Sequence record: SRR9188677_160
DNA: 44,835 bases
Direction: 5' to 3' (one strand)
The notes below the pieces were generated by a model. That model made no database searches. It was given only the letters and a program-made list of their open reading frames with translations, and was not told the origin of the DNA. Positions 1-44,835 of the stretch are shown here, one piece after another (the first letter of the stretch is position 1; each line of letters starts with the position of its first letter). Both the position numbers and the translations under genes were made by a program.

Positions 1-37
1 ACCGCAGAGCCGCAGAGAGCGCAGAGGATTCGCAGAG
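1..37. repeat. CGCAGAG-unit intergenic repeat (REP-like), truncated by the window edge
   Basis: CGCAGAG at 3-9, 11-17, 20-26 and 31-37; degenerate direct copy at 1853-1889. Confidence 0.75.
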
Positions 38-39
38 AA

Positions 40-1785
40 TTACTCCACTTTTGCAACCGCCGTTCTTTTACCAACGCCATTTTCATTAAACGGCTCTATC
101 TGGAAATAATAGGGTTGGTTTTTTTCCATACCGGAGAAATAATATTCGTTGGTACCGTATACCATGATGCTGGTATATAATTTATCCGGTTCGGTACCGG
201 TGTAAATGGTATAACCGGTGGCGGTGGGATTCACTTCCCATTTGAGCCAGCTGTTGCGCCGCTCACTATCGCCACGCAGTACCACAAAATGTTTCACTTC
301 TTCCGGCACAACACCTTTCCCTTTTCCAAACACACGAAAACCACTGATGGCAAATTTGCCGGTGGGCATGTGTATGTTCTCCAGTTTGAGGTAACGGGTT
401 TGTATGGGCGTTGTTAGTTCTACATATTCGTGAGGTATATCTGTTTTGTTATTGCTTTTATCTACCAGCAGTTTCCATTGTACGCCATCCACTGAACTGT
501 ATAGTTTGTACTGGTGATAGGTGTTCGTGTATTTCCCCATCAATGTCACATCCTGATCGGCGTAATTGATCTGCACAGCGTTTACAGTAGAAACAGCCCC
601 CAGATCGGTCTGGATCCATTCGCCTTTGTTGGCAGAGGCGGCACTCCAGTAGGTTTTGATATCTTCATCCACCGCCAGGTTGGGCGAGAATGCACCCAGT
701 GTGGAAGAAACTTTTATCGGTTTCTGGTAGTTCAATAACATCCACCCGGTAAACTGCGAACCTGCATGATCGGCTTTGGACGAAGGCAGGTAATGCGGGT
801 AATCGCCGAATGCGGTGTTGGCAGATAAAATCCCATCCTGATCAAACTGCGCGGGCCAGATGCCGATCCTTCTTTCAAAATTATTCTTAGTGCCAATTAC
901 AATCGTGGATACATGCCACCACTGTTGATATACATCCTGGTAAGTAGCGCCATGCCCCGCCCCTCTTGCAAATCCACCGGGTTTGTAGGAGAAGGGATTA
1001 TGCGATTGATACCGGAATGGACCCATGGGTTGATCGGCCACATACACGCCATCGCCATACCCACTGAACTCGGTACCGGGTGCGCCGTATTGCAGATAAT
1101 ATTTGCCCTTGTGTTTGTTTACCCAGGCGCCTTCCATAAAGGGTTTGAGAAAAGTATTGTCGTTATGCTCGCCAAAACGCTCCCAGCCATGCACGTCGTC
1201 ATGCAAACGGATCAGTTCTTTTTTTTCGCCAATAGGTTGTAAGGTTTTGCGGTCGATCTCCTGTCCGTAGAGTGGATAAAAATTACTGGAGCCCCAATAC
1301 AGGTACACCCTTTGATCATCATCCACAAAAAAGCCCGGATCCCAGGCACCGGCCTGAAACGAATCCACCGCTTCTTTCCATTCGTCTTTCTGCGGGTTGG
1401 TGCTCATCCATAACGGAAAATTCTTTTCATGAGTAGAACCGATCACCAGTAAGGTATCGCCCAGCACCAGTGTAGCAGGTGCACACAACTCATCATACAC
1501 TTTATGCCAGGGCTTGAGAAATTTACGTGATACAAAATTCCATTTCAGCATATCGGCACTCCACCAGTAACCCCATTGGTTGGTGGAGAAGAGATAATAG
1601 TTTCCCTTGAATAGCGTAATCACCGGATCGGCAGTGGCCCGGTGTTTACCCTGCTCGGTAAAATTGGGGATGGGACAATAACCGTAATCGATATTGATGG
1701 GATTACAGTAGGTTTTCTGTTGTGCGTTTACTGTATGTGTTATCATCAGCAGTAAAGCAAGGCGAAAAGTAAAATGTAGTTTCAT
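40..1785 (-). CDS. Secreted glycoside hydrolase family 43 protein with discoidin/CBM32-like and C-terminal FN3-like domains
   Basis: Signal peptide MKLHFTFRLALLLMITHTVNA (start 1785 preferred over 1854, whose extension comes from the repeat). GH43 motifs ADP, WDP, FMEG, GHG; F5/8-type domain (TYWSA...EWIQTDLG). Confidence 0.85.
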   Translation of the reverse strand: MKLHFTFRLALLLMITHTVNAQQKTYCNPINIDYGYCPIPNFTEQGKHRATADPVITLFKGNYYLFSTNQWGYWWSADMLKWNFVSRKFLKPWHKVYDELCAPATLVLGDTLLVIGSTHEKNFPLWMSTNPQKDEWKEAVDSFQAGAWDPGFFVDDDQRVYLYWGSSNFYPLYGQEIDRKTLQPIGEKKELIRLHDDVHGWERFGEHNDNTFLKPFMEGAWVNKHKGKYYLQYGAPGTEFSGYGDGVYVADQPMGPFRYQSHNPFSYKPGGFARGAGHGATYQDVYQQWWHVSTIVIGTKNNFERRIGIWPAQFDQDGILSANTAFGDYPHYLPSSKADHAGSQFTGWMLLNYQKPIKVSSTLGAFSPNLAVDEDIKTYWSAASANKGEWIQTDLGAVSTVNAVQINYADQDVTLMGKYTNTYHQYKLYSSVDGVQWKLLVDKSNNKTDIPHEYVELTTPIQTRYLKLENIHMPTGKFAISGFRVFGKGKGVVPEEVKHFVVLRGDSERRNSWLKWEVNPTATGYTIYTGTEPDKLYTSIMVYGTNEYYFSGMEKNQPYYFQIEPFNENGVGKRTAVAKVE

Positions 1786-1800
1786 AATATACTTGATCAT

Positions 1801-1889
1801 CTCTGCGAAATCGCCGCATCTCCTGGTCTCCCGGTTGGCATACACTCCATTCACCGCAGAGAACGGGAGAGCGGGGAGGTTTCGCAGCG
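1801..1889. repeat. Imperfect inverted pair of CGCAGAG-family repeats
   Basis: Left arm CTCTGCGAAATCGCCGC... is partly complementary to right arm ...GGGGAGGTTTCGCAGCG; the right arm resembles 1-37. Confidence 0.65.
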
Positions 1890-4316
1890 TTATTTTAGAG
1901 GTGTTAAACTGGTTTTTTCGGTGGTTACTTTTTTGATTTTATCTTTTGAGTAATACGCAGGAAAATACTGGTCATTGGCCCAAAGCGGAAAGAGGTTGCG
2001 GTAATAATCGCTATACGGATCGCCCGACTGACCGGGGCTATTGATCATAACCGCTTTGTCCCAATCACCTGTATCCACAATTAAACGGAAACTGGCACCG
2101 GCTAACTGGTTGTCCAGTCCACCATTGGCGCCGGGGGTATGTCCGTTACCGCCGCGGGGCAAGGGACCCAGGTTCAGTTTCTTCTTCCATGCTTCATTCA
2201 CCACACTACTTAACGGATGGGTAATCAGCACATGTTTGTTTTTGGGTTGTCCATACTGCCATTGATCTAGGGAGCTGCCGAGTTTTTTGGTTAACTCATT
2301 TACGGTAGTTACAAAAGCTTCTTTCAGAAAAGTATTTCTGCCTGCCAAAGCATCGGCACCGAATTTACTGTCGGGCTGTTGCAACCAGCCAATGAGTTTG
2401 CTCAGTTGGATATTGATCAGTCCTTTTAATGGATCGGGTACAAATCGTTTGTTGGCCAGCAACATCAATTGCCTTTCCCACATACCATAGATGGCGGCTG
2501 GGATACTGTTTTTATCCAGCACAAAATTCCATCCCACCAATCGCGAAGCAGCTTGTTGCACAGCTGCTTGCTCAAAAGAAAAATCCTTGATCATGGGTAC
2601 CAGTGTTCTTGCCGGTAAGGAAAGATAATCGGTTTGCAGCGCCTGCATTTTTTCGATCGTCATCTTATCATCGGCAGCCAACACTTCATTTACACGGTTA
2701 CCACGGAATGGATCGGCCCAGGTATAACCTACCGCATTCCAGTGTTTGTAATCATTGGGCGTTACGTTCTGGTTGGCAGTGGCAAAAAATCCCTTGGCTG
2801 GATTGAGCAGATGTGGTCTTTCTTTGATGGGTAGAAAACCATCCCATTCATAGCGTCCATCTCCGGGCACAGGCACCAGTCCGCTATGCGTTTTGCGAAC
2901 CGGCACAATACCCACGGCCTGCCATCCGATATTACCTTTTCTATCGGCCCAGATCATATTCTCGCCGGGTATATGACTGTATGCACAGGCTTCCCGAAAT
3001 TCTTCCCAGGTTTTGGCTTGGTCTATCCGCAGCGAAGCCAAGTAAGGTGCCCCACCGGGTTCCAGCCAGGCACAACGAACGGCGTAGGCTTTGTGGTTAA
3101 CAGAATCGATATAGGTAACCGGCCCATGCACCGTATAACGCAAGGTAACATTGGCCGCTGCTGCATTTTTAACAGCAATGTTTTCAGTAATCGTTTTCAT
3201 ACTCGCCCATTGGTCTTTGTAACGGTACTGGCTAAGATCATTCGGATTGAGATCATATACATAGAGGTCTTCTCCATCCGTTTCATAGATGGTTAATCCC
3301 CAGGCGCCTTGTTCATTATGGCCGATAGATACGCCCGGTATCACCGGTTCGCCCCCACCGATCACATTCCAGCCAGGTGCCACCAGGTGCACCATATACC
3401 GAAGGGATGGCACAGCAATCTTGCGATGCGGATCATTGGCCAGCATGGCATGACCGCTGGCGGTTCTGCTGCCACTCACGATCCAGTTATTACTTCCTTC
3501 CAGCCCATGTTCTACCGGCTCTTCCCCAATAAAGGGTTTGGGTTGATTCAGTTTCTGCAAAACAGCTTGCGGATCTTCTACTGTTTTGGAAATATCTCCG
3601 GCTTCAAATGTGATGTCTTTGCGGTAAGCGGTATAAAGTTCCAGAATATTCTGCGAGAGTAAGGCTGTATTAATAGCAGGGTCCATTTGCAACACCGGCT
3701 CTTTGGGATGATACCAGGCCAGCTCCTTCACTTTGGCTTCGCCCATTTTGGCAACGGCCCGGCCGATATTGAGTTCTTCGGTGATATTACCCAGCAATCC
3801 CTGGTGGCGGGAAACTACTACTTCAGGTGTCCATTTACCCGGCTGGATCTTTAGTAAACGAAATTCTACCGGTAATAATTCCGGCTTCTTCAACACTTCA
3901 TCAATATAGGCATTCACTCCGGCGGTATAGGCTTTGATAATGGCCTCGCCCTGCGGATGATAATGGTTCAATTCTTTTTTCAAATCGCCCCGGTATTTGA
4001 ACAGGCGCGTGCCGATATCGCGTTTCAGTTCGCGCGGACCGAGTATTTCTGCCACCGTACCTGTAGCCTGCCGGCGCCAGATCTCGAACTGGAACAGTCG
4101 GTCTTTGGCGGCACAATACCCTTGTGCAAAAAACAGGTCGTGCTGGTTAGCTGCATAAATATGATTCACCCCCCATTGATCGCGGAGAACTTCTACCGGT
4201 GCCTGTAATCCTTTTACAGCCAGTTTAAGTGAAGATTGAGCATCGGTTTTAAAAGGAAAACAGAATAACAAAAAGGCCAGTAGCCGGATGAATAGGGAGG
4301 CAGGCATTCGATACAT
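1890..4316 (-). CDS. Penicillin acylase family (peptidase S45, Ntn hydrolase) precursor
   Basis: RDQWGVNHI, FAQGY, catalytic GSNNW, ANDPH, PGQSG motifs; signal peptide. Start 4316 or 4307. Confidence 0.9.
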   Translation of the reverse strand: MYRMPASLFIRLLAFLLFCFPFKTDAQSSLKLAVKGLQAPVEVLRDQWGVNHIYAANQHDLFFAQGYCAAKDRLFQFEIWRRQATGTVAEILGPRELKRDIGTRLFKYRGDLKKELNHYHPQGEAIIKAYTAGVNAYIDEVLKKPELLPVEFRLLKIQPGKWTPEVVVSRHQGLLGNITEELNIGRAVAKMGEAKVKELAWYHPKEPVLQMDPAINTALLSQNILELYTAYRKDITFEAGDISKTVEDPQAVLQKLNQPKPFIGEEPVEHGLEGSNNWIVSGSRTASGHAMLANDPHRKIAVPSLRYMVHLVAPGWNVIGGGEPVIPGVSIGHNEQGAWGLTIYETDGEDLYVYDLNPNDLSQYRYKDQWASMKTITENIAVKNAAAANVTLRYTVHGPVTYIDSVNHKAYAVRCAWLEPGGAPYLASLRIDQAKTWEEFREACAYSHIPGENMIWADRKGNIGWQAVGIVPVRKTHSGLVPVPGDGRYEWDGFLPIKERPHLLNPAKGFFATANQNVTPNDYKHWNAVGYTWADPFRGNRVNEVLAADDKMTIEKMQALQTDYLSLPARTLVPMIKDFSFEQAAVQQAASRLVGWNFVLDKNSIPAAIYGMWERQLMLLANKRFVPDPLKGLINIQLSKLIGWLQQPDSKFGADALAGRNTFLKEAFVTTVNELTKKLGSSLDQWQYGQPKNKHVLITHPLSSVVNEAWKKKLNLGPLPRGGNGHTPGANGGLDNQLAGASFRLIVDTGDWDKAVMINSPGQSGDPYSDYYRNLFPLWANDQYFPAYYSKDKIKKVTTEKTSLTPLK

Positions 4317-4390
4317 AACAGCTGTTTGGTTGAAACAGTAAGGTAATAAATATATCAGCAAGATGGAGGAACCGCAGCTTCTAAGTAGTC

Positions 4391-4590
4391 CACACGCCGG
4401 GTTAAAACCCGGCTATATAATTAAGGGGAATAGAATATCCACACCCTGAAGGGCGCGGCAACTGAAAGGCACAGCAATGGAATGGTTCAACAACTGAAAG
4501 CCGCCCAACTAATTAATCTTGTTACATACATCAGGGCGTGGATAAGAGGATTATTTGATTACCGCTCCGGGACTTTAGTCCCGCGTGTTA
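4391..4590. repeat. Cluster of REP-like palindromes (BIME/REPIN-like mosaic)
   Basis: Hairpins GCCGGGTT-AA-AACCCGGC (4396-4413) and CGGGACT-TT-AGTCCCG (4568-4583); inverted pair TATCCACACCCTGA (4436-4449) / TCAGGGCGTGGATA (4531-4544). Confidence 0.65.
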
Positions 4591-4616
4591 GTTATAGCAG
4601 AAAACAGAATCTCTGA

Positions 4617-5915
4617 TTAAGCATGCAACAACCACTCTTTCAACTCTGCAAAGGAAGCATTCATCGGTACACTTTTTTTCTCCAATCCGAATAAATACTG
4701 TGCAGCAGCCGGTACTTCCAGTTGCTTACCGATCATGGTTTCTACCGTATCAGGAAATTTAACCGGGTGCGCTGTTTCTAAAATAAACCCTTTCTGTTCC
4801 GGATGTTGAGACAGATAATCTGCCAGCGCATAATACGCAACGGCCCCATGCGGATCCAGGATATATCCTTCCTGCTGATATACATCAGCCATCGTTTGCC
4901 TGGTAATCGCATCTGTAACGGTATACCCTGAAATTTTTTTTCTGATCGTTTCGTATTGACTGCCGAACAGTTCCATTACACGGATAAAATTACTCGGGCT
5001 ACCCACATCCATCGCATTGGAAATCGTAGGCACCGCTGTTTTGGCTGCATAATTTCCGGTACGCAGGTATTCGGGCACCGCATCGTTTACATTACAGGCG
5101 GCTATAAAATGTTGTACCGGCAACCCACTTATATGTGCCAGTAAACCGGCACAGATATTACCGAAATTGCCACTAGGCACAGCAATCACCGGCGGATGGG
5201 CCTTGTCCTGCCATTGCTGCCACGCAAAAAAATAATACAACTGCTGCGGCAACCAGCGCGCCACGTTGATGGAATTGGCTGAGGTGAGTTGCATTGCTTG
5301 GTTCAAATCATCATCCATAAAGGCATCCTTTACCATGGCCTGGCAATCATCAAAACTGCCGGATACTTCGAGGGCTTTGATATTTTGTCCGCAGGTAGTG
5401 AGCTGCAACTCCTGCACCGGACTCACTTTACCCGAAGGATACAGGATCACCACTTCTACGCCCTCCACACCCAGAAACCCATTGGCCACAGCACCGCCTG
5501 TATCGCCTGAAGTAGCCACCAGCACGGTCACTTTCCCTTTTTGCTGTTGAGAAAAATAGCCAAGACAACGACTCATAAACCGCGCACCCACATCCTTAAA
5601 AGCGAGGGTGGGCCCATGAAACAATTCCAGCGAAGAGATCTGCTCATTGATTTTCACCAGTGGAAAATCGAATTGGATGGTTTCTGACACAATACGGAAC
5701 AGACTTTTTTCATCGATTGTATCACCCACATACGGTTGCATCACCAGCATGGCCAGTTCTTCTTTGGTATAGTCCTTACTGTTTTTTATCACCAGCGGAT
5801 CAACAGCAGGAATGGTTTCGGGAAAATACAACCCTTTATCCGGTGCCTGCCCCTTAATAGTGGCTTCGCGGAAACTGACTTTGGGGGCTTGTTTGTTTAA
5901 ACTATAGTAGTGCAT
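4617..5915 (-). CDS. thrC: Threonine synthase
   Basis: LELFHGPTLAFKD PLP-lysine motif, ATSGDTG, SANSIN, PSGNFGN, TAHPVKF. Confidence 0.97.
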   Translation of the reverse strand: MHYYSLNKQAPKVSFREATIKGQAPDKGLYFPETIPAVDPLVIKNSKDYTKEELAMLVMQPYVGDTIDEKSLFRIVSETIQFDFPLVKINEQISSLELFHGPTLAFKDVGARFMSRCLGYFSQQQKGKVTVLVATSGDTGGAVANGFLGVEGVEVVILYPSGKVSPVQELQLTTCGQNIKALEVSGSFDDCQAMVKDAFMDDDLNQAMQLTSANSINVARWLPQQLYYFFAWQQWQDKAHPPVIAVPSGNFGNICAGLLAHISGLPVQHFIAACNVNDAVPEYLRTGNYAAKTAVPTISNAMDVGSPSNFIRVMELFGSQYETIRKKISGYTVTDAITRQTMADVYQQEGYILDPHGAVAYYALADYLSQHPEQKGFILETAHPVKFPDTVETMIGKQLEVPAAAQYLFGLEKKSVPMNASFAELKEWLLHA

Positions 5916-5942
5916 AGTCAATTGTCAATTGTGAATGGTCAG
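5915..5942. repeat. 7-mer tandem repeat
   Basis: TAGTCAA TTGTCAA TTGTGAA TGGTCAG between thrB and thrC. Confidence 0.65.
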
Positions 5943-5944
5943 TG

Positions 5945-6871
5945 TTACGGATTTACAAAGCGTACGCCGGTATCATTGATTGTGGTTACATAGGTATGAT
6001 GATCCAATGATAATTGTTCATAAACGAGATGCATCTGTTGCTCTACGGCTTTGGCTGTGGTTTCATCTTTACTCAGCATAAAAATAGATGGGCCTGAACC
6101 TGAAATACCGCCACCCAGTGCGCCTGCTTCCTTACTCAATTGTTTGATGGTATCAAAACCCGGGATCAGGATACTTCTTACGGGCTCTATCAATACATCT
6201 TCCAGCGATCGGCCAATGAGTGCATAATCTTTTTGTAATAGTCCGGCCACCAGACCGGCAATATTACCCCACTGGCGGATGGCATCTTTCAGCAATACCT
6301 GTTGTTTCAGAATACTTCTGGCATCAGCTGTTCTTACTTCTATCTGCGGGTGTACAATGGTTACATACAATTCCGGCGCTGTCAATGGCACAATATCCAG
6401 CGGAAAAATGGAGCGGATCAAGGTAACACCACCATAAATACAGGGTGCAATATTATCCGCATGTTTCACACCTGAAGCTACTTTCTCTCCATTCATCGCA
6501 AATCGAACCAGGTCTTCTTTGCTGAACCGATCATTCAGCAAACGGTTGGCCGCCACCACCGCCCCCGCCGAACTGGCCGCACTGGAACCCACGCCGCTAC
6601 CGGGTTTGATATGTTTACAAATGCTCAGTTCAAAACCAACAGGCTCCGGAATCTCTTCCAACATGGCCAGCAAAGCCGCCCCCGCCACATTCAGTTCCGG
6701 CTCTGTTGGCAAGTTGTATGCATCTAGGTTATTGATGGTAACCCCTGGCTTATCTGTAAAGCGGATATACATTTCATCATACGGCTCTTTCACCGCAAAG
6801 CCCAGTACATCAAATCCACACACCATATTGGCCACCGTTGCCGGCGCATGCACAGCCACCACCCCATCCAT
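5945..6871 (-). CDS. thrB: Homoserine kinase
   Basis: APATVANMVCGFD, GHMP motif PGSGVGSSAAS, HADN, ISGSGPS; lies between thrA and thrC. Start 6871 or 6910. Confidence 0.96.
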   Translation of the reverse strand: MDGVVAVHAPATVANMVCGFDVLGFAVKEPYDEMYIRFTDKPGVTINNLDAYNLPTEPELNVAGAALLAMLEEIPEPVGFELSICKHIKPGSGVGSSAASSAGAVVAANRLLNDRFSKEDLVRFAMNGEKVASGVKHADNIAPCIYGGVTLIRSIFPLDIVPLTAPELYVTIVHPQIEVRTADARSILKQQVLLKDAIRQWGNIAGLVAGLLQKDYALIGRSLEDVLIEPVRSILIPGFDTIKQLSKEAGALGGGISGSGPSIFMLSKDETTAKAVEQQMHLVYEQLSLDHHTYVTTINDTGVRFVNP

Positions 6872-6927
6872 CGGCGAATAAAAAAAATTTGCATTAAAAA
6901 GTAGTTTCATACTATATGTGTTTTACG

Positions 6928-6982
6928 AACCCTCCCTGCCCAGCACGGAGGGGCGACGAGCGCAGCGATGTCGGGGTGGGTT
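6928..6982. repeat. GC-rich REP-like double hairpin
   Basis: CCCTCC...GGAGGG stem followed by CGAC...GTCG and a GGGTGGGTT tail, in an otherwise AT-rich intergenic region. Confidence 0.55.
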
Positions 6983-6985
6983 AAT

Positions 6986-9430
6986 TTATCTTGCCACCCG
7001 AATAATATCCGCAAATACCCCACTCGCCGTTACATCGGCCCCTGCTCCCGCACCCTTGATCACCAATGGCTGTTCCGGATAACGGTTGGTATAAAACAAT
7101 ACCAGGTTATCTTTTCCATACAGATGATAAAAATCCGATTCAGCAGGAATATGTTGCAGTCCTACCGAGGCTTTTCCATTCTCATAAGTAGCCACAAATT
7201 TTAACTTGCAGTTCTTAGCCGCGGCTGCCTGGTAGATTGCCTGAAAATGTGCTTCCTGTTTTTCCATTTCAGCATAAAAATCCGCTACGGTTCCTTCAAA
7301 GCAGGAAGCCGGTAAAAAATATTCGTTGCTGATATCATCCATCTCCAATTGCTGCCCTGCTTCACGTGCCAGGATCATGATCTTACGCATCACATCAGTT
7401 CCACCCAGGTCCAGTCTCGGATCCGGCTCGGTATATCCTTCTTCCTGCGCCTGTTTAACTACTGAAGCAAAGGGCTGGGTAGCATCATAGTTATTGAATA
7501 CAAAATTGAGTGTACCGGATAATACCGCCTGGATCTTATTCACCGCATCACCGCTACGTAACAGATCATTCAATGTTCCGATCACGGGTAATCCTGCCCC
7601 TACATTGGTCTCGAACAGGAAAGAAGTATTGAACTCGCGCGAGAGCGATTTTAATTTTTTATAAGAAGCATAGGAAGAAGAGGCAGCAATTTTATTGCAG
7701 GCTACCACCGATATACTTTTCGCTAACAGCGCGGCATACACACCCGCCACTTCTGCATTGGCCGTAACATCTACAAACACACTGTTCCGGAGATTTTTAC
7801 TGCAGATCTGTTGTACAAAATCATGAATACTTCCGTTGGGTGCCTGCTGCAGATCTTCTTTCCAGCTATCCAATGCCAGACCTTCTTCATTAATTAGTAT
7901 CCTTTTGCTATTAGCCAATCCGGTGATCTGGATCTGCAAACGAAGGGTATCCTGCAGGTATTTGAATTGTTGCTGGATCTGGCCAATCAGTTTACCGCCC
8001 ACATTACCCGTACCGGCGATAAACACATTCAATTGCTTGTAAGTGGTTTCAAAAAAAGCTTCGTGCAGAACGTTGATCGCTTTTTTAACATCTTTGGAAG
8101 ATAACACCGCCGAGATATTTTTCTCAGAAGAACCCTGTGCAATGGCCCGAACATTAATGCCGTTCCTGCCCAATGCCCCGAACATTTTACCACTTACCCC
8201 CGGGTGACTCTTCATCTGTTCTCCCACCAACGCTACAATAGACAAACCTGTTTCCACTTTCAGCGGATCTACTTTACCTGATTGAATTTCATGATCAAAT
8301 ACCTGGTCTATCGAACGTTTGGCTTTTTCTGTATCTGCTTCATTGATGCCCACACAGATTGAATGCTCGGAAGAGCTTTGGGTAATCAGGATCACATTCA
8401 CTTTCTCCTGCGCCAATGCCTCGAACAACCGTTTGGAGAAACCGGGAATGCCTACCATGCCGCTTCCTTCGAGACTTAACAGGCTGATGCGGTTGATACT
8501 GGAAATACCACGGATAAAACTATCCGCAGTAACTGCAGATTCATTTTCGATCAGTGTTCCAAAATCATCCGGCGCAAAGGTATTTTTTACCCAAACCGGA
8601 ATATGCTTTTTCATCACCGGCTGTATGGTAGGCGGGTAAATAATTTTGGCACCAAAATGCGATAGTTCCATCGCTTCCTGGTAAGAAATCCGTTGGATCG
8701 GTTTGGCATTCTGTACCAGCCTTGGGTCGGCCGTCATCATACCGCTCACATCTGTCCAGATCTCCAGCGCACTGGCATTGGTTGCTGCCGCATAAATAGC
8801 GCCTGTATAATCTGATCCACCTCTGCCCAATGTGGTAGTATTCCCATTGGCATCGCTGGAGATAAAACCCGGTGCCACATATAACTGGTGGGTATGTGCC
8901 TGCAGATAGTCCTGTATATTTTTTTCCGTATGCGCAAAATCAACAAGCGCATTACCATGATTCGTATTGGTAGTGATCAGTTTACGCGAATCCAGCCAAT
9001 TCTGGTTGATGCCCAGCGATTGAAACCTCGCCGAAATCATCATCGACGATAACAGTTCACCATAACTCACGATCCGGTCTTTGGTACGCGCCGACAATTC
9101 GCCCAGCAGAAATACACCATCACAGATGCCTTCCAGTTCATTAAACTGCTGTTTCACCAGACTCAGGGTAGCACTCTGTTGTTGAATAGGCAGTAAGGCA
9201 CGAACCGTTTCCAGGTGTCGGCCTTCCATTTCTTTCAACACCGTTTTGTATTCTTCATTGGCCTTCGAAGCCAGCTCTCCGGTATGTAACAAACTATCCG
9301 TGATGCCGCCCAGTGCCGACACTACCAGAATAACAGGCTCTTTTTCAATCGCCTTTTGTACAATACTAACCACCTTACTCATGTTTTCTGCACTGGCAAC
9401 CGAACTGCCGCCGAATTTTAATACCTGCAT
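6986..9430 (-). CDS. thrA: Bifunctional aspartate kinase / homoserine dehydrogenase I
   Basis: VLKFGGSS, TTLGRGGSD, two ACT domains, GTGNVG, ETNVGAGLP, GYTEPDPRLDL, GAGAG. Confidence 0.97.
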   Translation of the reverse strand: MQVLKFGGSSVASAENMSKVVSIVQKAIEKEPVILVVSALGGITDSLLHTGELASKANEEYKTVLKEMEGRHLETVRALLPIQQQSATLSLVKQQFNELEGICDGVFLLGELSARTKDRIVSYGELLSSMMISARFQSLGINQNWLDSRKLITTNTNHGNALVDFAHTEKNIQDYLQAHTHQLYVAPGFISSDANGNTTTLGRGGSDYTGAIYAAATNASALEIWTDVSGMMTADPRLVQNAKPIQRISYQEAMELSHFGAKIIYPPTIQPVMKKHIPVWVKNTFAPDDFGTLIENESAVTADSFIRGISSINRISLLSLEGSGMVGIPGFSKRLFEALAQEKVNVILITQSSSEHSICVGINEADTEKAKRSIDQVFDHEIQSGKVDPLKVETGLSIVALVGEQMKSHPGVSGKMFGALGRNGINVRAIAQGSSEKNISAVLSSKDVKKAINVLHEAFFETTYKQLNVFIAGTGNVGGKLIGQIQQQFKYLQDTLRLQIQITGLANSKRILINEEGLALDSWKEDLQQAPNGSIHDFVQQICSKNLRNSVFVDVTANAEVAGVYAALLAKSISVVACNKIAASSSYASYKKLKSLSREFNTSFLFETNVGAGLPVIGTLNDLLRSGDAVNKIQAVLSGTLNFVFNNYDATQPFASVVKQAQEEGYTEPDPRLDLGGTDVMRKIMILAREAGQQLEMDDISNEYFLPASCFEGTVADFYAEMEKQEAHFQAIYQAAAAKNCKLKFVATYENGKASVGLQHIPAESDFYHLYGKDNLVLFYTNRYPEQPLVIKGAGAGADVTASGVFADIIRVAR

Positions 9431-9538
9431 ATATGGAAACTTATCGTGTAAAATTTATTTGATGAAAACCGCCAACCGTTTCCCTTTTAGAACAACAGCT
9501 GGTAAAAGCCCGGAGATAATATGACAATGTATAACCCC

Positions 9539-9637
9539 TTACAGGGTTGTAATAGTAATCGCAGTTGGGAACAGCGTAGCTGTTACGAAAGGGTAAATGA
9601 TATGTGACTGCTTTTGTGGCATGTGTTTGTAAAACAT
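9539..9637 (-). CDS. Putative thr operon leader peptide (Thr/Ile-rich)
   Basis: Manual translation MFYKHMPQKQSHIIYPFVTATLFPTAITITTL* (alternative start 9622); ends ~110 nt upstream of thrA; 6 Thr codons, ending TAITITT. Confidence 0.75.
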   Translation of the reverse strand: MFYKHMPQKQSHIIYPFVTATLFPTAITITTL

Positions 9638-9664
9638 GTTCAAGATACAGAAAAATATTTTTCA

Positions 9665-10924
9665 TCATACCAGGTAGCCGAACAAATTATCGTTCTGCTT
9701 CAGTTCTGTGTAATTAATATGAAAACGGTCCATGTTCTGCAGCAATACTTCATAATCCGTTTTCGTTCTCAATTCTATCCCTACTAATGCCGGTCCGGTT
9801 TCTTTGTTATGCTTTTGCATATATTCAAAGCGTGTAATATCATCATCCGGACCTAATACATGGTTCACAAATTCTTTCAATGCCCCCGGACGTTGCGCAA
9901 AACGGATCAGAAAATAATGCTTTAACCCTTCATACTGTAAAGATCTTTCCTTGATCTCCTGCATCCTGTCTATATCGTTATTACTACCACTTACCACACA
10001 AACCACTGTTTTCCCCTTAATCACCTCTGCATAATCACCCAATGCCGCTATCGATAAAGCCCCGGCGGGTTCTACCACAATAGCATCCTCATTGTATAAC
10101 TGCAGAATGGTAGAACACACTTTTCCTTCGGGTACCAGGTGCATATCATCCAGCACATCTTTACAGATACTGAAAGTGATATCACCTACTCTTTTTACTG
10201 CGGCCCCGTCTACGAAACGCTCAATATTATCCAGCGTAACCGGATGACCTGCCCTTAAAGCTTCATACATAGAAGGTGCCCCTTCGGGTTCCAGGCCAAT
10301 AATCCTTGTTTTAGGAGAAAAGGTTTTGAAATAAGCACCCACACCTGCACTCAACCCGCCACCACCCACCGGTACAAACAGAAAATCAATATCAGACTTG
10401 TCTTCCATGATTTCTATGCCTACCGTTGCCTGTCCTTCAATAATCCTGATATCATCAAATGGCGGGATAAAAGTCATGCCGTTCGCTACCGTGTATTCTT
10501 TGGCAGCAGCGGCACAATCATCAAACGTATCGCCTGTCAGTCTCACTTCTATAAATCCTTCCCCGAACATTTTGGTTTGGTGTACTTTCTGGTTAGGAGT
10601 AATAATGGGCATAAACACCACCCCTTTCACGTTCAGTTTTCTACAGCTGTAGGCAAAACCCTGGGCATGGTTACCCGCACTGGCGCATACTACACCCTTC
10701 TGCAATTGTTCCTGCGGCAAACTGCTCATCATATTATACGCACCACGCAGTTTGTAAGAACGAACTACCTGCAGGTCTTCTCTTTTCAGAAAAACATCAC
10801 ACTGGTACTTACGCGATAAATTGTGGTTATACGTAAGCGGTGTCCGGTTCACAATTTTCTGCAAACGTTTTTTCGCTCCCTCAAAATCGAGTGTAGGTGT
10901 GTCGGTACTTGATCGGGTATCCAT
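9665..10924 (-). CDS. ilvA: Threonine ammonia-lyase (biosynthetic, single C-terminal regulatory domain)
   Basis: LKREDLQVVRSYKLRGA, ASAGNHAQG, VPVGGGGL, VEPAGA, QRPGALKEF. Confidence 0.97.
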   Translation of the reverse strand: MDTRSSTDTPTLDFEGAKKRLQKIVNRTPLTYNHNLSRKYQCDVFLKREDLQVVRSYKLRGAYNMMSSLPQEQLQKGVVCASAGNHAQGFAYSCRKLNVKGVVFMPIITPNQKVHQTKMFGEGFIEVRLTGDTFDDCAAAAKEYTVANGMTFIPPFDDIRIIEGQATVGIEIMEDKSDIDFLFVPVGGGGLSAGVGAYFKTFSPKTRIIGLEPEGAPSMYEALRAGHPVTLDNIERFVDGAAVKRVGDITFSICKDVLDDMHLVPEGKVCSTILQLYNEDAIVVEPAGALSIAALGDYAEVIKGKTVVCVVSGSNNDIDRMQEIKERSLQYEGLKHYFLIRFAQRPGALKEFVNHVLGPDDDITRFEYMQKHNKETGPALVGIELRTKTDYEVLLQNMDRFHINYTELKQNDNLFGYLV

Positions 10925-10951
10925 AACTACTTTTTAAACCCCTTCCAACCT

Positions 10952-10989
10952 CCCCTTCTCTGCCTGCAGAGAAGGGGCCGGGGGATGAG
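10952..10989. repeat. REP-like hairpin with GGGGGATGAG tail
   Basis: 12-bp inverted repeat CCCCTTCTCTGC-CT-GCAGAGAAGGGG between ilvC and ilvA. Confidence 0.6.
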
Positions 10990-10995
10990 TCAGTA

Positions 10996-12051
10996 TTATT
11001 TGGCTGGTTGGTTCTCCGGACGTAAACTTCTCACCGTTCTTCCCGCCTGCCATATTTCACTATCGTGCAATTCTTTCAGTTCGGCATCCAGTTTTTCGCG
11101 GTAATCTGCTTTACTGTTGCTTTCAATCGACTTAGCCGCTTCTTTACCGGTAGCTACGCTTTCATATAATTCGGTAAATACAGGTAAGGTAGCATCGCGG
11201 AATTTTTTCCACCAATCCAATGCACCACGTTGTGCGGTGGTAGAACAGTTGGCATACATCCAGTCCATCCCGTTTTCAGCCACCAACGGCATCAGCGACT
11301 GGGTTAACTCTTCTACGGTTTCATTAAATGCTTCTGAAGGTGTATGTCCTTTAGAACGTAACACCTGGTATTGCGCCGCAAAAATTCCCTGAATCGCGCC
11401 CATCAGTGTACCACGCTCGCCGGTAAGATCACTGAATACTTCTTTTTTGAAATTGGTTTCGAACAAATAACCGGATCCGATAGCGATCCCCAATGCCACT
11501 ACCCTGTCAAAAGCACGGCCGGTAGCATCCTGGAAAATAGCATAACTACTGTTCAGACCACGGCCCTGCAGAAACATTCTGCGAAGCGATGTACCGGAAC
11601 CTTTTGGTGCCACTAAAAATACATCCACATCTGCCGGAGGAATGATGCCGGTCTGGTCGTTATAGGTAACGCCAAAGCCATGAGAAAAATACAGTGCCTT
11701 ACCTGGTGTTAAATGTTTTTTTACAGTGGGCCACATAGCAATCTGTGCGGCATCGCTCAATAAATAACAGATGATGGTTCCTTTTTCAAGGGCCTCTTCA
11801 ATTTCGAATAAGGTTTGTCCGGGTACAAATCCGTCTTTCACTGCTTTGTCCCAGCTTTTTGAATTCTTACGCTGACCCACAATCACATTGATCCCGTTTT
11901 CTTTCTGGTTCAATGCCTGTCCGGGCCCCTGCACACCATAACCGATCACGGCTACTACTTCATCCTTTAATACTTCCTGCGCTTTTGCCAAAGGAAACTC
12001 ATCACGTGTCACTACATTTTCTTCTACCCCACCAAAATTTAATTTTGCCAT
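10996..12051 (-). CDS. ilvC: Ketol-acid reductoisomerase
   Basis: IGYGVQG, FSHGF, VAPKGSG, SDLTGERGTLMG, CSTTAQRG. Confidence 0.97.
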   Translation of the reverse strand: MAKLNFGGVEENVVTRDEFPLAKAQEVLKDEVVAVIGYGVQGPGQALNQKENGINVIVGQRKNSKSWDKAVKDGFVPGQTLFEIEEALEKGTIICYLLSDAAQIAMWPTVKKHLTPGKALYFSHGFGVTYNDQTGIIPPADVDVFLVAPKGSGTSLRRMFLQGRGLNSSYAIFQDATGRAFDRVVALGIAIGSGYLFETNFKKEVFSDLTGERGTLMGAIQGIFAAQYQVLRSKGHTPSEAFNETVEELTQSLMPLVAENGMDWMYANCSTTAQRGALDWWKKFRDATLPVFTELYESVATGKEAAKSIESNSKADYREKLDAELKELHDSEIWQAGRTVRSLRPENQPAK

Positions 12052-12180
12052 TTTGTAAAGTTTAACGGTTAATTGGTTTTGTTTTTATTGATTTGGTTGC
12101 TTTTACAGTTTGTTCTTTCCTCATCTTCGTTGTGTCACTCACTTGTACTTCCGGTTCGCTATTCTTCAGCGAGTGTGCTG

Positions 12181-12255
12181 TTGTGAATGCGCAATTGTCA
12201 ATGGTCAATGAACTAAGTGTGATTCCATATTCACCATTGCCCATTCACCATTCAC
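12181..12255. repeat. Inverted pair of 7-mer tandem arrays
   Basis: TTGTGAA TGCGCAA TTGTCAA TGGTCAA ... ATTCACC ATTGCCC ATTCACC ATTCAC; includes the ilvN stop codon. Confidence 0.7.
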
Positions 12256-12842
12256 ATGGTGAACACTTCATCCTGCTTATCCAGAAACTCATTTTCGATC
12301 ACTTCCTCCCCCGGCTCGGCCTGTTCAAATTCTTTCAGTTTCTCGTGAAAACCCTTGCTCTCTTTGATAATGGCCACCCGGGCACTACGTACAAATTCGA
12401 TGAGTCCATAGGGCGCCAGTACTTCTACCAGTTTATCCGTTTCCTCGCGGTGACCACTGGTTTCAAAAATGGTATAGTCTTTCCTGATCACAACGGCTCT
12501 GGCACCATGCTCGCGAAGCAGTCTTTCTACTTTTACTTTTTCGGCTATCTCATCCGTAGGTACTTTATACAAAGCCAGTTCCTGCCAAACAATTTCATCA
12601 TTGTTATTATAGTAAGCTTTCAACACTTCTACCTGCTTCTCTATCTGGCGGGCCAGTTTGCGTACCACATCTTCGGTTTCGTTGATCACGATCGTAAAAC
12701 GGTGAATGCCTTCTGCTTCTGATGGAGAAGTGTTCAGACTTTCAATATTGATCTTCCTGCGCGAAAACATAGTGGCAATACGAACCAGTAAGCCAATATG
12801 GTTCTCGGTATATACGGTGATGGTAAATTCCTGTTTTGTCAT
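12252..12842 (-). CDS. ilvN: Acetolactate synthase small (regulatory) subunit
   Basis: ACT domain ENHIGLLVRIATMFSRRKINIESL; ELALYKV; IEFVRSARVA; follows ilvB. Confidence 0.93.
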   Translation of the reverse strand: MTKQEFTITVYTENHIGLLVRIATMFSRRKINIESLNTSPSEAEGIHRFTIVINETEDVVRKLARQIEKQVEVLKAYYNNNDEIVWQELALYKVPTDEIAEKVKVERLLREHGARAVVIRKDYTIFETSGHREETDKLVEVLAPYGLIEFVRSARVAIIKESKGFHEKLKEFEQAEPGEEVIENEFLDKQDEVFTM

Positions 12843-12846
12843 GTTT

Positions 12847-12872
12847 ACCCCCTAAGCCCCCTCAACGGGGAA
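12847..12872. repeat. Short REP-like element
   Basis: ACCCCCTAAGCCCCCTCAACGGGGAA between ilvB and ilvN. Confidence 0.4.
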
Positions 12873-12898
12873 TTGGTTATACAATTCGATTAATAGTA

Positions 12899-14656
12899 TT
12901 ATTTCAACCTCACTTCACTTACACTGCAACCCTGTGGCACCATCGGAAACACATTGTTCTCCTTACCTACCATCACTTCCAGCAAATAAGAGCCTTCGTG
13001 TTCAAGCATGGTTTGCAAAGCAGCTTTCAGGTTGGTGCGATCGGTTACTTTATTTCCTTCTATGCCATAGCCTTTGGCTACCATCACAAAATCCGGACTG
13101 GCTATATCCACGAATGAATAACGTCTGTCGTTAAACAGCTGCTGCCATTGGCGCACCATTCCCAAAAACTCATTGTTCAGGATCAGTATTTTTACAGCTA
13201 CCCCTGTTTGCATAATGGTTCCCAGTTCCTGTATGGTCATTTGTATACCACCATCGCCAATGATTGCAACCACGGTTCTTTCCGGCGCGCCGAATTTGGC
13301 ACCAATGGCTGCGGGCAATCCAAAACCCATCGTACCCAAACCACCGGATGTGATATTACTGTTACTCTGGTTAAATTTGGCATAACGGCAGGCCACCATC
13401 TGGTGCTGGCCCACATCGGTTACAATAATGGCGTTACCGCCGGTGAGTTCATTCAGGTTACGCATCACTTCACCCATCGTCATTTTTTCAGTAGTAGGAT
13501 GTAATTCTTCAAAAATCACTTCCTTATTCTCTTCCGCATCACAGGCGCGGAATTTCTCTACCCACTTGGGATACACTTTGGCTTCAACCAGTTTGGTTAA
13601 CATAGGCAGGGTCTCTTTACAATCGCCCCATACACCTACGGCTGCTTTTACATTTTTATCAATTTCTGATGGATCTATATCCAGGTGTATCACTTTGGCC
13701 TGCTTGGCATATTTGTCCAATCGTCCTGTAACACGGTCGTCAAAACGCATACCTACGGCAATCAATACATCACATTCATTCGTCATCACATTCGGACCAT
13801 AGTTTCCATGCATACCCAGCATGCCCACATTCAAGGGATGATCTGTTGGTAAAGCACTTAATCCCAGAATGGTCCACGCGGCCGGAATGCCGGCTTTTTC
13901 AATAAAGGCTTTGAATTCTTTTTCCGCTTTGCCCAGTATCACTCCCTGTCCAAAAATCACAAAAGGTTTTTCTGCTGCATTGATCATAGCTGCCGCTTCC
14001 TCTATGTATTCTTTCCGCACAATCGGTTTGGGTCTGTAACTGCGCACATGGTTACAAGGAGTATATCCCTCGTAACTGAATTTCTGCATCTGCGCATTCT
14101 TGGTAATATCAATCAGCACCGGACCGGGTCTTCCGCTGCGGGCTATGTAAAAAGCTTTTGCCAATACAGCAGGGATCTCGGTGGCATCTGTTACCTGGTA
14201 GTTCCATTTGGTAACAGGTGTAGTAATATTGATCACATCTGTTTCCTGAAAAGCATCTGTACCCAGCAGGTGTGCAAATACCTGACCAGTGATGGCTACT
14301 ACAGGTGTGCTGTCGATCATCGCATCTGCCAAACCGGTAACCAGGTTAGTAGCGCCCGGCCCACTGGTAGCAAAAACCACACCTACCCTGCCAGAAGAAC
14401 GGGCATATCCCTGCGCAGCATGAATGCCTCCCTGCTCGTGGCGAACAAGGATATGTTTCAGCTTGTCATTATAGTCGTACAGCGCATCATAGATGGGCAT
14501 GATGGCACCGCCCGGATAACCAAAGATGGTATCAACGCCTTCTACCAAACAGGCTTCCAATACGGCCTGCGAACCGGTAAGTTCACTGCCTTTATCAGAA
14601 CAGATCACTTTAGGTGAGGGGTTAGTTATTGTTTTTATTTCTTCAATTGTACTCAT
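12899..14656 (-). CDS. ilvB: Acetolactate synthase large subunit, biosynthetic type
   Basis: FGYPGGA, RHEQG, TSGPGATN, GMLGMHG, RFDDRVTG, DVGQHQM, TPP motif GDG...NN, GMVRQWQ. Confidence 0.97.
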   Translation of the reverse strand: MSTIEEIKTITNPSPKVICSDKGSELTGSQAVLEACLVEGVDTIFGYPGGAIMPIYDALYDYNDKLKHILVRHEQGGIHAAQGYARSSGRVGVVFATSGPGATNLVTGLADAMIDSTPVVAITGQVFAHLLGTDAFQETDVINITTPVTKWNYQVTDATEIPAVLAKAFYIARSGRPGPVLIDITKNAQMQKFSYEGYTPCNHVRSYRPKPIVRKEYIEEAAAMINAAEKPFVIFGQGVILGKAEKEFKAFIEKAGIPAAWTILGLSALPTDHPLNVGMLGMHGNYGPNVMTNECDVLIAVGMRFDDRVTGRLDKYAKQAKVIHLDIDPSEIDKNVKAAVGVWGDCKETLPMLTKLVEAKVYPKWVEKFRACDAEENKEVIFEELHPTTEKMTMGEVMRNLNELTGGNAIIVTDVGQHQMVACRYAKFNQSNSNITSGGLGTMGFGLPAAIGAKFGAPERTVVAIIGDGGIQMTIQELGTIMQTGVAVKILILNNEFLGMVRQWQQLFNDRRYSFVDIASPDFVMVAKGYGIEGNKVTDRTNLKAALQTMLEHEGSYLLEVMVGKENNVFPMVPQGCSVSEVRLK

Positions 14657-14700
14657 ACAATCTGTTTTTCTTTGTTAATTCCTCGTTGGGAAAATGAAGT

Positions 14701-16386
14701 TTATGCCTCATCAGTTACACAGCCTTCCGAAGCATCTTTCACCTGTTGGGCATATTTGAACAGGATCCCTTTGGTTGCTTTCAGGGCAGGCTGTTTCCAG
14801 CTGACTCGGCGCTTCGCGATCTCTTCCTCACTTACTTTCAACGTCATTTTTTTAGTGGCCACATTCAGTTCAATGAGATCATTGTCCTGCACCAGTCCGA
14901 TCAGTCCACCTTTAAACGCTTCGGGTGTTACATGCCCTACCACAAAACCATGCGTGCCACCACTGAATCTTCCATCAGTGATCAGGGCTACGCTTTTACC
15001 CAATCCTGCGCCAATGATTGCCGAAGTAGGTTTCAGCATTTCCGGCATACCGGGGGCTCCTTTCGGACCCACATATCTGATTACCACCACATCGCCATGT
15101 TGAATACGGCCGCTGTTGATGCCGTTAATCAGTTCATGTTCTCCATCAAACACACGCGCCGGACCTTCAAACAACTCCCCTTCTTTTCCGCTGATCTTGG
15201 CTACGCTGCCCCCTTCGGCCAGATTACCGTATAAGATCTGCAGATGACCCGTTGCTTTTACCGGATGTTCGATCGGCAGAATAATTTTCTGTTGGTCAAA
15301 ATCGAGGTCTGGAACCTGGGCCACATTCTCTGCCACTGTTTTACCGGTTACGGTCAAACAATCGCCATGCAGTAATCCTTTCTGCAATAAATATTTCATG
15401 ACCGCCGGTACCCCGCCATACTGGTGCAGATCCTGCATCAGGTATTTACCACTGGGTTTAAAATCTGCCAGCACCGGTACCCTGTCGCTGATAGTTTGAA
15501 AATCATCCTGGTTTAGTGCTACATCCACACTTTTTGCCATGGCCAGCAAATGCAATACAGCATTGGTACTACCTCCCATCACCATTACCATCGTAATCGC
15601 ATTTTCAAATGCTTTCCGCGTCATGATATCTTTGGGCTTGATATCTTTTTCCAGCAATAACTTAATGGCTTTACCTGCGTCTAAACATTCTTTCTGTTTC
15701 TCATCACTCAATGCAGGGTTGGAAGAGGAATAAGGTAAACTCATCCCCAATGCTTCAATGGCCGAAGCCATGGTATTGGCCGTGTACATACCACCACAGG
15801 CACCTGCACCCGGACAAGCATGTTTAACGATACCTTTAAAATCAGCTTCATCCAGGTTACCGGCCAGTTTTTGTCCGAGCGCTTCAAAAGCAGAAACAAT
15901 ATTCAGGTCCTGCCCCTTGTAATGCCCCGGCGCAATGGTTCCGCCATACACCATGATAGCCGGACGGTTTAATCGGCCCATGGCCATAATAGAGCCCGGC
16001 ATATTTTTATCACAGCCCGGCAAGGCAATCACTCCATCATAATATTGTGCACCACAAACCGCTTCAATCGAATCGGCAATGATATCGCGACTCACCAGCG
16101 AGTAACGCATACCATCGGTTCCATTACTCATGCCATCACTCACACCAATGGTATTAAAGATCAATCCCACCAGGTCATTTTCCCATACACCCTTTTTTAC
16201 CAACTGTGCCAGATCGTTCAGGTGCATGTTACAGGTGTTGCCATCGTAACCCATACTCACTACGCCCACCTGTGCTTTTTGCAGGTCCTCATCTGTAAGG
16301 CCAATGCCATACAACATGGCCTGTGCAGCTGGCTGCGTTACGTCCTGCGTTAATGTCTTACTGTACTTATTGATTTCGTTTGCCAT
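14701..16386 (-). CDS. ilvD: Dihydroxy-acid dehydratase
   Basis: [51 protein letters not shown]. Confidence 0.98.
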
Positions 16387-16468
16387 GGTTTCAGCGGTGT
16401 GCTTGTTTTGTTTCCTTTCCGATGAAAGGTTTTATTTTCTTGTATTTTGCTTCTAACGAAACAGAGTT

Positions 16469-16560
16469 TGTGACTGGTGAGTGGTCAGTAGTGAGTAGGT
16501 AGTTTGGATAACTGGTCACTCCTCCCTACTCACTACTGACTACTGACCACTCACTACTCC
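16469..16560. repeat. Inverted pair of 7-mer tandem arrays
   Basis: GTGACTG GTGAGTG GTCAGTA GTGAGTA ... CTCACTA CTGACTA CTGACCA CTCACTA; includes the ilvE stop; 16477-16506 matches 44710-44739 at 28/30. Confidence 0.75.
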
Positions 16561-17465
16561 ACTCCCAACACTTCATTTACCAGTACGCCTTTCTTTTCTA
16601 CAATCAGTTCTTTATATGCATCCTGGATCTGTTTGCTCACGGTATTTTCCCAGGCCATGGTAAAGGGCTGGTCGTCCAGTGAATGCATGCCGATCACTTC
16701 GGCTGCGGTACCGCAGAAAAATGCGGCATCTGCGCCATACATGTCTTCTTTGGTGAAGAGTTTTTCTTCTACCGGTATATGCAGTTCATCACAGATCTCC
16801 AGCACCGTTGCCCTGGTAATACCGGGTAGGATATTACCCAGTGCCGTGGTATATAAACGACCTTCTTTTTCAAAAAAAACATTCGCACCCGGACCTTCTG
16901 CTACATTCCCGTTCATATCACTCAGCAGGGCTTCATCAAAACCATTTGCCTTGGCTTCCTGGCTGGCAAGAATAGAATTCACATAATGCCCCGCCGCTTT
17001 GGCATGAATTTTAAACCCTTTGGGGTTAGGGCGCTGAAAAGAGGAACTCATGACACGTAACAATTTATCTCCCAGAAACGGAGCCATCTCCCATACTTCG
17101 ATTACGATGAACGATTCGGTATTCAGGTTAAAACTCATATTGGCCGGCGCATATACCACGGGACGGATATAGGCATCCTGCAGGTTATTTTTGGCCAGTA
17201 ATTCGTAGGTAGCCGCAATCAGCTCACTGGCCGACCAGTGATAAGGCAGATTCAATGCTGCTGCCGAATTCTTCAGACGCTCATAATGTGCTTCTGCTTT
17301 AAAAATTTTGGTTTCACCGCTTACGGTACGATAAGAACGGATCCCTTCAAAAACAGAATAGCCGTAGTGAAACGACTGGCTGTAAAAATCCATTTTCGCC
17401 TCCGATGCTTTTACAAAACTGCCGTTGAGGTAGAGTATCGTATTCTCGTTGTAATAATTTGCCAT
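16554..17465 (-). CDS. ilvE: Branched-chain amino acid aminotransferase
   Basis: HYGYSVFEGIR, AYIRP, AKAAGHY, EGPGAN, ILPGITR, GTAAEV. Confidence 0.96.
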   Translation of the reverse strand: MANYYNENTILYLNGSFVKASEAKMDFYSQSFHYGYSVFEGIRSYRTVSGETKIFKAEAHYERLKNSAAALNLPYHWSASELIAATYELLAKNNLQDAYIRPVVYAPANMSFNLNTESFIVIEVWEMAPFLGDKLLRVMSSSFQRPNPKGFKIHAKAAGHYVNSILASQEAKANGFDEALLSDMNGNVAEGPGANVFFEKEGRLYTTALGNILPGITRATVLEICDELHIPVEEKLFTKEDMYGADAAFFCGTAAEVIGMHSLDDQPFTMAWENTVSKQIQDAYKELIVEKKGVLVNEVLGVE

Positions 17466-17483
17466 ACACTTGTTTTAGTTGAC

Positions 17484-17516
17484 AATTTTTGGAAATTTTA
17501 AAACTTTCCAAAAATT
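17484..17516. repeat. AT-rich near-perfect palindrome in the ilvE 5' leader
   Basis: AATTTTTGGAAA-N9-TTTCCAAAAATT, perfect 12-bp arms. Confidence 0.6.
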
Positions 17517-17523
17517 ACCGGGT

Positions 17524-17560
17524 AATAAAAAAGCCCCGCCTTTTTGGAGGCGGGGCTTAT
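17524..17560 (-). terminator. Attenuator intrinsic terminator of the ilv operon
   Basis: Minus strand AAGCCCCGCCT-CCAAAA-AGGCGGGGCTT followed by TTTTATT; lies between the leader peptide and ilvE. Confidence 0.9.
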
Positions 17561-17589
17561 ATGCTTAGTATCTTTTATACTGTATAAAC

Positions 17590-17682
17590 TCATCCTCCAT
17601 GCAGTGCAGGAATAATAATGACGATCACAATCGTAATGACTGTAATAACCGTGTTCACATTATTTGTTCTGCCTCTTAACAT
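17590..17682 (-). CDS. ilv operon leader peptide (Ile/Val/Thr-rich)
   Basis: Manual translation MLRGRTNNVNTVITVITIVIVIIIPALHGG* (30 aa; 7 Ile, 5 Val, 4 Thr), followed by antiterminator/terminator. Confidence 0.9.
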   Translation of the reverse strand: MLRGRTNNVNTVITVITIVIVIIIPALHGG

Positions 17683-17698
17683 GGATGATGTATTAAGT

Positions 17699-17729
17699 CA
17701 AAAGTACTCCCACCATCGCAAAAAACAAA
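17699..17729 (-). promoter_or_regulatory. Bacteroidota housekeeping promoter for ilv leader/ilvE
   Basis: Minus strand TTTG (17729-17726), 19-nt spacer, TACTTTTG (17706-17699): matches TTTG-N19-21-TAnnTTTG. Confidence 0.75.
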
Positions 17730-17786
17730 GAACTCTTTTATTTATTTTGAAAACACCTGCTTGTTTTTCACAAACGTGTGTTAGTA

Positions 17787-18899
17787 TCAGATGATTGTCG
17801 ACTGGTTTAAACTGGCATTGCTGCGTCTGCCGCTGTCTCTATGGCGCTCGATATGATCCACGATCAGATCGCCGATGGCGGTAGTGGTATAATTATTCAC
17901 CGGGTCAATATCTTTCGAAACAAAACCATGTGATAGTGTCCAGGCCACTGCTTCGCGCACGGCATGGGCTTCTGCTTCCATACCGAAATAGTCAAGCATC
18001 ATGGCAGCCGAGAGTACAGAACCCAGCGGATTGGCAATATCTTTTCCGGCGGCCTGTGGGTAAGAACCATGGATGGGCTCAAACAAAGCCGACTGATTAC
18101 CTACCGATGCGGAAGGCAATAAACCCAGTGAACCACTCAGCACACTGGCTTCATCGCTGATGATATCACCAAACATGTTTTCAGTTAATACCACATCGAA
18201 CTGTGCCGGATTCAGGATGATCTGCATGGCAGCATTATCCACAAACATATAATCCACTGCCACATCTGCATACTGTACCGCAATCTCCTGGATCACTCTG
18301 CGCCAGAGACGGGAGGTTTCCAGTACATTGGCTTTATCTACCAGCGTTAATTTCTTTTTTCTTTTCTGTGCATACTGAAATGCCAGGTGCGCTACCCTTT
18401 CTATTTCGGGTTTGGTATATACGCAATCATCTGAAGCACGTGTCTGGTCTTCACTCAATTCTTTTTTGCCGAAATAAATACCACCGGTCAGCTCACGGAA
18501 GATCACAAAATCGATCCCCTTCAGTTGTTTCGCTTTCAGCGGAGATAAATGCTGCAGCGCATGATAGGTAGTAATGGGACGAATATTGGCAAACAACTGC
18601 AGCTCTTTGCGCAGCTTCAGCAATCCCTGCTCGGGCCTCACTTTGGCGGTAGGGTCATTGTCATATTTGGGATGACCGATGGCGCCAAATAAAATAGCAT
18701 CGCTGGCCAAACAGGTAGCAATGGTTTCATCCGGTAAAGGATTCCCTGTTTTATCAATGGCATCTGCCCCCATGATGCCATAACTATAGTCAAACTGATG
18801 TCCATAGCGATGCGCAATGGCATTCAGTACTTTGATGGATTGCTGCGTCACTTCCGGACCAATGCCATCTCCTAATATTACCGCGATCTTCTTTTCCAT
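17787..18899 (-). CDS. leuB: 3-isopropylmalate dehydrogenase
   Basis: GDGIGPEV, RPEQGLLKLRK, RELTGGIYFG, DKANVL, NMFGDIISDE, EPIHGSYP. Confidence 0.97.
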   Translation of the reverse strand: MEKKIAVILGDGIGPEVTQQSIKVLNAIAHRYGHQFDYSYGIMGADAIDKTGNPLPDETIATCLASDAILFGAIGHPKYDNDPTAKVRPEQGLLKLRKELQLFANIRPITTYHALQHLSPLKAKQLKGIDFVIFRELTGGIYFGKKELSEDQTRASDDCVYTKPEIERVAHLAFQYAQKRKKKLTLVDKANVLETSRLWRRVIQEIAVQYADVAVDYMFVDNAAMQIILNPAQFDVVLTENMFGDIISDEASVLSGSLGLLPSASVGNQSALFEPIHGSYPQAAGKDIANPLGSVLSAAMMLDYFGMEAEAHAVREAVAWTLSHGFVSKDIDPVNNYTTTAIGDLIVDHIERHRDSGRRSNASLNQSTII

Positions 18900-18919
18900 A
18901 TCAGATATATTTCTTCGTT

Positions 18920-20371
18920 TTATGCTGCAACCCTCCCCTGTTCCAGTTGTAAGGAACGCGTAACACAGGAAGGAATTTCTGTTGTATAATGACTCACATA
19001 TACCAATGTTTTCTGCATCTCCACACAGACCGTATTCACCAATGCAATAAACCTTGCCGTGGTTTCGCTATCCAGTCCCTGGCAAGGCTCATCCAGTATC
19101 AGCATGGGAGGATTCTTCACCAGTGCCCTGGCCAGTAATACCAGCCGCTGCTGACCATTGGATAACTGTCTGAAATATTGCTGGCTGATGTTATTCAAAT
19201 CCAATACCGCGATCCACTGCTCAACGATGGAACGCTGTTGCAGCGATAACTGCCTGAATAAACCGATCGTATCAAACAAACCCGAAGCCACTACTTCAAA
19301 AGCAGTAGCGGCCGAATCAAAATAATGATGCAGTTCAGGAGATACATAACCGATTTTCTGTTTAATATCCCAGATACTTTCTCCACTGCCTTTGCGGCGG
19401 TCGAAGAGATAGATCTCATTGGCAAAAGCCTGTGGGTTATCTCCATTCACCAAACTCAACAGGGTTGATTTGCCGGAACCATTATGTCCTGAGATACTCC
19501 AGCACTCTCCTTTTTTCACTTCCCAGTTGATATGACTGAGTATGGCTCGGTTATGATATACCACACTCGTATTTACCATACGGATGGCCACTGAAAAATC
19601 AGGATACCTGTACGCCGGCGGAATAGTTTTGCAGGAATCGATAAACCCATCACTGATCACATTACTTTGTTTGGTTAGCGTGGGTTGAGCAAGATACTCT
19701 GCACGGGGCATCATCTGCTCCAGCTTACCATTGGCCAGTACTGCTACATGTGTAACAGAAGCCGGTATATCCGAATCGGCTGTTACCAGCAAATAGTGAA
19801 TACCACGTGCTGCCAATGTATCCAGCAGCTTATTCAGCATAGCTCTGGCAGCGATATCGAGGCCCGTATACGGACTATCGAGGAGCAGCCATTCTGCATT
19901 TTGCAAAACAGCCTGTGCCAGTTGAAACCGTTTGTGCTCTCCGTTGGATAACTGGATCAAACGGGTATCAGCAATATGAGAGATCTGCAGTAAGGCAAGT
20001 GTTTCCTCGAGTAAAGTTGTATCGGTAGTAATCTCCGATAATACTTCTGTTACCGTTGGTGCATCTTCTGCATCATTCGAATTAAACCGCTGCTGGTAAT
20101 AAAAAGAGTTGAGGTTGGATAAATTTTTGAACTGGTGTTGTTGTGAGATTACCGCCATCTTCGGCCTGCGATTATGCTGAAAAATAATTTCTCCGCGGGA
20201 AAAACACTGTCCGGCCAACGCTTTGATCAAACTGCTTTTACCGGAACCAGACGCACCAATCACCGCCAGCCGCTGGCCTTCTGTCAGACTGAAAGACAGA
20301 TCCTGCAACACAGGCCGACCCGACAGTTGTACTGTAAGGCCTGTTACCTGCAAAAGAGGAGTTACTGTCAT
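18920..20371 (-). CDS. Twin-domain ABC ATPase, ModF-like, without membrane partner
   Basis: Two Walker A motifs (GASGSGKS, GHNGSGKS); signatures LSNGE and LSNGQ; Walker B LLLDSP (degenerate) and LILDEP; ModF-like GSGESIWDIKQKIG. Confidence 0.85.
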   Translation of the reverse strand: MTVTPLLQVTGLTVQLSGRPVLQDLSFSLTEGQRLAVIGASGSGKSSLIKALAGQCFSRGEIIFQHNRRPKMAVISQQHQFKNLSNLNSFYYQQRFNSNDAEDAPTVTEVLSEITTDTTLLEETLALLQISHIADTRLIQLSNGEHKRFQLAQAVLQNAEWLLLDSPYTGLDIAARAMLNKLLDTLAARGIHYLLVTADSDIPASVTHVAVLANGKLEQMMPRAEYLAQPTLTKQSNVISDGFIDSCKTIPPAYRYPDFSVAIRMVNTSVVYHNRAILSHINWEVKKGECWSISGHNGSGKSTLLSLVNGDNPQAFANEIYLFDRRKGSGESIWDIKQKIGYVSPELHHYFDSAATAFEVVASGLFDTIGLFRQLSLQQRSIVEQWIAVLDLNNISQQYFRQLSNGQQRLVLLARALVKNPPMLILDEPCQGLDSETTARFIALVNTVCVEMQKTLVYVSHYTTEIPSCVTRSLQLEQGRVAA

Positions 20372-20376
20372 AAAAA

Positions 20377-20964
20377 TTAAGATGTCAATTGCGCTTCAAA
20401 AGCTTCAATCTGTGCCTTATTGCTGATGAGATAATCAATATCATCATAGCCGTTTAACAGGCATGTTTTTTTATAGGTGTTGATATCAAATACTTCCTGT
20501 GTACCCGTTGCATCGATCGTGATGGTTTGTGCAGCTACATCGATACTGATGGTAGCTTCGTTACCCAATGAAAACAGTTCTGCCAGAAAAGCATCGCTCA
20601 CTTTCACCGGCAAAACGCCATTATTTAATGCGTTATTCTTGAAGATATCTGCAAAAAAACTGGACACCACCGCTTTGAAACCATAATCCTGCAGGGCCCA
20701 AGCCGCATGTTCGCGAGAAGAGCCGCAACCAAAATTCTTACCTGCTACCAGAATTTCGCCACTGTATTGCGGCTGGTTCAGTACAAAATCTGTTTTGGGT
20801 TGGCTCTCATCATTATTGATATAGCGCCAGTCGCGAAACAGATTTTTGCCAAACCCATCGCGGGTAGTCGCTTTTAAAAAACGTGCCGGAATGATCTGGT
20901 CGGTATCCACATTTTCCATGGGAAGCGGAACAAAACAGCTATGTATTTTCTGTAGAGGTTTCAT
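20377..20964 (-). CDS. leuD: 3-isopropylmalate dehydratase small subunit
   Basis: [32 protein letters not shown]. Confidence 0.97.
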
Positions 20965-20971
20965 GATATAT

Positions 20972-21001
20972 GCTTAACGCTAAACGCTGAATGCACAACG
21001 C
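20972..21001. repeat. 7-mer tandem repeat
   Basis: GCTTAAC GCTAAAC GCTGAAT GCACAAC between leuC and leuD. Confidence 0.6.
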
Positions 21002-21012
21002 TTTTCTTATTT

Positions 21013-22413
21013 TTAAATTAATTCTCTTACATCTGTTACTACGCCTGTAATGGCAGCAGCGGCAGCGGTTAAGGGGCTTGCCAAAAGTGTTCGGGCACCT
21101 GCTCCCTGTCTGCCTTCAAAATTCCGGTTGCTGGTGCTGATGCAGTATTCGCCCGCGGGAATCTTGTCTTCATTCATTCCCAAACAGGCACTGCAGCCTG
21201 CCTGGCGAATTTCAAATCCGGCTTCTTTAAAAATCTGATCCAGGCCTTCTGCCTGCACCTGCCTCGCTACCTGCTGCGAGCCCGGCACAATCATTACCTG
21301 CACCTGTTCATTTTTCTTTCTTCCCTTCACCAATGCCGCTACCAAACGCAGGTCTTCGATGCGCGAATTGGTACAGCTACCAATGAATACATGCTGAACC
21401 GGCATACCCAGTAACGGTTTACCGGATTCCAGTCCCATGTATTTCAAAGCTTTGATGATATTATTTCTTTCTCCCTCATCCGGAATCGTATCTGTAACAG
21501 GAATGGTTCCGTTAATGGCAATACCCAGACCCGGGTTGGTGCCATACGTGATCATAGGTTGAATATGGGATGCATTGATATTAATTTCTTCATCAAACAC
21601 GGCATCAGCATCGCTATACAATTCTTTCCACTGCGCTATTTTTTTATCCCATTGCGCCACACCTGGTGCAAACTGGCGGCCCTTGATATAGTTGAAAGTA
21701 GTTTCATCAGGCGCAATCATGCCACCGCGGGCACCCATTTCAATACTCATGTTACAGATGGTCATCCTTGCTTCCATGGATAAGGCACGGATAGCAGAAC
21801 CGGCATATTCTACAAAATAACCGGTAGCTCCACTGGCTGTGATCTGCGCAATGATGTAAAGGATAATATCTTTTGATAATACCCCCGGATGCAATTCTCC
21901 CTCAATATTGATGCGCATCAGTTTGGGTTTTGTCTGCAGCAGACACTGCGAGGCAAATACCATTTCCACTTCGCTGGTACCAATACCAAACGCAATGGCA
22001 CCAAAAGCACCATGGGTTGAGGTATGACTATCACCACACACAATGGTCATGCCCGGCTGGGTAATACCCAACTCAGGCCCTATCACATGCACAATACCCT
22101 GGAAAGGATGTCCGAGGCCATACAGCTCAACATGATGTTTCTTACAATTCTCGATGAGTTGCTGCACCTGTAAACGCGAGAGTTCATCTTTAATGGGTAA
22201 ATGCTGGTTCTGCGTAGGTACATTGTGATCGGCAGTGGCTACTACCTGTTGCGGACGGAATACGGTGAGGCCTCTTTTTTCAATTCCGTTAAATGCCTGT
22301 GGACTGGTTACTTCGTGTATAAAGTGTTTATCGATATACAATACAGAAGGGCCGTCTTCTATTTTCTGTACTACGTGTTTGTCCCAGATTTTATCAAATA
22401 ATGTCTTTGCCAT
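21013..22413 (-). CDS. leuC: 3-isopropylmalate dehydratase large subunit
   Basis: [48 protein letters not shown]. Confidence 0.98.
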
Positions 22414-22428
22414 ACAAATTTAAAATTA

Positions 22429-22452
22429 AGCGTGGTGTAGAAACACCACGCT
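22429..22452 (-). other. Intercistronic hairpin (weak terminator or mRNA stability element) between leuA and leuC
   Basis: Perfect 10-bp stem AGCGTGGTGT-AGAA-ACACCACGCT; followed by TAATTTT on the minus strand. Confidence 0.55.
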
Positions 22453-22483
22453 CTCAAACTAAAACTATACTGATGAGAAAATC

Positions 22484-23650
22484 CTAAGCGATGGCCGGCT
22501 CTGCTTTGTACGCTTTTGCCAGCTGGTGCAGGTCCTCTTCCTCAACTTCCTTTTTCCTGTCTGCTACCTGCAGGAATGATTCATAGAGAACATCTATATC
22601 GTTACGTGTAAACTCATAACCGATTTTCTGAAAGCGGTGTGCCAGTGCACTGCGTCCGCTCCGGGCAGTTAATACAATTTTACTGCCTTCTGCTCCCACT
22701 TCTTCGGGATTAATGATCTCGTAAGTAAGTGAATCCTTCAAAAAGCCATCCTGGTGAATGCCGGATGAATGCGAAAATGCATTGGCACCCACAATGGCTT
22801 TGTTTACCTGCACAGGTACCCGCATGGTTTCAGCCACTTCACGACTGAGCGGGTTCAGCATTCTGGTATTAATATTGGTATATAAACCCAGGTGTTTGTG
22901 TTGTTTCAGTACCATCACCACTTCTTCCAGTGAAGTATTACCGGCTCTTTCGCCCAAGCCATTGATGGTACACTCAATCTGCCTGGCACCAGCTACCACA
23001 CCTGCGATGGAATTGGCGGTGGCCAGTCCGAGATCGTTATGGCAATGGCAGGACAGAATCGCTTTGTCTACATTGGGCACATGGTTCATCAGGTAAGCGA
23101 TTTTTTCGCCGTATTGCTGGGGCAGACAATAACCGGTTGTATCCGGGATATTGACTACGGTAGCACCGGCTTTGATCACAGCTTCTACCACACGGGCCAG
23201 GTATTCATTATCGGTACGGCCGGCATCTTCGGCGTAAAACTCTACATCGTCTACAAAATTCTTCGCCCATTTTACCGACTGAACGGCACGTTCCAGGATT
23301 TCCTCACGGGTAGCATTGAATTTGGCTTTGATATGGTAATCAGAAGTACCGATACCAGTATGGATGCGCGGGCGTTTTGCATATTTCAGCGCCTCGGCGG
23401 CCACTTCAATATCTTTCTGCACCGCACGGCTGAGTCCGCAGATGGTAGCGTTTTTCACTACTTTGGAGATCTCCGTTACCGATTCAAAATCGCCCGGGCT
23501 TGAAATGGGGAAACCGGCTTCAATAATATCCACCCCCAATGCTTCCAGGTGCAGGGCCAGTGTTAGTTTCTCTTTGGTATTGAGTTTACAACCGGGTACC
23601 TGCTCGCCATCGCGGAGGGTAGTATCGAATATGAAGACCTGTTGATCCAT
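22484..23650 (-). CDS. leuA: 2-isopropylmalate synthase, short form lacking the C-terminal regulatory domain
   Basis: [39 protein letters not shown]; only 388 aa. Confidence 0.95.
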
Positions 23651-23677
23651 TAATATTTTTTAAGCTAATTTTCAGAT

Positions 23678-23744
23678 GAAAAGGCAGGCTATTACTTTTG
23701 TTATCGATTGCCGTTAATAACAAAGCTCATAGCCTGCCATTTTC
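23678..23744. promoter_or_regulatory. Long inverted repeat in the divergent leuA / hypothetical-gene control region, containing a plus-strand TAnnTTTG box
   Basis: GGCAGGCTAT (23683-92) / ATAGCCTGCC (23729-38); TTTGTTAT (23697-704) / ATAACAAA (23717-24); TACTTTTG at 23693-23700. Confidence 0.6.
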
Positions 23745-23864
23745 GAATATACTTTGTGTAATACAGGAAATAAGACCAAAATTGACGGTATTTTACACTC
23801 TATAAACCCGGTAAAAACCCATGAAACCCTTACCGGTACTGGATTTTAGTTTAAAAAAAATACG

Positions 23865-25421
23865 ATGCCTAACCGTTCCACCGATGCTTTATTTCAACTG
23901 ATCCAATCACTGGAAAGATCAGAGAAGCGGAACTTTAAGCTGTATATGACCCGGAATTCGGGTTCCGGCGACCTGAAAGTGATCCAGTTATTTGATGCGC
24001 TGGATAAAATGAAGAACTACGATGAAGAACAGTTGTTAGTTAAAAACCCCTCGATCCAGAAACAGCAGTTATCGAACCTGAAAGCCCATCTATACCACGA
24101 GATTCTGGTTAGTCTGCGCCTTTTAAACCAGGAAGAGAATATCGATCTGGTACTGCACGAACAGCTCGATTTTGCGCGGCTTTTATATAACAAGGGATTA
24201 TACCTGCAAAGTCTGAAGATCCTGGACCGGATCAAGGAGCTTGCCCGCAGCAATCACCAGGTAACTTACCAGCTGCAGGCATTGTTTTTGGAGAAAAAGA
24301 TCGAATCCCTGCATATTACCCGCAGTATGCAGGACCGGGCAGAAAAACTGAGTAACGAAGTAAATGAAGTGAACCAGCGTCTGGAACTGATCAGTGTATT
24401 ATCGAACCTCTCGCTGCAACTCTATAGCTGGTACATCAAAAACGGCCATGCCAGAAACGAAGAAGATACGGCCGCAGTAGATGCATTTCTGAGCCATCCG
24501 GCCATCCAGCAAGCCAAAGATGTAAAAGAATTTTACGAGCGGCTATACCTGTACCAATGTTATTGCTGGCATGCATTCATTACCCAGAACTTTCTGGGAT
24601 ATTACCGTTATTGCCAGAAATGGGTAGACCTGTTTGAGGCTAAACCGCGGATGATTGAAATTGAAACAGCGCATTATATCAAAGGCTTGCATAACCTGAT
24701 GGGCGCCCATTTTGACCTGCGCAATTTCCAGAAATTCAACGATACCCTTCAGCAGTTTGAGCAGTTCATGCAAACACCGGTGATACAGCAGAACCGCAAT
24801 AACCTGATACAGACCTTTATCTATCTGAATATATCCAAACTGAATAAACACTTTATGGAAGGCACTTTCAGTGAAGGGCTGGAACTGGTGCCGTATATTG
24901 AAGCGAAACTGGATGAGTTTGAGTTATATCTCGACCGTCACCGGGTACTGGTATTCTATTATAAAATAGCTTCTCTGTATTTCGGAAGCAGCGATTCGGA
25001 TAAAAGTATCGACTACCTCAACAAAATCATCAACTGGAAAGTAGACCTGCGAACAGACCTGCAATGTTATGCGAGGTTGCTGCACCTGATAGCACACTAT
25101 GAACTCGGTAATTTTGAATTGCTGGAATACCTGCTCAAATCGGTATACCGCTTCATGTACAAAATGCAGAACCTGAGTACCGTGGAAGAAGAGATTTTTG
25201 GATTCCTACGCAAATCCTTCCGCTTATCTCCCAAACAACTGAAACCGCAGTTCGAAACCTTACTGGCTACCTTAAAACCCCTCGAAAAAAGCCGTCTCGA
25301 AAGCCGTGCCTTTATGTATCTCGATATTATTTCCTGGCTGGAGAGTAAGATCAATGATGTGCCGGTACAAACCATCATCCGGCAGAAATACCTGGATGCG
25401 CTGAAGAAGGCAGAAGCATAA
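23865..25421 (+). CDS. Hypothetical all-helical protein (TPR-like repeats), candidate regulator divergent from leuA
   Basis: 518-aa ORF with no signal or TM segment; N-terminal LFQLIQSLERSEKRNFK segment; helical-repeat pattern. Function not recognisable. Confidence 0.8.
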   Translation: MPNRSTDALFQLIQSLERSEKRNFKLYMTRNSGSGDLKVIQLFDALDKMKNYDEEQLLVKNPSIQKQQLSNLKAHLYHEILVSLRLLNQEENIDLVLHEQLDFARLLYNKGLYLQSLKILDRIKELARSNHQVTYQLQALFLEKKIESLHITRSMQDRAEKLSNEVNEVNQRLELISVLSNLSLQLYSWYIKNGHARNEEDTAAVDAFLSHPAIQQAKDVKEFYERLYLYQCYCWHAFITQNFLGYYRYCQKWVDLFEAKPRMIEIETAHYIKGLHNLMGAHFDLRNFQKFNDTLQQFEQFMQTPVIQQNRNNLIQTFIYLNISKLNKHFMEGTFSEGLELVPYIEAKLDEFELYLDRHRVLVFYYKIASLYFGSSDSDKSIDYLNKIINWKVDLRTDLQCYARLLHLIAHYELGNFELLEYLLKSVYRFMYKMQNLSTVEEEIFGFLRKSFRLSPKQLKPQFETLLATLKPLEKSRLESRAFMYLDIISWLESKINDVPVQTIIRQKYLDALKKAEA

Positions 25422-25526
25422 AGCTTTGCCGTCATGTATTTGCTGAAAAATTTGCCCGCAAAGTTGCAAAGGCGCAGTGGTGATACAAATGGATTTCGGT
25501 ACATTCATTCACACAATCAAACTGAT

Positions 25527-27104
25527 ATGAGAAAAATTTGCTGCACCCTGTTGCTGGTAATGGCTGTTATGGCATCCACCGCACAGATCACCAAAGCACC
25601 CGAGCGGAAAGAAGGCATGGGGCCCTATACCCAGCTCATCATCCGCGGTGTTACCCTGATCAACGGCACCGGTGCGCCACCCATGGGGCCGGTAGATATT
25701 GTGATTGAGCAGAACCGCATTGTACAGATCAGAACACTGGGCAACCCCGATAGTAAGATAGACCCTGCCCGCCGTCCGCAACTGAAAGCCGGTGGTAAAG
25801 AAATCCATTGTGAAGGGATGTATGCCATGCCCGGACTGATAGATATGCACGGTCATATTGGTGGCACCGAACAGGGCACACCTGCAGAATATGTATTCAA
25901 GTTGTGGATGGCGCATGGCATCACTACGATCCGCGACCCTTCTACAGGTAATGGATTGGACTGGGTGCTGGACCAGAAAAAGAAAAGTGCCGCCAACCTC
26001 ATTACCGCACCCCGCATACAGGCCTATACCGCTTTTGGGATGGGAAGTAAAACACCCGTTGTAACGGCAGAACAGGCGAGAGAATGGGTACAGCAGAATG
26101 CCAAAAACGGAGCCGATGGGATCAAATTTTTTGGCGCATCGCCCGAAGTAATGGATGCAGCTATCCGCGAGAATAAAAAACTGGGATTGCGCTCTACCTG
26201 TCACCACGCGCAAACCGATGTGGCCCGCTGGAACGTGGTTAACTCTGCCCGCGCCGGCATGACCAGCATGGAGCACTGGTATGGTTTACCCGAAGCCCTC
26301 TTTACCAACAAAACCATCCAGAACTATCCGCTGGAATACAATTACAGCAATGAACAAAACCGTTTTGAAGAAGCCGGTAAATTATGGAAACAGGCGGCGG
26401 AGCCTTATAGTGAGCATTGGAACAAAGTGATGAATGAATTGCTTTCGCTTGATTTTACCCTCGACCCCACATTTAATATCTACGAGGCCAACCGCGATCT
26501 GATGCGGGCACGCCGGGCCGAATGGCATGAGAACTACACCCTGCCCTCGCTCTGGAAATTCTATGAACCCAGCCAGCAATCGCATGGTTCTTACTGGCAT
26601 AGCTGGGGCACGGAACAGGAAGTGGAGTGGAAAAACAATTATCGTTTATGGATGACTTTCATCAACGAATACAAAAACCGCGGTGGAAGGGTAACCACGG
26701 GTTCTGATAATGGATTTATTTACCAGACCTACGGTTTTGGCTATATCCGTGAGCTGGAACTGCTGCGCGAAGCTGGTTTTCATCCGCTGGAAGTAATCCG
26801 CTCGGCCACTTTATACGGGGCACAGGCATTGGGTATGGATAAAGAAATCGGTTCGGTAGAAGTAGGCAAGTTGGCAGATCTCGTGATCATTAATGCCAAT
26901 CCGTTAAAGAACCTCCAGGTATTATACGGTACCGGTGCCATAGAACTTACCAAAGAGAATAAAGTAGTACGTACAGGTGGTGTATTATATACTATCAAAG
27001 ACGGTATTGTATATGATGCCAAAAAGCTACTCGCTGATGTAAAGCAGCTGGTTGACGAAGAGAAGAAAAAAACAGGCTGGCAACTAAAGCAACCGGGTCT
27101 ATAA
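25527..27104 (+). CDS. Secreted amidohydrolase family protein
   Basis: Signal peptide MRKICCTLLLVMAVMASTA; PGLIDMHGH, GITTIRD, GSD, GSVEVGKLADLVI. Confidence 0.88.
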   Translation: MRKICCTLLLVMAVMASTAQITKAPERKEGMGPYTQLIIRGVTLINGTGAPPMGPVDIVIEQNRIVQIRTLGNPDSKIDPARRPQLKAGGKEIHCEGMYAMPGLIDMHGHIGGTEQGTPAEYVFKLWMAHGITTIRDPSTGNGLDWVLDQKKKSAANLITAPRIQAYTAFGMGSKTPVVTAEQAREWVQQNAKNGADGIKFFGASPEVMDAAIRENKKLGLRSTCHHAQTDVARWNVVNSARAGMTSMEHWYGLPEALFTNKTIQNYPLEYNYSNEQNRFEEAGKLWKQAAEPYSEHWNKVMNELLSLDFTLDPTFNIYEANRDLMRARRAEWHENYTLPSLWKFYEPSQQSHGSYWHSWGTEQEVEWKNNYRLWMTFINEYKNRGGRVTTGSDNGFIYQTYGFGYIRELELLREAGFHPLEVIRSATLYGAQALGMDKEIGSVEVGKLADLVIINANPLKNLQVLYGTGAIELTKENKVVRTGGVLYTIKDGIVYDAKKLLADVKQLVDEEKKKTGWQLKQPGL

Positions 27105-27105
27105 C

Positions 27106-28560
27106 TTATGCAAACAGTTCCTTGCTTAAAGGGAAAGTAATATACAGGCCGCATCCTTTTCCGGGTGCGGTTTGTATATCCACTGCACCGTTGTACACTT
27201 CTGCACGGCTGATGATATTATACAGACCAATCCCTTTCCTTTGCTGGTCACTATCGAAGCCCACGCCATTGTCTGCTATTTTCAGATAAATCATCTGATC
27301 ATTGCGCACCAGCTCAAGATTCACCTGTGTGGCCTGGGCGTGTTTGATGATATTGTTCATCTGCTCCTGCACCATACGGAAGATGCTTAACTTGAAATCG
27401 TATTTGATATCATCTTCGAAAAAGGTATCTGCTGTAAGATCGATCTGCAAAGTGTTTACGGCCGCAATATCATCCAGTAGTCCTTCTATAGCCTTACTTA
27501 ATCCAAAGTGTTTGATCAGCGGGGTTACCAGTGTCTGGGAAAGTTTGCGAATCTCCTCAATGGCATGCAGGATAAAACCGGAAGATTGTTTCAGCAGTCC
27601 CGACTCGTCTTTAAACTTCTGCTCTGCCGATGCGATATACATCATAGCTACGGTCAGCTGCTGGTTTACATTATCATGCAGTTCGGTACTGATCTCATAC
27701 CGTTCTTTTTCCTGCACCCGTATCATGGCTTCATTGATCTCTTTCTGCTTCAGTATTTTCTGCTCAGCCAGTTTTTCTTCCAGCCTTACTTTTTCGGTAA
27801 TATTATTGTGAATAGCCAGCACAGCCGGACGGCCTTTGTATTCTATGCGGTGCGAGGAAATATCCAGAATTAAGGTTTCTCCATTTTTTTTCACATGCTC
27901 CCAGATCCCTGATCTTTTCAAACTGGCTGTTTGCTGAAATTCTTTGGCAAAAGCGCGGATTTTATCATGATGCTCGGCATTTCGCAGATCCAGCACACTC
28001 ATCTTCAACAACTCCTCTCTGGTATAGCCATATTCTTCCTGGGCAATATCATTCAATTCCAGAATAGCCAGAGTTTCAATATCCCATATAAAGATGGGAA
28101 GCGGATTGTTGAAGAAAAGATTCCGGTAGCTTTCATTGCTTTCTACCAGACTCAGACGGATTCTGTTACGCTCTATACTGTACTGAATGGATTTGGCCAG
28201 CAAACGTTCGTCATATTCACCCTTTACCAGATAATCCTGTGCACCCTGGGCCATGGTTTCCAGCGCCAGTTCTGTATCGGCCAGACCTGTCAGCACAATG
28301 ATAGGTACATTATCTGCATATTCATTTACCTGCTGGTAAGAGTTGAACCCGGAACTGTCCGGCAGGGAAAGATCCAGTAATACGATGCTTACTTTCTGGT
28401 TCTGCAACGATTCGATAGCTTCTGCTGCACTGGTTGCTTTGAAAATATCTTTGAAAGGCAGTTTCGTCAGCCGCAGGGTTTCTTCGAGCAAAAAAAGATC
28501 ACCCGGATTATCTTCTACAATCAGGACGGAGAGCGAGGGTTGTGTTTCTGTTATTGCCAT
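27106..28560 (-). CDS. Hybrid receiver-PAS-histidine kinase (HisKA_3/NarX type)
   Basis: VLIVEDN, LLDLSLPD, GAQDYLVK receiver; PAS domain; ELHDNVNQ H-box; EQMNNIIKHA, DNGVGF, GIGL. Start 28560, 28587 or 28614. Confidence 0.9.
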   Translation of the reverse strand: MAITETQPSLSVLIVEDNPGDLFLLEETLRLTKLPFKDIFKATSAAEAIESLQNQKVSIVLLDLSLPDSSGFNSYQQVNEYADNVPIIVLTGLADTELALETMAQGAQDYLVKGEYDERLLAKSIQYSIERNRIRLSLVESNESYRNLFFNNPLPIFIWDIETLAILELNDIAQEEYGYTREELLKMSVLDLRNAEHHDKIRAFAKEFQQTASLKRSGIWEHVKKNGETLILDISSHRIEYKGRPAVLAIHNNITEKVRLEEKLAEQKILKQKEINEAMIRVQEKERYEISTELHDNVNQQLTVAMMYIASAEQKFKDESGLLKQSSGFILHAIEEIRKLSQTLVTPLIKHFGLSKAIEGLLDDIAAVNTLQIDLTADTFFEDDIKYDFKLSIFRMVQEQMNNIIKHAQATQVNLELVRNDQMIYLKIADNGVGFDSDQQRKGIGLYNIISRAEVYNGAVDIQTAPGKGCGLYITFPLSKELFA

Positions 28561-28625
28561 GATGGTGTCTTCTGCGTAAGTAGCCATCCGGTATTCCGTT
28601 ATGGCGCTGTACAATTAAAAAGTTT

Positions 28626-31015
28626 CTATAAGCGATAATCTTCTGCCGATTTACTGATCGTAAAATAAAAGCAACTGCCATGGCCCGGTTCGGATGTTAC
28701 CCAGATTTTACCGCCATGCCTTTCCACGATTTTTTTACAAACAGATAACCCGATTCCTGTTCCACTGTATTCGTTCTTATGATGCAACCGCTGAAACAAC
28801 ACAAAAATCTTTTCAAAAAAAATAGGTTTGATCCCTATTCCGTTATCTTTTACGCTGAAAAGATAATGCGAATCTTCTTCCTTACCGCTTATTTCGATCA
28901 AAGGTGACTCACCGCTGTGATATTTCAAGGCATTTCCTACCAGGTTCTGGAATAACTGGAATAACTGGATCCGGTTAGCCGTAATAGCGGATGGCAACCC
29001 GTCTACTTTCACCGTTGCTTTCATCTCTTCAATCCTGCCCATAAATATATTGATCACTTCCTTTACCACCACGTTAGCGTCTACTGATTCAAAATTATCT
29101 TTGTTCGAGCCCACGCGCGAATACTCCAGAAGGTCCATGATCAGTTTTTTCATCCGCTCTGCTCCATCCATTGCATAATGGATATACTGCTCGGCTGTTT
29201 CATCGATCTGATCCTCGTATTTTTTCTTGAATAACTGCAGAAAACTGGTAATCATCCGCAGCGGCTCCTGCATATCGTGCGAAGCTATATAGGCAAAGCG
29301 TTCCAACTCTATATTAGATGCTGCCAGCTCGTCGGCACGTTGTTTTAAACGGGTATTCAGCTCCAGTAATAAGGCCTCACTTTCTTTTCTTTCTGTAACA
29401 TCACGTGTAGCACCCAGCAACCGCAGCGCTTTTCCTTTCTCATCCCTGATAATATATCCCCGGTCAAATACAAACGCATACTTTCCATCACTTTTCTGAA
29501 AACGGTATTCATCTTCCCAGTATAAACGGGCAGGATCGGCAATAACGGCCGCTCTGTTTGCCAGTAAGGCTGCCAGGTCATCGGGGTGTACCCGCTTGTT
29601 CCAGAAATCTTTGTCTTCAGAAGCTGTTTGGGGATCATACCCAAAAAAGATCTGCAGGCCCTGTCCGGTTCTGATGACTTCCCCCGTCTCAATATCCCAA
29701 TCCCAGATGGCATCATTGGTAGCGAGTGCCACCATATCGTAGTTACGGTTACTGGATTTAACGGCTTCCATCGCCAGTTTATTCTCCAGAATAATCATGA
29801 GCAGGTTCTTGGCCCTTTCCAGTGTATTCTCTTCCTCTTTGGTGGGAGACTTTTGTTTTTTATAATAGATCGCGAACGTACCCATTACCTGGTTATGCGA
29901 ATCCATGATAGGAAATGACCAGCAGGAGCGAATCCCTTCTTTAGCAGCTATCTCACGGAAATTGGCCCAAAGGGGATCATTCTCAATATCTGTTACCACT
30001 ACTTTTTCTTTCCGGTAGGCAGCTGTTCCGCAAGAACCTACATTTTCTCCAATCTCCCCCCCTCTATAACAGAAAGGTAGGTAGCAGAAAGGCCGGGGGT
30101 AGACCAGTTATACAAACGGTTTCCTTTTAAGCGCAAAACAGAACAGATCATTCCGTTATGCAGCTCCTGTAACTGTTTCAGGTAAAAATCCAATGTATTT
30201 TCCAGCACACTTTCCGGTCTTGCATTCATTTCCAGTACTTCGCGTTCCAGTTTTTCTAGAATCCGCAGATTCCTTACTTCTGTTACATCTTTGATATACA
30301 CAGAAAAATTCTTCTCAGAAGGGAACACACTCACATCTGCCCAAATCTTATACTTAGGAAAAAATTCGCGGAAACGGATAGGCCGGTTCTGATTTACCAA
30401 TATATCAAAGTCTATTTCCTGTTGCAGCACTACCAGATCGGGGAAGGATTCCCAAAGATTTTTACCGATCAGTTCTTTTTCATTTTTCTGTAATATGAGT
30501 TCAGAGGCTTTATTGAAAAATACCACGTTCCAGCTTCGGTCGGTAATAAAAAAACCATCTGTTACACTATCCAGCACGGTTTCGAGCAGTTTACGGCTGT
30601 CTTCTTCCTGCTGGTGCAGTTTCTGGGCATCTCCGAGTAGTTGGGTAAGTTTCTCTTCCTGCTGAAAAATATCGGTTATATCAGCACCGATGATACTGGC
30701 AAATTCATTGCCCGCAGCATCCTGTATAATAACGGAAGATATTTTAAGCGGAAACCTTTCTCCGTTTTTACGGATACCGGTAATGATTCCCTTGATCGTT
30801 TTATTCTCCGCTCTTGCAGCCATGAGCTGATGAAAAGCAGGCTCATCCGTATCAACAATAGCCGTTCTTCCCAGACTTTTTAATTCGTCTGCTGTATAAC
30901 CAAACATAGCAGAAGCTGCCTGGTTGGCCTCCAATATAATACCTTCCGGCGTTGCAATGATCAATGCATGAAGAGAGGATCGAAAGAAAGATTCATAAAC
31001 AGATGTAGAAACCAT
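28626..31015 (-). pseudogene. PAS-PAS-GAF-PAS-HisKA-HATPase sensor kinase split by a 1-nt frameshift in a G7 tract (pseudogene, phase-off allele or sequencing error)
   Basis: ORFs 30038-31015 and 28626-29999 join if the C7 run at 30056-30062 is C8, restoring GAF motif IEGGEIGENVGSCGTAAY; C-terminal ASHDMQEPLR, NLVGNALKY, DNGIG, GTGIGL. Confidence 0.85.
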
Positions 31016-31165
31016 ATCTCTCCGGGCTGGATATTTGATTCTGAAAATACTGCAGATACCGTTGCCTGCTAATAGCTATAACCTGCACCTGCAAAGGGTT
31101 CAAGTTCGGTAAGATTTGGTTTTTTTCCAAGATTTGTTTTACCGAACCGCAACAGGTATCCTATT

Positions 31166-31192
31166 AAAAACGTCCCGCTGTTGCGGGACGTT
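31166..31192 (-). terminator. Intrinsic terminator after the acyl-CoA synthetase
   Basis: Minus strand AACGTCCCGC-AACA-GCGGGACGTT-TTT. Confidence 0.8.
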
Positions 31193-31220
31193 CGGTCATA
31201 TCTGCTTAATCCCTGTTATA

Positions 31221-33011
31221 TCAGGCATAAATCCGCTCAATGGCATCTTTGAATTTTTCCATGACCACTTTTCGCTTCAGACTCATTTTAGGAGTCATCT
31301 CACCGGTTTCAATCGTCCATTCGCGGGGTAATAATTCAAATTTTTTGATCTGTTCCACATGGTTAAAAAACTCGTTAAAACTTTCTACCAGTTCGCGGTA
31401 CAGTTCCAGTACTTTGGGGTGATGTATGATATCTTCCTGCGTGGTGTATTTAATTCCTTTCTCACGCATCCACTCCAATAAGGTCGGGAAGGAGGGAACA
31501 ATCAGCGCACCCACAAACTTCCGCTCTGCACCTACCACCATCACCTGCTCTACAAAGGGGCTTTCTTTCAGTTTGTTCTCAATCGGCTGCGGTGCTACAT
31601 ATTTTCCACCGCTGGTTTTGAAAAGTTCTTTTTTCCTGTCGGTGATCTTCAGGAATTTATCTTCCTGAAACACCCCTATATCGCCTGTATGCAGCCAGCC
31701 ATCAATCACTGCTTCTGCCGTAAGATCGGGACGTTTGTAATACCCTTCCATCACACAGGGACCGGATACGCAGATCTCTCCGTCTTCTTCCAGCTTTACC
31801 TGTATGCCGTTTATGACCGGGCCCACGGTGCCAAACTTCATTCCTCCTTTTTCCTGGCGGTTTACACTGATCACAGGGCTGTTTTCGGTAGGCCCATATC
31901 CTTCGTAAACCGGTACGCCGGCTGCATTAAAAATGCGCAGCAGTTTTACCTGGCAGGCGGCTCCTCCGGTAACAATAAAAGAAACATTACCCCCAAGGGC
32001 TTCTCTCCATTTGCTGAAGATGAGTTTATTGGCCAGTGCCAACTGCATAGTATACCAAACACCACCACTGATACGGTTATCATATTTTTCTGCCAAGTCT
32101 ACCGCCCAGAAAAAGAGTTTTCGTTTGATCCCTGTCAGTTCATTGCCTTTTACCATGATCCGCTCGTATACTTTTTCCAGTAGTCTTGGCACCGTGGTAA
32201 AGCCATTCGGTTTTACCTCACGCAGGTTATCGCCGATGGTTTCCAGACTTTCGGCATAATAGATGCCGATACCGCTGTACAGATAGATATAGGTACAGGT
32301 TTTCTCAAAAATATGGTTCAGCGGCAGAAAGCTTAATACATGTGTATCGGGTGCATCATTAAAAGGAAAACTTTCTTTGGAGAACTGCACATTGCAGTAA
32401 ATATTTTTATGACTCAGCATCACCCCTTTGGGTGTGCCTGTGGTACCTGAAGTATAAATAATGGTAGCAAGATGCGAAACAGGAATAGATTGTTTGATGG
32501 CAGCCACCTGTTGCAAAGCATCCGCATCGGCCAGGGCGGTTATTTCTGTCCAGTGTGCCGCCCCCTCCAGTCTGTCAAATGTGTACACACCTTTAATAGA
32601 AGGTACACGTGGCAATAAAGATTTGATCTTCTGCAGCAGTTCTTCATTGCTTACAAAAATGTATTTCACTGCGGCATCGTTCAGAATAAATTCCAGTTCC
32701 AGCGGATTGGTGGTAGGGTATACCGGAACTAATATGGCCCCCAGTTGCTGCACTGCCAGGTCTGTAAATACCCATTCGGGGCGGTTATTACTGATGATAG
32801 CGATCTTATCACTACCCTCGGGTGTTATATCATTTCCACTAACACCCAGTTTTAATAAACCTGCACTGAGTTGGTTCACCTTATCGGCCACCTCTTGGGA
32901 ACTATAGGTAACCCACTGGCCATTTTCTTTTGCGGCCAGCATATCTTTTTTGGGGAAATGCTGTAGTTGATGATCTACGCAGTCAAAAAGTCTCTTAATG
33001 GTCATGTGCAA
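31221..33011 (-). CDS. Long-chain fatty acid--CoA ligase (AMP-dependent synthetase)
   Basis: YTSGTTGTPKG, LPLNHIFE, EGYGPTE, GWLHTGDIG, ITDRKKELFKTSGGKYVAP. Confidence 0.93.
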   Translation of the reverse strand: MHMTIKRLFDCVDHQLQHFPKKDMLAAKENGQWVTYSSQEVADKVNQLSAGLLKLGVSGNDITPEGSDKIAIISNNRPEWVFTDLAVQQLGAILVPVYPTTNPLELEFILNDAAVKYIFVSNEELLQKIKSLLPRVPSIKGVYTFDRLEGAAHWTEITALADADALQQVAAIKQSIPVSHLATIIYTSGTTGTPKGVMLSHKNIYCNVQFSKESFPFNDAPDTHVLSFLPLNHIFEKTCTYIYLYSGIGIYYAESLETIGDNLREVKPNGFTTVPRLLEKVYERIMVKGNELTGIKRKLFFWAVDLAEKYDNRISGGVWYTMQLALANKLIFSKWREALGGNVSFIVTGGAACQVKLLRIFNAAGVPVYEGYGPTENSPVISVNRQEKGGMKFGTVGPVINGIQVKLEEDGEICVSGPCVMEGYYKRPDLTAEAVIDGWLHTGDIGVFQEDKFLKITDRKKELFKTSGGKYVAPQPIENKLKESPFVEQVMVVGAERKFVGALIVPSFPTLLEWMREKGIKYTTQEDIIHHPKVLELYRELVESFNEFFNHVEQIKKFELLPREWTIETGEMTPKMSLKRKVVMEKFKDAIERIYA

Positions 33012-33108
33012 TCGTTAATCGTTCAAACAAAAATCTGCTATTACGGGTTTTCCTCCCAACAATAGCCTTTCCGGAGTAAGGGAGCTTAGGCCCTTTGCGG
33101 CCAGAATG

Positions 33109-33384
33109 TTATTCTTTTTCTTTCAGCTTTCTAAACTCTTCCGAAGCCAGGTCTTGCCGGGTACCCTGGTAAGCCCCAAAATACTGCAAACCCAGCCCCA
33201 GGCCCCAACCCAGCATTACCCATACCGGCCAGGGATATGCCTGCGAGCCTTCTACCCTGCCCGTAGTGATCCACCAGATAGCCCATAAAAAAGCATTGAC
33301 CACGAGATAACTGTACAGGCTTTTTTTAAACATGGCCCTTTTACGCGCAATGCGCCAAAGTTTTTCATCATTCGACTGTTCCAT
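33109..33384 (-). CDS. 2TM domain small membrane protein
   Basis: ARKR..FKKSLYSYLVVN, WPVWVMLGWGLGLGLQY pattern. Confidence 0.8.
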   Translation of the reverse strand: MEQSNDEKLWRIARKRAMFKKSLYSYLVVNAFLWAIWWITTGRVEGSQAYPWPVWVMLGWGLGLGLQYFGAYQGTRQDLASEEFRKLKEKE

Positions 33385-33431
33385 AAGCAGGCAGTATTTA
33401 AGACAGTCAAATTAGGCAAATAAGCACAAAT

Positions 33432-33460
33432 AAAAAAGCCGATGTTCTGTACACCGGCTT
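33432..33460 (-). terminator. Intrinsic terminator after the TPR gene
   Basis: Minus strand AAGCCGGTGT-ACAGA-ACATCGGCTT-TTTT. Confidence 0.75.
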
Positions 33461-33478
33461 CCGAATAACTGTCAGCGA

Positions 33479-34504
33479 TTAACGCGAAAAATAATATTCG
33501 CCCGCCGGAACCTTAAATACCCGGCTTTGCTGAAAAGTAGTATACCCGGCCGATTCTTTGGGATGCTGTTGCTGCCAGGTTCGGTAGGCTTCTGCACCTA
33601 CGGAAGACGCCATCAGCCAATAGGTATAGGCTTCAAACAAACCCTGGCTCAATAAATATTGCTGATGCGAGAACAAGGCAAATGGATATTTCTGCTTGTT
33701 TTCAGCAGCCCATTCAACCAGAAAGCTTGTCCGCACCGATAAAATACCTGTAACAGACAGGTTAACAGTCTGTTGTTTGGTTGCTTTTTCCAAAACTTCC
33801 AGCACTTTTTTTTCAAAAGCCGTGCTTGTTTTCTGTTCTTGTAGCTGCTGTATTTTTCCGGGAGCCAGCAGGCTGCTCCAGCTGGTAAATAACTGCACTT
33901 TGATCTCTTCGGTACGGGTAGAATAACTTTCCAGGTTCAGAAACAGTTCTCCGTACAAAGCGGCCCGCAACCAATTACCCTTACGGGCATGGAACATGGT
34001 GGCGTTGTAATAGTTACTGCTATAGTTCGGATCTGATTCGATGCCTTTTTCCCATTGGGTAATCGCTTCTTCCAATTCGTTCTCCAGGGCAAAGGTTTCT
34101 GCATATTCATTATAGATCACCCCACTGTTAGGGTACTTACGCAAAGCGGTCCGGTATAATTTGCCACATTCCTTATAGGAAGCAATGGCCTTGTAAGCCA
34201 GGCCCAGTAACTGAAAAGACTGGGCATCTGCATCAGGCTTTTCTACCAGTTCTTTTCCTGTTTCTATCGCTTTTGTAAAATCGCGCTTGAGGTAAGCAGC
34301 AAAACAGAGGTCTTTCAGAATCCCGGTATTATTGGGTTCCTGCTGTCTGGCACGGTCAAGAATCACTACTGCATTATCATAATCACCTTTCTGCACCAGG
34401 GTACGGGCCGTTTCCTGTAATAATTTTGCCGTCTGCTCCTGCGCAGTAACAGCTGCTGCAGTAGCCACAAAAAAGCATATCAGAACCCAATATTTCATGA
34501 TCAT
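33479..34504 (-). CDS. Secreted tetratricopeptide repeat protein
   Basis: Signal peptide; TPR-pattern helices (GDYDNAVVILDRARQQEPNN, AITQWEKGIESDPNY). Confidence 0.8.
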   Translation of the reverse strand: MIMKYWVLICFFVATAAAVTAQEQTAKLLQETARTLVQKGDYDNAVVILDRARQQEPNNTGILKDLCFAAYLKRDFTKAIETGKELVEKPDADAQSFQLLGLAYKAIASYKECGKLYRTALRKYPNSGVIYNEYAETFALENELEEAITQWEKGIESDPNYSSNYYNATMFHARKGNWLRAALYGELFLNLESYSTRTEEIKVQLFTSWSSLLAPGKIQQLQEQKTSTAFEKKVLEVLEKATKQQTVNLSVTGILSVRTSFLVEWAAENKQKYPFALFSHQQYLLSQGLFEAYTYWLMASSVGAEAYRTWQQQHPKESAGYTTFQQSRVFKVPAGEYYFSR

Positions 34505-34541
34505 TTATTGAACCACCGCCATCCAAAGAACGGCCCGGTGG

Positions 34542-35777
34542 TTATTCGTAGATAAGGTGTGTTAAGAGGCCATCCCTGAGTTTGGGTTCAAACCAGGTAC
34601 TTTTCGGGGGCATTACATTACCACTGTCAGCAATATCAAATAACTGATCAATGGTAACCGGGTACAAACTGAAAGCCACAGCCATTTCGCCACTGTCTAC
34701 TCTTTTTTCCAGTTCTCCCAATCCGCGGATCCCTCCCACAAAATCAATCCGTGTATCGGTACGCTGGTCTTTGATACCCAGCAGTTTATCCAGCACATTG
34801 TTAGATAGTATGGTTACATCCAAAACACCGATCGGATCATGGGTATAGGTACCGGATTTGGCAGTCAGTTTGTACCAGTTCTTATCCATATACAAACCAA
34901 ATGTGTGCGGGTTCTCCGGACGGTAAGCACCACTAGTAAATAATTCTACCGTAAACTGTTTACTCAGTTCTTTGATCAGTGATGTAGGAGATAAACCGTT
35001 CAGGTCTTTCACCACCCGGTTATAATCCATGATATATAACTGATTGGAGGGGAAAAGCGTGGTAAGGAAATAATCTGCACCCGTTGTGGCTGTGTCTACC
35101 AAAGACTTGCGCACTTTAGCGGCCGAAGCGGCGCGGTGATGACCATCTGCGATATACGTGCAGGGAATTTCTTTCTCAAAAATAGCCGTGATCTGTTCTG
35201 CTACCGTATCATTGTTCACGATCCAGATGGTGTGCTGTATCCCATCATCAGCTACAAAATCATATACTGCCGATTTGGTTTCTTTCCAGTTGTTGATGAG
35301 GGCATCTATCCCATCATGGTTACGGTAAGCCAGAAAAACATTTCCGGTTTGGGCACCGGATGTTTTGATATGGTTGATCCTGTCCTGCTCTTTCTCCGGA
35401 CGGGTAAACTCGTGTTTTTTAATAATATCATTCTCATAATCATCCACACTACTCACGCATACCAATCCTGTTTGTGCACGTCCGTTCATTACCAGCTGGT
35501 AGATATAATAACATTCTTTGGATTCGCGGAAAAGAATATCGCGCTGGATAAACGCCGCCAGGTTTTCTTTGGCCTGCTCGTACACAGCCGCATCATGTAC
35601 ATCCACCGTATCAGGCAGATCTATTTCGCTTTTGGTGATATGCAAGAAAGAACTGTGATTTCCCTGCGCTTCCGTTTTTGCTTCTGCGGAACTTAATACA
35701 TCGTATGGGCGACTGGCCACCTGTTTGGCCAACTGGGCCTGTGGACGTAATGCTTTAAACGGTCTGATACTTGCCAT
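34542..35777 (-). CDS. DUF1015 family protein
   Basis: IRPFKALRP, IKKHEFTRPEKE, YIADGHHR, MPPKSTWFEPKLRDG. Confidence 0.9.
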   Translation of the reverse strand: MASIRPFKALRPQAQLAKQVASRPYDVLSSAEAKTEAQGNHSSFLHITKSEIDLPDTVDVHDAAVYEQAKENLAAFIQRDILFRESKECYYIYQLVMNGRAQTGLVCVSSVDDYENDIIKKHEFTRPEKEQDRINHIKTSGAQTGNVFLAYRNHDGIDALINNWKETKSAVYDFVADDGIQHTIWIVNNDTVAEQITAIFEKEIPCTYIADGHHRAASAAKVRKSLVDTATTGADYFLTTLFPSNQLYIMDYNRVVKDLNGLSPTSLIKELSKQFTVELFTSGAYRPENPHTFGLYMDKNWYKLTAKSGTYTHDPIGVLDVTILSNNVLDKLLGIKDQRTDTRIDFVGGIRGLGELEKRVDSGEMAVAFSLYPVTIDQLFDIADSGNVMPPKSTWFEPKLRDGLLTHLIYE

Positions 35778-35844
35778 TGCGCAAATATCAGTAAATAATT
35801 ATAAATGAAAAGTTATGAACTGACCGAAAAGGAGGGTCAATGGT

Positions 35845-36786
35845 CTATTCTATCGCCCTAACAAACATTTGTAAAAGGCGTTGTGCCTTATCGCTTCGCT
35901 GAAGAATCCACTGAAACAGGTAAATACCCACCAGTGCACAGAGAATGCCGGCCAGCACGTCCAGTACATAATGATGACTGGTATAAACCGCTGCGAACCA
36001 GATCCCTGCCATCACCAGCGCAAAGAAAAGATTGATCCAGCCCAGCTTATAACGCGTTGCATAATATAATACTATCAGCGGATAGGAAGAGTGCAGCGAT
36101 GGCATGGCCGCAAATACATTGGAACTTTTGCTATATAAGGAATGAAAAATATCTACCTTAAAAAAAGCATCAAAGCGTTCCAGGCCGCCGGTATTACCCG
36201 GTGTAGCTGCCACAAAATCAAACCCCTGCAACTGCACATACCAGGGCGGTGCGGCCGGGTAAATATAATAGATCACAAAACCCAGCAGGTTCACCAACAG
36301 AAAAGTGAGCGAGAAATGAAGAAAAGCCTCCCTGTTTTTGAAAAAGAGATACGCTGCAAAAGCCAATGGTACCGGCACCCAGCATAGATAAAAGAAACCG
36401 GTTAATACATCCAGAAAAGGATGCTGGTGTGTGATCCAGAATTCATTGGGGGTAACGGTGCGCCCATCCTGCGTAATACCGAACAATGCTTTTTCAGTGT
36501 TGTACAGACTTTCGATATGAACCTCCTGAAACAGGTAGTTCGGGAAGGCTTTCATGAAATCAAAAATGATCCAGAAAATAATGAAGATAGAGAAGCCGGT
36601 AATAAATTTCCGGGTGAGGCGCGAGCCGAAATACAGCGCATTGAAGAGCAGTATCAGGTATACCTGGTCTGTTTTAAAACCAATCAGAAAATAAGACAGC
36701 AACAGGTATATCAGCGAGATAGCAGCTACCGCCAGCAACTGGCGGGTGGTATAAAAAGAGTCTGGATCTTTCTCTGCAACACTCAT
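35845..36786 (-). CDS. Aur1/inositol phosphorylceramide synthase-like PAP2 membrane protein
   Basis: Multiple TM segments; YPAAPPWY, FAAMPSLH, HHYVLDVLAG motifs; located in the MIPS operon. Confidence 0.85.
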   Translation of the reverse strand: MSVAEKDPDSFYTTRQLLAVAAISLIYLLLSYFLIGFKTDQVYLILLFNALYFGSRLTRKFITGFSIFIIFWIIFDFMKAFPNYLFQEVHIESLYNTEKALFGITQDGRTVTPNEFWITHQHPFLDVLTGFFYLCWVPVPLAFAAYLFFKNREAFLHFSLTFLLVNLLGFVIYYIYPAAPPWYVQLQGFDFVAATPGNTGGLERFDAFFKVDIFHSLYSKSSNVFAAMPSLHSSYPLIVLYYATRYKLGWINLFFALVMAGIWFAAVYTSHHYVLDVLAGILCALVGIYLFQWILQRSDKAQRLLQMFVRAIE

Positions 36787-36790
36787 GGCA

Positions 36791-38122
36791 TCAGGGTTTG
36801 AACCTTTCCATTACTTCTTTACCGGTAGCCACGTCAATCCCTTTCAATTCCATGTATACTACATTGGGCGACCAGAATGTACCGCCATCTACTTTCACAA
36901 ACAACCGGTTTAACTGCGCCGGCTTTTTGTTGATGGTGGCATACACACGGTATTTATTATCTCTGGGAGAAGGCATTAAGGTAAAAGTTTGTTTACGGTA
37001 AGAAACAAAATGAAGTTTATAAGTACCATCGCCCATCGCCTGCGATTTCATTCCATAGGCAAATACGCGCTGGATATAATTCAGTTCTTTGCGCATACCA
37101 CCTTCCTGGTAACGGATCCAGAACACATGTACGGGTGATTCACTATTCAGCTTTCCGTTTTTTTCATAGTTTAATTCGCAAACAATGGTATTGGTATTGG
37201 CATTACGCTGCAGGTAAAACAACTGGTATGGGTTTCCGGTAGGTACCGGAAAGGTATCCTGTGGTTCTATGGCTACAGTTGAGGGTAAGGCTGCGGTTGC
37301 GGACGGCTTCTTTCCCTGATCTGCCACAACAGGTGTAAAAGCGATACCACTGCTTAGCAGGATCAATAATCCTGTTAGTAATGTGTGATTGCTTTTAGGC
37401 GCTGTTGCTTTTGCGGCATCCCTGTCATCCAGTGTTTTTTTGGCACCGGTCAATCTTTTGATAGCGGTGATATTGGTTAACACTGCCATTAAAGCAAGGG
37501 GTATGGTAAAAATAGACATGGTCTCCAGCACATGAAAAGAAACACCCGGCAGATACCATTTATAATCCCCGCCCAGATAATTACCAGTAATACCACAGGC
37601 TATAGCCGTGATCCCGATCAGTATCACCCGCTCTGGTCTCTGCATCAGCCCGTCTTTACATTCAATGCCCAATCCTTCTGCCCTTGCGCGGGTATAACTC
37701 ACCATCATCGATCCGATCATGGCTATAAAAGCAAAAATGGAACTTAGAAAATAATGGTGCCCCACCAGGTAGTAACAGATTCCGAAAAACATAACCAGTT
37801 CGCTGTAACGATCCAGCACAGAATCGTACAAAGCACCAAAGGTAGAACTCATATTACCCAGCCTGGCCACCTGGCCATCCAGCATATCAAATAAACCGGC
37901 AAACAGGATCAGGGCACCCGCCCAACCTACATAAGAAAGGTCGCCGCGGTGACCTATTTCGGCACCTTTGATAAAGATCACTGCTACACCTATATTCAGT
38001 ATAAAACCGATGGTAGTAACCGCATTAGGTGTAAGCCCGGCTTTGATAAGCATTTTTACAAAAGGATCAATTACAACATAAATCCCTTTCTGTATCCGTA
38101 TTCTGAGTGGAACTTTTTCCAT
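36791..38122 (-). CDS. CDP-alcohol phosphatidyltransferase (probable phosphatidylinositol-phosphate synthase) fused to a C-terminal DUF4833-like domain
   Basis: Signature DMLDGQVAR...GALYDSVLD, SYTRARAEG, RPER; C-terminal LFYLQRNANTNTIVCELN...FWIRY...IQRVFAYG. Confidence 0.85.
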   Translation of the reverse strand: MEKVPLRIRIQKGIYVVIDPFVKMLIKAGLTPNAVTTIGFILNIGVAVIFIKGAEIGHRGDLSYVGWAGALILFAGLFDMLDGQVARLGNMSSTFGALYDSVLDRYSELVMFFGICYYLVGHHYFLSSIFAFIAMIGSMMVSYTRARAEGLGIECKDGLMQRPERVILIGITAIACGITGNYLGGDYKWYLPGVSFHVLETMSIFTIPLALMAVLTNITAIKRLTGAKKTLDDRDAAKATAPKSNHTLLTGLLILLSSGIAFTPVVADQGKKPSATAALPSTVAIEPQDTFPVPTGNPYQLFYLQRNANTNTIVCELNYEKNGKLNSESPVHVFWIRYQEGGMRKELNYIQRVFAYGMKSQAMGDGTYKLHFVSYRKQTFTLMPSPRDNKYRVYATINKKPAQLNRLFVKVDGGTFWSPNVVYMELKGIDVATGKEVMERFKP

Positions 38123-38147
38123 TAACCTTTTTTTCTATCGTAAAGTA

Positions 38148-40697
38148 TTAAAAATCAAATTTAAATCTGGCCCTTATCCCCAATGTGGCTACGTAAGGAT
38201 TTTCGAGATAATTAAACCTTTTCACCAGGTCTACCCTGATCAGTTTAAAAATATTGGCGATACCTACACTTCCTTCAATATAAGGTTTCTTATTCAGGGC
38301 AAAGGTAGTAGGCGATCCTTCAAATAAAGGATATTTGATCAGCGAAGGATCTTTGGCAGGATCATTCTCATCCCTTACACCCCCGTACAATACTTTCACC
38401 GACACCACTTCGCGCAGTTTCAGTTTTTTCAGCAGGGGAACCCGGTTAAAGAAGAGTCCGTTAAAATGGTGATCCACAGAAATTCCCAGAAAGCGATCGC
38501 TCACAAATTCCTGGAAGTTCATCAGGTTATACGAATTGAGCTGGTAAGCATAGGTCTGGTTGGCGCGGTGTACTGTCATCAGCGGATAAGGAATTTTCCC
38601 GAAAATATATCCGCCCTCTACCACCAGATCGCTGTAACCCAGCTGCGACATATACGCACGCTTTTCAAAGCGGGCACTGATATTCTGGTAATTATATTCG
38701 CTGTTCAGCAGACCCTTTACACCTGCAATAAAACGCAGGGTGAATATGGGATATTTATTAATGATAGGAATACGGTATACCTTACCCTGGTAAAACTGCT
38801 CCTTGGGTGCCCAGCGCAACTCGCCGGAGAATTCAGAAGTGATGATTTTATTTACATTCACGAGACTTCCGCTTACCTCTTTGTTATAAACAATGGCACC
38901 GGCCGGTTCCTGTTTCCAGTTTTTAAAGCCCAGCGAAAATGACAGGTGATTCTCAAATTCTTTTACAAAATCGACCTTGAAATTGCTGTTGTATAACCAC
39001 TTATCGTTTTTACCTCTTTTGAACGAGAGGAGGAAGTTATCTTCTGCCACAAACTGCAGTTCCTGTCCGGGAATTTTGGTATCGTGCTGGTAACTTACCC
39101 GCACATAATTCAGCGGGAAGGTATAGATCGATTTGTTGTTAAGCGAGTAAGTAGTACTCAGAAACCCTTTCCAGCGTTCATCTTTAAATCCATATGCACC
39201 ATAGGTTTCAAAATATAACCGTTTACTGAATTTAGGGGTAGTTCTTCCACCCAATCGCAGTTTAAACCCTTCTACCGGGTTAAAGCTGTAGAAAGCAGCT
39301 GCGGGTCCGATTTCAAAGGGCCCTACAGAGGTATAACCGGCCAGCAAAAAAGTAGCAATGGCAAGGGTTCTGCGGAAAGAAGGCATTTTTTCCAGACTGT
39401 CGATATTACTGTACACTTTCGATTCTGTATGCGTAAGTGTATCATGCCTTCCGGCTTTCCAGAAATCATCCGGTAGCTTATCAGCTTTCTCCTTTTTTAC
39501 CAGTGCCGGCCCATCGTACACAGTATCCGGCAAAGCCTGGTTGATTTTGAATTTGCGGTATGATACGGTGCGCTCTCCAAAAAATCCCGTACCGGAACCT
39601 TTGGTTACACTGGCATCTGCCATGATATTACTGCGGCTCAGGTGGTATCGGTTGTCTTCACTTTTTTCAAAGTCGAGGTCGATATGCAGTTCCCGCACAA
39701 AATTGAGGTTGGCATTTTTGCTCAGGAACATACTGATTTTCTCCACTGAATAGTTACCATCCAGTGTTACCCACATGTTTCCGCGAAACAGCAGATCATT
39801 GGTATTCCGGGGGGTAAAATAAATCTTGATCAGTTTGTGTCCATTTGCATCCACCGTGGTATCCCTGATATAATACATATAAAAGGTAGGTGCCAGATCG
39901 GCAATAGGGCTCAGAAACTGGTAGGTAAACAGCGGAATATCATTGTCATAGATATCAACATCCATATACAACCGGTTCAGGTAACTGCTTACACCCGCGT
40001 CATCGATGTACTCACCTAAATTCACCCGCTTCTGACCGGTAACAATGGTTTTTGTTTTTTCGGGTTTCTTACGGAAATACTTTTGCGAAAGGGTTTCTTC
40101 CAGGTAAACAGGTAATAAAGCCTTACCCTCCAGTTTGGTGGTATCCCTGTTTTCGAAAAGAAATTTATAGTTCTTGAGTAATTTAGCGTTGCTCAGTTTA
40201 TCTGAAACATTACTGATAGATACCTGCATTTTTTCGTACTGCTCATACTGTACGTAATTATAACTGTCGGTACGGTTTAGGGGTTTGTTGGCTATCACCC
40301 TTCTGATCAATTCTACGGCCGGGTTACCTTTGTTACGATAGGGTGCTCTTTTGCGTGTAGTTACCGTAACACTGTTGATCGCTTTAGGATCTGTTTCCAG
40401 TTCAAAATTCAGGGTCTGTGTAATACCCGGTGTAATCGGCTTCAGGATAGTCAGATATCCTATATAGGTTACCTGCAGTGTAGCAATTTTACCGGAAGAA
40501 GTGAGCTTGTATCTACCCAAACTGTCTGTCACTGTTCCACGGCCACCTTTCAGTACCACGCTTACATATTGAAGCGGCTGTTTACTATACATATCAGTAA
40601 CCACACCCTGCACTACGGTTTGTGCAAAGCCCTGTACTATTCCGGTGAATAATATCAATCCCAGCAATACCCCTCTTCTCAATTGTTTTCTTGTCAT
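38148..40697 (-). CDS. Outer-membrane protein: carboxypeptidase-regulatory-like N-domain plus DUF5686-like beta-barrel
   Basis: Signal peptide; VQGVVTD..PL.YVSV...GTVTDSLGRY..YIGY N-domain; NPAVELIRRVI; FNPVEG.KLRLGGRT; terminal aromatic beta-signal RFKFDF. Confidence 0.8.
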   Translation of the reverse strand: MTRKQLRRGVLLGLILFTGIVQGFAQTVVQGVVTDMYSKQPLQYVSVVLKGGRGTVTDSLGRYKLTSSGKIATLQVTYIGYLTILKPITPGITQTLNFELETDPKAINSVTVTTRKRAPYRNKGNPAVELIRRVIANKPLNRTDSYNYVQYEQYEKMQVSISNVSDKLSNAKLLKNYKFLFENRDTTKLEGKALLPVYLEETLSQKYFRKKPEKTKTIVTGQKRVNLGEYIDDAGVSSYLNRLYMDVDIYDNDIPLFTYQFLSPIADLAPTFYMYYIRDTTVDANGHKLIKIYFTPRNTNDLLFRGNMWVTLDGNYSVEKISMFLSKNANLNFVRELHIDLDFEKSEDNRYHLSRSNIMADASVTKGSGTGFFGERTVSYRKFKINQALPDTVYDGPALVKKEKADKLPDDFWKAGRHDTLTHTESKVYSNIDSLEKMPSFRRTLAIATFLLAGYTSVGPFEIGPAAAFYSFNPVEGFKLRLGGRTTPKFSKRLYFETYGAYGFKDERWKGFLSTTYSLNNKSIYTFPLNYVRVSYQHDTKIPGQELQFVAEDNFLLSFKRGKNDKWLYNSNFKVDFVKEFENHLSFSLGFKNWKQEPAGAIVYNKEVSGSLVNVNKIITSEFSGELRWAPKEQFYQGKVYRIPIINKYPIFTLRFIAGVKGLLNSEYNYQNISARFEKRAYMSQLGYSDLVVEGGYIFGKIPYPLMTVHRANQTYAYQLNSYNLMNFQEFVSDRFLGISVDHHFNGLFFNRVPLLKKLKLREVVSVKVLYGGVRDENDPAKDPSLIKYPLFEGSPTTFALNKKPYIEGSVGIANIFKLIRVDLVKRFNYLENPYVATLGIRARFKFDF

Positions 40698-40703
40698 TTT
40701 TTA

Positions 40704-41075
40704 TTATTTAAACACAAATCGTTTTTGTAAAACATAATTATATAATATCCCAACTGCCAGCGATACTGTAGCTTTTGAGACTACATAGCTATAACCGGCA
40801 AAATGAGTAAGTAAAAAAACACCACCCGATACCAGTACGAGGTTGCCAATCCAGACCAGGATATAGCGTAAGGCCTGGAAGTGAATTTTTTTACTTTTTG
40901 CTTTAAATACCCAGGAGCGGTTCATCAGAAAATTCACTACCCCTCCGCTGATCGTTCCCAACACGCTGGCCAGCAGGTACCAGCAACCAAACACTTCTTT
41001 TAGTACAATGGTCATCGTAAAATCCACTAATGTGGCCGTGATAGATGCTGCCTGTGCTTTTACGAATGTTGCCAT
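40704..41075 (-). CDS. GtrA family small membrane protein
   Basis: 123 aa with four TM segments; ATLVDF, VNFLMNRSWVF, NYVLQKRFVF. Confidence 0.88.
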   Translation of the reverse strand: MATFVKAQAASITATLVDFTMTIVLKEVFGCWYLLASVLGTISGGVVNFLMNRSWVFKAKSKKIHFQALRYILVWIGNLVLVSGGVFLLTHFAGYSYVVSKATVSLAVGILYNYVLQKRFVFK

Positions 41076-41521
41076 GCAATAATTACTAGTATCAGTTGTA
41101 ACAATAGGTTGGTATAAACACCCGCCAGTATATCATCTGTCATCACACCCCAACCTCCGGGTAACGATTCTGCTTTACGGATATACAACGGTTTTACAAT
41201 GTCAAAAAAACGGAACAGTAACAGTGCCGCCAGTATCCATGGCCAGCTAACCGGTATGAAGAGCAGGCTGATACACATTCCTGCTGCCTCATCAATTACT
41301 ACCCGGCTGCTGTCTTTCCCCCAGTCTTGCTCTACTACATAAGCCGCCCATATTCCAATAATGATGATGGTTGCTGTTGCAGCTATCATCGTTTCTTCTG
41401 TAACACCATATGCAATAGCCTTCCACCAGAGAAAACAGGTTACCATGGCGGCGATTGTTCCGCCACCTTTGATAAACCCGATACCGAGGCAGCTGGCTGT
41501 TATTTTAGGTAACTGCATCAT
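41060..41521 (-). CDS. PgpA-family phosphatase (probable PIP phosphatase)
   Basis: KDSSRVVIDE, FRFFDIVKP, GGWGVMTDDILAG; overlaps the MIPS stop (ATGA) and the gtrA start. Confidence 0.88.
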   Translation of the reverse strand: MMQLPKITASCLGIGFIKGGGTIAAMVTCFLWWKAIAYGVTEETMIAATATIIIIGIWAAYVVEQDWGKDSSRVVIDEAAGMCISLLFIPVSWPWILAALLLFRFFDIVKPLYIRKAESLPGGWGVMTDDILAGVYTNLLLQLILVIIAWQHS

Positions 41522-42852
41522 AAAGCTTCTACCAGATCCTGGTAGTAATCCAATCCCAGGTGTGTGATCAGATCCTCACCCATGATATGGCGCAGTGTAT
41601 TCTGCAGTTTGATCAGCTGTTTGAAAATATCATGCTCCGGACGCAGGCCGGGTGCTGTTTGCGGCGATTTGAAATAGAAGGATAACCATTCCTGGATGCC
41701 CGACATGTCTGCGCGTTTAGCCAGATCCATGAACAGGGCCAGGTCTAACACAATCGGTGCTGCCAGTATCGAATCGCGGCAAAGGAAATTGATCTTGATC
41801 TGCATACCATAACCCAACCATCCGAAGATGTCGATATTGTCCCAGCTCTCTTTGTTATCGCCATGCGGCGGATAGTAGTTGATCCGTACTTTATGGTACA
41901 GATCGCCATACAAAGCAGGATTGATTTCGGGTTGCAGAATATCTTCCAGCACACTTAGTTTGGAAACTTCTTTGGTTTTGAAATTATCCGGATCGTCTAA
42001 TACCAATCCATCACGGTTACCCAGAATATTGGTAGAGAACCAACCCCTGATGCCCAGCGCACGTGCGTGTAAACCCGGTGCTACAATGGTTTTCATCAGT
42101 GTTTGTCCGGTTTTGAAATCTTTACCGCTGATAGGCGTTCCGGTTTCTTTGGCCAGCTCCATCAGCGCAGGAATATCGCAGGTAAGATTTGGCGCACCAT
42201 TGGCAAACGGAACACCTAAGGTAAGTGCGGCATAGGCATAGATCATGCTGGGAGAAATGGCAGGATCATTGTTGCGCAAACCTTCTTCAAAAGATTCGAT
42301 GGTCTGGTGTACCGCTGATTCTTCGATATATTTTTCAGTAGAACCACACCATACAATTACTACGCGACTGCAATCATGGGCCTCTTTGAAATTTTCGATA
42401 TCATTCATCACTTCTTTGGCCAGATCATATTTGGTAGCGGCTTTTTTAACATGTGTACCATCGAGGTTTTTTACATAAGATTGATCAAACACCGCTTTCA
42501 TCGGAACAATGGCTTCCAGTTCGGGTTTGATAGAATGCAATAAACCGGGTTCCAGCACTTTGGCATTCATGGCTGCTTCATACACATTATCAGCATATAC
42601 ATCCCATCCCCCAAAAGCGATATTGTTGAGTTCGGCCAGTGGTACAAAATCTTTGATCAGTGGATACCGGTTCTCTGTACGCTTACCCAAACGGATATTA
42701 CCCATCTGCGTAAGGGCACCGATAGGTTGAGATAATCCTTTGTTCACCGCAATAACGCCGGCGATCATGGTGGTGGCAACTGCTCCCAATCCGGGTAACA
42801 AGATGCCTAATTTCCCTTCTGCAGGTTGAATGCTCTCTTTCATAGTAGTCAT
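41518..42852 (-). CDS. ino1: myo-Inositol-1-phosphate synthase
   Basis: GLGAVAT, FGGWD, GKDFKTGQT, NILGNRDG, GDNKESWD, CRDSILAAPIVLDL, SFYFKSP. Confidence 0.95.
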   Translation of the reverse strand: MTTMKESIQPAEGKLGILLPGLGAVATTMIAGVIAVNKGLSQPIGALTQMGNIRLGKRTENRYPLIKDFVPLAELNNIAFGGWDVYADNVYEAAMNAKVLEPGLLHSIKPELEAIVPMKAVFDQSYVKNLDGTHVKKAATKYDLAKEVMNDIENFKEAHDCSRVVIVWCGSTEKYIEESAVHQTIESFEEGLRNNDPAISPSMIYAYAALTLGVPFANGAPNLTCDIPALMELAKETGTPISGKDFKTGQTLMKTIVAPGLHARALGIRGWFSTNILGNRDGLVLDDPDNFKTKEVSKLSVLEDILQPEINPALYGDLYHKVRINYYPPHGDNKESWDNIDIFGWLGYGMQIKINFLCRDSILAAPIVLDLALFMDLAKRADMSGIQEWLSFYFKSPQTAPGLRPEHDIFKQLIKLQNTLRHIMGEDLITHLGLDYYQDLVEAL

Positions 42853-42879
42853 ATTTTTAATTCTGTTAAGGTCAGTTGA

Positions 42880-43485
42880 TTATTGAACAGGATCGGCTTT
42901 TAATCCACGGATCATGATAGCCATGATCGATTCCATGCGGGGTTCCAGTTTGGCATAACGGGCGTCAATAAACATATCTCTCTCCAACCCACGGAGCGAG
43001 CTTACCATCACCGATGGCAGTATGCCCAGTTCCTTCCCTATTACTTTACTGAATTCACCATTGTTGACCCCGTATTTCAGGATTTCTTTTACCAGTTTGA
43101 TCTCCTGGGTATCATATTCTGTATGCAAATGTTTCATACAGTGCAGGTTCTCCTGCATTTCGCCCTTTACTATCTTGTATAGATTAGCGTATTTCTGAAC
43201 GGCTTTGATCTTGGTAAGCGTGAACGCGCGGAGTTTGTCTTCAGCAGTTACCGCTTTGGCTACTGCCTGTTTCACCTGGTTAAACACTTCGCCCATCTCC
43301 TTCAGGATCACGGCATCGAAGATCTCTTCCTTACTGCAGTAATAATAATAGAGTGTGCTCTTACCCTTACCCATGGCTTTGGCAATATCTTCCATGGTCG
43401 TCTTCTTCACGCCATACTGCCTGAACAGTTGCTGTGCTTCCCGCAGGATCTCTTCCCGGATAATATCGTCTTTTGTTGGAATCAT
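42880..43485 (-). CDS. TetR/AcrR family transcriptional regulator
   Basis: ILREAQQLFRQYGVKKTTMEDIAKAMGKGKSTLYYYYCSKEEIF HTH; ATG at 43485. Confidence 0.93.
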   Translation of the reverse strand: MIPTKDDIIREEILREAQQLFRQYGVKKTTMEDIAKAMGKGKSTLYYYYCSKEEIFDAVILKEMGEVFNQVKQAVAKAVTAEDKLRAFTLTKIKAVQKYANLYKIVKGEMQENLHCMKHLHTEYDTQEIKLVKEILKYGVNNGEFSKVIGKELGILPSVMVSSLRGLERDMFIDARYAKLEPRMESIMAIMIRGLKADPVQ

Positions 43486-43487
43486 AC

Positions 43488-43544
43488 TTTCGACCAAAAT
43501 CGTTTTTCGGTCCAAAATTACACCAAAAGTTGTTACCACAGCAA
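43488..43544 (-). promoter_or_regulatory. Promoter with overlapping palindromic operator for the tetR-ino1 operon
   Basis: Minus-strand TAATTTTG (43520-43513) with TTG 21 nt upstream; dyad TTTCGACCAAAA-TCGTT-TTTCGGTCCAAA at 43488-43516. Confidence 0.65.
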
Positions 43545-43556
43545 CCGCTTATCAAA

Positions 43557-44627
43557 TTATCCCTTTCGCGTTGCGAAAACTTTCATCAGGTCGCAGAAGA
43601 ACTGAACACTTTCCAGGGGGAGGGCATTGTACATGCTTACACGCACACCACCTACGGTTCGGTAGCCCTTCACCCCGATCATCCCTTCTTTTTTGCAGAG
43701 GTCGAGGAAAGGTGCTTCCAGTGCGGGATCGCTAAGGAAGAAAACGGCATTCATCTGACTGCGGTCTTCCCTGGCTACCAACGCTTTAAACACTGGCAGG
43801 CTGTCGATGGTATTATATAATAGTGCAGATTTTTCGAGTGTTCTTTTCTCCATTTCGGCCAGTCCGCCCTGTTCCAGAATCCAGCGCAGGGTTAACATAC
43901 TTACATATACAGCAAAAACAGGTGGTGTATTCATCAATGAGCCCGCTTCGATATGTTTCTGGTAATCCATGATGGTAGGAATCCGGCGACGGATTTTTCC
44001 CAGGATCTCTTTTTTTACCACCACCAGATTCACACCCGCTGCGCCCATATTCTTCTGGGCACCGGCATAGATCAGTGAAAACTTTTTAAAATCCATCGGT
44101 CTGCTGAAGATATCACTGCTCATATCAGCCACCAATGGTATAGAAGTATCCGGAAACTGGTGCCACTGGGTACCTTCTACTGTATTATTAGAAGTGATAT
44201 GCAGATAGCTGGCATCAGCCGGAATCACGGGTTGCTTCTGTATATAGGTATGTTGTTTATCCGAGCTATCGGCCACCACTTGCACATTCCCGAACAGGGA
44301 AGCTTCTTTGGCCGCCTTTTTTCCCCAGATGCCGTTATCACAATACGCGGCAGTTTCTCCCTCATCCAGTAAATTCATCGGTACCTGCATAAACTGGGTA
44401 GTGGCACCACCATGCAGAAACAGTACTTCATAACTATCATCCAGCTGCATCAGTGTTTTTACGGATGTGATGGCTTCTGTCAATACCTCGCCAAACCAGG
44501 GCGTACGGTGTCCGATCTCCAGTATTGATAAGCCGGTATCATTGAAATTGAGAATAGCCCTAGAAGCTTCTTCCAGTACAGATTGTGGCAGAATAGACGG
44601 ACCAGAATTGAAGTTATGCAGTTTCAT
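43557..44627 (-). CDS. serC: Phosphoserine aminotransferase
   Basis: NFNSGPSILP, GHR, HGGATTQF, NNTVEG, DMSSD, YAGAQKNMG, NTPP; ATG at 44627 (the longer ORF extends into the repeat). Confidence 0.96.
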   Translation of the reverse strand: MKLHNFNSGPSILPQSVLEEASRAILNFNDTGLSILEIGHRTPWFGEVLTEAITSVKTLMQLDDSYEVLFLHGGATTQFMQVPMNLLDEGETAAYCDNGIWGKKAAKEASLFGNVQVVADSSDKQHTYIQKQPVIPADASYLHITSNNTVEGTQWHQFPDTSIPLVADMSSDIFSRPMDFKKFSLIYAGAQKNMGAAGVNLVVVKKEILGKIRRRIPTIMDYQKHIEAGSLMNTPPVFAVYVSMLTLRWILEQGGLAEMEKRTLEKSALLYNTIDSLPVFKALVAREDRSQMNAVFFLSDPALEAPFLDLCKKEGMIGVKGYRTVGGVRVSMYNALPLESVQFFCDLMKVFATRKG

Positions 44628-44660
44628 ATCGATTGCTTGTGATGCGAAAGTAAGGATTTC

Positions 44661-44835
44661 GGGAGACGTGAATCGTGAGACGTGAATCGTCAATCGTGAG
44701 ACGTGAGGCGTGAGTGGTCTGTAGTGAGTAGGTAATTTGAGTTAGGGGCAGTTCCTACTATTTCGCTCAGAATAACCAAACAAGCCGACCCAAGAGCCAA
44801 AACTCACGACTCACGTCTCACGATTGACGACTCAC
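44661..44835. repeat. Large inverted pair of 7-mer tandem arrays
   Basis: CGTGAAT CGTGAGA CGTGAAT CGTCAAT CGTGAGA CGTGAGG ... ACTCACG ACTCACG TCTCACG ATTGACG ACTCAC (runs off the window). Confidence 0.8.

What the first reader, a model, noticed from the sequence alone, without database searches (positions are those of the whole stretch)
23650..25421. Candidate novel regulator of leucine/BCAA metabolism divergent from leuA
Seen: a 518-aa soluble helical protein transcribed divergently from leuA across a 214-bp region. That region holds a long inverted repeat and three AAACCC repeats (23804, 23815, 23824) spaced about one helical turn apart. Unlike ilv and thr, the leu operon has no leader peptide, and this LeuA lacks its feedback domain, so another control is expected. 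The small basic N-terminal helical domain plus TPR-like body is reminiscent of ligand-sensing HTH-TPR regulators (inference). From memory, and unverified, similar proteins lie next to leuA or branched-chain ketoacid dehydrogenase genes in other Bacteroidota.
Basis: partly seen in the sequence, partly recalled or inferred. Interest (0 to 1): 0.75.

Follow-up and report, generated by a model that had tools for sequence, protein, structure and literature searches.

The report
RusR-like regulator of leucine biosynthesis
This gene most likely encodes an undescribed DNA-binding switch for the leucine-making genes of many Bacteroidota bacteria, and its probable binding site can be read from the DNA, so a single binding or knockout experiment could test it.

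Summary
The 518-aa ORF is real and is a distant, full-length homologue of RusR/BT2802 (E 2e-37, below the family cut-off). RusR is genetically required for activation of its locus. Orthologues face leuA in 73 of 73 close loci. In 70 of 73 Bacteroidota genomes with a strong hit, a copy faces the head of a leu operon (leuA, leuC or ilvE). Models give a sigma4/LuxR-like HTH (weak, Z<6), no wing, an RRNPP/MalT-like TPR body and a homodimer (0.83 vs control 0.00). The AAACCC repeats are not conserved (3 of 74). The likely operator is TTAC-N6-YAA at 23793-23805, about 60 nt upstream of a non-consensus -7 box, with a second copy over the regulator's start codon. The inverted repeat is a covarying 5' leader hairpin, not an operator. 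Best reading: a dimeric, ligand-controlled activator. Binding, sign and ligand are inferred. Covariation signals fail tree-aware tests. A Chitinophagaceae paralogue faces an uncatalogued small-RNA-like gene instead. The scan noted RusR-like regulators before on other DNA (e1-7264931), not this leu subfamily.

The parts
23865..25421 (+). 518-aa RusR/BT2802-like regulator (leu subfamily)
   Evidence: ORF; NF058569 E 2.1e-37, 129.3 bits vs cut-off 550, residues 6-504; AlphaFold2 pLDDT 94.7, all helix
23913..24134 (+). N-terminal HTH-like domain, residues 17-90; putative recognition helix about residues 66-80
   Evidence: VIA-align of the separately folded domain: SigR region 4 Z 5.3, rmsd 2.2, 64 aligned; EsrB DNA-binding domain Z 5.7; all Z under 6. 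L76 invariant and K73 at least 90% conserved in 80 N-terminal rows. Residue 70 covaries with the operator base, not significant on the tree
24147..25397 (+). TPR-like superhelical body, putative effector-binding and dimer part
   Evidence: Rap phi105 Z 19.8 rmsd 4.4 300 aligned; NprR Z 18.6; MalT domain III Z 17.8; LGN Z 18.1. Predicted homodimer interface
23793..23805 (+). Putative operator site 1, TTACACTCTATAA (WTACD-N5-YAA), about -54 to -66 from the inferred leuA start of transcription
   Evidence: 62 of 74 close loci at the same position; exact motif in 27 of 45 non-redundant distant loci vs 1.2 in shuffles; 40-43 nt from the -7 box in 34 of 36
23774..23784 (+). Conserved promoter-proximal flank (consensus GATCAAAATTG), role unknown
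   Evidence: Several columns 88-100% conserved in 74 loci
23860..23872 (+). Putative operator site 2 over the regulator's own start codon (autoregulation)
   Evidence: TACG before ATG in 73 of 74 close loci; motif with at most one mismatch in 32 of 45 distant loci. Part of it is coding sequence and the A at -3 is a general initiation signal (PMC6847099)
23744..23751 (-). -7 promoter box of leuA, TATATTCG (non-consensus); inferred start of transcription near 23739
   Evidence: 73 of 74 close loci; 29 of 39 distant boxes depart from TTTG; consensus and numbering from PMC6847099. Start not measured
23679..23742 (-). 5' leader hairpin with U-run; loop carries GGCAAUCG (23705-23712)
   Evidence: z -5.66; 91.3% of cells paired, 12 of 18 pairs with two-sided change, 0 of 500 shuffles; deleted in L036 and L037; loop 8-mer in 49 of 74 leaders vs 1.35 expected; no Rfam match at gathering score
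23824..23847 (.). Second partly conserved element (AAAnCCTT...TAnTGnnTTT), unexplained; holds the third AAACCC
   Evidence: Many columns 84-96% conserved; a likeness to IHF-type sites is recalled, not tested
22484..23650 (-). leuA, short 2-isopropylmalate synthase without the C-terminal regulatory domain
17787..22413 (-). leuC, leuD, ModF-like ABC ATPase, leuB: rest of the putative target operon
17526..17706 (-). ilvE control region for contrast: consensus TTTG-N19-TACTTTTG promoter, Ile/Val/Thr leader peptide (17590-17658) and terminator

Best explanation
The protein is a homodimeric, one-component transcription factor of a RusR-like superfamily. Its N-terminal sigma4/LuxR-like HTH domains bind the pseudo-palindrome TTAC-N6-YAA about 60 nt upstream of the weak leuA promoter and activate it. 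A second site over its own start codon gives autoregulation. The TPR body binds a small effector that switches activity. I favour shut-off by leucine or its ketoacid, because the linked LeuA lacks its feedback domain and the operon lacks a leader peptide. Shown: gene context, homology, conserved sites, predicted folds. Inferred: DNA binding, sign, ligand. Odds: DNA-binding regulator of this promoter 0.85; activator 0.65; end-product shut-off 0.4; induction by an intermediate 0.25.
For: Head-to-head with leuA in 73 of 73 close loci with upstream DNA, gap 203-230 bp, 140 in two. Of 73 fetched strong-hit loci, 54 face leuA, 2 leuC and 1 an ilvE-led leu operon, so the gene follows the operon head rather than one enzyme; 0 of 25 weaker homologues do. 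12 of 12 unfetched strong hits are also divergent from leuA. Full-length match to the BT2802 family; the rusR deletion gave about 10% activation and no growth on ribose (bioRxiv 10.1101/574913, passages). Site 1 keeps 40-43 nt from the -7 box in 34 of 36 loci although its distance to the regulator start shifts by 12 nt. In the paralogue clade both sites tend to change C to T at motif position 4. Residue 70 ranks first and residue 74 second of 518 columns for covariation with that base (36/5/3/14), and residue 70 stays first without the paralogue clade. Homodimer score 0.83, best control 0.00; the mark was reached by 21 of 30 known pairs and 0 of 23 monomers; contacts agree at least 63%, pLDDT at least 76; residues 66-78 are not listed in the interface. 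Several regulator-less genomes with long LeuA show leader peptides with Leu/Ile and a terminator instead (L252, L254, L255, L260).
Against: No experiment. HTH matches are all Z under 6, inside the range the tool calls common, and Foldseek found none. The motif was derived by eye from the loci it was tested on, and it is short: 21 matches in this window. The residue-70 covariation is not significant on independent pairs (3.3 same way, 0.6 opposite, median p 0.375), and I noticed residue 70 before the scan. The short-LeuA/regulator co-occurrence (67/12/3/68) is essentially one inherited clade, with no support from independent pairs. Three regulators go with long LeuA and 12 short LeuAs have none. 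The -33 element is weak in this phylum generally, so its absence (4 of 74) says little. No ligand pocket was shown: the leu-specific residues 147-187 fall in the predicted dimer interface and may be plain contacts.
Confidence: 0.65

Rival explanations
1. Same protein and sites, but a repressor with leucine as co-repressor, possibly looping between sites 1 and 2.
For: End-product repression is the simplest control of a biosynthetic operon (own knowledge). Two sites 67 nt apart. The conserved flank reaches to about -35.
Against: Site 1 lies at -54 to -66, outside the core promoter. The -7 box is non-consensus in 29 of 39 loci, whereas the attenuated ilvE promoter is consensus. The one characterised homologue is required for activation.
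Confidence: 0.15
2. RNA-binding antiterminator acting on the leader hairpin.
For: A terminator-like hairpin with a U-run starts near +1, covaries, and has a conserved loop.
Against: The hairpin is deleted in L036 and L037 while spacing and upstream sites stay. Many distant leaders are short with no such hairpin by inspection. The conserved sites lie upstream of the promoter.
Confidence: 0.05
3. A trans-acting regulatory subunit that binds the short LeuA and restores leucine feedback (as HisZ does for short HisG), with no role on DNA.
For: Co-occurrence with short LeuA; TPR bodies bind proteins.
Against: Orthologues face leuC or ilvE when gene order differs, paralogues face gltB, P-II/amt or an RNA gene, and two genomes keep only the paralogue with no leuA match (G187, G063). 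Binding to LeuA was not modelled.
Confidence: 0.05
4. Conserved neighbour with an unrelated function; the upstream conservation is only two back-to-back promoters and a translation-start signal.
For: The linkage may be one inherited event. A at -3 is a general initiation signal. Site 2 is partly coding.
Against: Linkage holds down to 34% identity and through operon rearrangement. TAC, not only the A, is conserved. The family is homologous to RusR.
Confidence: 0.08

Closest known systems
RusR (BT2802) of Bacteroides thetaiotaomicron; NCBIfam NF058569
   Same: Full-length homology (E 2e-37, residues 6-504 on profile 4-501), similar size, gene next to its target locus; RusR is needed for activation.
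   Different: 129 bits against a cut-off of 550. Faces amino-acid biosynthesis genes, not a ribose PUL. In the passages read, no operator, structure or ligand was given for RusR.
RRNPP regulators (NprR, PlcR, Rap, AimR)
   Same: N-terminal small domain plus TPR superhelix: Rap Z 19.8, NprR Z 18.6, PlcR Z 15.7, AimR Z 13.7; predicted dimer.
   Different: About 10% sequence identity, a longer body, an N-terminal domain closest to sigma4/LuxR HTH, and no conserved peptide in the divergent leader. Eukaryotic TPR proteins score equally (LGN Z 18.1), so the fold does not imply kinship.
MalT (TPR-like sensor domain III plus LuxR-type HTH)
   Same: Body matches MalT domain III (Z 17.8, rmsd 4.5, 292 aligned); LuxR/NarL-type DNA-binding domains are among the N-terminal hits.
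   Different: No ATPase domain; HTH is N-terminal. MalT's domain order is recalled.
Divergent LysR-type biosynthesis activators such as IlvY, and yeast Leu3 (recalled, not tested)
   Same: Works like them: divergent gene, site near -60 with T-N11-A symmetry, autoregulation, effector from the pathway.
   Different: No Pfam match to any such family; unrelated fold.
FopS/GibS multicopy sRNAs of B. thetaiotaomicron (PMC11697453), for the side finding
   Same: Multicopy paralogous RNAs that target 5' ends of mRNAs (abstract).
   Different: Sequence relation not tested; the element here was found only in 13 of 301 genomes, all with a Chitinophagaceae-type regulator.

Membership tests
BT2802/RusR family (NF058569) | Score at or above the curated cut-off of 550 bits | tested here: not met
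   129.3 bits; 0 of 301 sampled genomes pass, the control B. thetaiotaomicron does
BT2802/RusR family (NF058569) | Full-length homology to the profile (superfamily level) | tested here: met
   E 2.1e-37, residues 6-504 on 4-501 of 502
BT2802/RusR family (NF058569) | Located at a ribose utilisation locus (ribokinase, SusC/D, permease) | tested here: not met
   Neighbours are leuA-leuB and an amidohydrolase
BT2802/RusR family (NF058569) | Required for activation of the adjacent operon | not testable with these tools
   Needs a deletion mutant; RNA contigs cannot show it
RRNPP | TPR superhelical C-terminal domain | tested here: met
   Z 15.7-19.8 to Rap, NprR, PlcR
RRNPP | N-terminal XRE-type HTH or Rap three-helix bundle | tested here: inconclusive
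   Listed hits are mostly sigma4/LuxR HTH, all Z under 6
RRNPP | Adjacent gene for a secreted signalling peptide | tested here: inconclusive
   No conserved peptide in the divergent leader; the region downstream of the gene was not screened for short ORFs across loci
Winged-helix regulators | Beta-hairpin wing after the recognition helix | tested here: not met
   No strand in either model; a prediction, pLDDT 88-95
Sigma4/LuxR-type HTH proteins | Compact helical HTH superposing on sigma region 4 | tested here: inconclusive
   About 28 of the top 50 rows by my count are sigma4-like or LuxR/NarL-type, rmsd mostly 2.0-3.6 over 53-75 residues, but Z 4.2-5.8; no Pfam HTH match
ECF sigma factors | Region 2 domain as well as region 4 | tested here: inconclusive
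   No Pfam hit; the rest of the model matches TPR proteins
Leader-peptide attenuator (leuL type) | Conserved short ORF with a run of Leu codons before a terminator | tested here: not met
   6 of 73 leaders with any such peptide, frames not conserved; positive controls ilvE and thrA found

The most novel reading that the evidence does not exclude
A phylum-wide superfamily of sigma4-HTH/TPR one-component sensors runs amino-acid and nitrogen metabolism in non-gut Bacteroidota. The leu subfamily senses leucine at its dimer interface and replaces both LeuA feedback and attenuation. In Chitinophagaceae a duplicate of regulator, promoter and leader gave a small RNA whose seed (GCAAGCAAUCG) pairs with the leaders of gltB, urease and ilvE. 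The leuA leader hairpin shows part of the same seed in its loop and may itself be released as an RNA. This would tie leucine status to nitrogen assimilation.
Probability: 0.25. Interest if true: 0.88.

Novelty: new variant of a known kind. Interest (0 to 1): 0.72.

Why it matters
I found no description of how Bacteroidota with a short, feedback-less LeuA control leucine synthesis in the searches run. This subfamily is in 73 of 301 sampled genomes of the phylum and supplies a candidate regulator, operator, promoter and recognition helix, all directly testable. It would also give a first structural and operator model for the RusR superfamily, which has thousands of members (6,618 clusters at 50% identity) and, in the papers found, one genetically studied member. 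The paralogue-linked RNA points to an uncatalogued post-transcriptional network in Chitinophagaceae.

Tried and rejected
AAACCC repeats as operator: rejected, 3 of 74 loci. Leader peptide 'FVINGNR' or a Leu-rich frame in the leuA leader: rejected, no conserved start or frame. leuA leader as pairing target of the paralogue-linked RNA: duplex -13.1 kcal/mol, no better than other leaders in the window (-8.3 to -19.1). Link to ketoacid dehydrogenase: by coordinates no E1 gene beside a regulator in 5 genomes, and 2 of 180 loci with one downstream. Short LeuA and regulator as repeated co-evolution: not supported by independent pairs. Pfam, PDB sequence search and ESM Atlas gave no named family. Foldseek on the N-terminal model gave nothing at E 0.001. 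Rfam: nothing for the window or the RNA loci at gathering score, apart from an unrelated SAM riboswitch in L159; only generic hairpin matches below it. RNA runs were contigs only and cannot show start, end, strand or level. One search used a misregistered structure string; one search is the corrected count. No whole genome is held for this window. Organism names for the clades outside Chitinophagaceae were not obtained, so those clades are unnamed here. Binding to LeuA was not modelled.

Full report
Observation. The ORF 23865-25421 (518 aa) is head-to-head with leuA across 214 bp. The operon is leuA-leuC-leuD-ABC ATPase-leuB, followed by separately controlled ilv and thr operons. LeuA is a short isopropylmalate synthase without the regulatory domain. 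The ilvE and thrA leaders hold classic leader peptides; the leuA leader does not (6 of 73 leaders with any Leu-rich ATG peptide). The inverted repeat and the three AAACCC are present, but three AAACCC occur in only 3 of 74 orthologous regions.

Family. Pfam gives nothing. NCBIfam gives one full-length match, NF058569 (BT2802 family), E 2.1e-37, 129 bits against a cut-off of 550. BT2802 is RusR: in the passages I read (12 of 18), the paper says it has predicted DNA-binding motifs and no homology to known PUL regulators, and its deletion abolishes growth on ribose and leaves about 10% activation. The family is large: 7,996 of 8,000 scored candidates and 6,618 clusters at 50% identity.

Gene context. 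Of the best 80 of 503 confirmed genome loci, 73 have upstream DNA and all 73 face leuA, with gaps of 203-230 bp and two of 140; titles that name a taxon are mostly Chitinophagaceae. A profile matched 85 of 301 Bacteroidota genomes, with 129 matches, 85 of them above 500 bits in 73 genomes. I fetched 99 of the 129 plus one from G005. Of 73 strong loci, 54 face leuA, 2 leuC, 1 an ilvE-led leu operon across about 400 bp, 13 a small-RNA-like unit, 1 gltB, 1 P-II/amt and 1 is unassigned. None of 25 weaker loci face leu genes; two more gave no readable ORF. The 12 unfetched strong hits are all divergent from leuA by coordinates. My tally from these calls is 70 of 73 genomes with a copy at the head of a leu operon.

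Relation to short LeuA. Among 150 listed LeuA matches (of 191), short with regulator 67, short without 12, long with 3, long without 68 (stop-to-stop frame length as proxy). On a LeuA tree of 73 rows, short LeuA plus regulator is essentially one clade, and independent pairs give no support. So this is an inherited module, not shown co-evolution. That loss of the domain removes feedback rests on a plant study seen only as a search listing (bioRxiv 10.1101/2024.06.14.598950); it is not measured for this enzyme.

Cis elements. Alignment of 74 intergenic regions shows a -7 box TATATTCG at 23751-23744 (73 of 74), site 1 at 23793-23805 (62 of 74) and TACG before the regulator's ATG (73 of 74). The consensus box is TAHHTTTG at -12 to -5, with -33 weakly evident (PMC6847099, passages), which puts the start near 23739 and site 1 at -54 to -66. 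In 45 non-redundant distant loci the exact motif WTACD-N5-YAA lies in the expected stretch in 27 (shuffles 1.2, at most 5), and site 2 matches in 32 with one mismatch allowed. Site 1 stays 40-43 nt from the -7 box in 34 of 36. The motif was read from these same loci and occurs 21 times in the window, so position, not the word, is the evidence. The hairpin starts near +1, covaries (91.3% paired, 12 of 18 pairs with two-sided change) and is deleted in two loci, so it is an accessory RNA element. Its role (terminator, stabiliser or released RNA) is open.

Structure. The full model is confident and all-helical. Residues about 130-510 match TPR superhelices: Rap Z 19.8, NprR 18.6, LGN 18.1, MalT domain III 17.8. 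The N-terminal domain folded alone matches mostly sigma region 4 and LuxR/NarL domains with low rmsd but Z under 6, a lead rather than proof. Residues 1-498 modelled as a homodimer scored 0.83 against a best control of 0.00 (mark reached by 21 of 30 pairs, 0 of 23 monomers; contact agreement at least 63%, pLDDT at least 76). Leu-clade residues 147, 151, 152, 158, 159, 180, 181 and 187 lie in that interface; the putative recognition helix is not listed in it. Residue 70 is the top of 518 columns for covariation with position 4 of site 2, residue 74 second, but the tree-aware test is not significant (median p 0.375).

Mechanism. Most likely a dimer binds site 1 and activates the weak leuA promoter, limits its own synthesis through site 2, and is switched by a pathway metabolite. 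I favour shut-off by leucine or ketoisocaproate (0.4) over induction by an intermediate (0.25) and over repression (0.15). Everything past context, homology and conservation is inference.

Side finding. The 13-member paralogue clade faces a promoter-repeat-terminator unit without ORF. Its motif is enriched over the reversed control (87 in 100 or more of matches per genome; for example 28 vs 1 in G005), and its complement sits in 7 mRNA leaders against 1 in sense. The leuA leader loop carries 8 of its bases in 49 of 74 loci against 1.35 expected.

Literature. Ten searches found RusR papers but no description of this subfamily, its operator or the RNA. I read passages of PMC12596196, PMC9860122, PMC9723704 and GapMind 2026, and the abstract and outline of PMC11697453. 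Most subscription journals, bioRxiv supplements and public fitness data were out of reach and could already hold a phenotype.

Verdict. A real and probably important regulator: it works like a divergent biosynthesis activator, belongs to the RusR superfamily but not to the RusR family, and is a new variant of a known kind. Interest 0.72.

Noticed in passing
L122, L135, L151-L155, L157, L161, L165-L167, L173 (upstream of the regulator, opposite strand): A paralogue clade (55-63% identical, nested in the leuA-linked clade) faces no protein gene but a promoter, one to three copies of GCAAGCAAUCG and a terminator: a putative small RNA with no Rfam match in the five loci scanned. Its 19-base core is in 13 of 301 genomes, often in several copies. 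It may or may not be the family of earlier notes e1-4296409 or e1-4326399; a sequence look-up found nothing.
   Followed up: partly
L216, L217, L219, L221, L242, L244, L271: Of 70 examined matches (of 77) to GCARGCAATCG in 5 genomes, 30 are in coding sequence, 13 sense before a terminator, 7 antisense in a 5' leader against 1 sense, 8 antisense before a terminator, 13 other; two loci fall in two classes. The antisense leaders include gltB twice, urease, aldolase and ilvE, named by eye from their N-termini. A DNA-binding site for another factor is not excluded.
   Followed up: partly
L188, L171, L134, L190/L191/L196, L214/L215, L273/L203: Other family members face gltB, P-II plus ammonium transporter, or aminopeptidase N, follow carbamoyl-phosphate synthase, or lie near nagB-like genes. 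The gltB- and P-II-facing copies change leu-specific residues around 147-187.
   Followed up: partly
L252, L254, L255, L260: Leader peptides with Leu/Ile and a terminator before long leuA in genomes without the regulator.
   Followed up: partly
L022, L048, L049, L054-L058, L060-L064: leuA is followed directly by ilv genes with no leuBCD in the 6 kb held; whether leuBCD lie elsewhere was not checked.
   Followed up: no
window 18920-20371: A ModF-like double ABC ATPase without permease sits inside the leu operon, also in distant genomes that lack the regulator (L247, L249, L253).
   Followed up: no
window 36791-42852: Inositol-1-phosphate synthase, PgpA, GtrA, DUF5686, CDP-alcohol phosphatidyltransferase-DUF4833 cluster, a likely inositol-lipid locus.
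   Followed up: no
window 23824-23847: Partly conserved element between the two operator-like sites, unexplained; the regulator's own promoter was not located.
   Followed up: no

Follow-up and report, generated by a model that had tools for sequence, protein, structure and literature searches.

A predicted Omp85-type barrel within an inositol-lipid operon of Bacteroidota and its possible role in placing lipids in the outer membrane

In Bacteroides thetaiotaomicron the inositol lipids depend on the cluster BT_1522-BT_1526, for whose products the core enzyme steps have been shown (PMC9246714, PMC8791184), and a carboxypeptidase-regulatory-like protein near inositol-lipid clusters has already been mentioned (PMC9246714). 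For the transport of sphingolipids, the inner-membrane Lpt paralogues LptF2/G2/C2 of the Caulobacter sphingolipid locus were shown to be required; its authors describe the subsequent passage through periplasm and outer membrane as unknown and note that Bacteroidetes possess just a single lptFG copy (bioRxiv 10.64898/2026.04.12.717747). A Borrelia gene set (BBJ25/BBJ28) that combines Omp85 with a LolA-like protein has been proposed to serve lipoproteins (PMC13078400), and in Bacteroidota the Omp85 protein TamL was considered not to transport lipids (PMC12045153). A full-text literature search gave no functional study of DUF5686, which has passing mentions, and no mention of DUF4833.

The window studied here (the whole stretch of 44,835 nucleotides analysed from sequence record SRR9188677_160) contains at 35845..43544 seven tightly packed ORFs, all of them on the minus strand, as are all the features given below. 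A sequence-only reading had described an operon tetR-ino1-pgpA-gtrA-OMP-PIPS::DUF4833-IPC synthase with gaps of at most 27 nt or overlaps. This order and spacing were reproduced (with first-start ORFs, tetR-ino1 27, ino1-pgpA -4, pgpA-gtrA -16, gtrA-OMP 6, OMP-PIPS 25 and PIPS-IPC synthase 4 nt), and all the domain calls were confirmed by HMMs. The TetR-family regulator (42880..43539; TetR_N PF00440, E 1.3e-13) precedes a myo-inositol-phosphate synthase (Ino1/MIPS, BT_1526 type; 41518..42852) that matches PF07994 with 350 bits, as well as PF01658, and carries a GLGAVAT nucleotide-binding motif. Then come a PgpA-like phosphatase of the BT_1525 type (41060..41521; PF04608, E 6.7e-36), the type described as PIP-DAG phosphatase (PMC9246714), a GtrA-like membrane protein of the BT_1524 type that may be a PI flippase helper (40704..41075; PF04138) and the 849-aa DUF5686 outer-membrane protein, or OMP (38148..40697; PF13715, CarboxypepD_reg, plus PF18939), with a DUF5686 profile match of 201.6 bits against a cut-off of 39.2. 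The PIP synthase (PIPS, BT_1523 type, CDP-OH_P_transf; 36791..38122), which is fused to DUF4833, passes the BT1523 PIP-synthase model NF052561 (396.6 bits, cut-off 350) and has at residue 79 the catalytic motif DxxDGxxAR...GxxxDxxxD, published as DX2DGX2AR...GX3DX3D (PMC9246714). The last gene (35845..36786; PF14378, PAP2_3) codes for an Aur1-like PAP2 protein, the putative inositol-phospho-dihydroceramide (PI-DHC) synthase of the BT_1522 type; its match to the equivalog NF052609 stays below the cut-off (339.2 against 480 bits) though it is full length (E 2.3e-101), and the catalytic motifs PPWY, MPSLH and HHYVLD are present.

Compared to BT_1522-BT_1526, the same five families appear in the same order (MIPS, PgpA, GtrA, PIPS, PI-DHC synthase), while here a TetR gene stands in front, the DUF5686 barrel lies between gtrA and PIPS, DUF4833 is fused to PIPS and the PI-DHC synthase falls below its equivalog cut-off. 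In the controls of the respective searches, DUF4833 was not found in B. thetaiotaomicron and a DUF5686 was found somewhere in its genome. With the MIPS, PgpA-like, GtrA-like, PIPS and Aur1-like genes together, the five-gene core is by homology the published Bacteroides inositol-lipid pathway, as had been proposed for this DNA. As in the characterised homologues, MIPS would produce inositol phosphate, PIPS would convert it to PIP-DAG and PgpA to PI-DAG, and the Aur1-like enzyme would transfer phosphoinositol to dihydroceramide. GtrA would aid PI in reaching the synthase, a step for which the published BT1524 mutants conflict, one having less IPC and more PI (PMC8791184) and the other no TLC phenotype (PMC9246714). 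In genome G001, whose barrel is 97% identical to that of the window, an SPT above the cut-off was found elsewhere in the genome.

The predicted model of the whole OMP (pLDDT 94.2, pTM 0.86) agrees with the earlier proposal of an outer-membrane barrel and assigns it to the Omp85 type. Residues 459-849 (38151..39323) form a barrel of 16 strands, as counted by DSSP on the model, in which a long loop joins strands 11 and 12 and the last residue is Phe, all features shared with the Omp85 superfamily. The best 18 structural matches were all Omp85-family or SAM/TOC/BAM proteins (Z 15.3-19.3, the next barrel at 13.8) and were led by Sam50 (Z 19.3), TamA (Z 18.7, rmsd 4.0, 283 aligned), Toc75 (Z 18.0) and BamA (Z 17.7), a second search being similar; these searches used the whole model, so that the barrel and the N-terminal domain dominate the matches. 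The fold is thus alike to that of TamA, BamA, Sam50, Toc75 and FhaC/CdiB over ~260-320 residues (Z 15-20), but identity is 7-12% and there is no match to PF01103 or, by Pfam, to POTRA, and the whole model has long beta-strands ahead of the barrel. Omp85 proteins of the BamA/TamA class are expected to carry a VRGF/Y motif in loop 6. This motif was found in the loop-6 slice of 0/136 OMP homologues, where the conserved motif is N-E-F-x-x-D.

Three parts set the protein apart from the Omp85 superfamily: an N-terminal extension, the TonB-box-like motif that follows it and a separate beta-domain. The extension (residues 27-103, 40389..40619), predicted to be transthyretin/Ig-like, is of the SusC type, both in structure (Z 13.0, rmsd 1.8, 78 aligned with the SusC NTE 9hfj) and in profile matches to SusC N-termini (E 4e-20). 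The family resembles SusC-type TonB-dependent transporters in that this PF13715 domain is followed by a TonB-box-like E-V-x-V motif (at residues 107-112 of the OMP, 40362..40379) with family consensus L-x-E-V-x-V/I; the pattern occurs in 78 of the 136 aligned homologues, the window's own copy reads I-N-S-V-T-V and the SusC TonB-box consensus is DEVVV(V/T/I) (PMC10350073). The barrel itself is far closer to Omp85 (Z 18-19) than to SusC (10.1). TonB-dependent transporters have a plug domain and a 22-strand barrel, and no Plug or TonB-barrel Pfam domain was matched by the OMP. Between the motif and the barrel lies a periplasmic beta-sheet domain (residues 146-398, 39504..40262) that is possibly LolA-like, since it scored 26.7-27.1 over 109 columns against a LolA-like profile in hhalign (controls at most 21.2), with a probability of 12-22% there and 4-22% across all comparisons. 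The weak LolA/LolB-like similarity maps to residues 272-396, and PF17131 was matched by the middle domains of two of 50 family members (best E 0.005). Searches of PDB sequences returned chance matches alone for the middle domain (E >= 0.12) and N-terminal-extension matches alone for the whole OMP, and the Atlas search retrieved DUF5686 itself and nothing else. The idea of a LolA-like domain feeding an Omp85 barrel resembles that put forward for the Borrelia set, with the difference that on this weak similarity both parts would share one chain; furthermore, unlike in LolA/LolB systems, no LolCDE-like transporter is found within the window's operon.

DUF4833 (36803..37219; PF16117, 165.9 bits against a cut-off of 23.1) is mostly-beta and is preceded by a hydrophobic, signal-peptide-like linker (residues 247-270, 37313..37384). 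By hydropathy and inspection, such a stretch lies ahead of the domain in all 40 fused copies, and a similar hydrophobic start was seen in 31 of 32 distinct stand-alone cases, which suggests that DUF4833 is exported by means of a signal-like segment that has been retained. The export part of the earlier proposal of a periplasmic carrier therefore stands, but the carrier part is unsupported because no solved fold is matched: the model (pLDDT 91.1) gave 0 hits at Z>=5 among 48,161 solved chains (best Z 3.1), no LolA-like profile or PDB sequence match was obtained and Atlas returned nothing usable. A LolA- or lipocalin-like carrier, sought by profile and at Z>=5 by structure, was set aside as an identification although the domain could still belong to such a family. 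The fusion to PIPS is present in 40 of 78 loci and recurs within the same gene order in relatives, so it is not an assembly slip, and it arose in several lineages. The L077 fusion, which mirrors the split form found in L069 and has one unknown residue, is probably an assembly artefact. That the fusion holds DUF4833 at the catalytic face was also discarded, given the signal-like segment that intervenes in 40/40 fusions.

The linkage of this DUF5686 subfamily to sphingolipid and inositol-lipid genes is strong and, as the observations support, non-chance. In 121 Sphingobacteriales genomes the barrel lies within 3.5 kb of 65 of 67 PIPS genes, usually inside a sphingolipid super-operon that runs from spt to the IPC synthase. 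Barrel and SPT occur together in 91 of these genomes, the barrel alone in two, SPT alone in three and neither in 25, counts that are not independent as kin share genes; for the same reason the Fisher test (p 2e-20), which assumes independence of related genomes, is not counted as evidence. The neighbours in 24 lipid-context barrel loci were spt (21), a bCerS-like GNAT (21), PIPS (22), the IPC synthase (22), DUF4833 (21), ino1 (19), gtrA (13) and pgpA (11), indicating that the barrel outlasts gtrA and pgpA. It is kept where gtrA, pgpA or ino1 is gone or exchanged and even where this has happened to the headgroup pathway as a whole, including loci with an alternative NTP-transferase/CDP-AP/HAD headgroup set (L011, L013, L063, L064, L187, L232, L234). 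The arrangement, at first taken as unusual, is common in Sphingobacteriales, and the carboxypeptidase-regulatory-like protein on record near such clusters (PMC9246714) may be a DUF5686 if it is BT_1527 and belongs to that family.

This linkage holds in Sphingobacteriales but is not exclusive, and it fails at most clusters elsewhere. DUF5686 is a general family, present in 111 of 151 Bacteroidota genomes (about three quarters of those sampled) and in 2-4 copies each in five genomes examined. In Sphingobacteriales, 85 of the 150 listed places of close homologues are not beside PIPS, and 36 of 60 hand-picked loci are without a lipid gene, several adjoining MarR or a second Omp85 protein. With some contigs being short, no barrel was found beside 30/30 non-seed ino1 loci of a phylum-wide sample, at eight of nine PIPS loci in the order of genome G035 or at eight of nine non-seed BT-type PIPS loci in Chitinophagales, and inositol-lipid clusters without barrel and DUF4833 are known (L123, L170-L177). 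In a streamlined Sediminibacterium-like clade (14 loci, counted as one event) the barrel is kept, with DUF4833 in 12 of the 14, while in these MAGs of 1.4-2.4 Mb ino1 was not found in 4/4 genomes nor CFB-type SPT in 9/9; the isolate genomes G003 and G005 also have the barrel and no SPT match. The barrel tree (132 sequences, after removal of 30 loci that were redundant or short and of the short L079-L114) has weak support at deep branches and does not resolve the order of lipid-linked and unlinked paralogues. A dedicated three-part system of GtrA, DUF4833 and DUF5686, as originally envisaged, is not supported, in view of the presence of gtrA in no more than 13 of the 24 lipid-context loci, the best Z of 3.1 for DUF4833, the barrel-free ino1 loci and the clade in which barrel and DUF4833 persist without any ino1 or SPT match; in addition, B. 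thetaiotaomicron, in which DUF4833 was not found, still delivers inositol ceramide to its vesicles (PMC8791184). We regard the barrel system as accessory and confined to certain lineages, not as an obligatory part of the pathway.

The explanation that we tentatively prefer, at somewhat less than even chances, is that the DUF5686 barrel is an accessory, likely TonB-linked protein for lipid insertion into the outer membrane. Its periplasmic, possibly LolA-like domain would likely receive finished inositol or sphingolipids, which the barrel would release into the outer membrane, likely with TonB energy, and DUF4833 would be a likely periplasmic accessory carried on its retained signal segment. 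The barrel and N-terminal extension come from the predicted model and the TonB-box-like motif from the sequence; from these and the gene context we infer lipid binding, direction of transport and TonB coupling. As with LptF2/G2/C2 in Caulobacter, transport-type genes would lie inside a sphingolipid biosynthesis locus, although DUF5686 is an unrelated, predicted outer-membrane protein.

A somewhat doubtful alternative is a general envelope-assembly factor, either an Omp85-type insertase or a receiver of surface lipoproteins, with one paralogue co-transcribed with the sphingolipid genes since both are required by the membrane. The characterised proteins among the Omp85 structural matches do insert or translocate proteins, lipoproteins are the cargo of LolA-type folds, as proposed for the Borrelia set, the family is near-ubiquitous and multi-copy, and barrel and DUF4833 persist in the clade that gave no ino1 or SPT match; yet POTRA (Pfam) and the loop-6 VRGF/Y are missing, and it is left unexplained why one copy is kept in lipid operons of four orders through pathway swaps. 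The N-terminal extension and TonB-box-like motif are importer parts, and a TonB-driven importer or retriever might draw in a lipid or precursor (inositol phosphate, PI or ceramide), either from the medium or out of the outer membrane of the same cell. Five loci with pgpA-gtrA-barrel-PIPS-IPC synthase belong to genomes in which ino1 was found in 0/5, so that outside inositol would be needed there; a carrier without ino1 is Spirosoma endophyticum; L232 and L234 have no ino1 in the locus itself and an additional gene of ~305 aa, which encodes a PfkB kinase in L232, and the clade just mentioned keeps barrel and DUF4833 where biosynthesis genes were not found. However, the occurrence of ino1 in 49 of 78 loci and in 19 of the 24 lipid-context loci indicates that most carriers produce inositol phosphate themselves, the 16 strands without a plug contrast with the 22 of TonB-dependent importers and inositol uptake is low in B. 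thetaiotaomicron (PMC9246714), all of which makes import unlikely. Finally, barrel and DUF4833 could be passengers that joined an ancestral operon in a single event and have since travelled along without acting on its lipids, as most linked cases come from one order or few clades, the deep branches are poorly supported and clusters without the pair exist. This we hold quite improbable, given that the pair was retained through the loss of gtrA, pgpA and ino1 and the replacement of the headgroup pathway, that DUF4833 was fused to PIPS in several lineages and that, outside the barrel loci, it again adjoins gtrA and a CDP-alcohol phosphotransferase in two of five cases.

Some distant barrel relatives adjoin envelope-lipid genes, namely lptB (L153, L154), kdsD (L154) and PAP2 plus an acyltransferase (L152), which is in line with the reading that we prefer. 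An extension of the lipid-insertion reading, which we consider speculative and rather doubtful, is that the DUF5686 proteins make up a so far unrecognised class of Omp85 barrels, energised by TonB and equipped with a LolA-like domain of their own, that the window's subfamily is the missing sphingolipid outer-membrane insertase of Bacteroidota, that DUF4833 is its partner in the periplasm and that further paralogues handle other envelope lipids. Whatever the cargo, no architecture described so far would combine an Omp85-type barrel with the parts by which SusC importers dock to TonB, and the locus offers a concrete candidate for the outer-membrane sphingolipid step in the culturable Pedobacter, Mucilaginibacter and Sediminibacterium.

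A single contig of run X1 covers the window from 35000 to 44800 without any mismatch and may be its own source. Three RNA-labelled runs of one sample contain a relative ~94% alike across the operon; as their contigs reach 171 kb, DNA may be among them and they are not taken as transcription. The more likely start of tetR is the ATG at 43482, which follows the TAnnTTTG motif at 43520 at a distance of 31 nt. Beyond the seven genes, the same-strand run continues with serC (gap of 17 nt) and DUF1015 (gap of 67 nt).

The seven minus-strand ORFs of the operon (35845..43544) are tightly coupled (gaps of 27, -4, -16, 6, 25 and 4 nt), and Pfam and NCBIfam HMMs upheld all the domain calls made from the sequence: TetR, MIPS, PgpA, GtrA, CarboxypepD_reg with DUF5686 (the 849-aa barrel protein, 38148..40697), CDP-alcohol phosphotransferase with DUF4833, and PAP2_3. 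The PIP synthase (PIPS) scored above the cut-off of the BT1523 PIP-synthase model (396.6 vs 350), and the last gene matched the PI-DHC synthase model over its full length at 339, under the cut-off of 480, with its catalytic motifs intact on sequence inspection. The core is indeed the Bacteroides-type inositol-lipid pathway and is already known. Excerpts of PMC9246714 describe the same families (BT_1526, MIPS; BT_1523, PIPS; BT_1525, PIP phosphatase; BT_1522, PI-DHC synthase), report no TLC phenotype for the GtrA gene BT_1524, and also mention, close to clusters of both types, a homologue of BT_1527 described as carboxypeptidase-regulatory-like. A BT1524 mutant had less IPC and more PI, and vesicles contain IPC, according to parts of PMC8791184. 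The most similar loci (barrel identity up to 97%) were labelled mostly Sediminibacterium or Chitinophagaceae; the top match was labelled Caulobacter, at odds with its neighbours.

The arrangement had been considered unusual, but the expanded operon turned out to be common in Sphingobacteriales. A search of 121 genomes of this order, to which Mucilaginibacter belongs, detected the barrel in 93, SPT in 94 and PIPS in 67, the barrel lying within 3.5 kb of PIPS in 65 of these 67. Barrel and SPT were both present in 91 genomes, barrel only in 2, SPT only in 3 and neither in 25. The typical order is spt, GNAT, epimerase, ino1, (pgpA), (gtrA), barrel, PIPS, DUF4833, fatty-acid hydroxylase and IPC synthase, where by analogy with the pathway in the available part of PMC11087976 the GNAT would be bCerS and the epimerase CerR. 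The 78 barrel-seeded loci, many of them close kin and some cut by contig ends, contained ino1 (49), pgpA (52), gtrA (50), PIPS (56), IPC synthase (54) and DUF4833 (65, fused in 40). Lipid genes were present in 24 of 60 hand-picked loci, and in these 24 gtrA (13) and pgpA (11) had been lost more often than DUF4833 (21). In the order of Spirosoma (151 genomes) all five non-seed matches were in lipid clusters.

The association expected with inositol-lipid genes held in Sphingobacteriales and failed in the phylum sample, where none of 30 non-seed ino1 loci had DUF5686 within about 7 kb. Only one of them (L123) is a full cluster of the B. thetaiotaomicron (BT) type without barrel or DUF4833. DUF5686 was present in 111 of the 151 phylum genomes, with 2-4 copies in each of five, and DUF4833 in six, none of its five non-seed copies being near a barrel. 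The barrel accompanied PIPS at one of nine loci in the order of genome G035 (9/201 genomes matched), taken to be Bacteroidales from its family content, and at one of nine non-seed loci in Chitinophagales (9 of 12 matches used, the 3 weakest excluded). Even in Sphingobacteriales 85 of the 150 listed barrel-homologue places (of 151) were away from PIPS. Paralogues as close as 52-56% lie next to a MarR gene or another gene of the Omp85 type. At L193, L196, L197, L204, L207, L213 and L217 the gene after the close paralogue encodes MarR, and at L196, L204 and L210 a second Omp85-family gene (PF01103) is head-to-head with the paralogue. A dedicated lipid-trafficking system, as the sequence-only reading proposed, is therefore not borne out; the tie to sphingolipid genes is tight but non-exclusive.

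The barrel is kept where the BT type has given way to an alternative headgroup pathway (L011, L013, L063, L064, L187, L232, L234). In the Sediminibacterium-like L011 (10205-14694), L013, L063 and L064 this cluster, on the opposite strand, comprises HAD, LPG-synthase TM, CDP-AP and NTP transferase genes. L232 and L234 carry spt-GNAT-epimerase-barrel-NTP transferase-CDP-AP-LPG-HAD without ino1, with an extra gene before DUF4833 (L232:1443-2360 and its match in L234); the PfkB kinase of L232 is possibly an inositol kinase. No SPT match was found in genomes G003, G005 and G493, nor ino1 in the isolate genome G003. Five BT-type clusters with pgpA, gtrA, PIPS and IPC synthase (L025, L026, L058, L060, L067) had no ino1 in the locus, and none was found in the genome. 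In a streamlined Sediminibacterium-like clade, all MAGs and counted as a single evolutionary event (in the tree, four representatives fall together with support 1.0), the barrel lies between serC and DUF1015 at 14 loci, 12 of them with DUF4833. No inositol genes were found at these loci, ino1 was not found in any of the four genomes tested, nor CFB-type SPT in any of nine; the inositol genes were lost from the locus itself. serC and DUF1015, which directly flank barrel-DUF4833 there, also flank the operon in the window (34542-35777 and 43557-44693), so the cassette sits within this gene pair.

The barrel-protein model, built from 136 sequences (pLDDT 94.2, pTM 0.86), was compared with 48,161 chains. 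Residues 27-103 resemble the extension at the SusC N-terminus, with Z 13.0 and rmsd 1.8 in the model and a profile E of 4e-20. Residues 107-112 align with the family consensus L-x-E-V-x-V/I (pattern in 78 of 136 aligned sequences), close to the SusC TonB box DEVVV(V/T/I) given in an excerpt of PMC10350073. Residues 459-849 form a predicted barrel of 16 strands by count, closest in fold to Sam50 (Z 19.3), TamA (Z 18.7, rmsd 4.0, 283 aligned), Toc75 (Z 18.0) and BamA (Z 17.7); the first barrel outside the Omp85-type matches scored 13.8, and a second structure search agreed. The loop-6 motif of Omp85 proteins, VRGF/Y, was not found in the loop-6 slice of any of the 136 sequences, and the Pfam search gave no match to a POTRA family. 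For the predicted beta-sheet domain at residues 146-398 a LolA-like fold, first suspected from sequence, is a lead and not an assignment: profile probability was 4% against a 32-sequence LolA/LolA-like alignment and 12-22% with a deeper alignment (score 26.7-27.1, 109 columns; reversed controls 10-12, barrel slices 11-16.5, 30 column shuffles at most 21.2). PF17131 was matched by 2 of 50 family members (best E 0.005).

DUF4833 had been suggested as a possible periplasmic carrier. It is likely periplasmic, tethered or cleaved, because by hydropathy a hydrophobic signal-like segment precedes it in 40/40 fused copies and starts 31/32 distinct stand-alone ones. The carrier part found no backing: its confident model (pLDDT 91.1) had no look-alike at Z 5 among the 48,161 chains (best 3.1), and no profile match to LolA-like proteins was found. 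DUF4833 also occurs, with no ino1 or barrel found in the neighbourhood, in a small cluster of SDR, PhyH dioxygenase, CDP-alcohol phosphotransferase (Pfam match in L145) and GtrA genes (L145:3628-7540, L146:6682-10377) that may make another headgroup lipid.

We tentatively favor the barrel protein as an accessory outer-membrane lipid-insertion protein. PI-DAG and PI-DHC, made at the inner membrane by the operon enzymes as known for homologues, would pass to its periplasmic beta-domain and then enter the outer membrane by way of the Omp85-type barrel, with TonB docking as the likely drive; the operon encodes no bridge leading off the inner membrane. A role in general protein or lipoprotein assembly, alongside which parts of PMC13078400 and PMC12045153 can be cited, seems rather improbable. 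TonB-driven uptake or retrieval is favored by the five ino1-less genomes and the PfkB locus, yet we hold it somewhat less probable still, and that the barrel is a mere passenger in the operon appears the least likely.

Full-text searches, with most subscription papers outside their scope, listed no study of DUF5686 protein function (two papers name the family, once each), no literature naming DUF4833 and nothing on BT_1527 and inositol beyond the Heaver paper and preprint. The predicted DUF5686 architecture and its tight, non-exclusive sphingolipid tie appear undescribed in the literature searched. They address a gap stated in the accessible part of bioRxiv 10.64898/2026.04.12.717747, where the periplasmic and outer-membrane steps of sphingolipid transport are called unknown and an alternative pathway is raised for Bacteroidetes.

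Other envelope genes were seen nearby: mlaE, an ABC ATPase and mlaD directly after the sphingolipid super-operon (L066:12190-14751), mmpL-family genes near alternative-type ino1 clusters (L124, L125), and lptB beside distant DUF5686 relatives of about 35% identity (L153:9232-9969; L154:5371-10967, also with kdsD and tatC). At the serC start (window 44650-44730) lies a short element resembling an inverted repeat; it has matches in many further contigs of run X1 and is likely a dispersed intergenic repeat.
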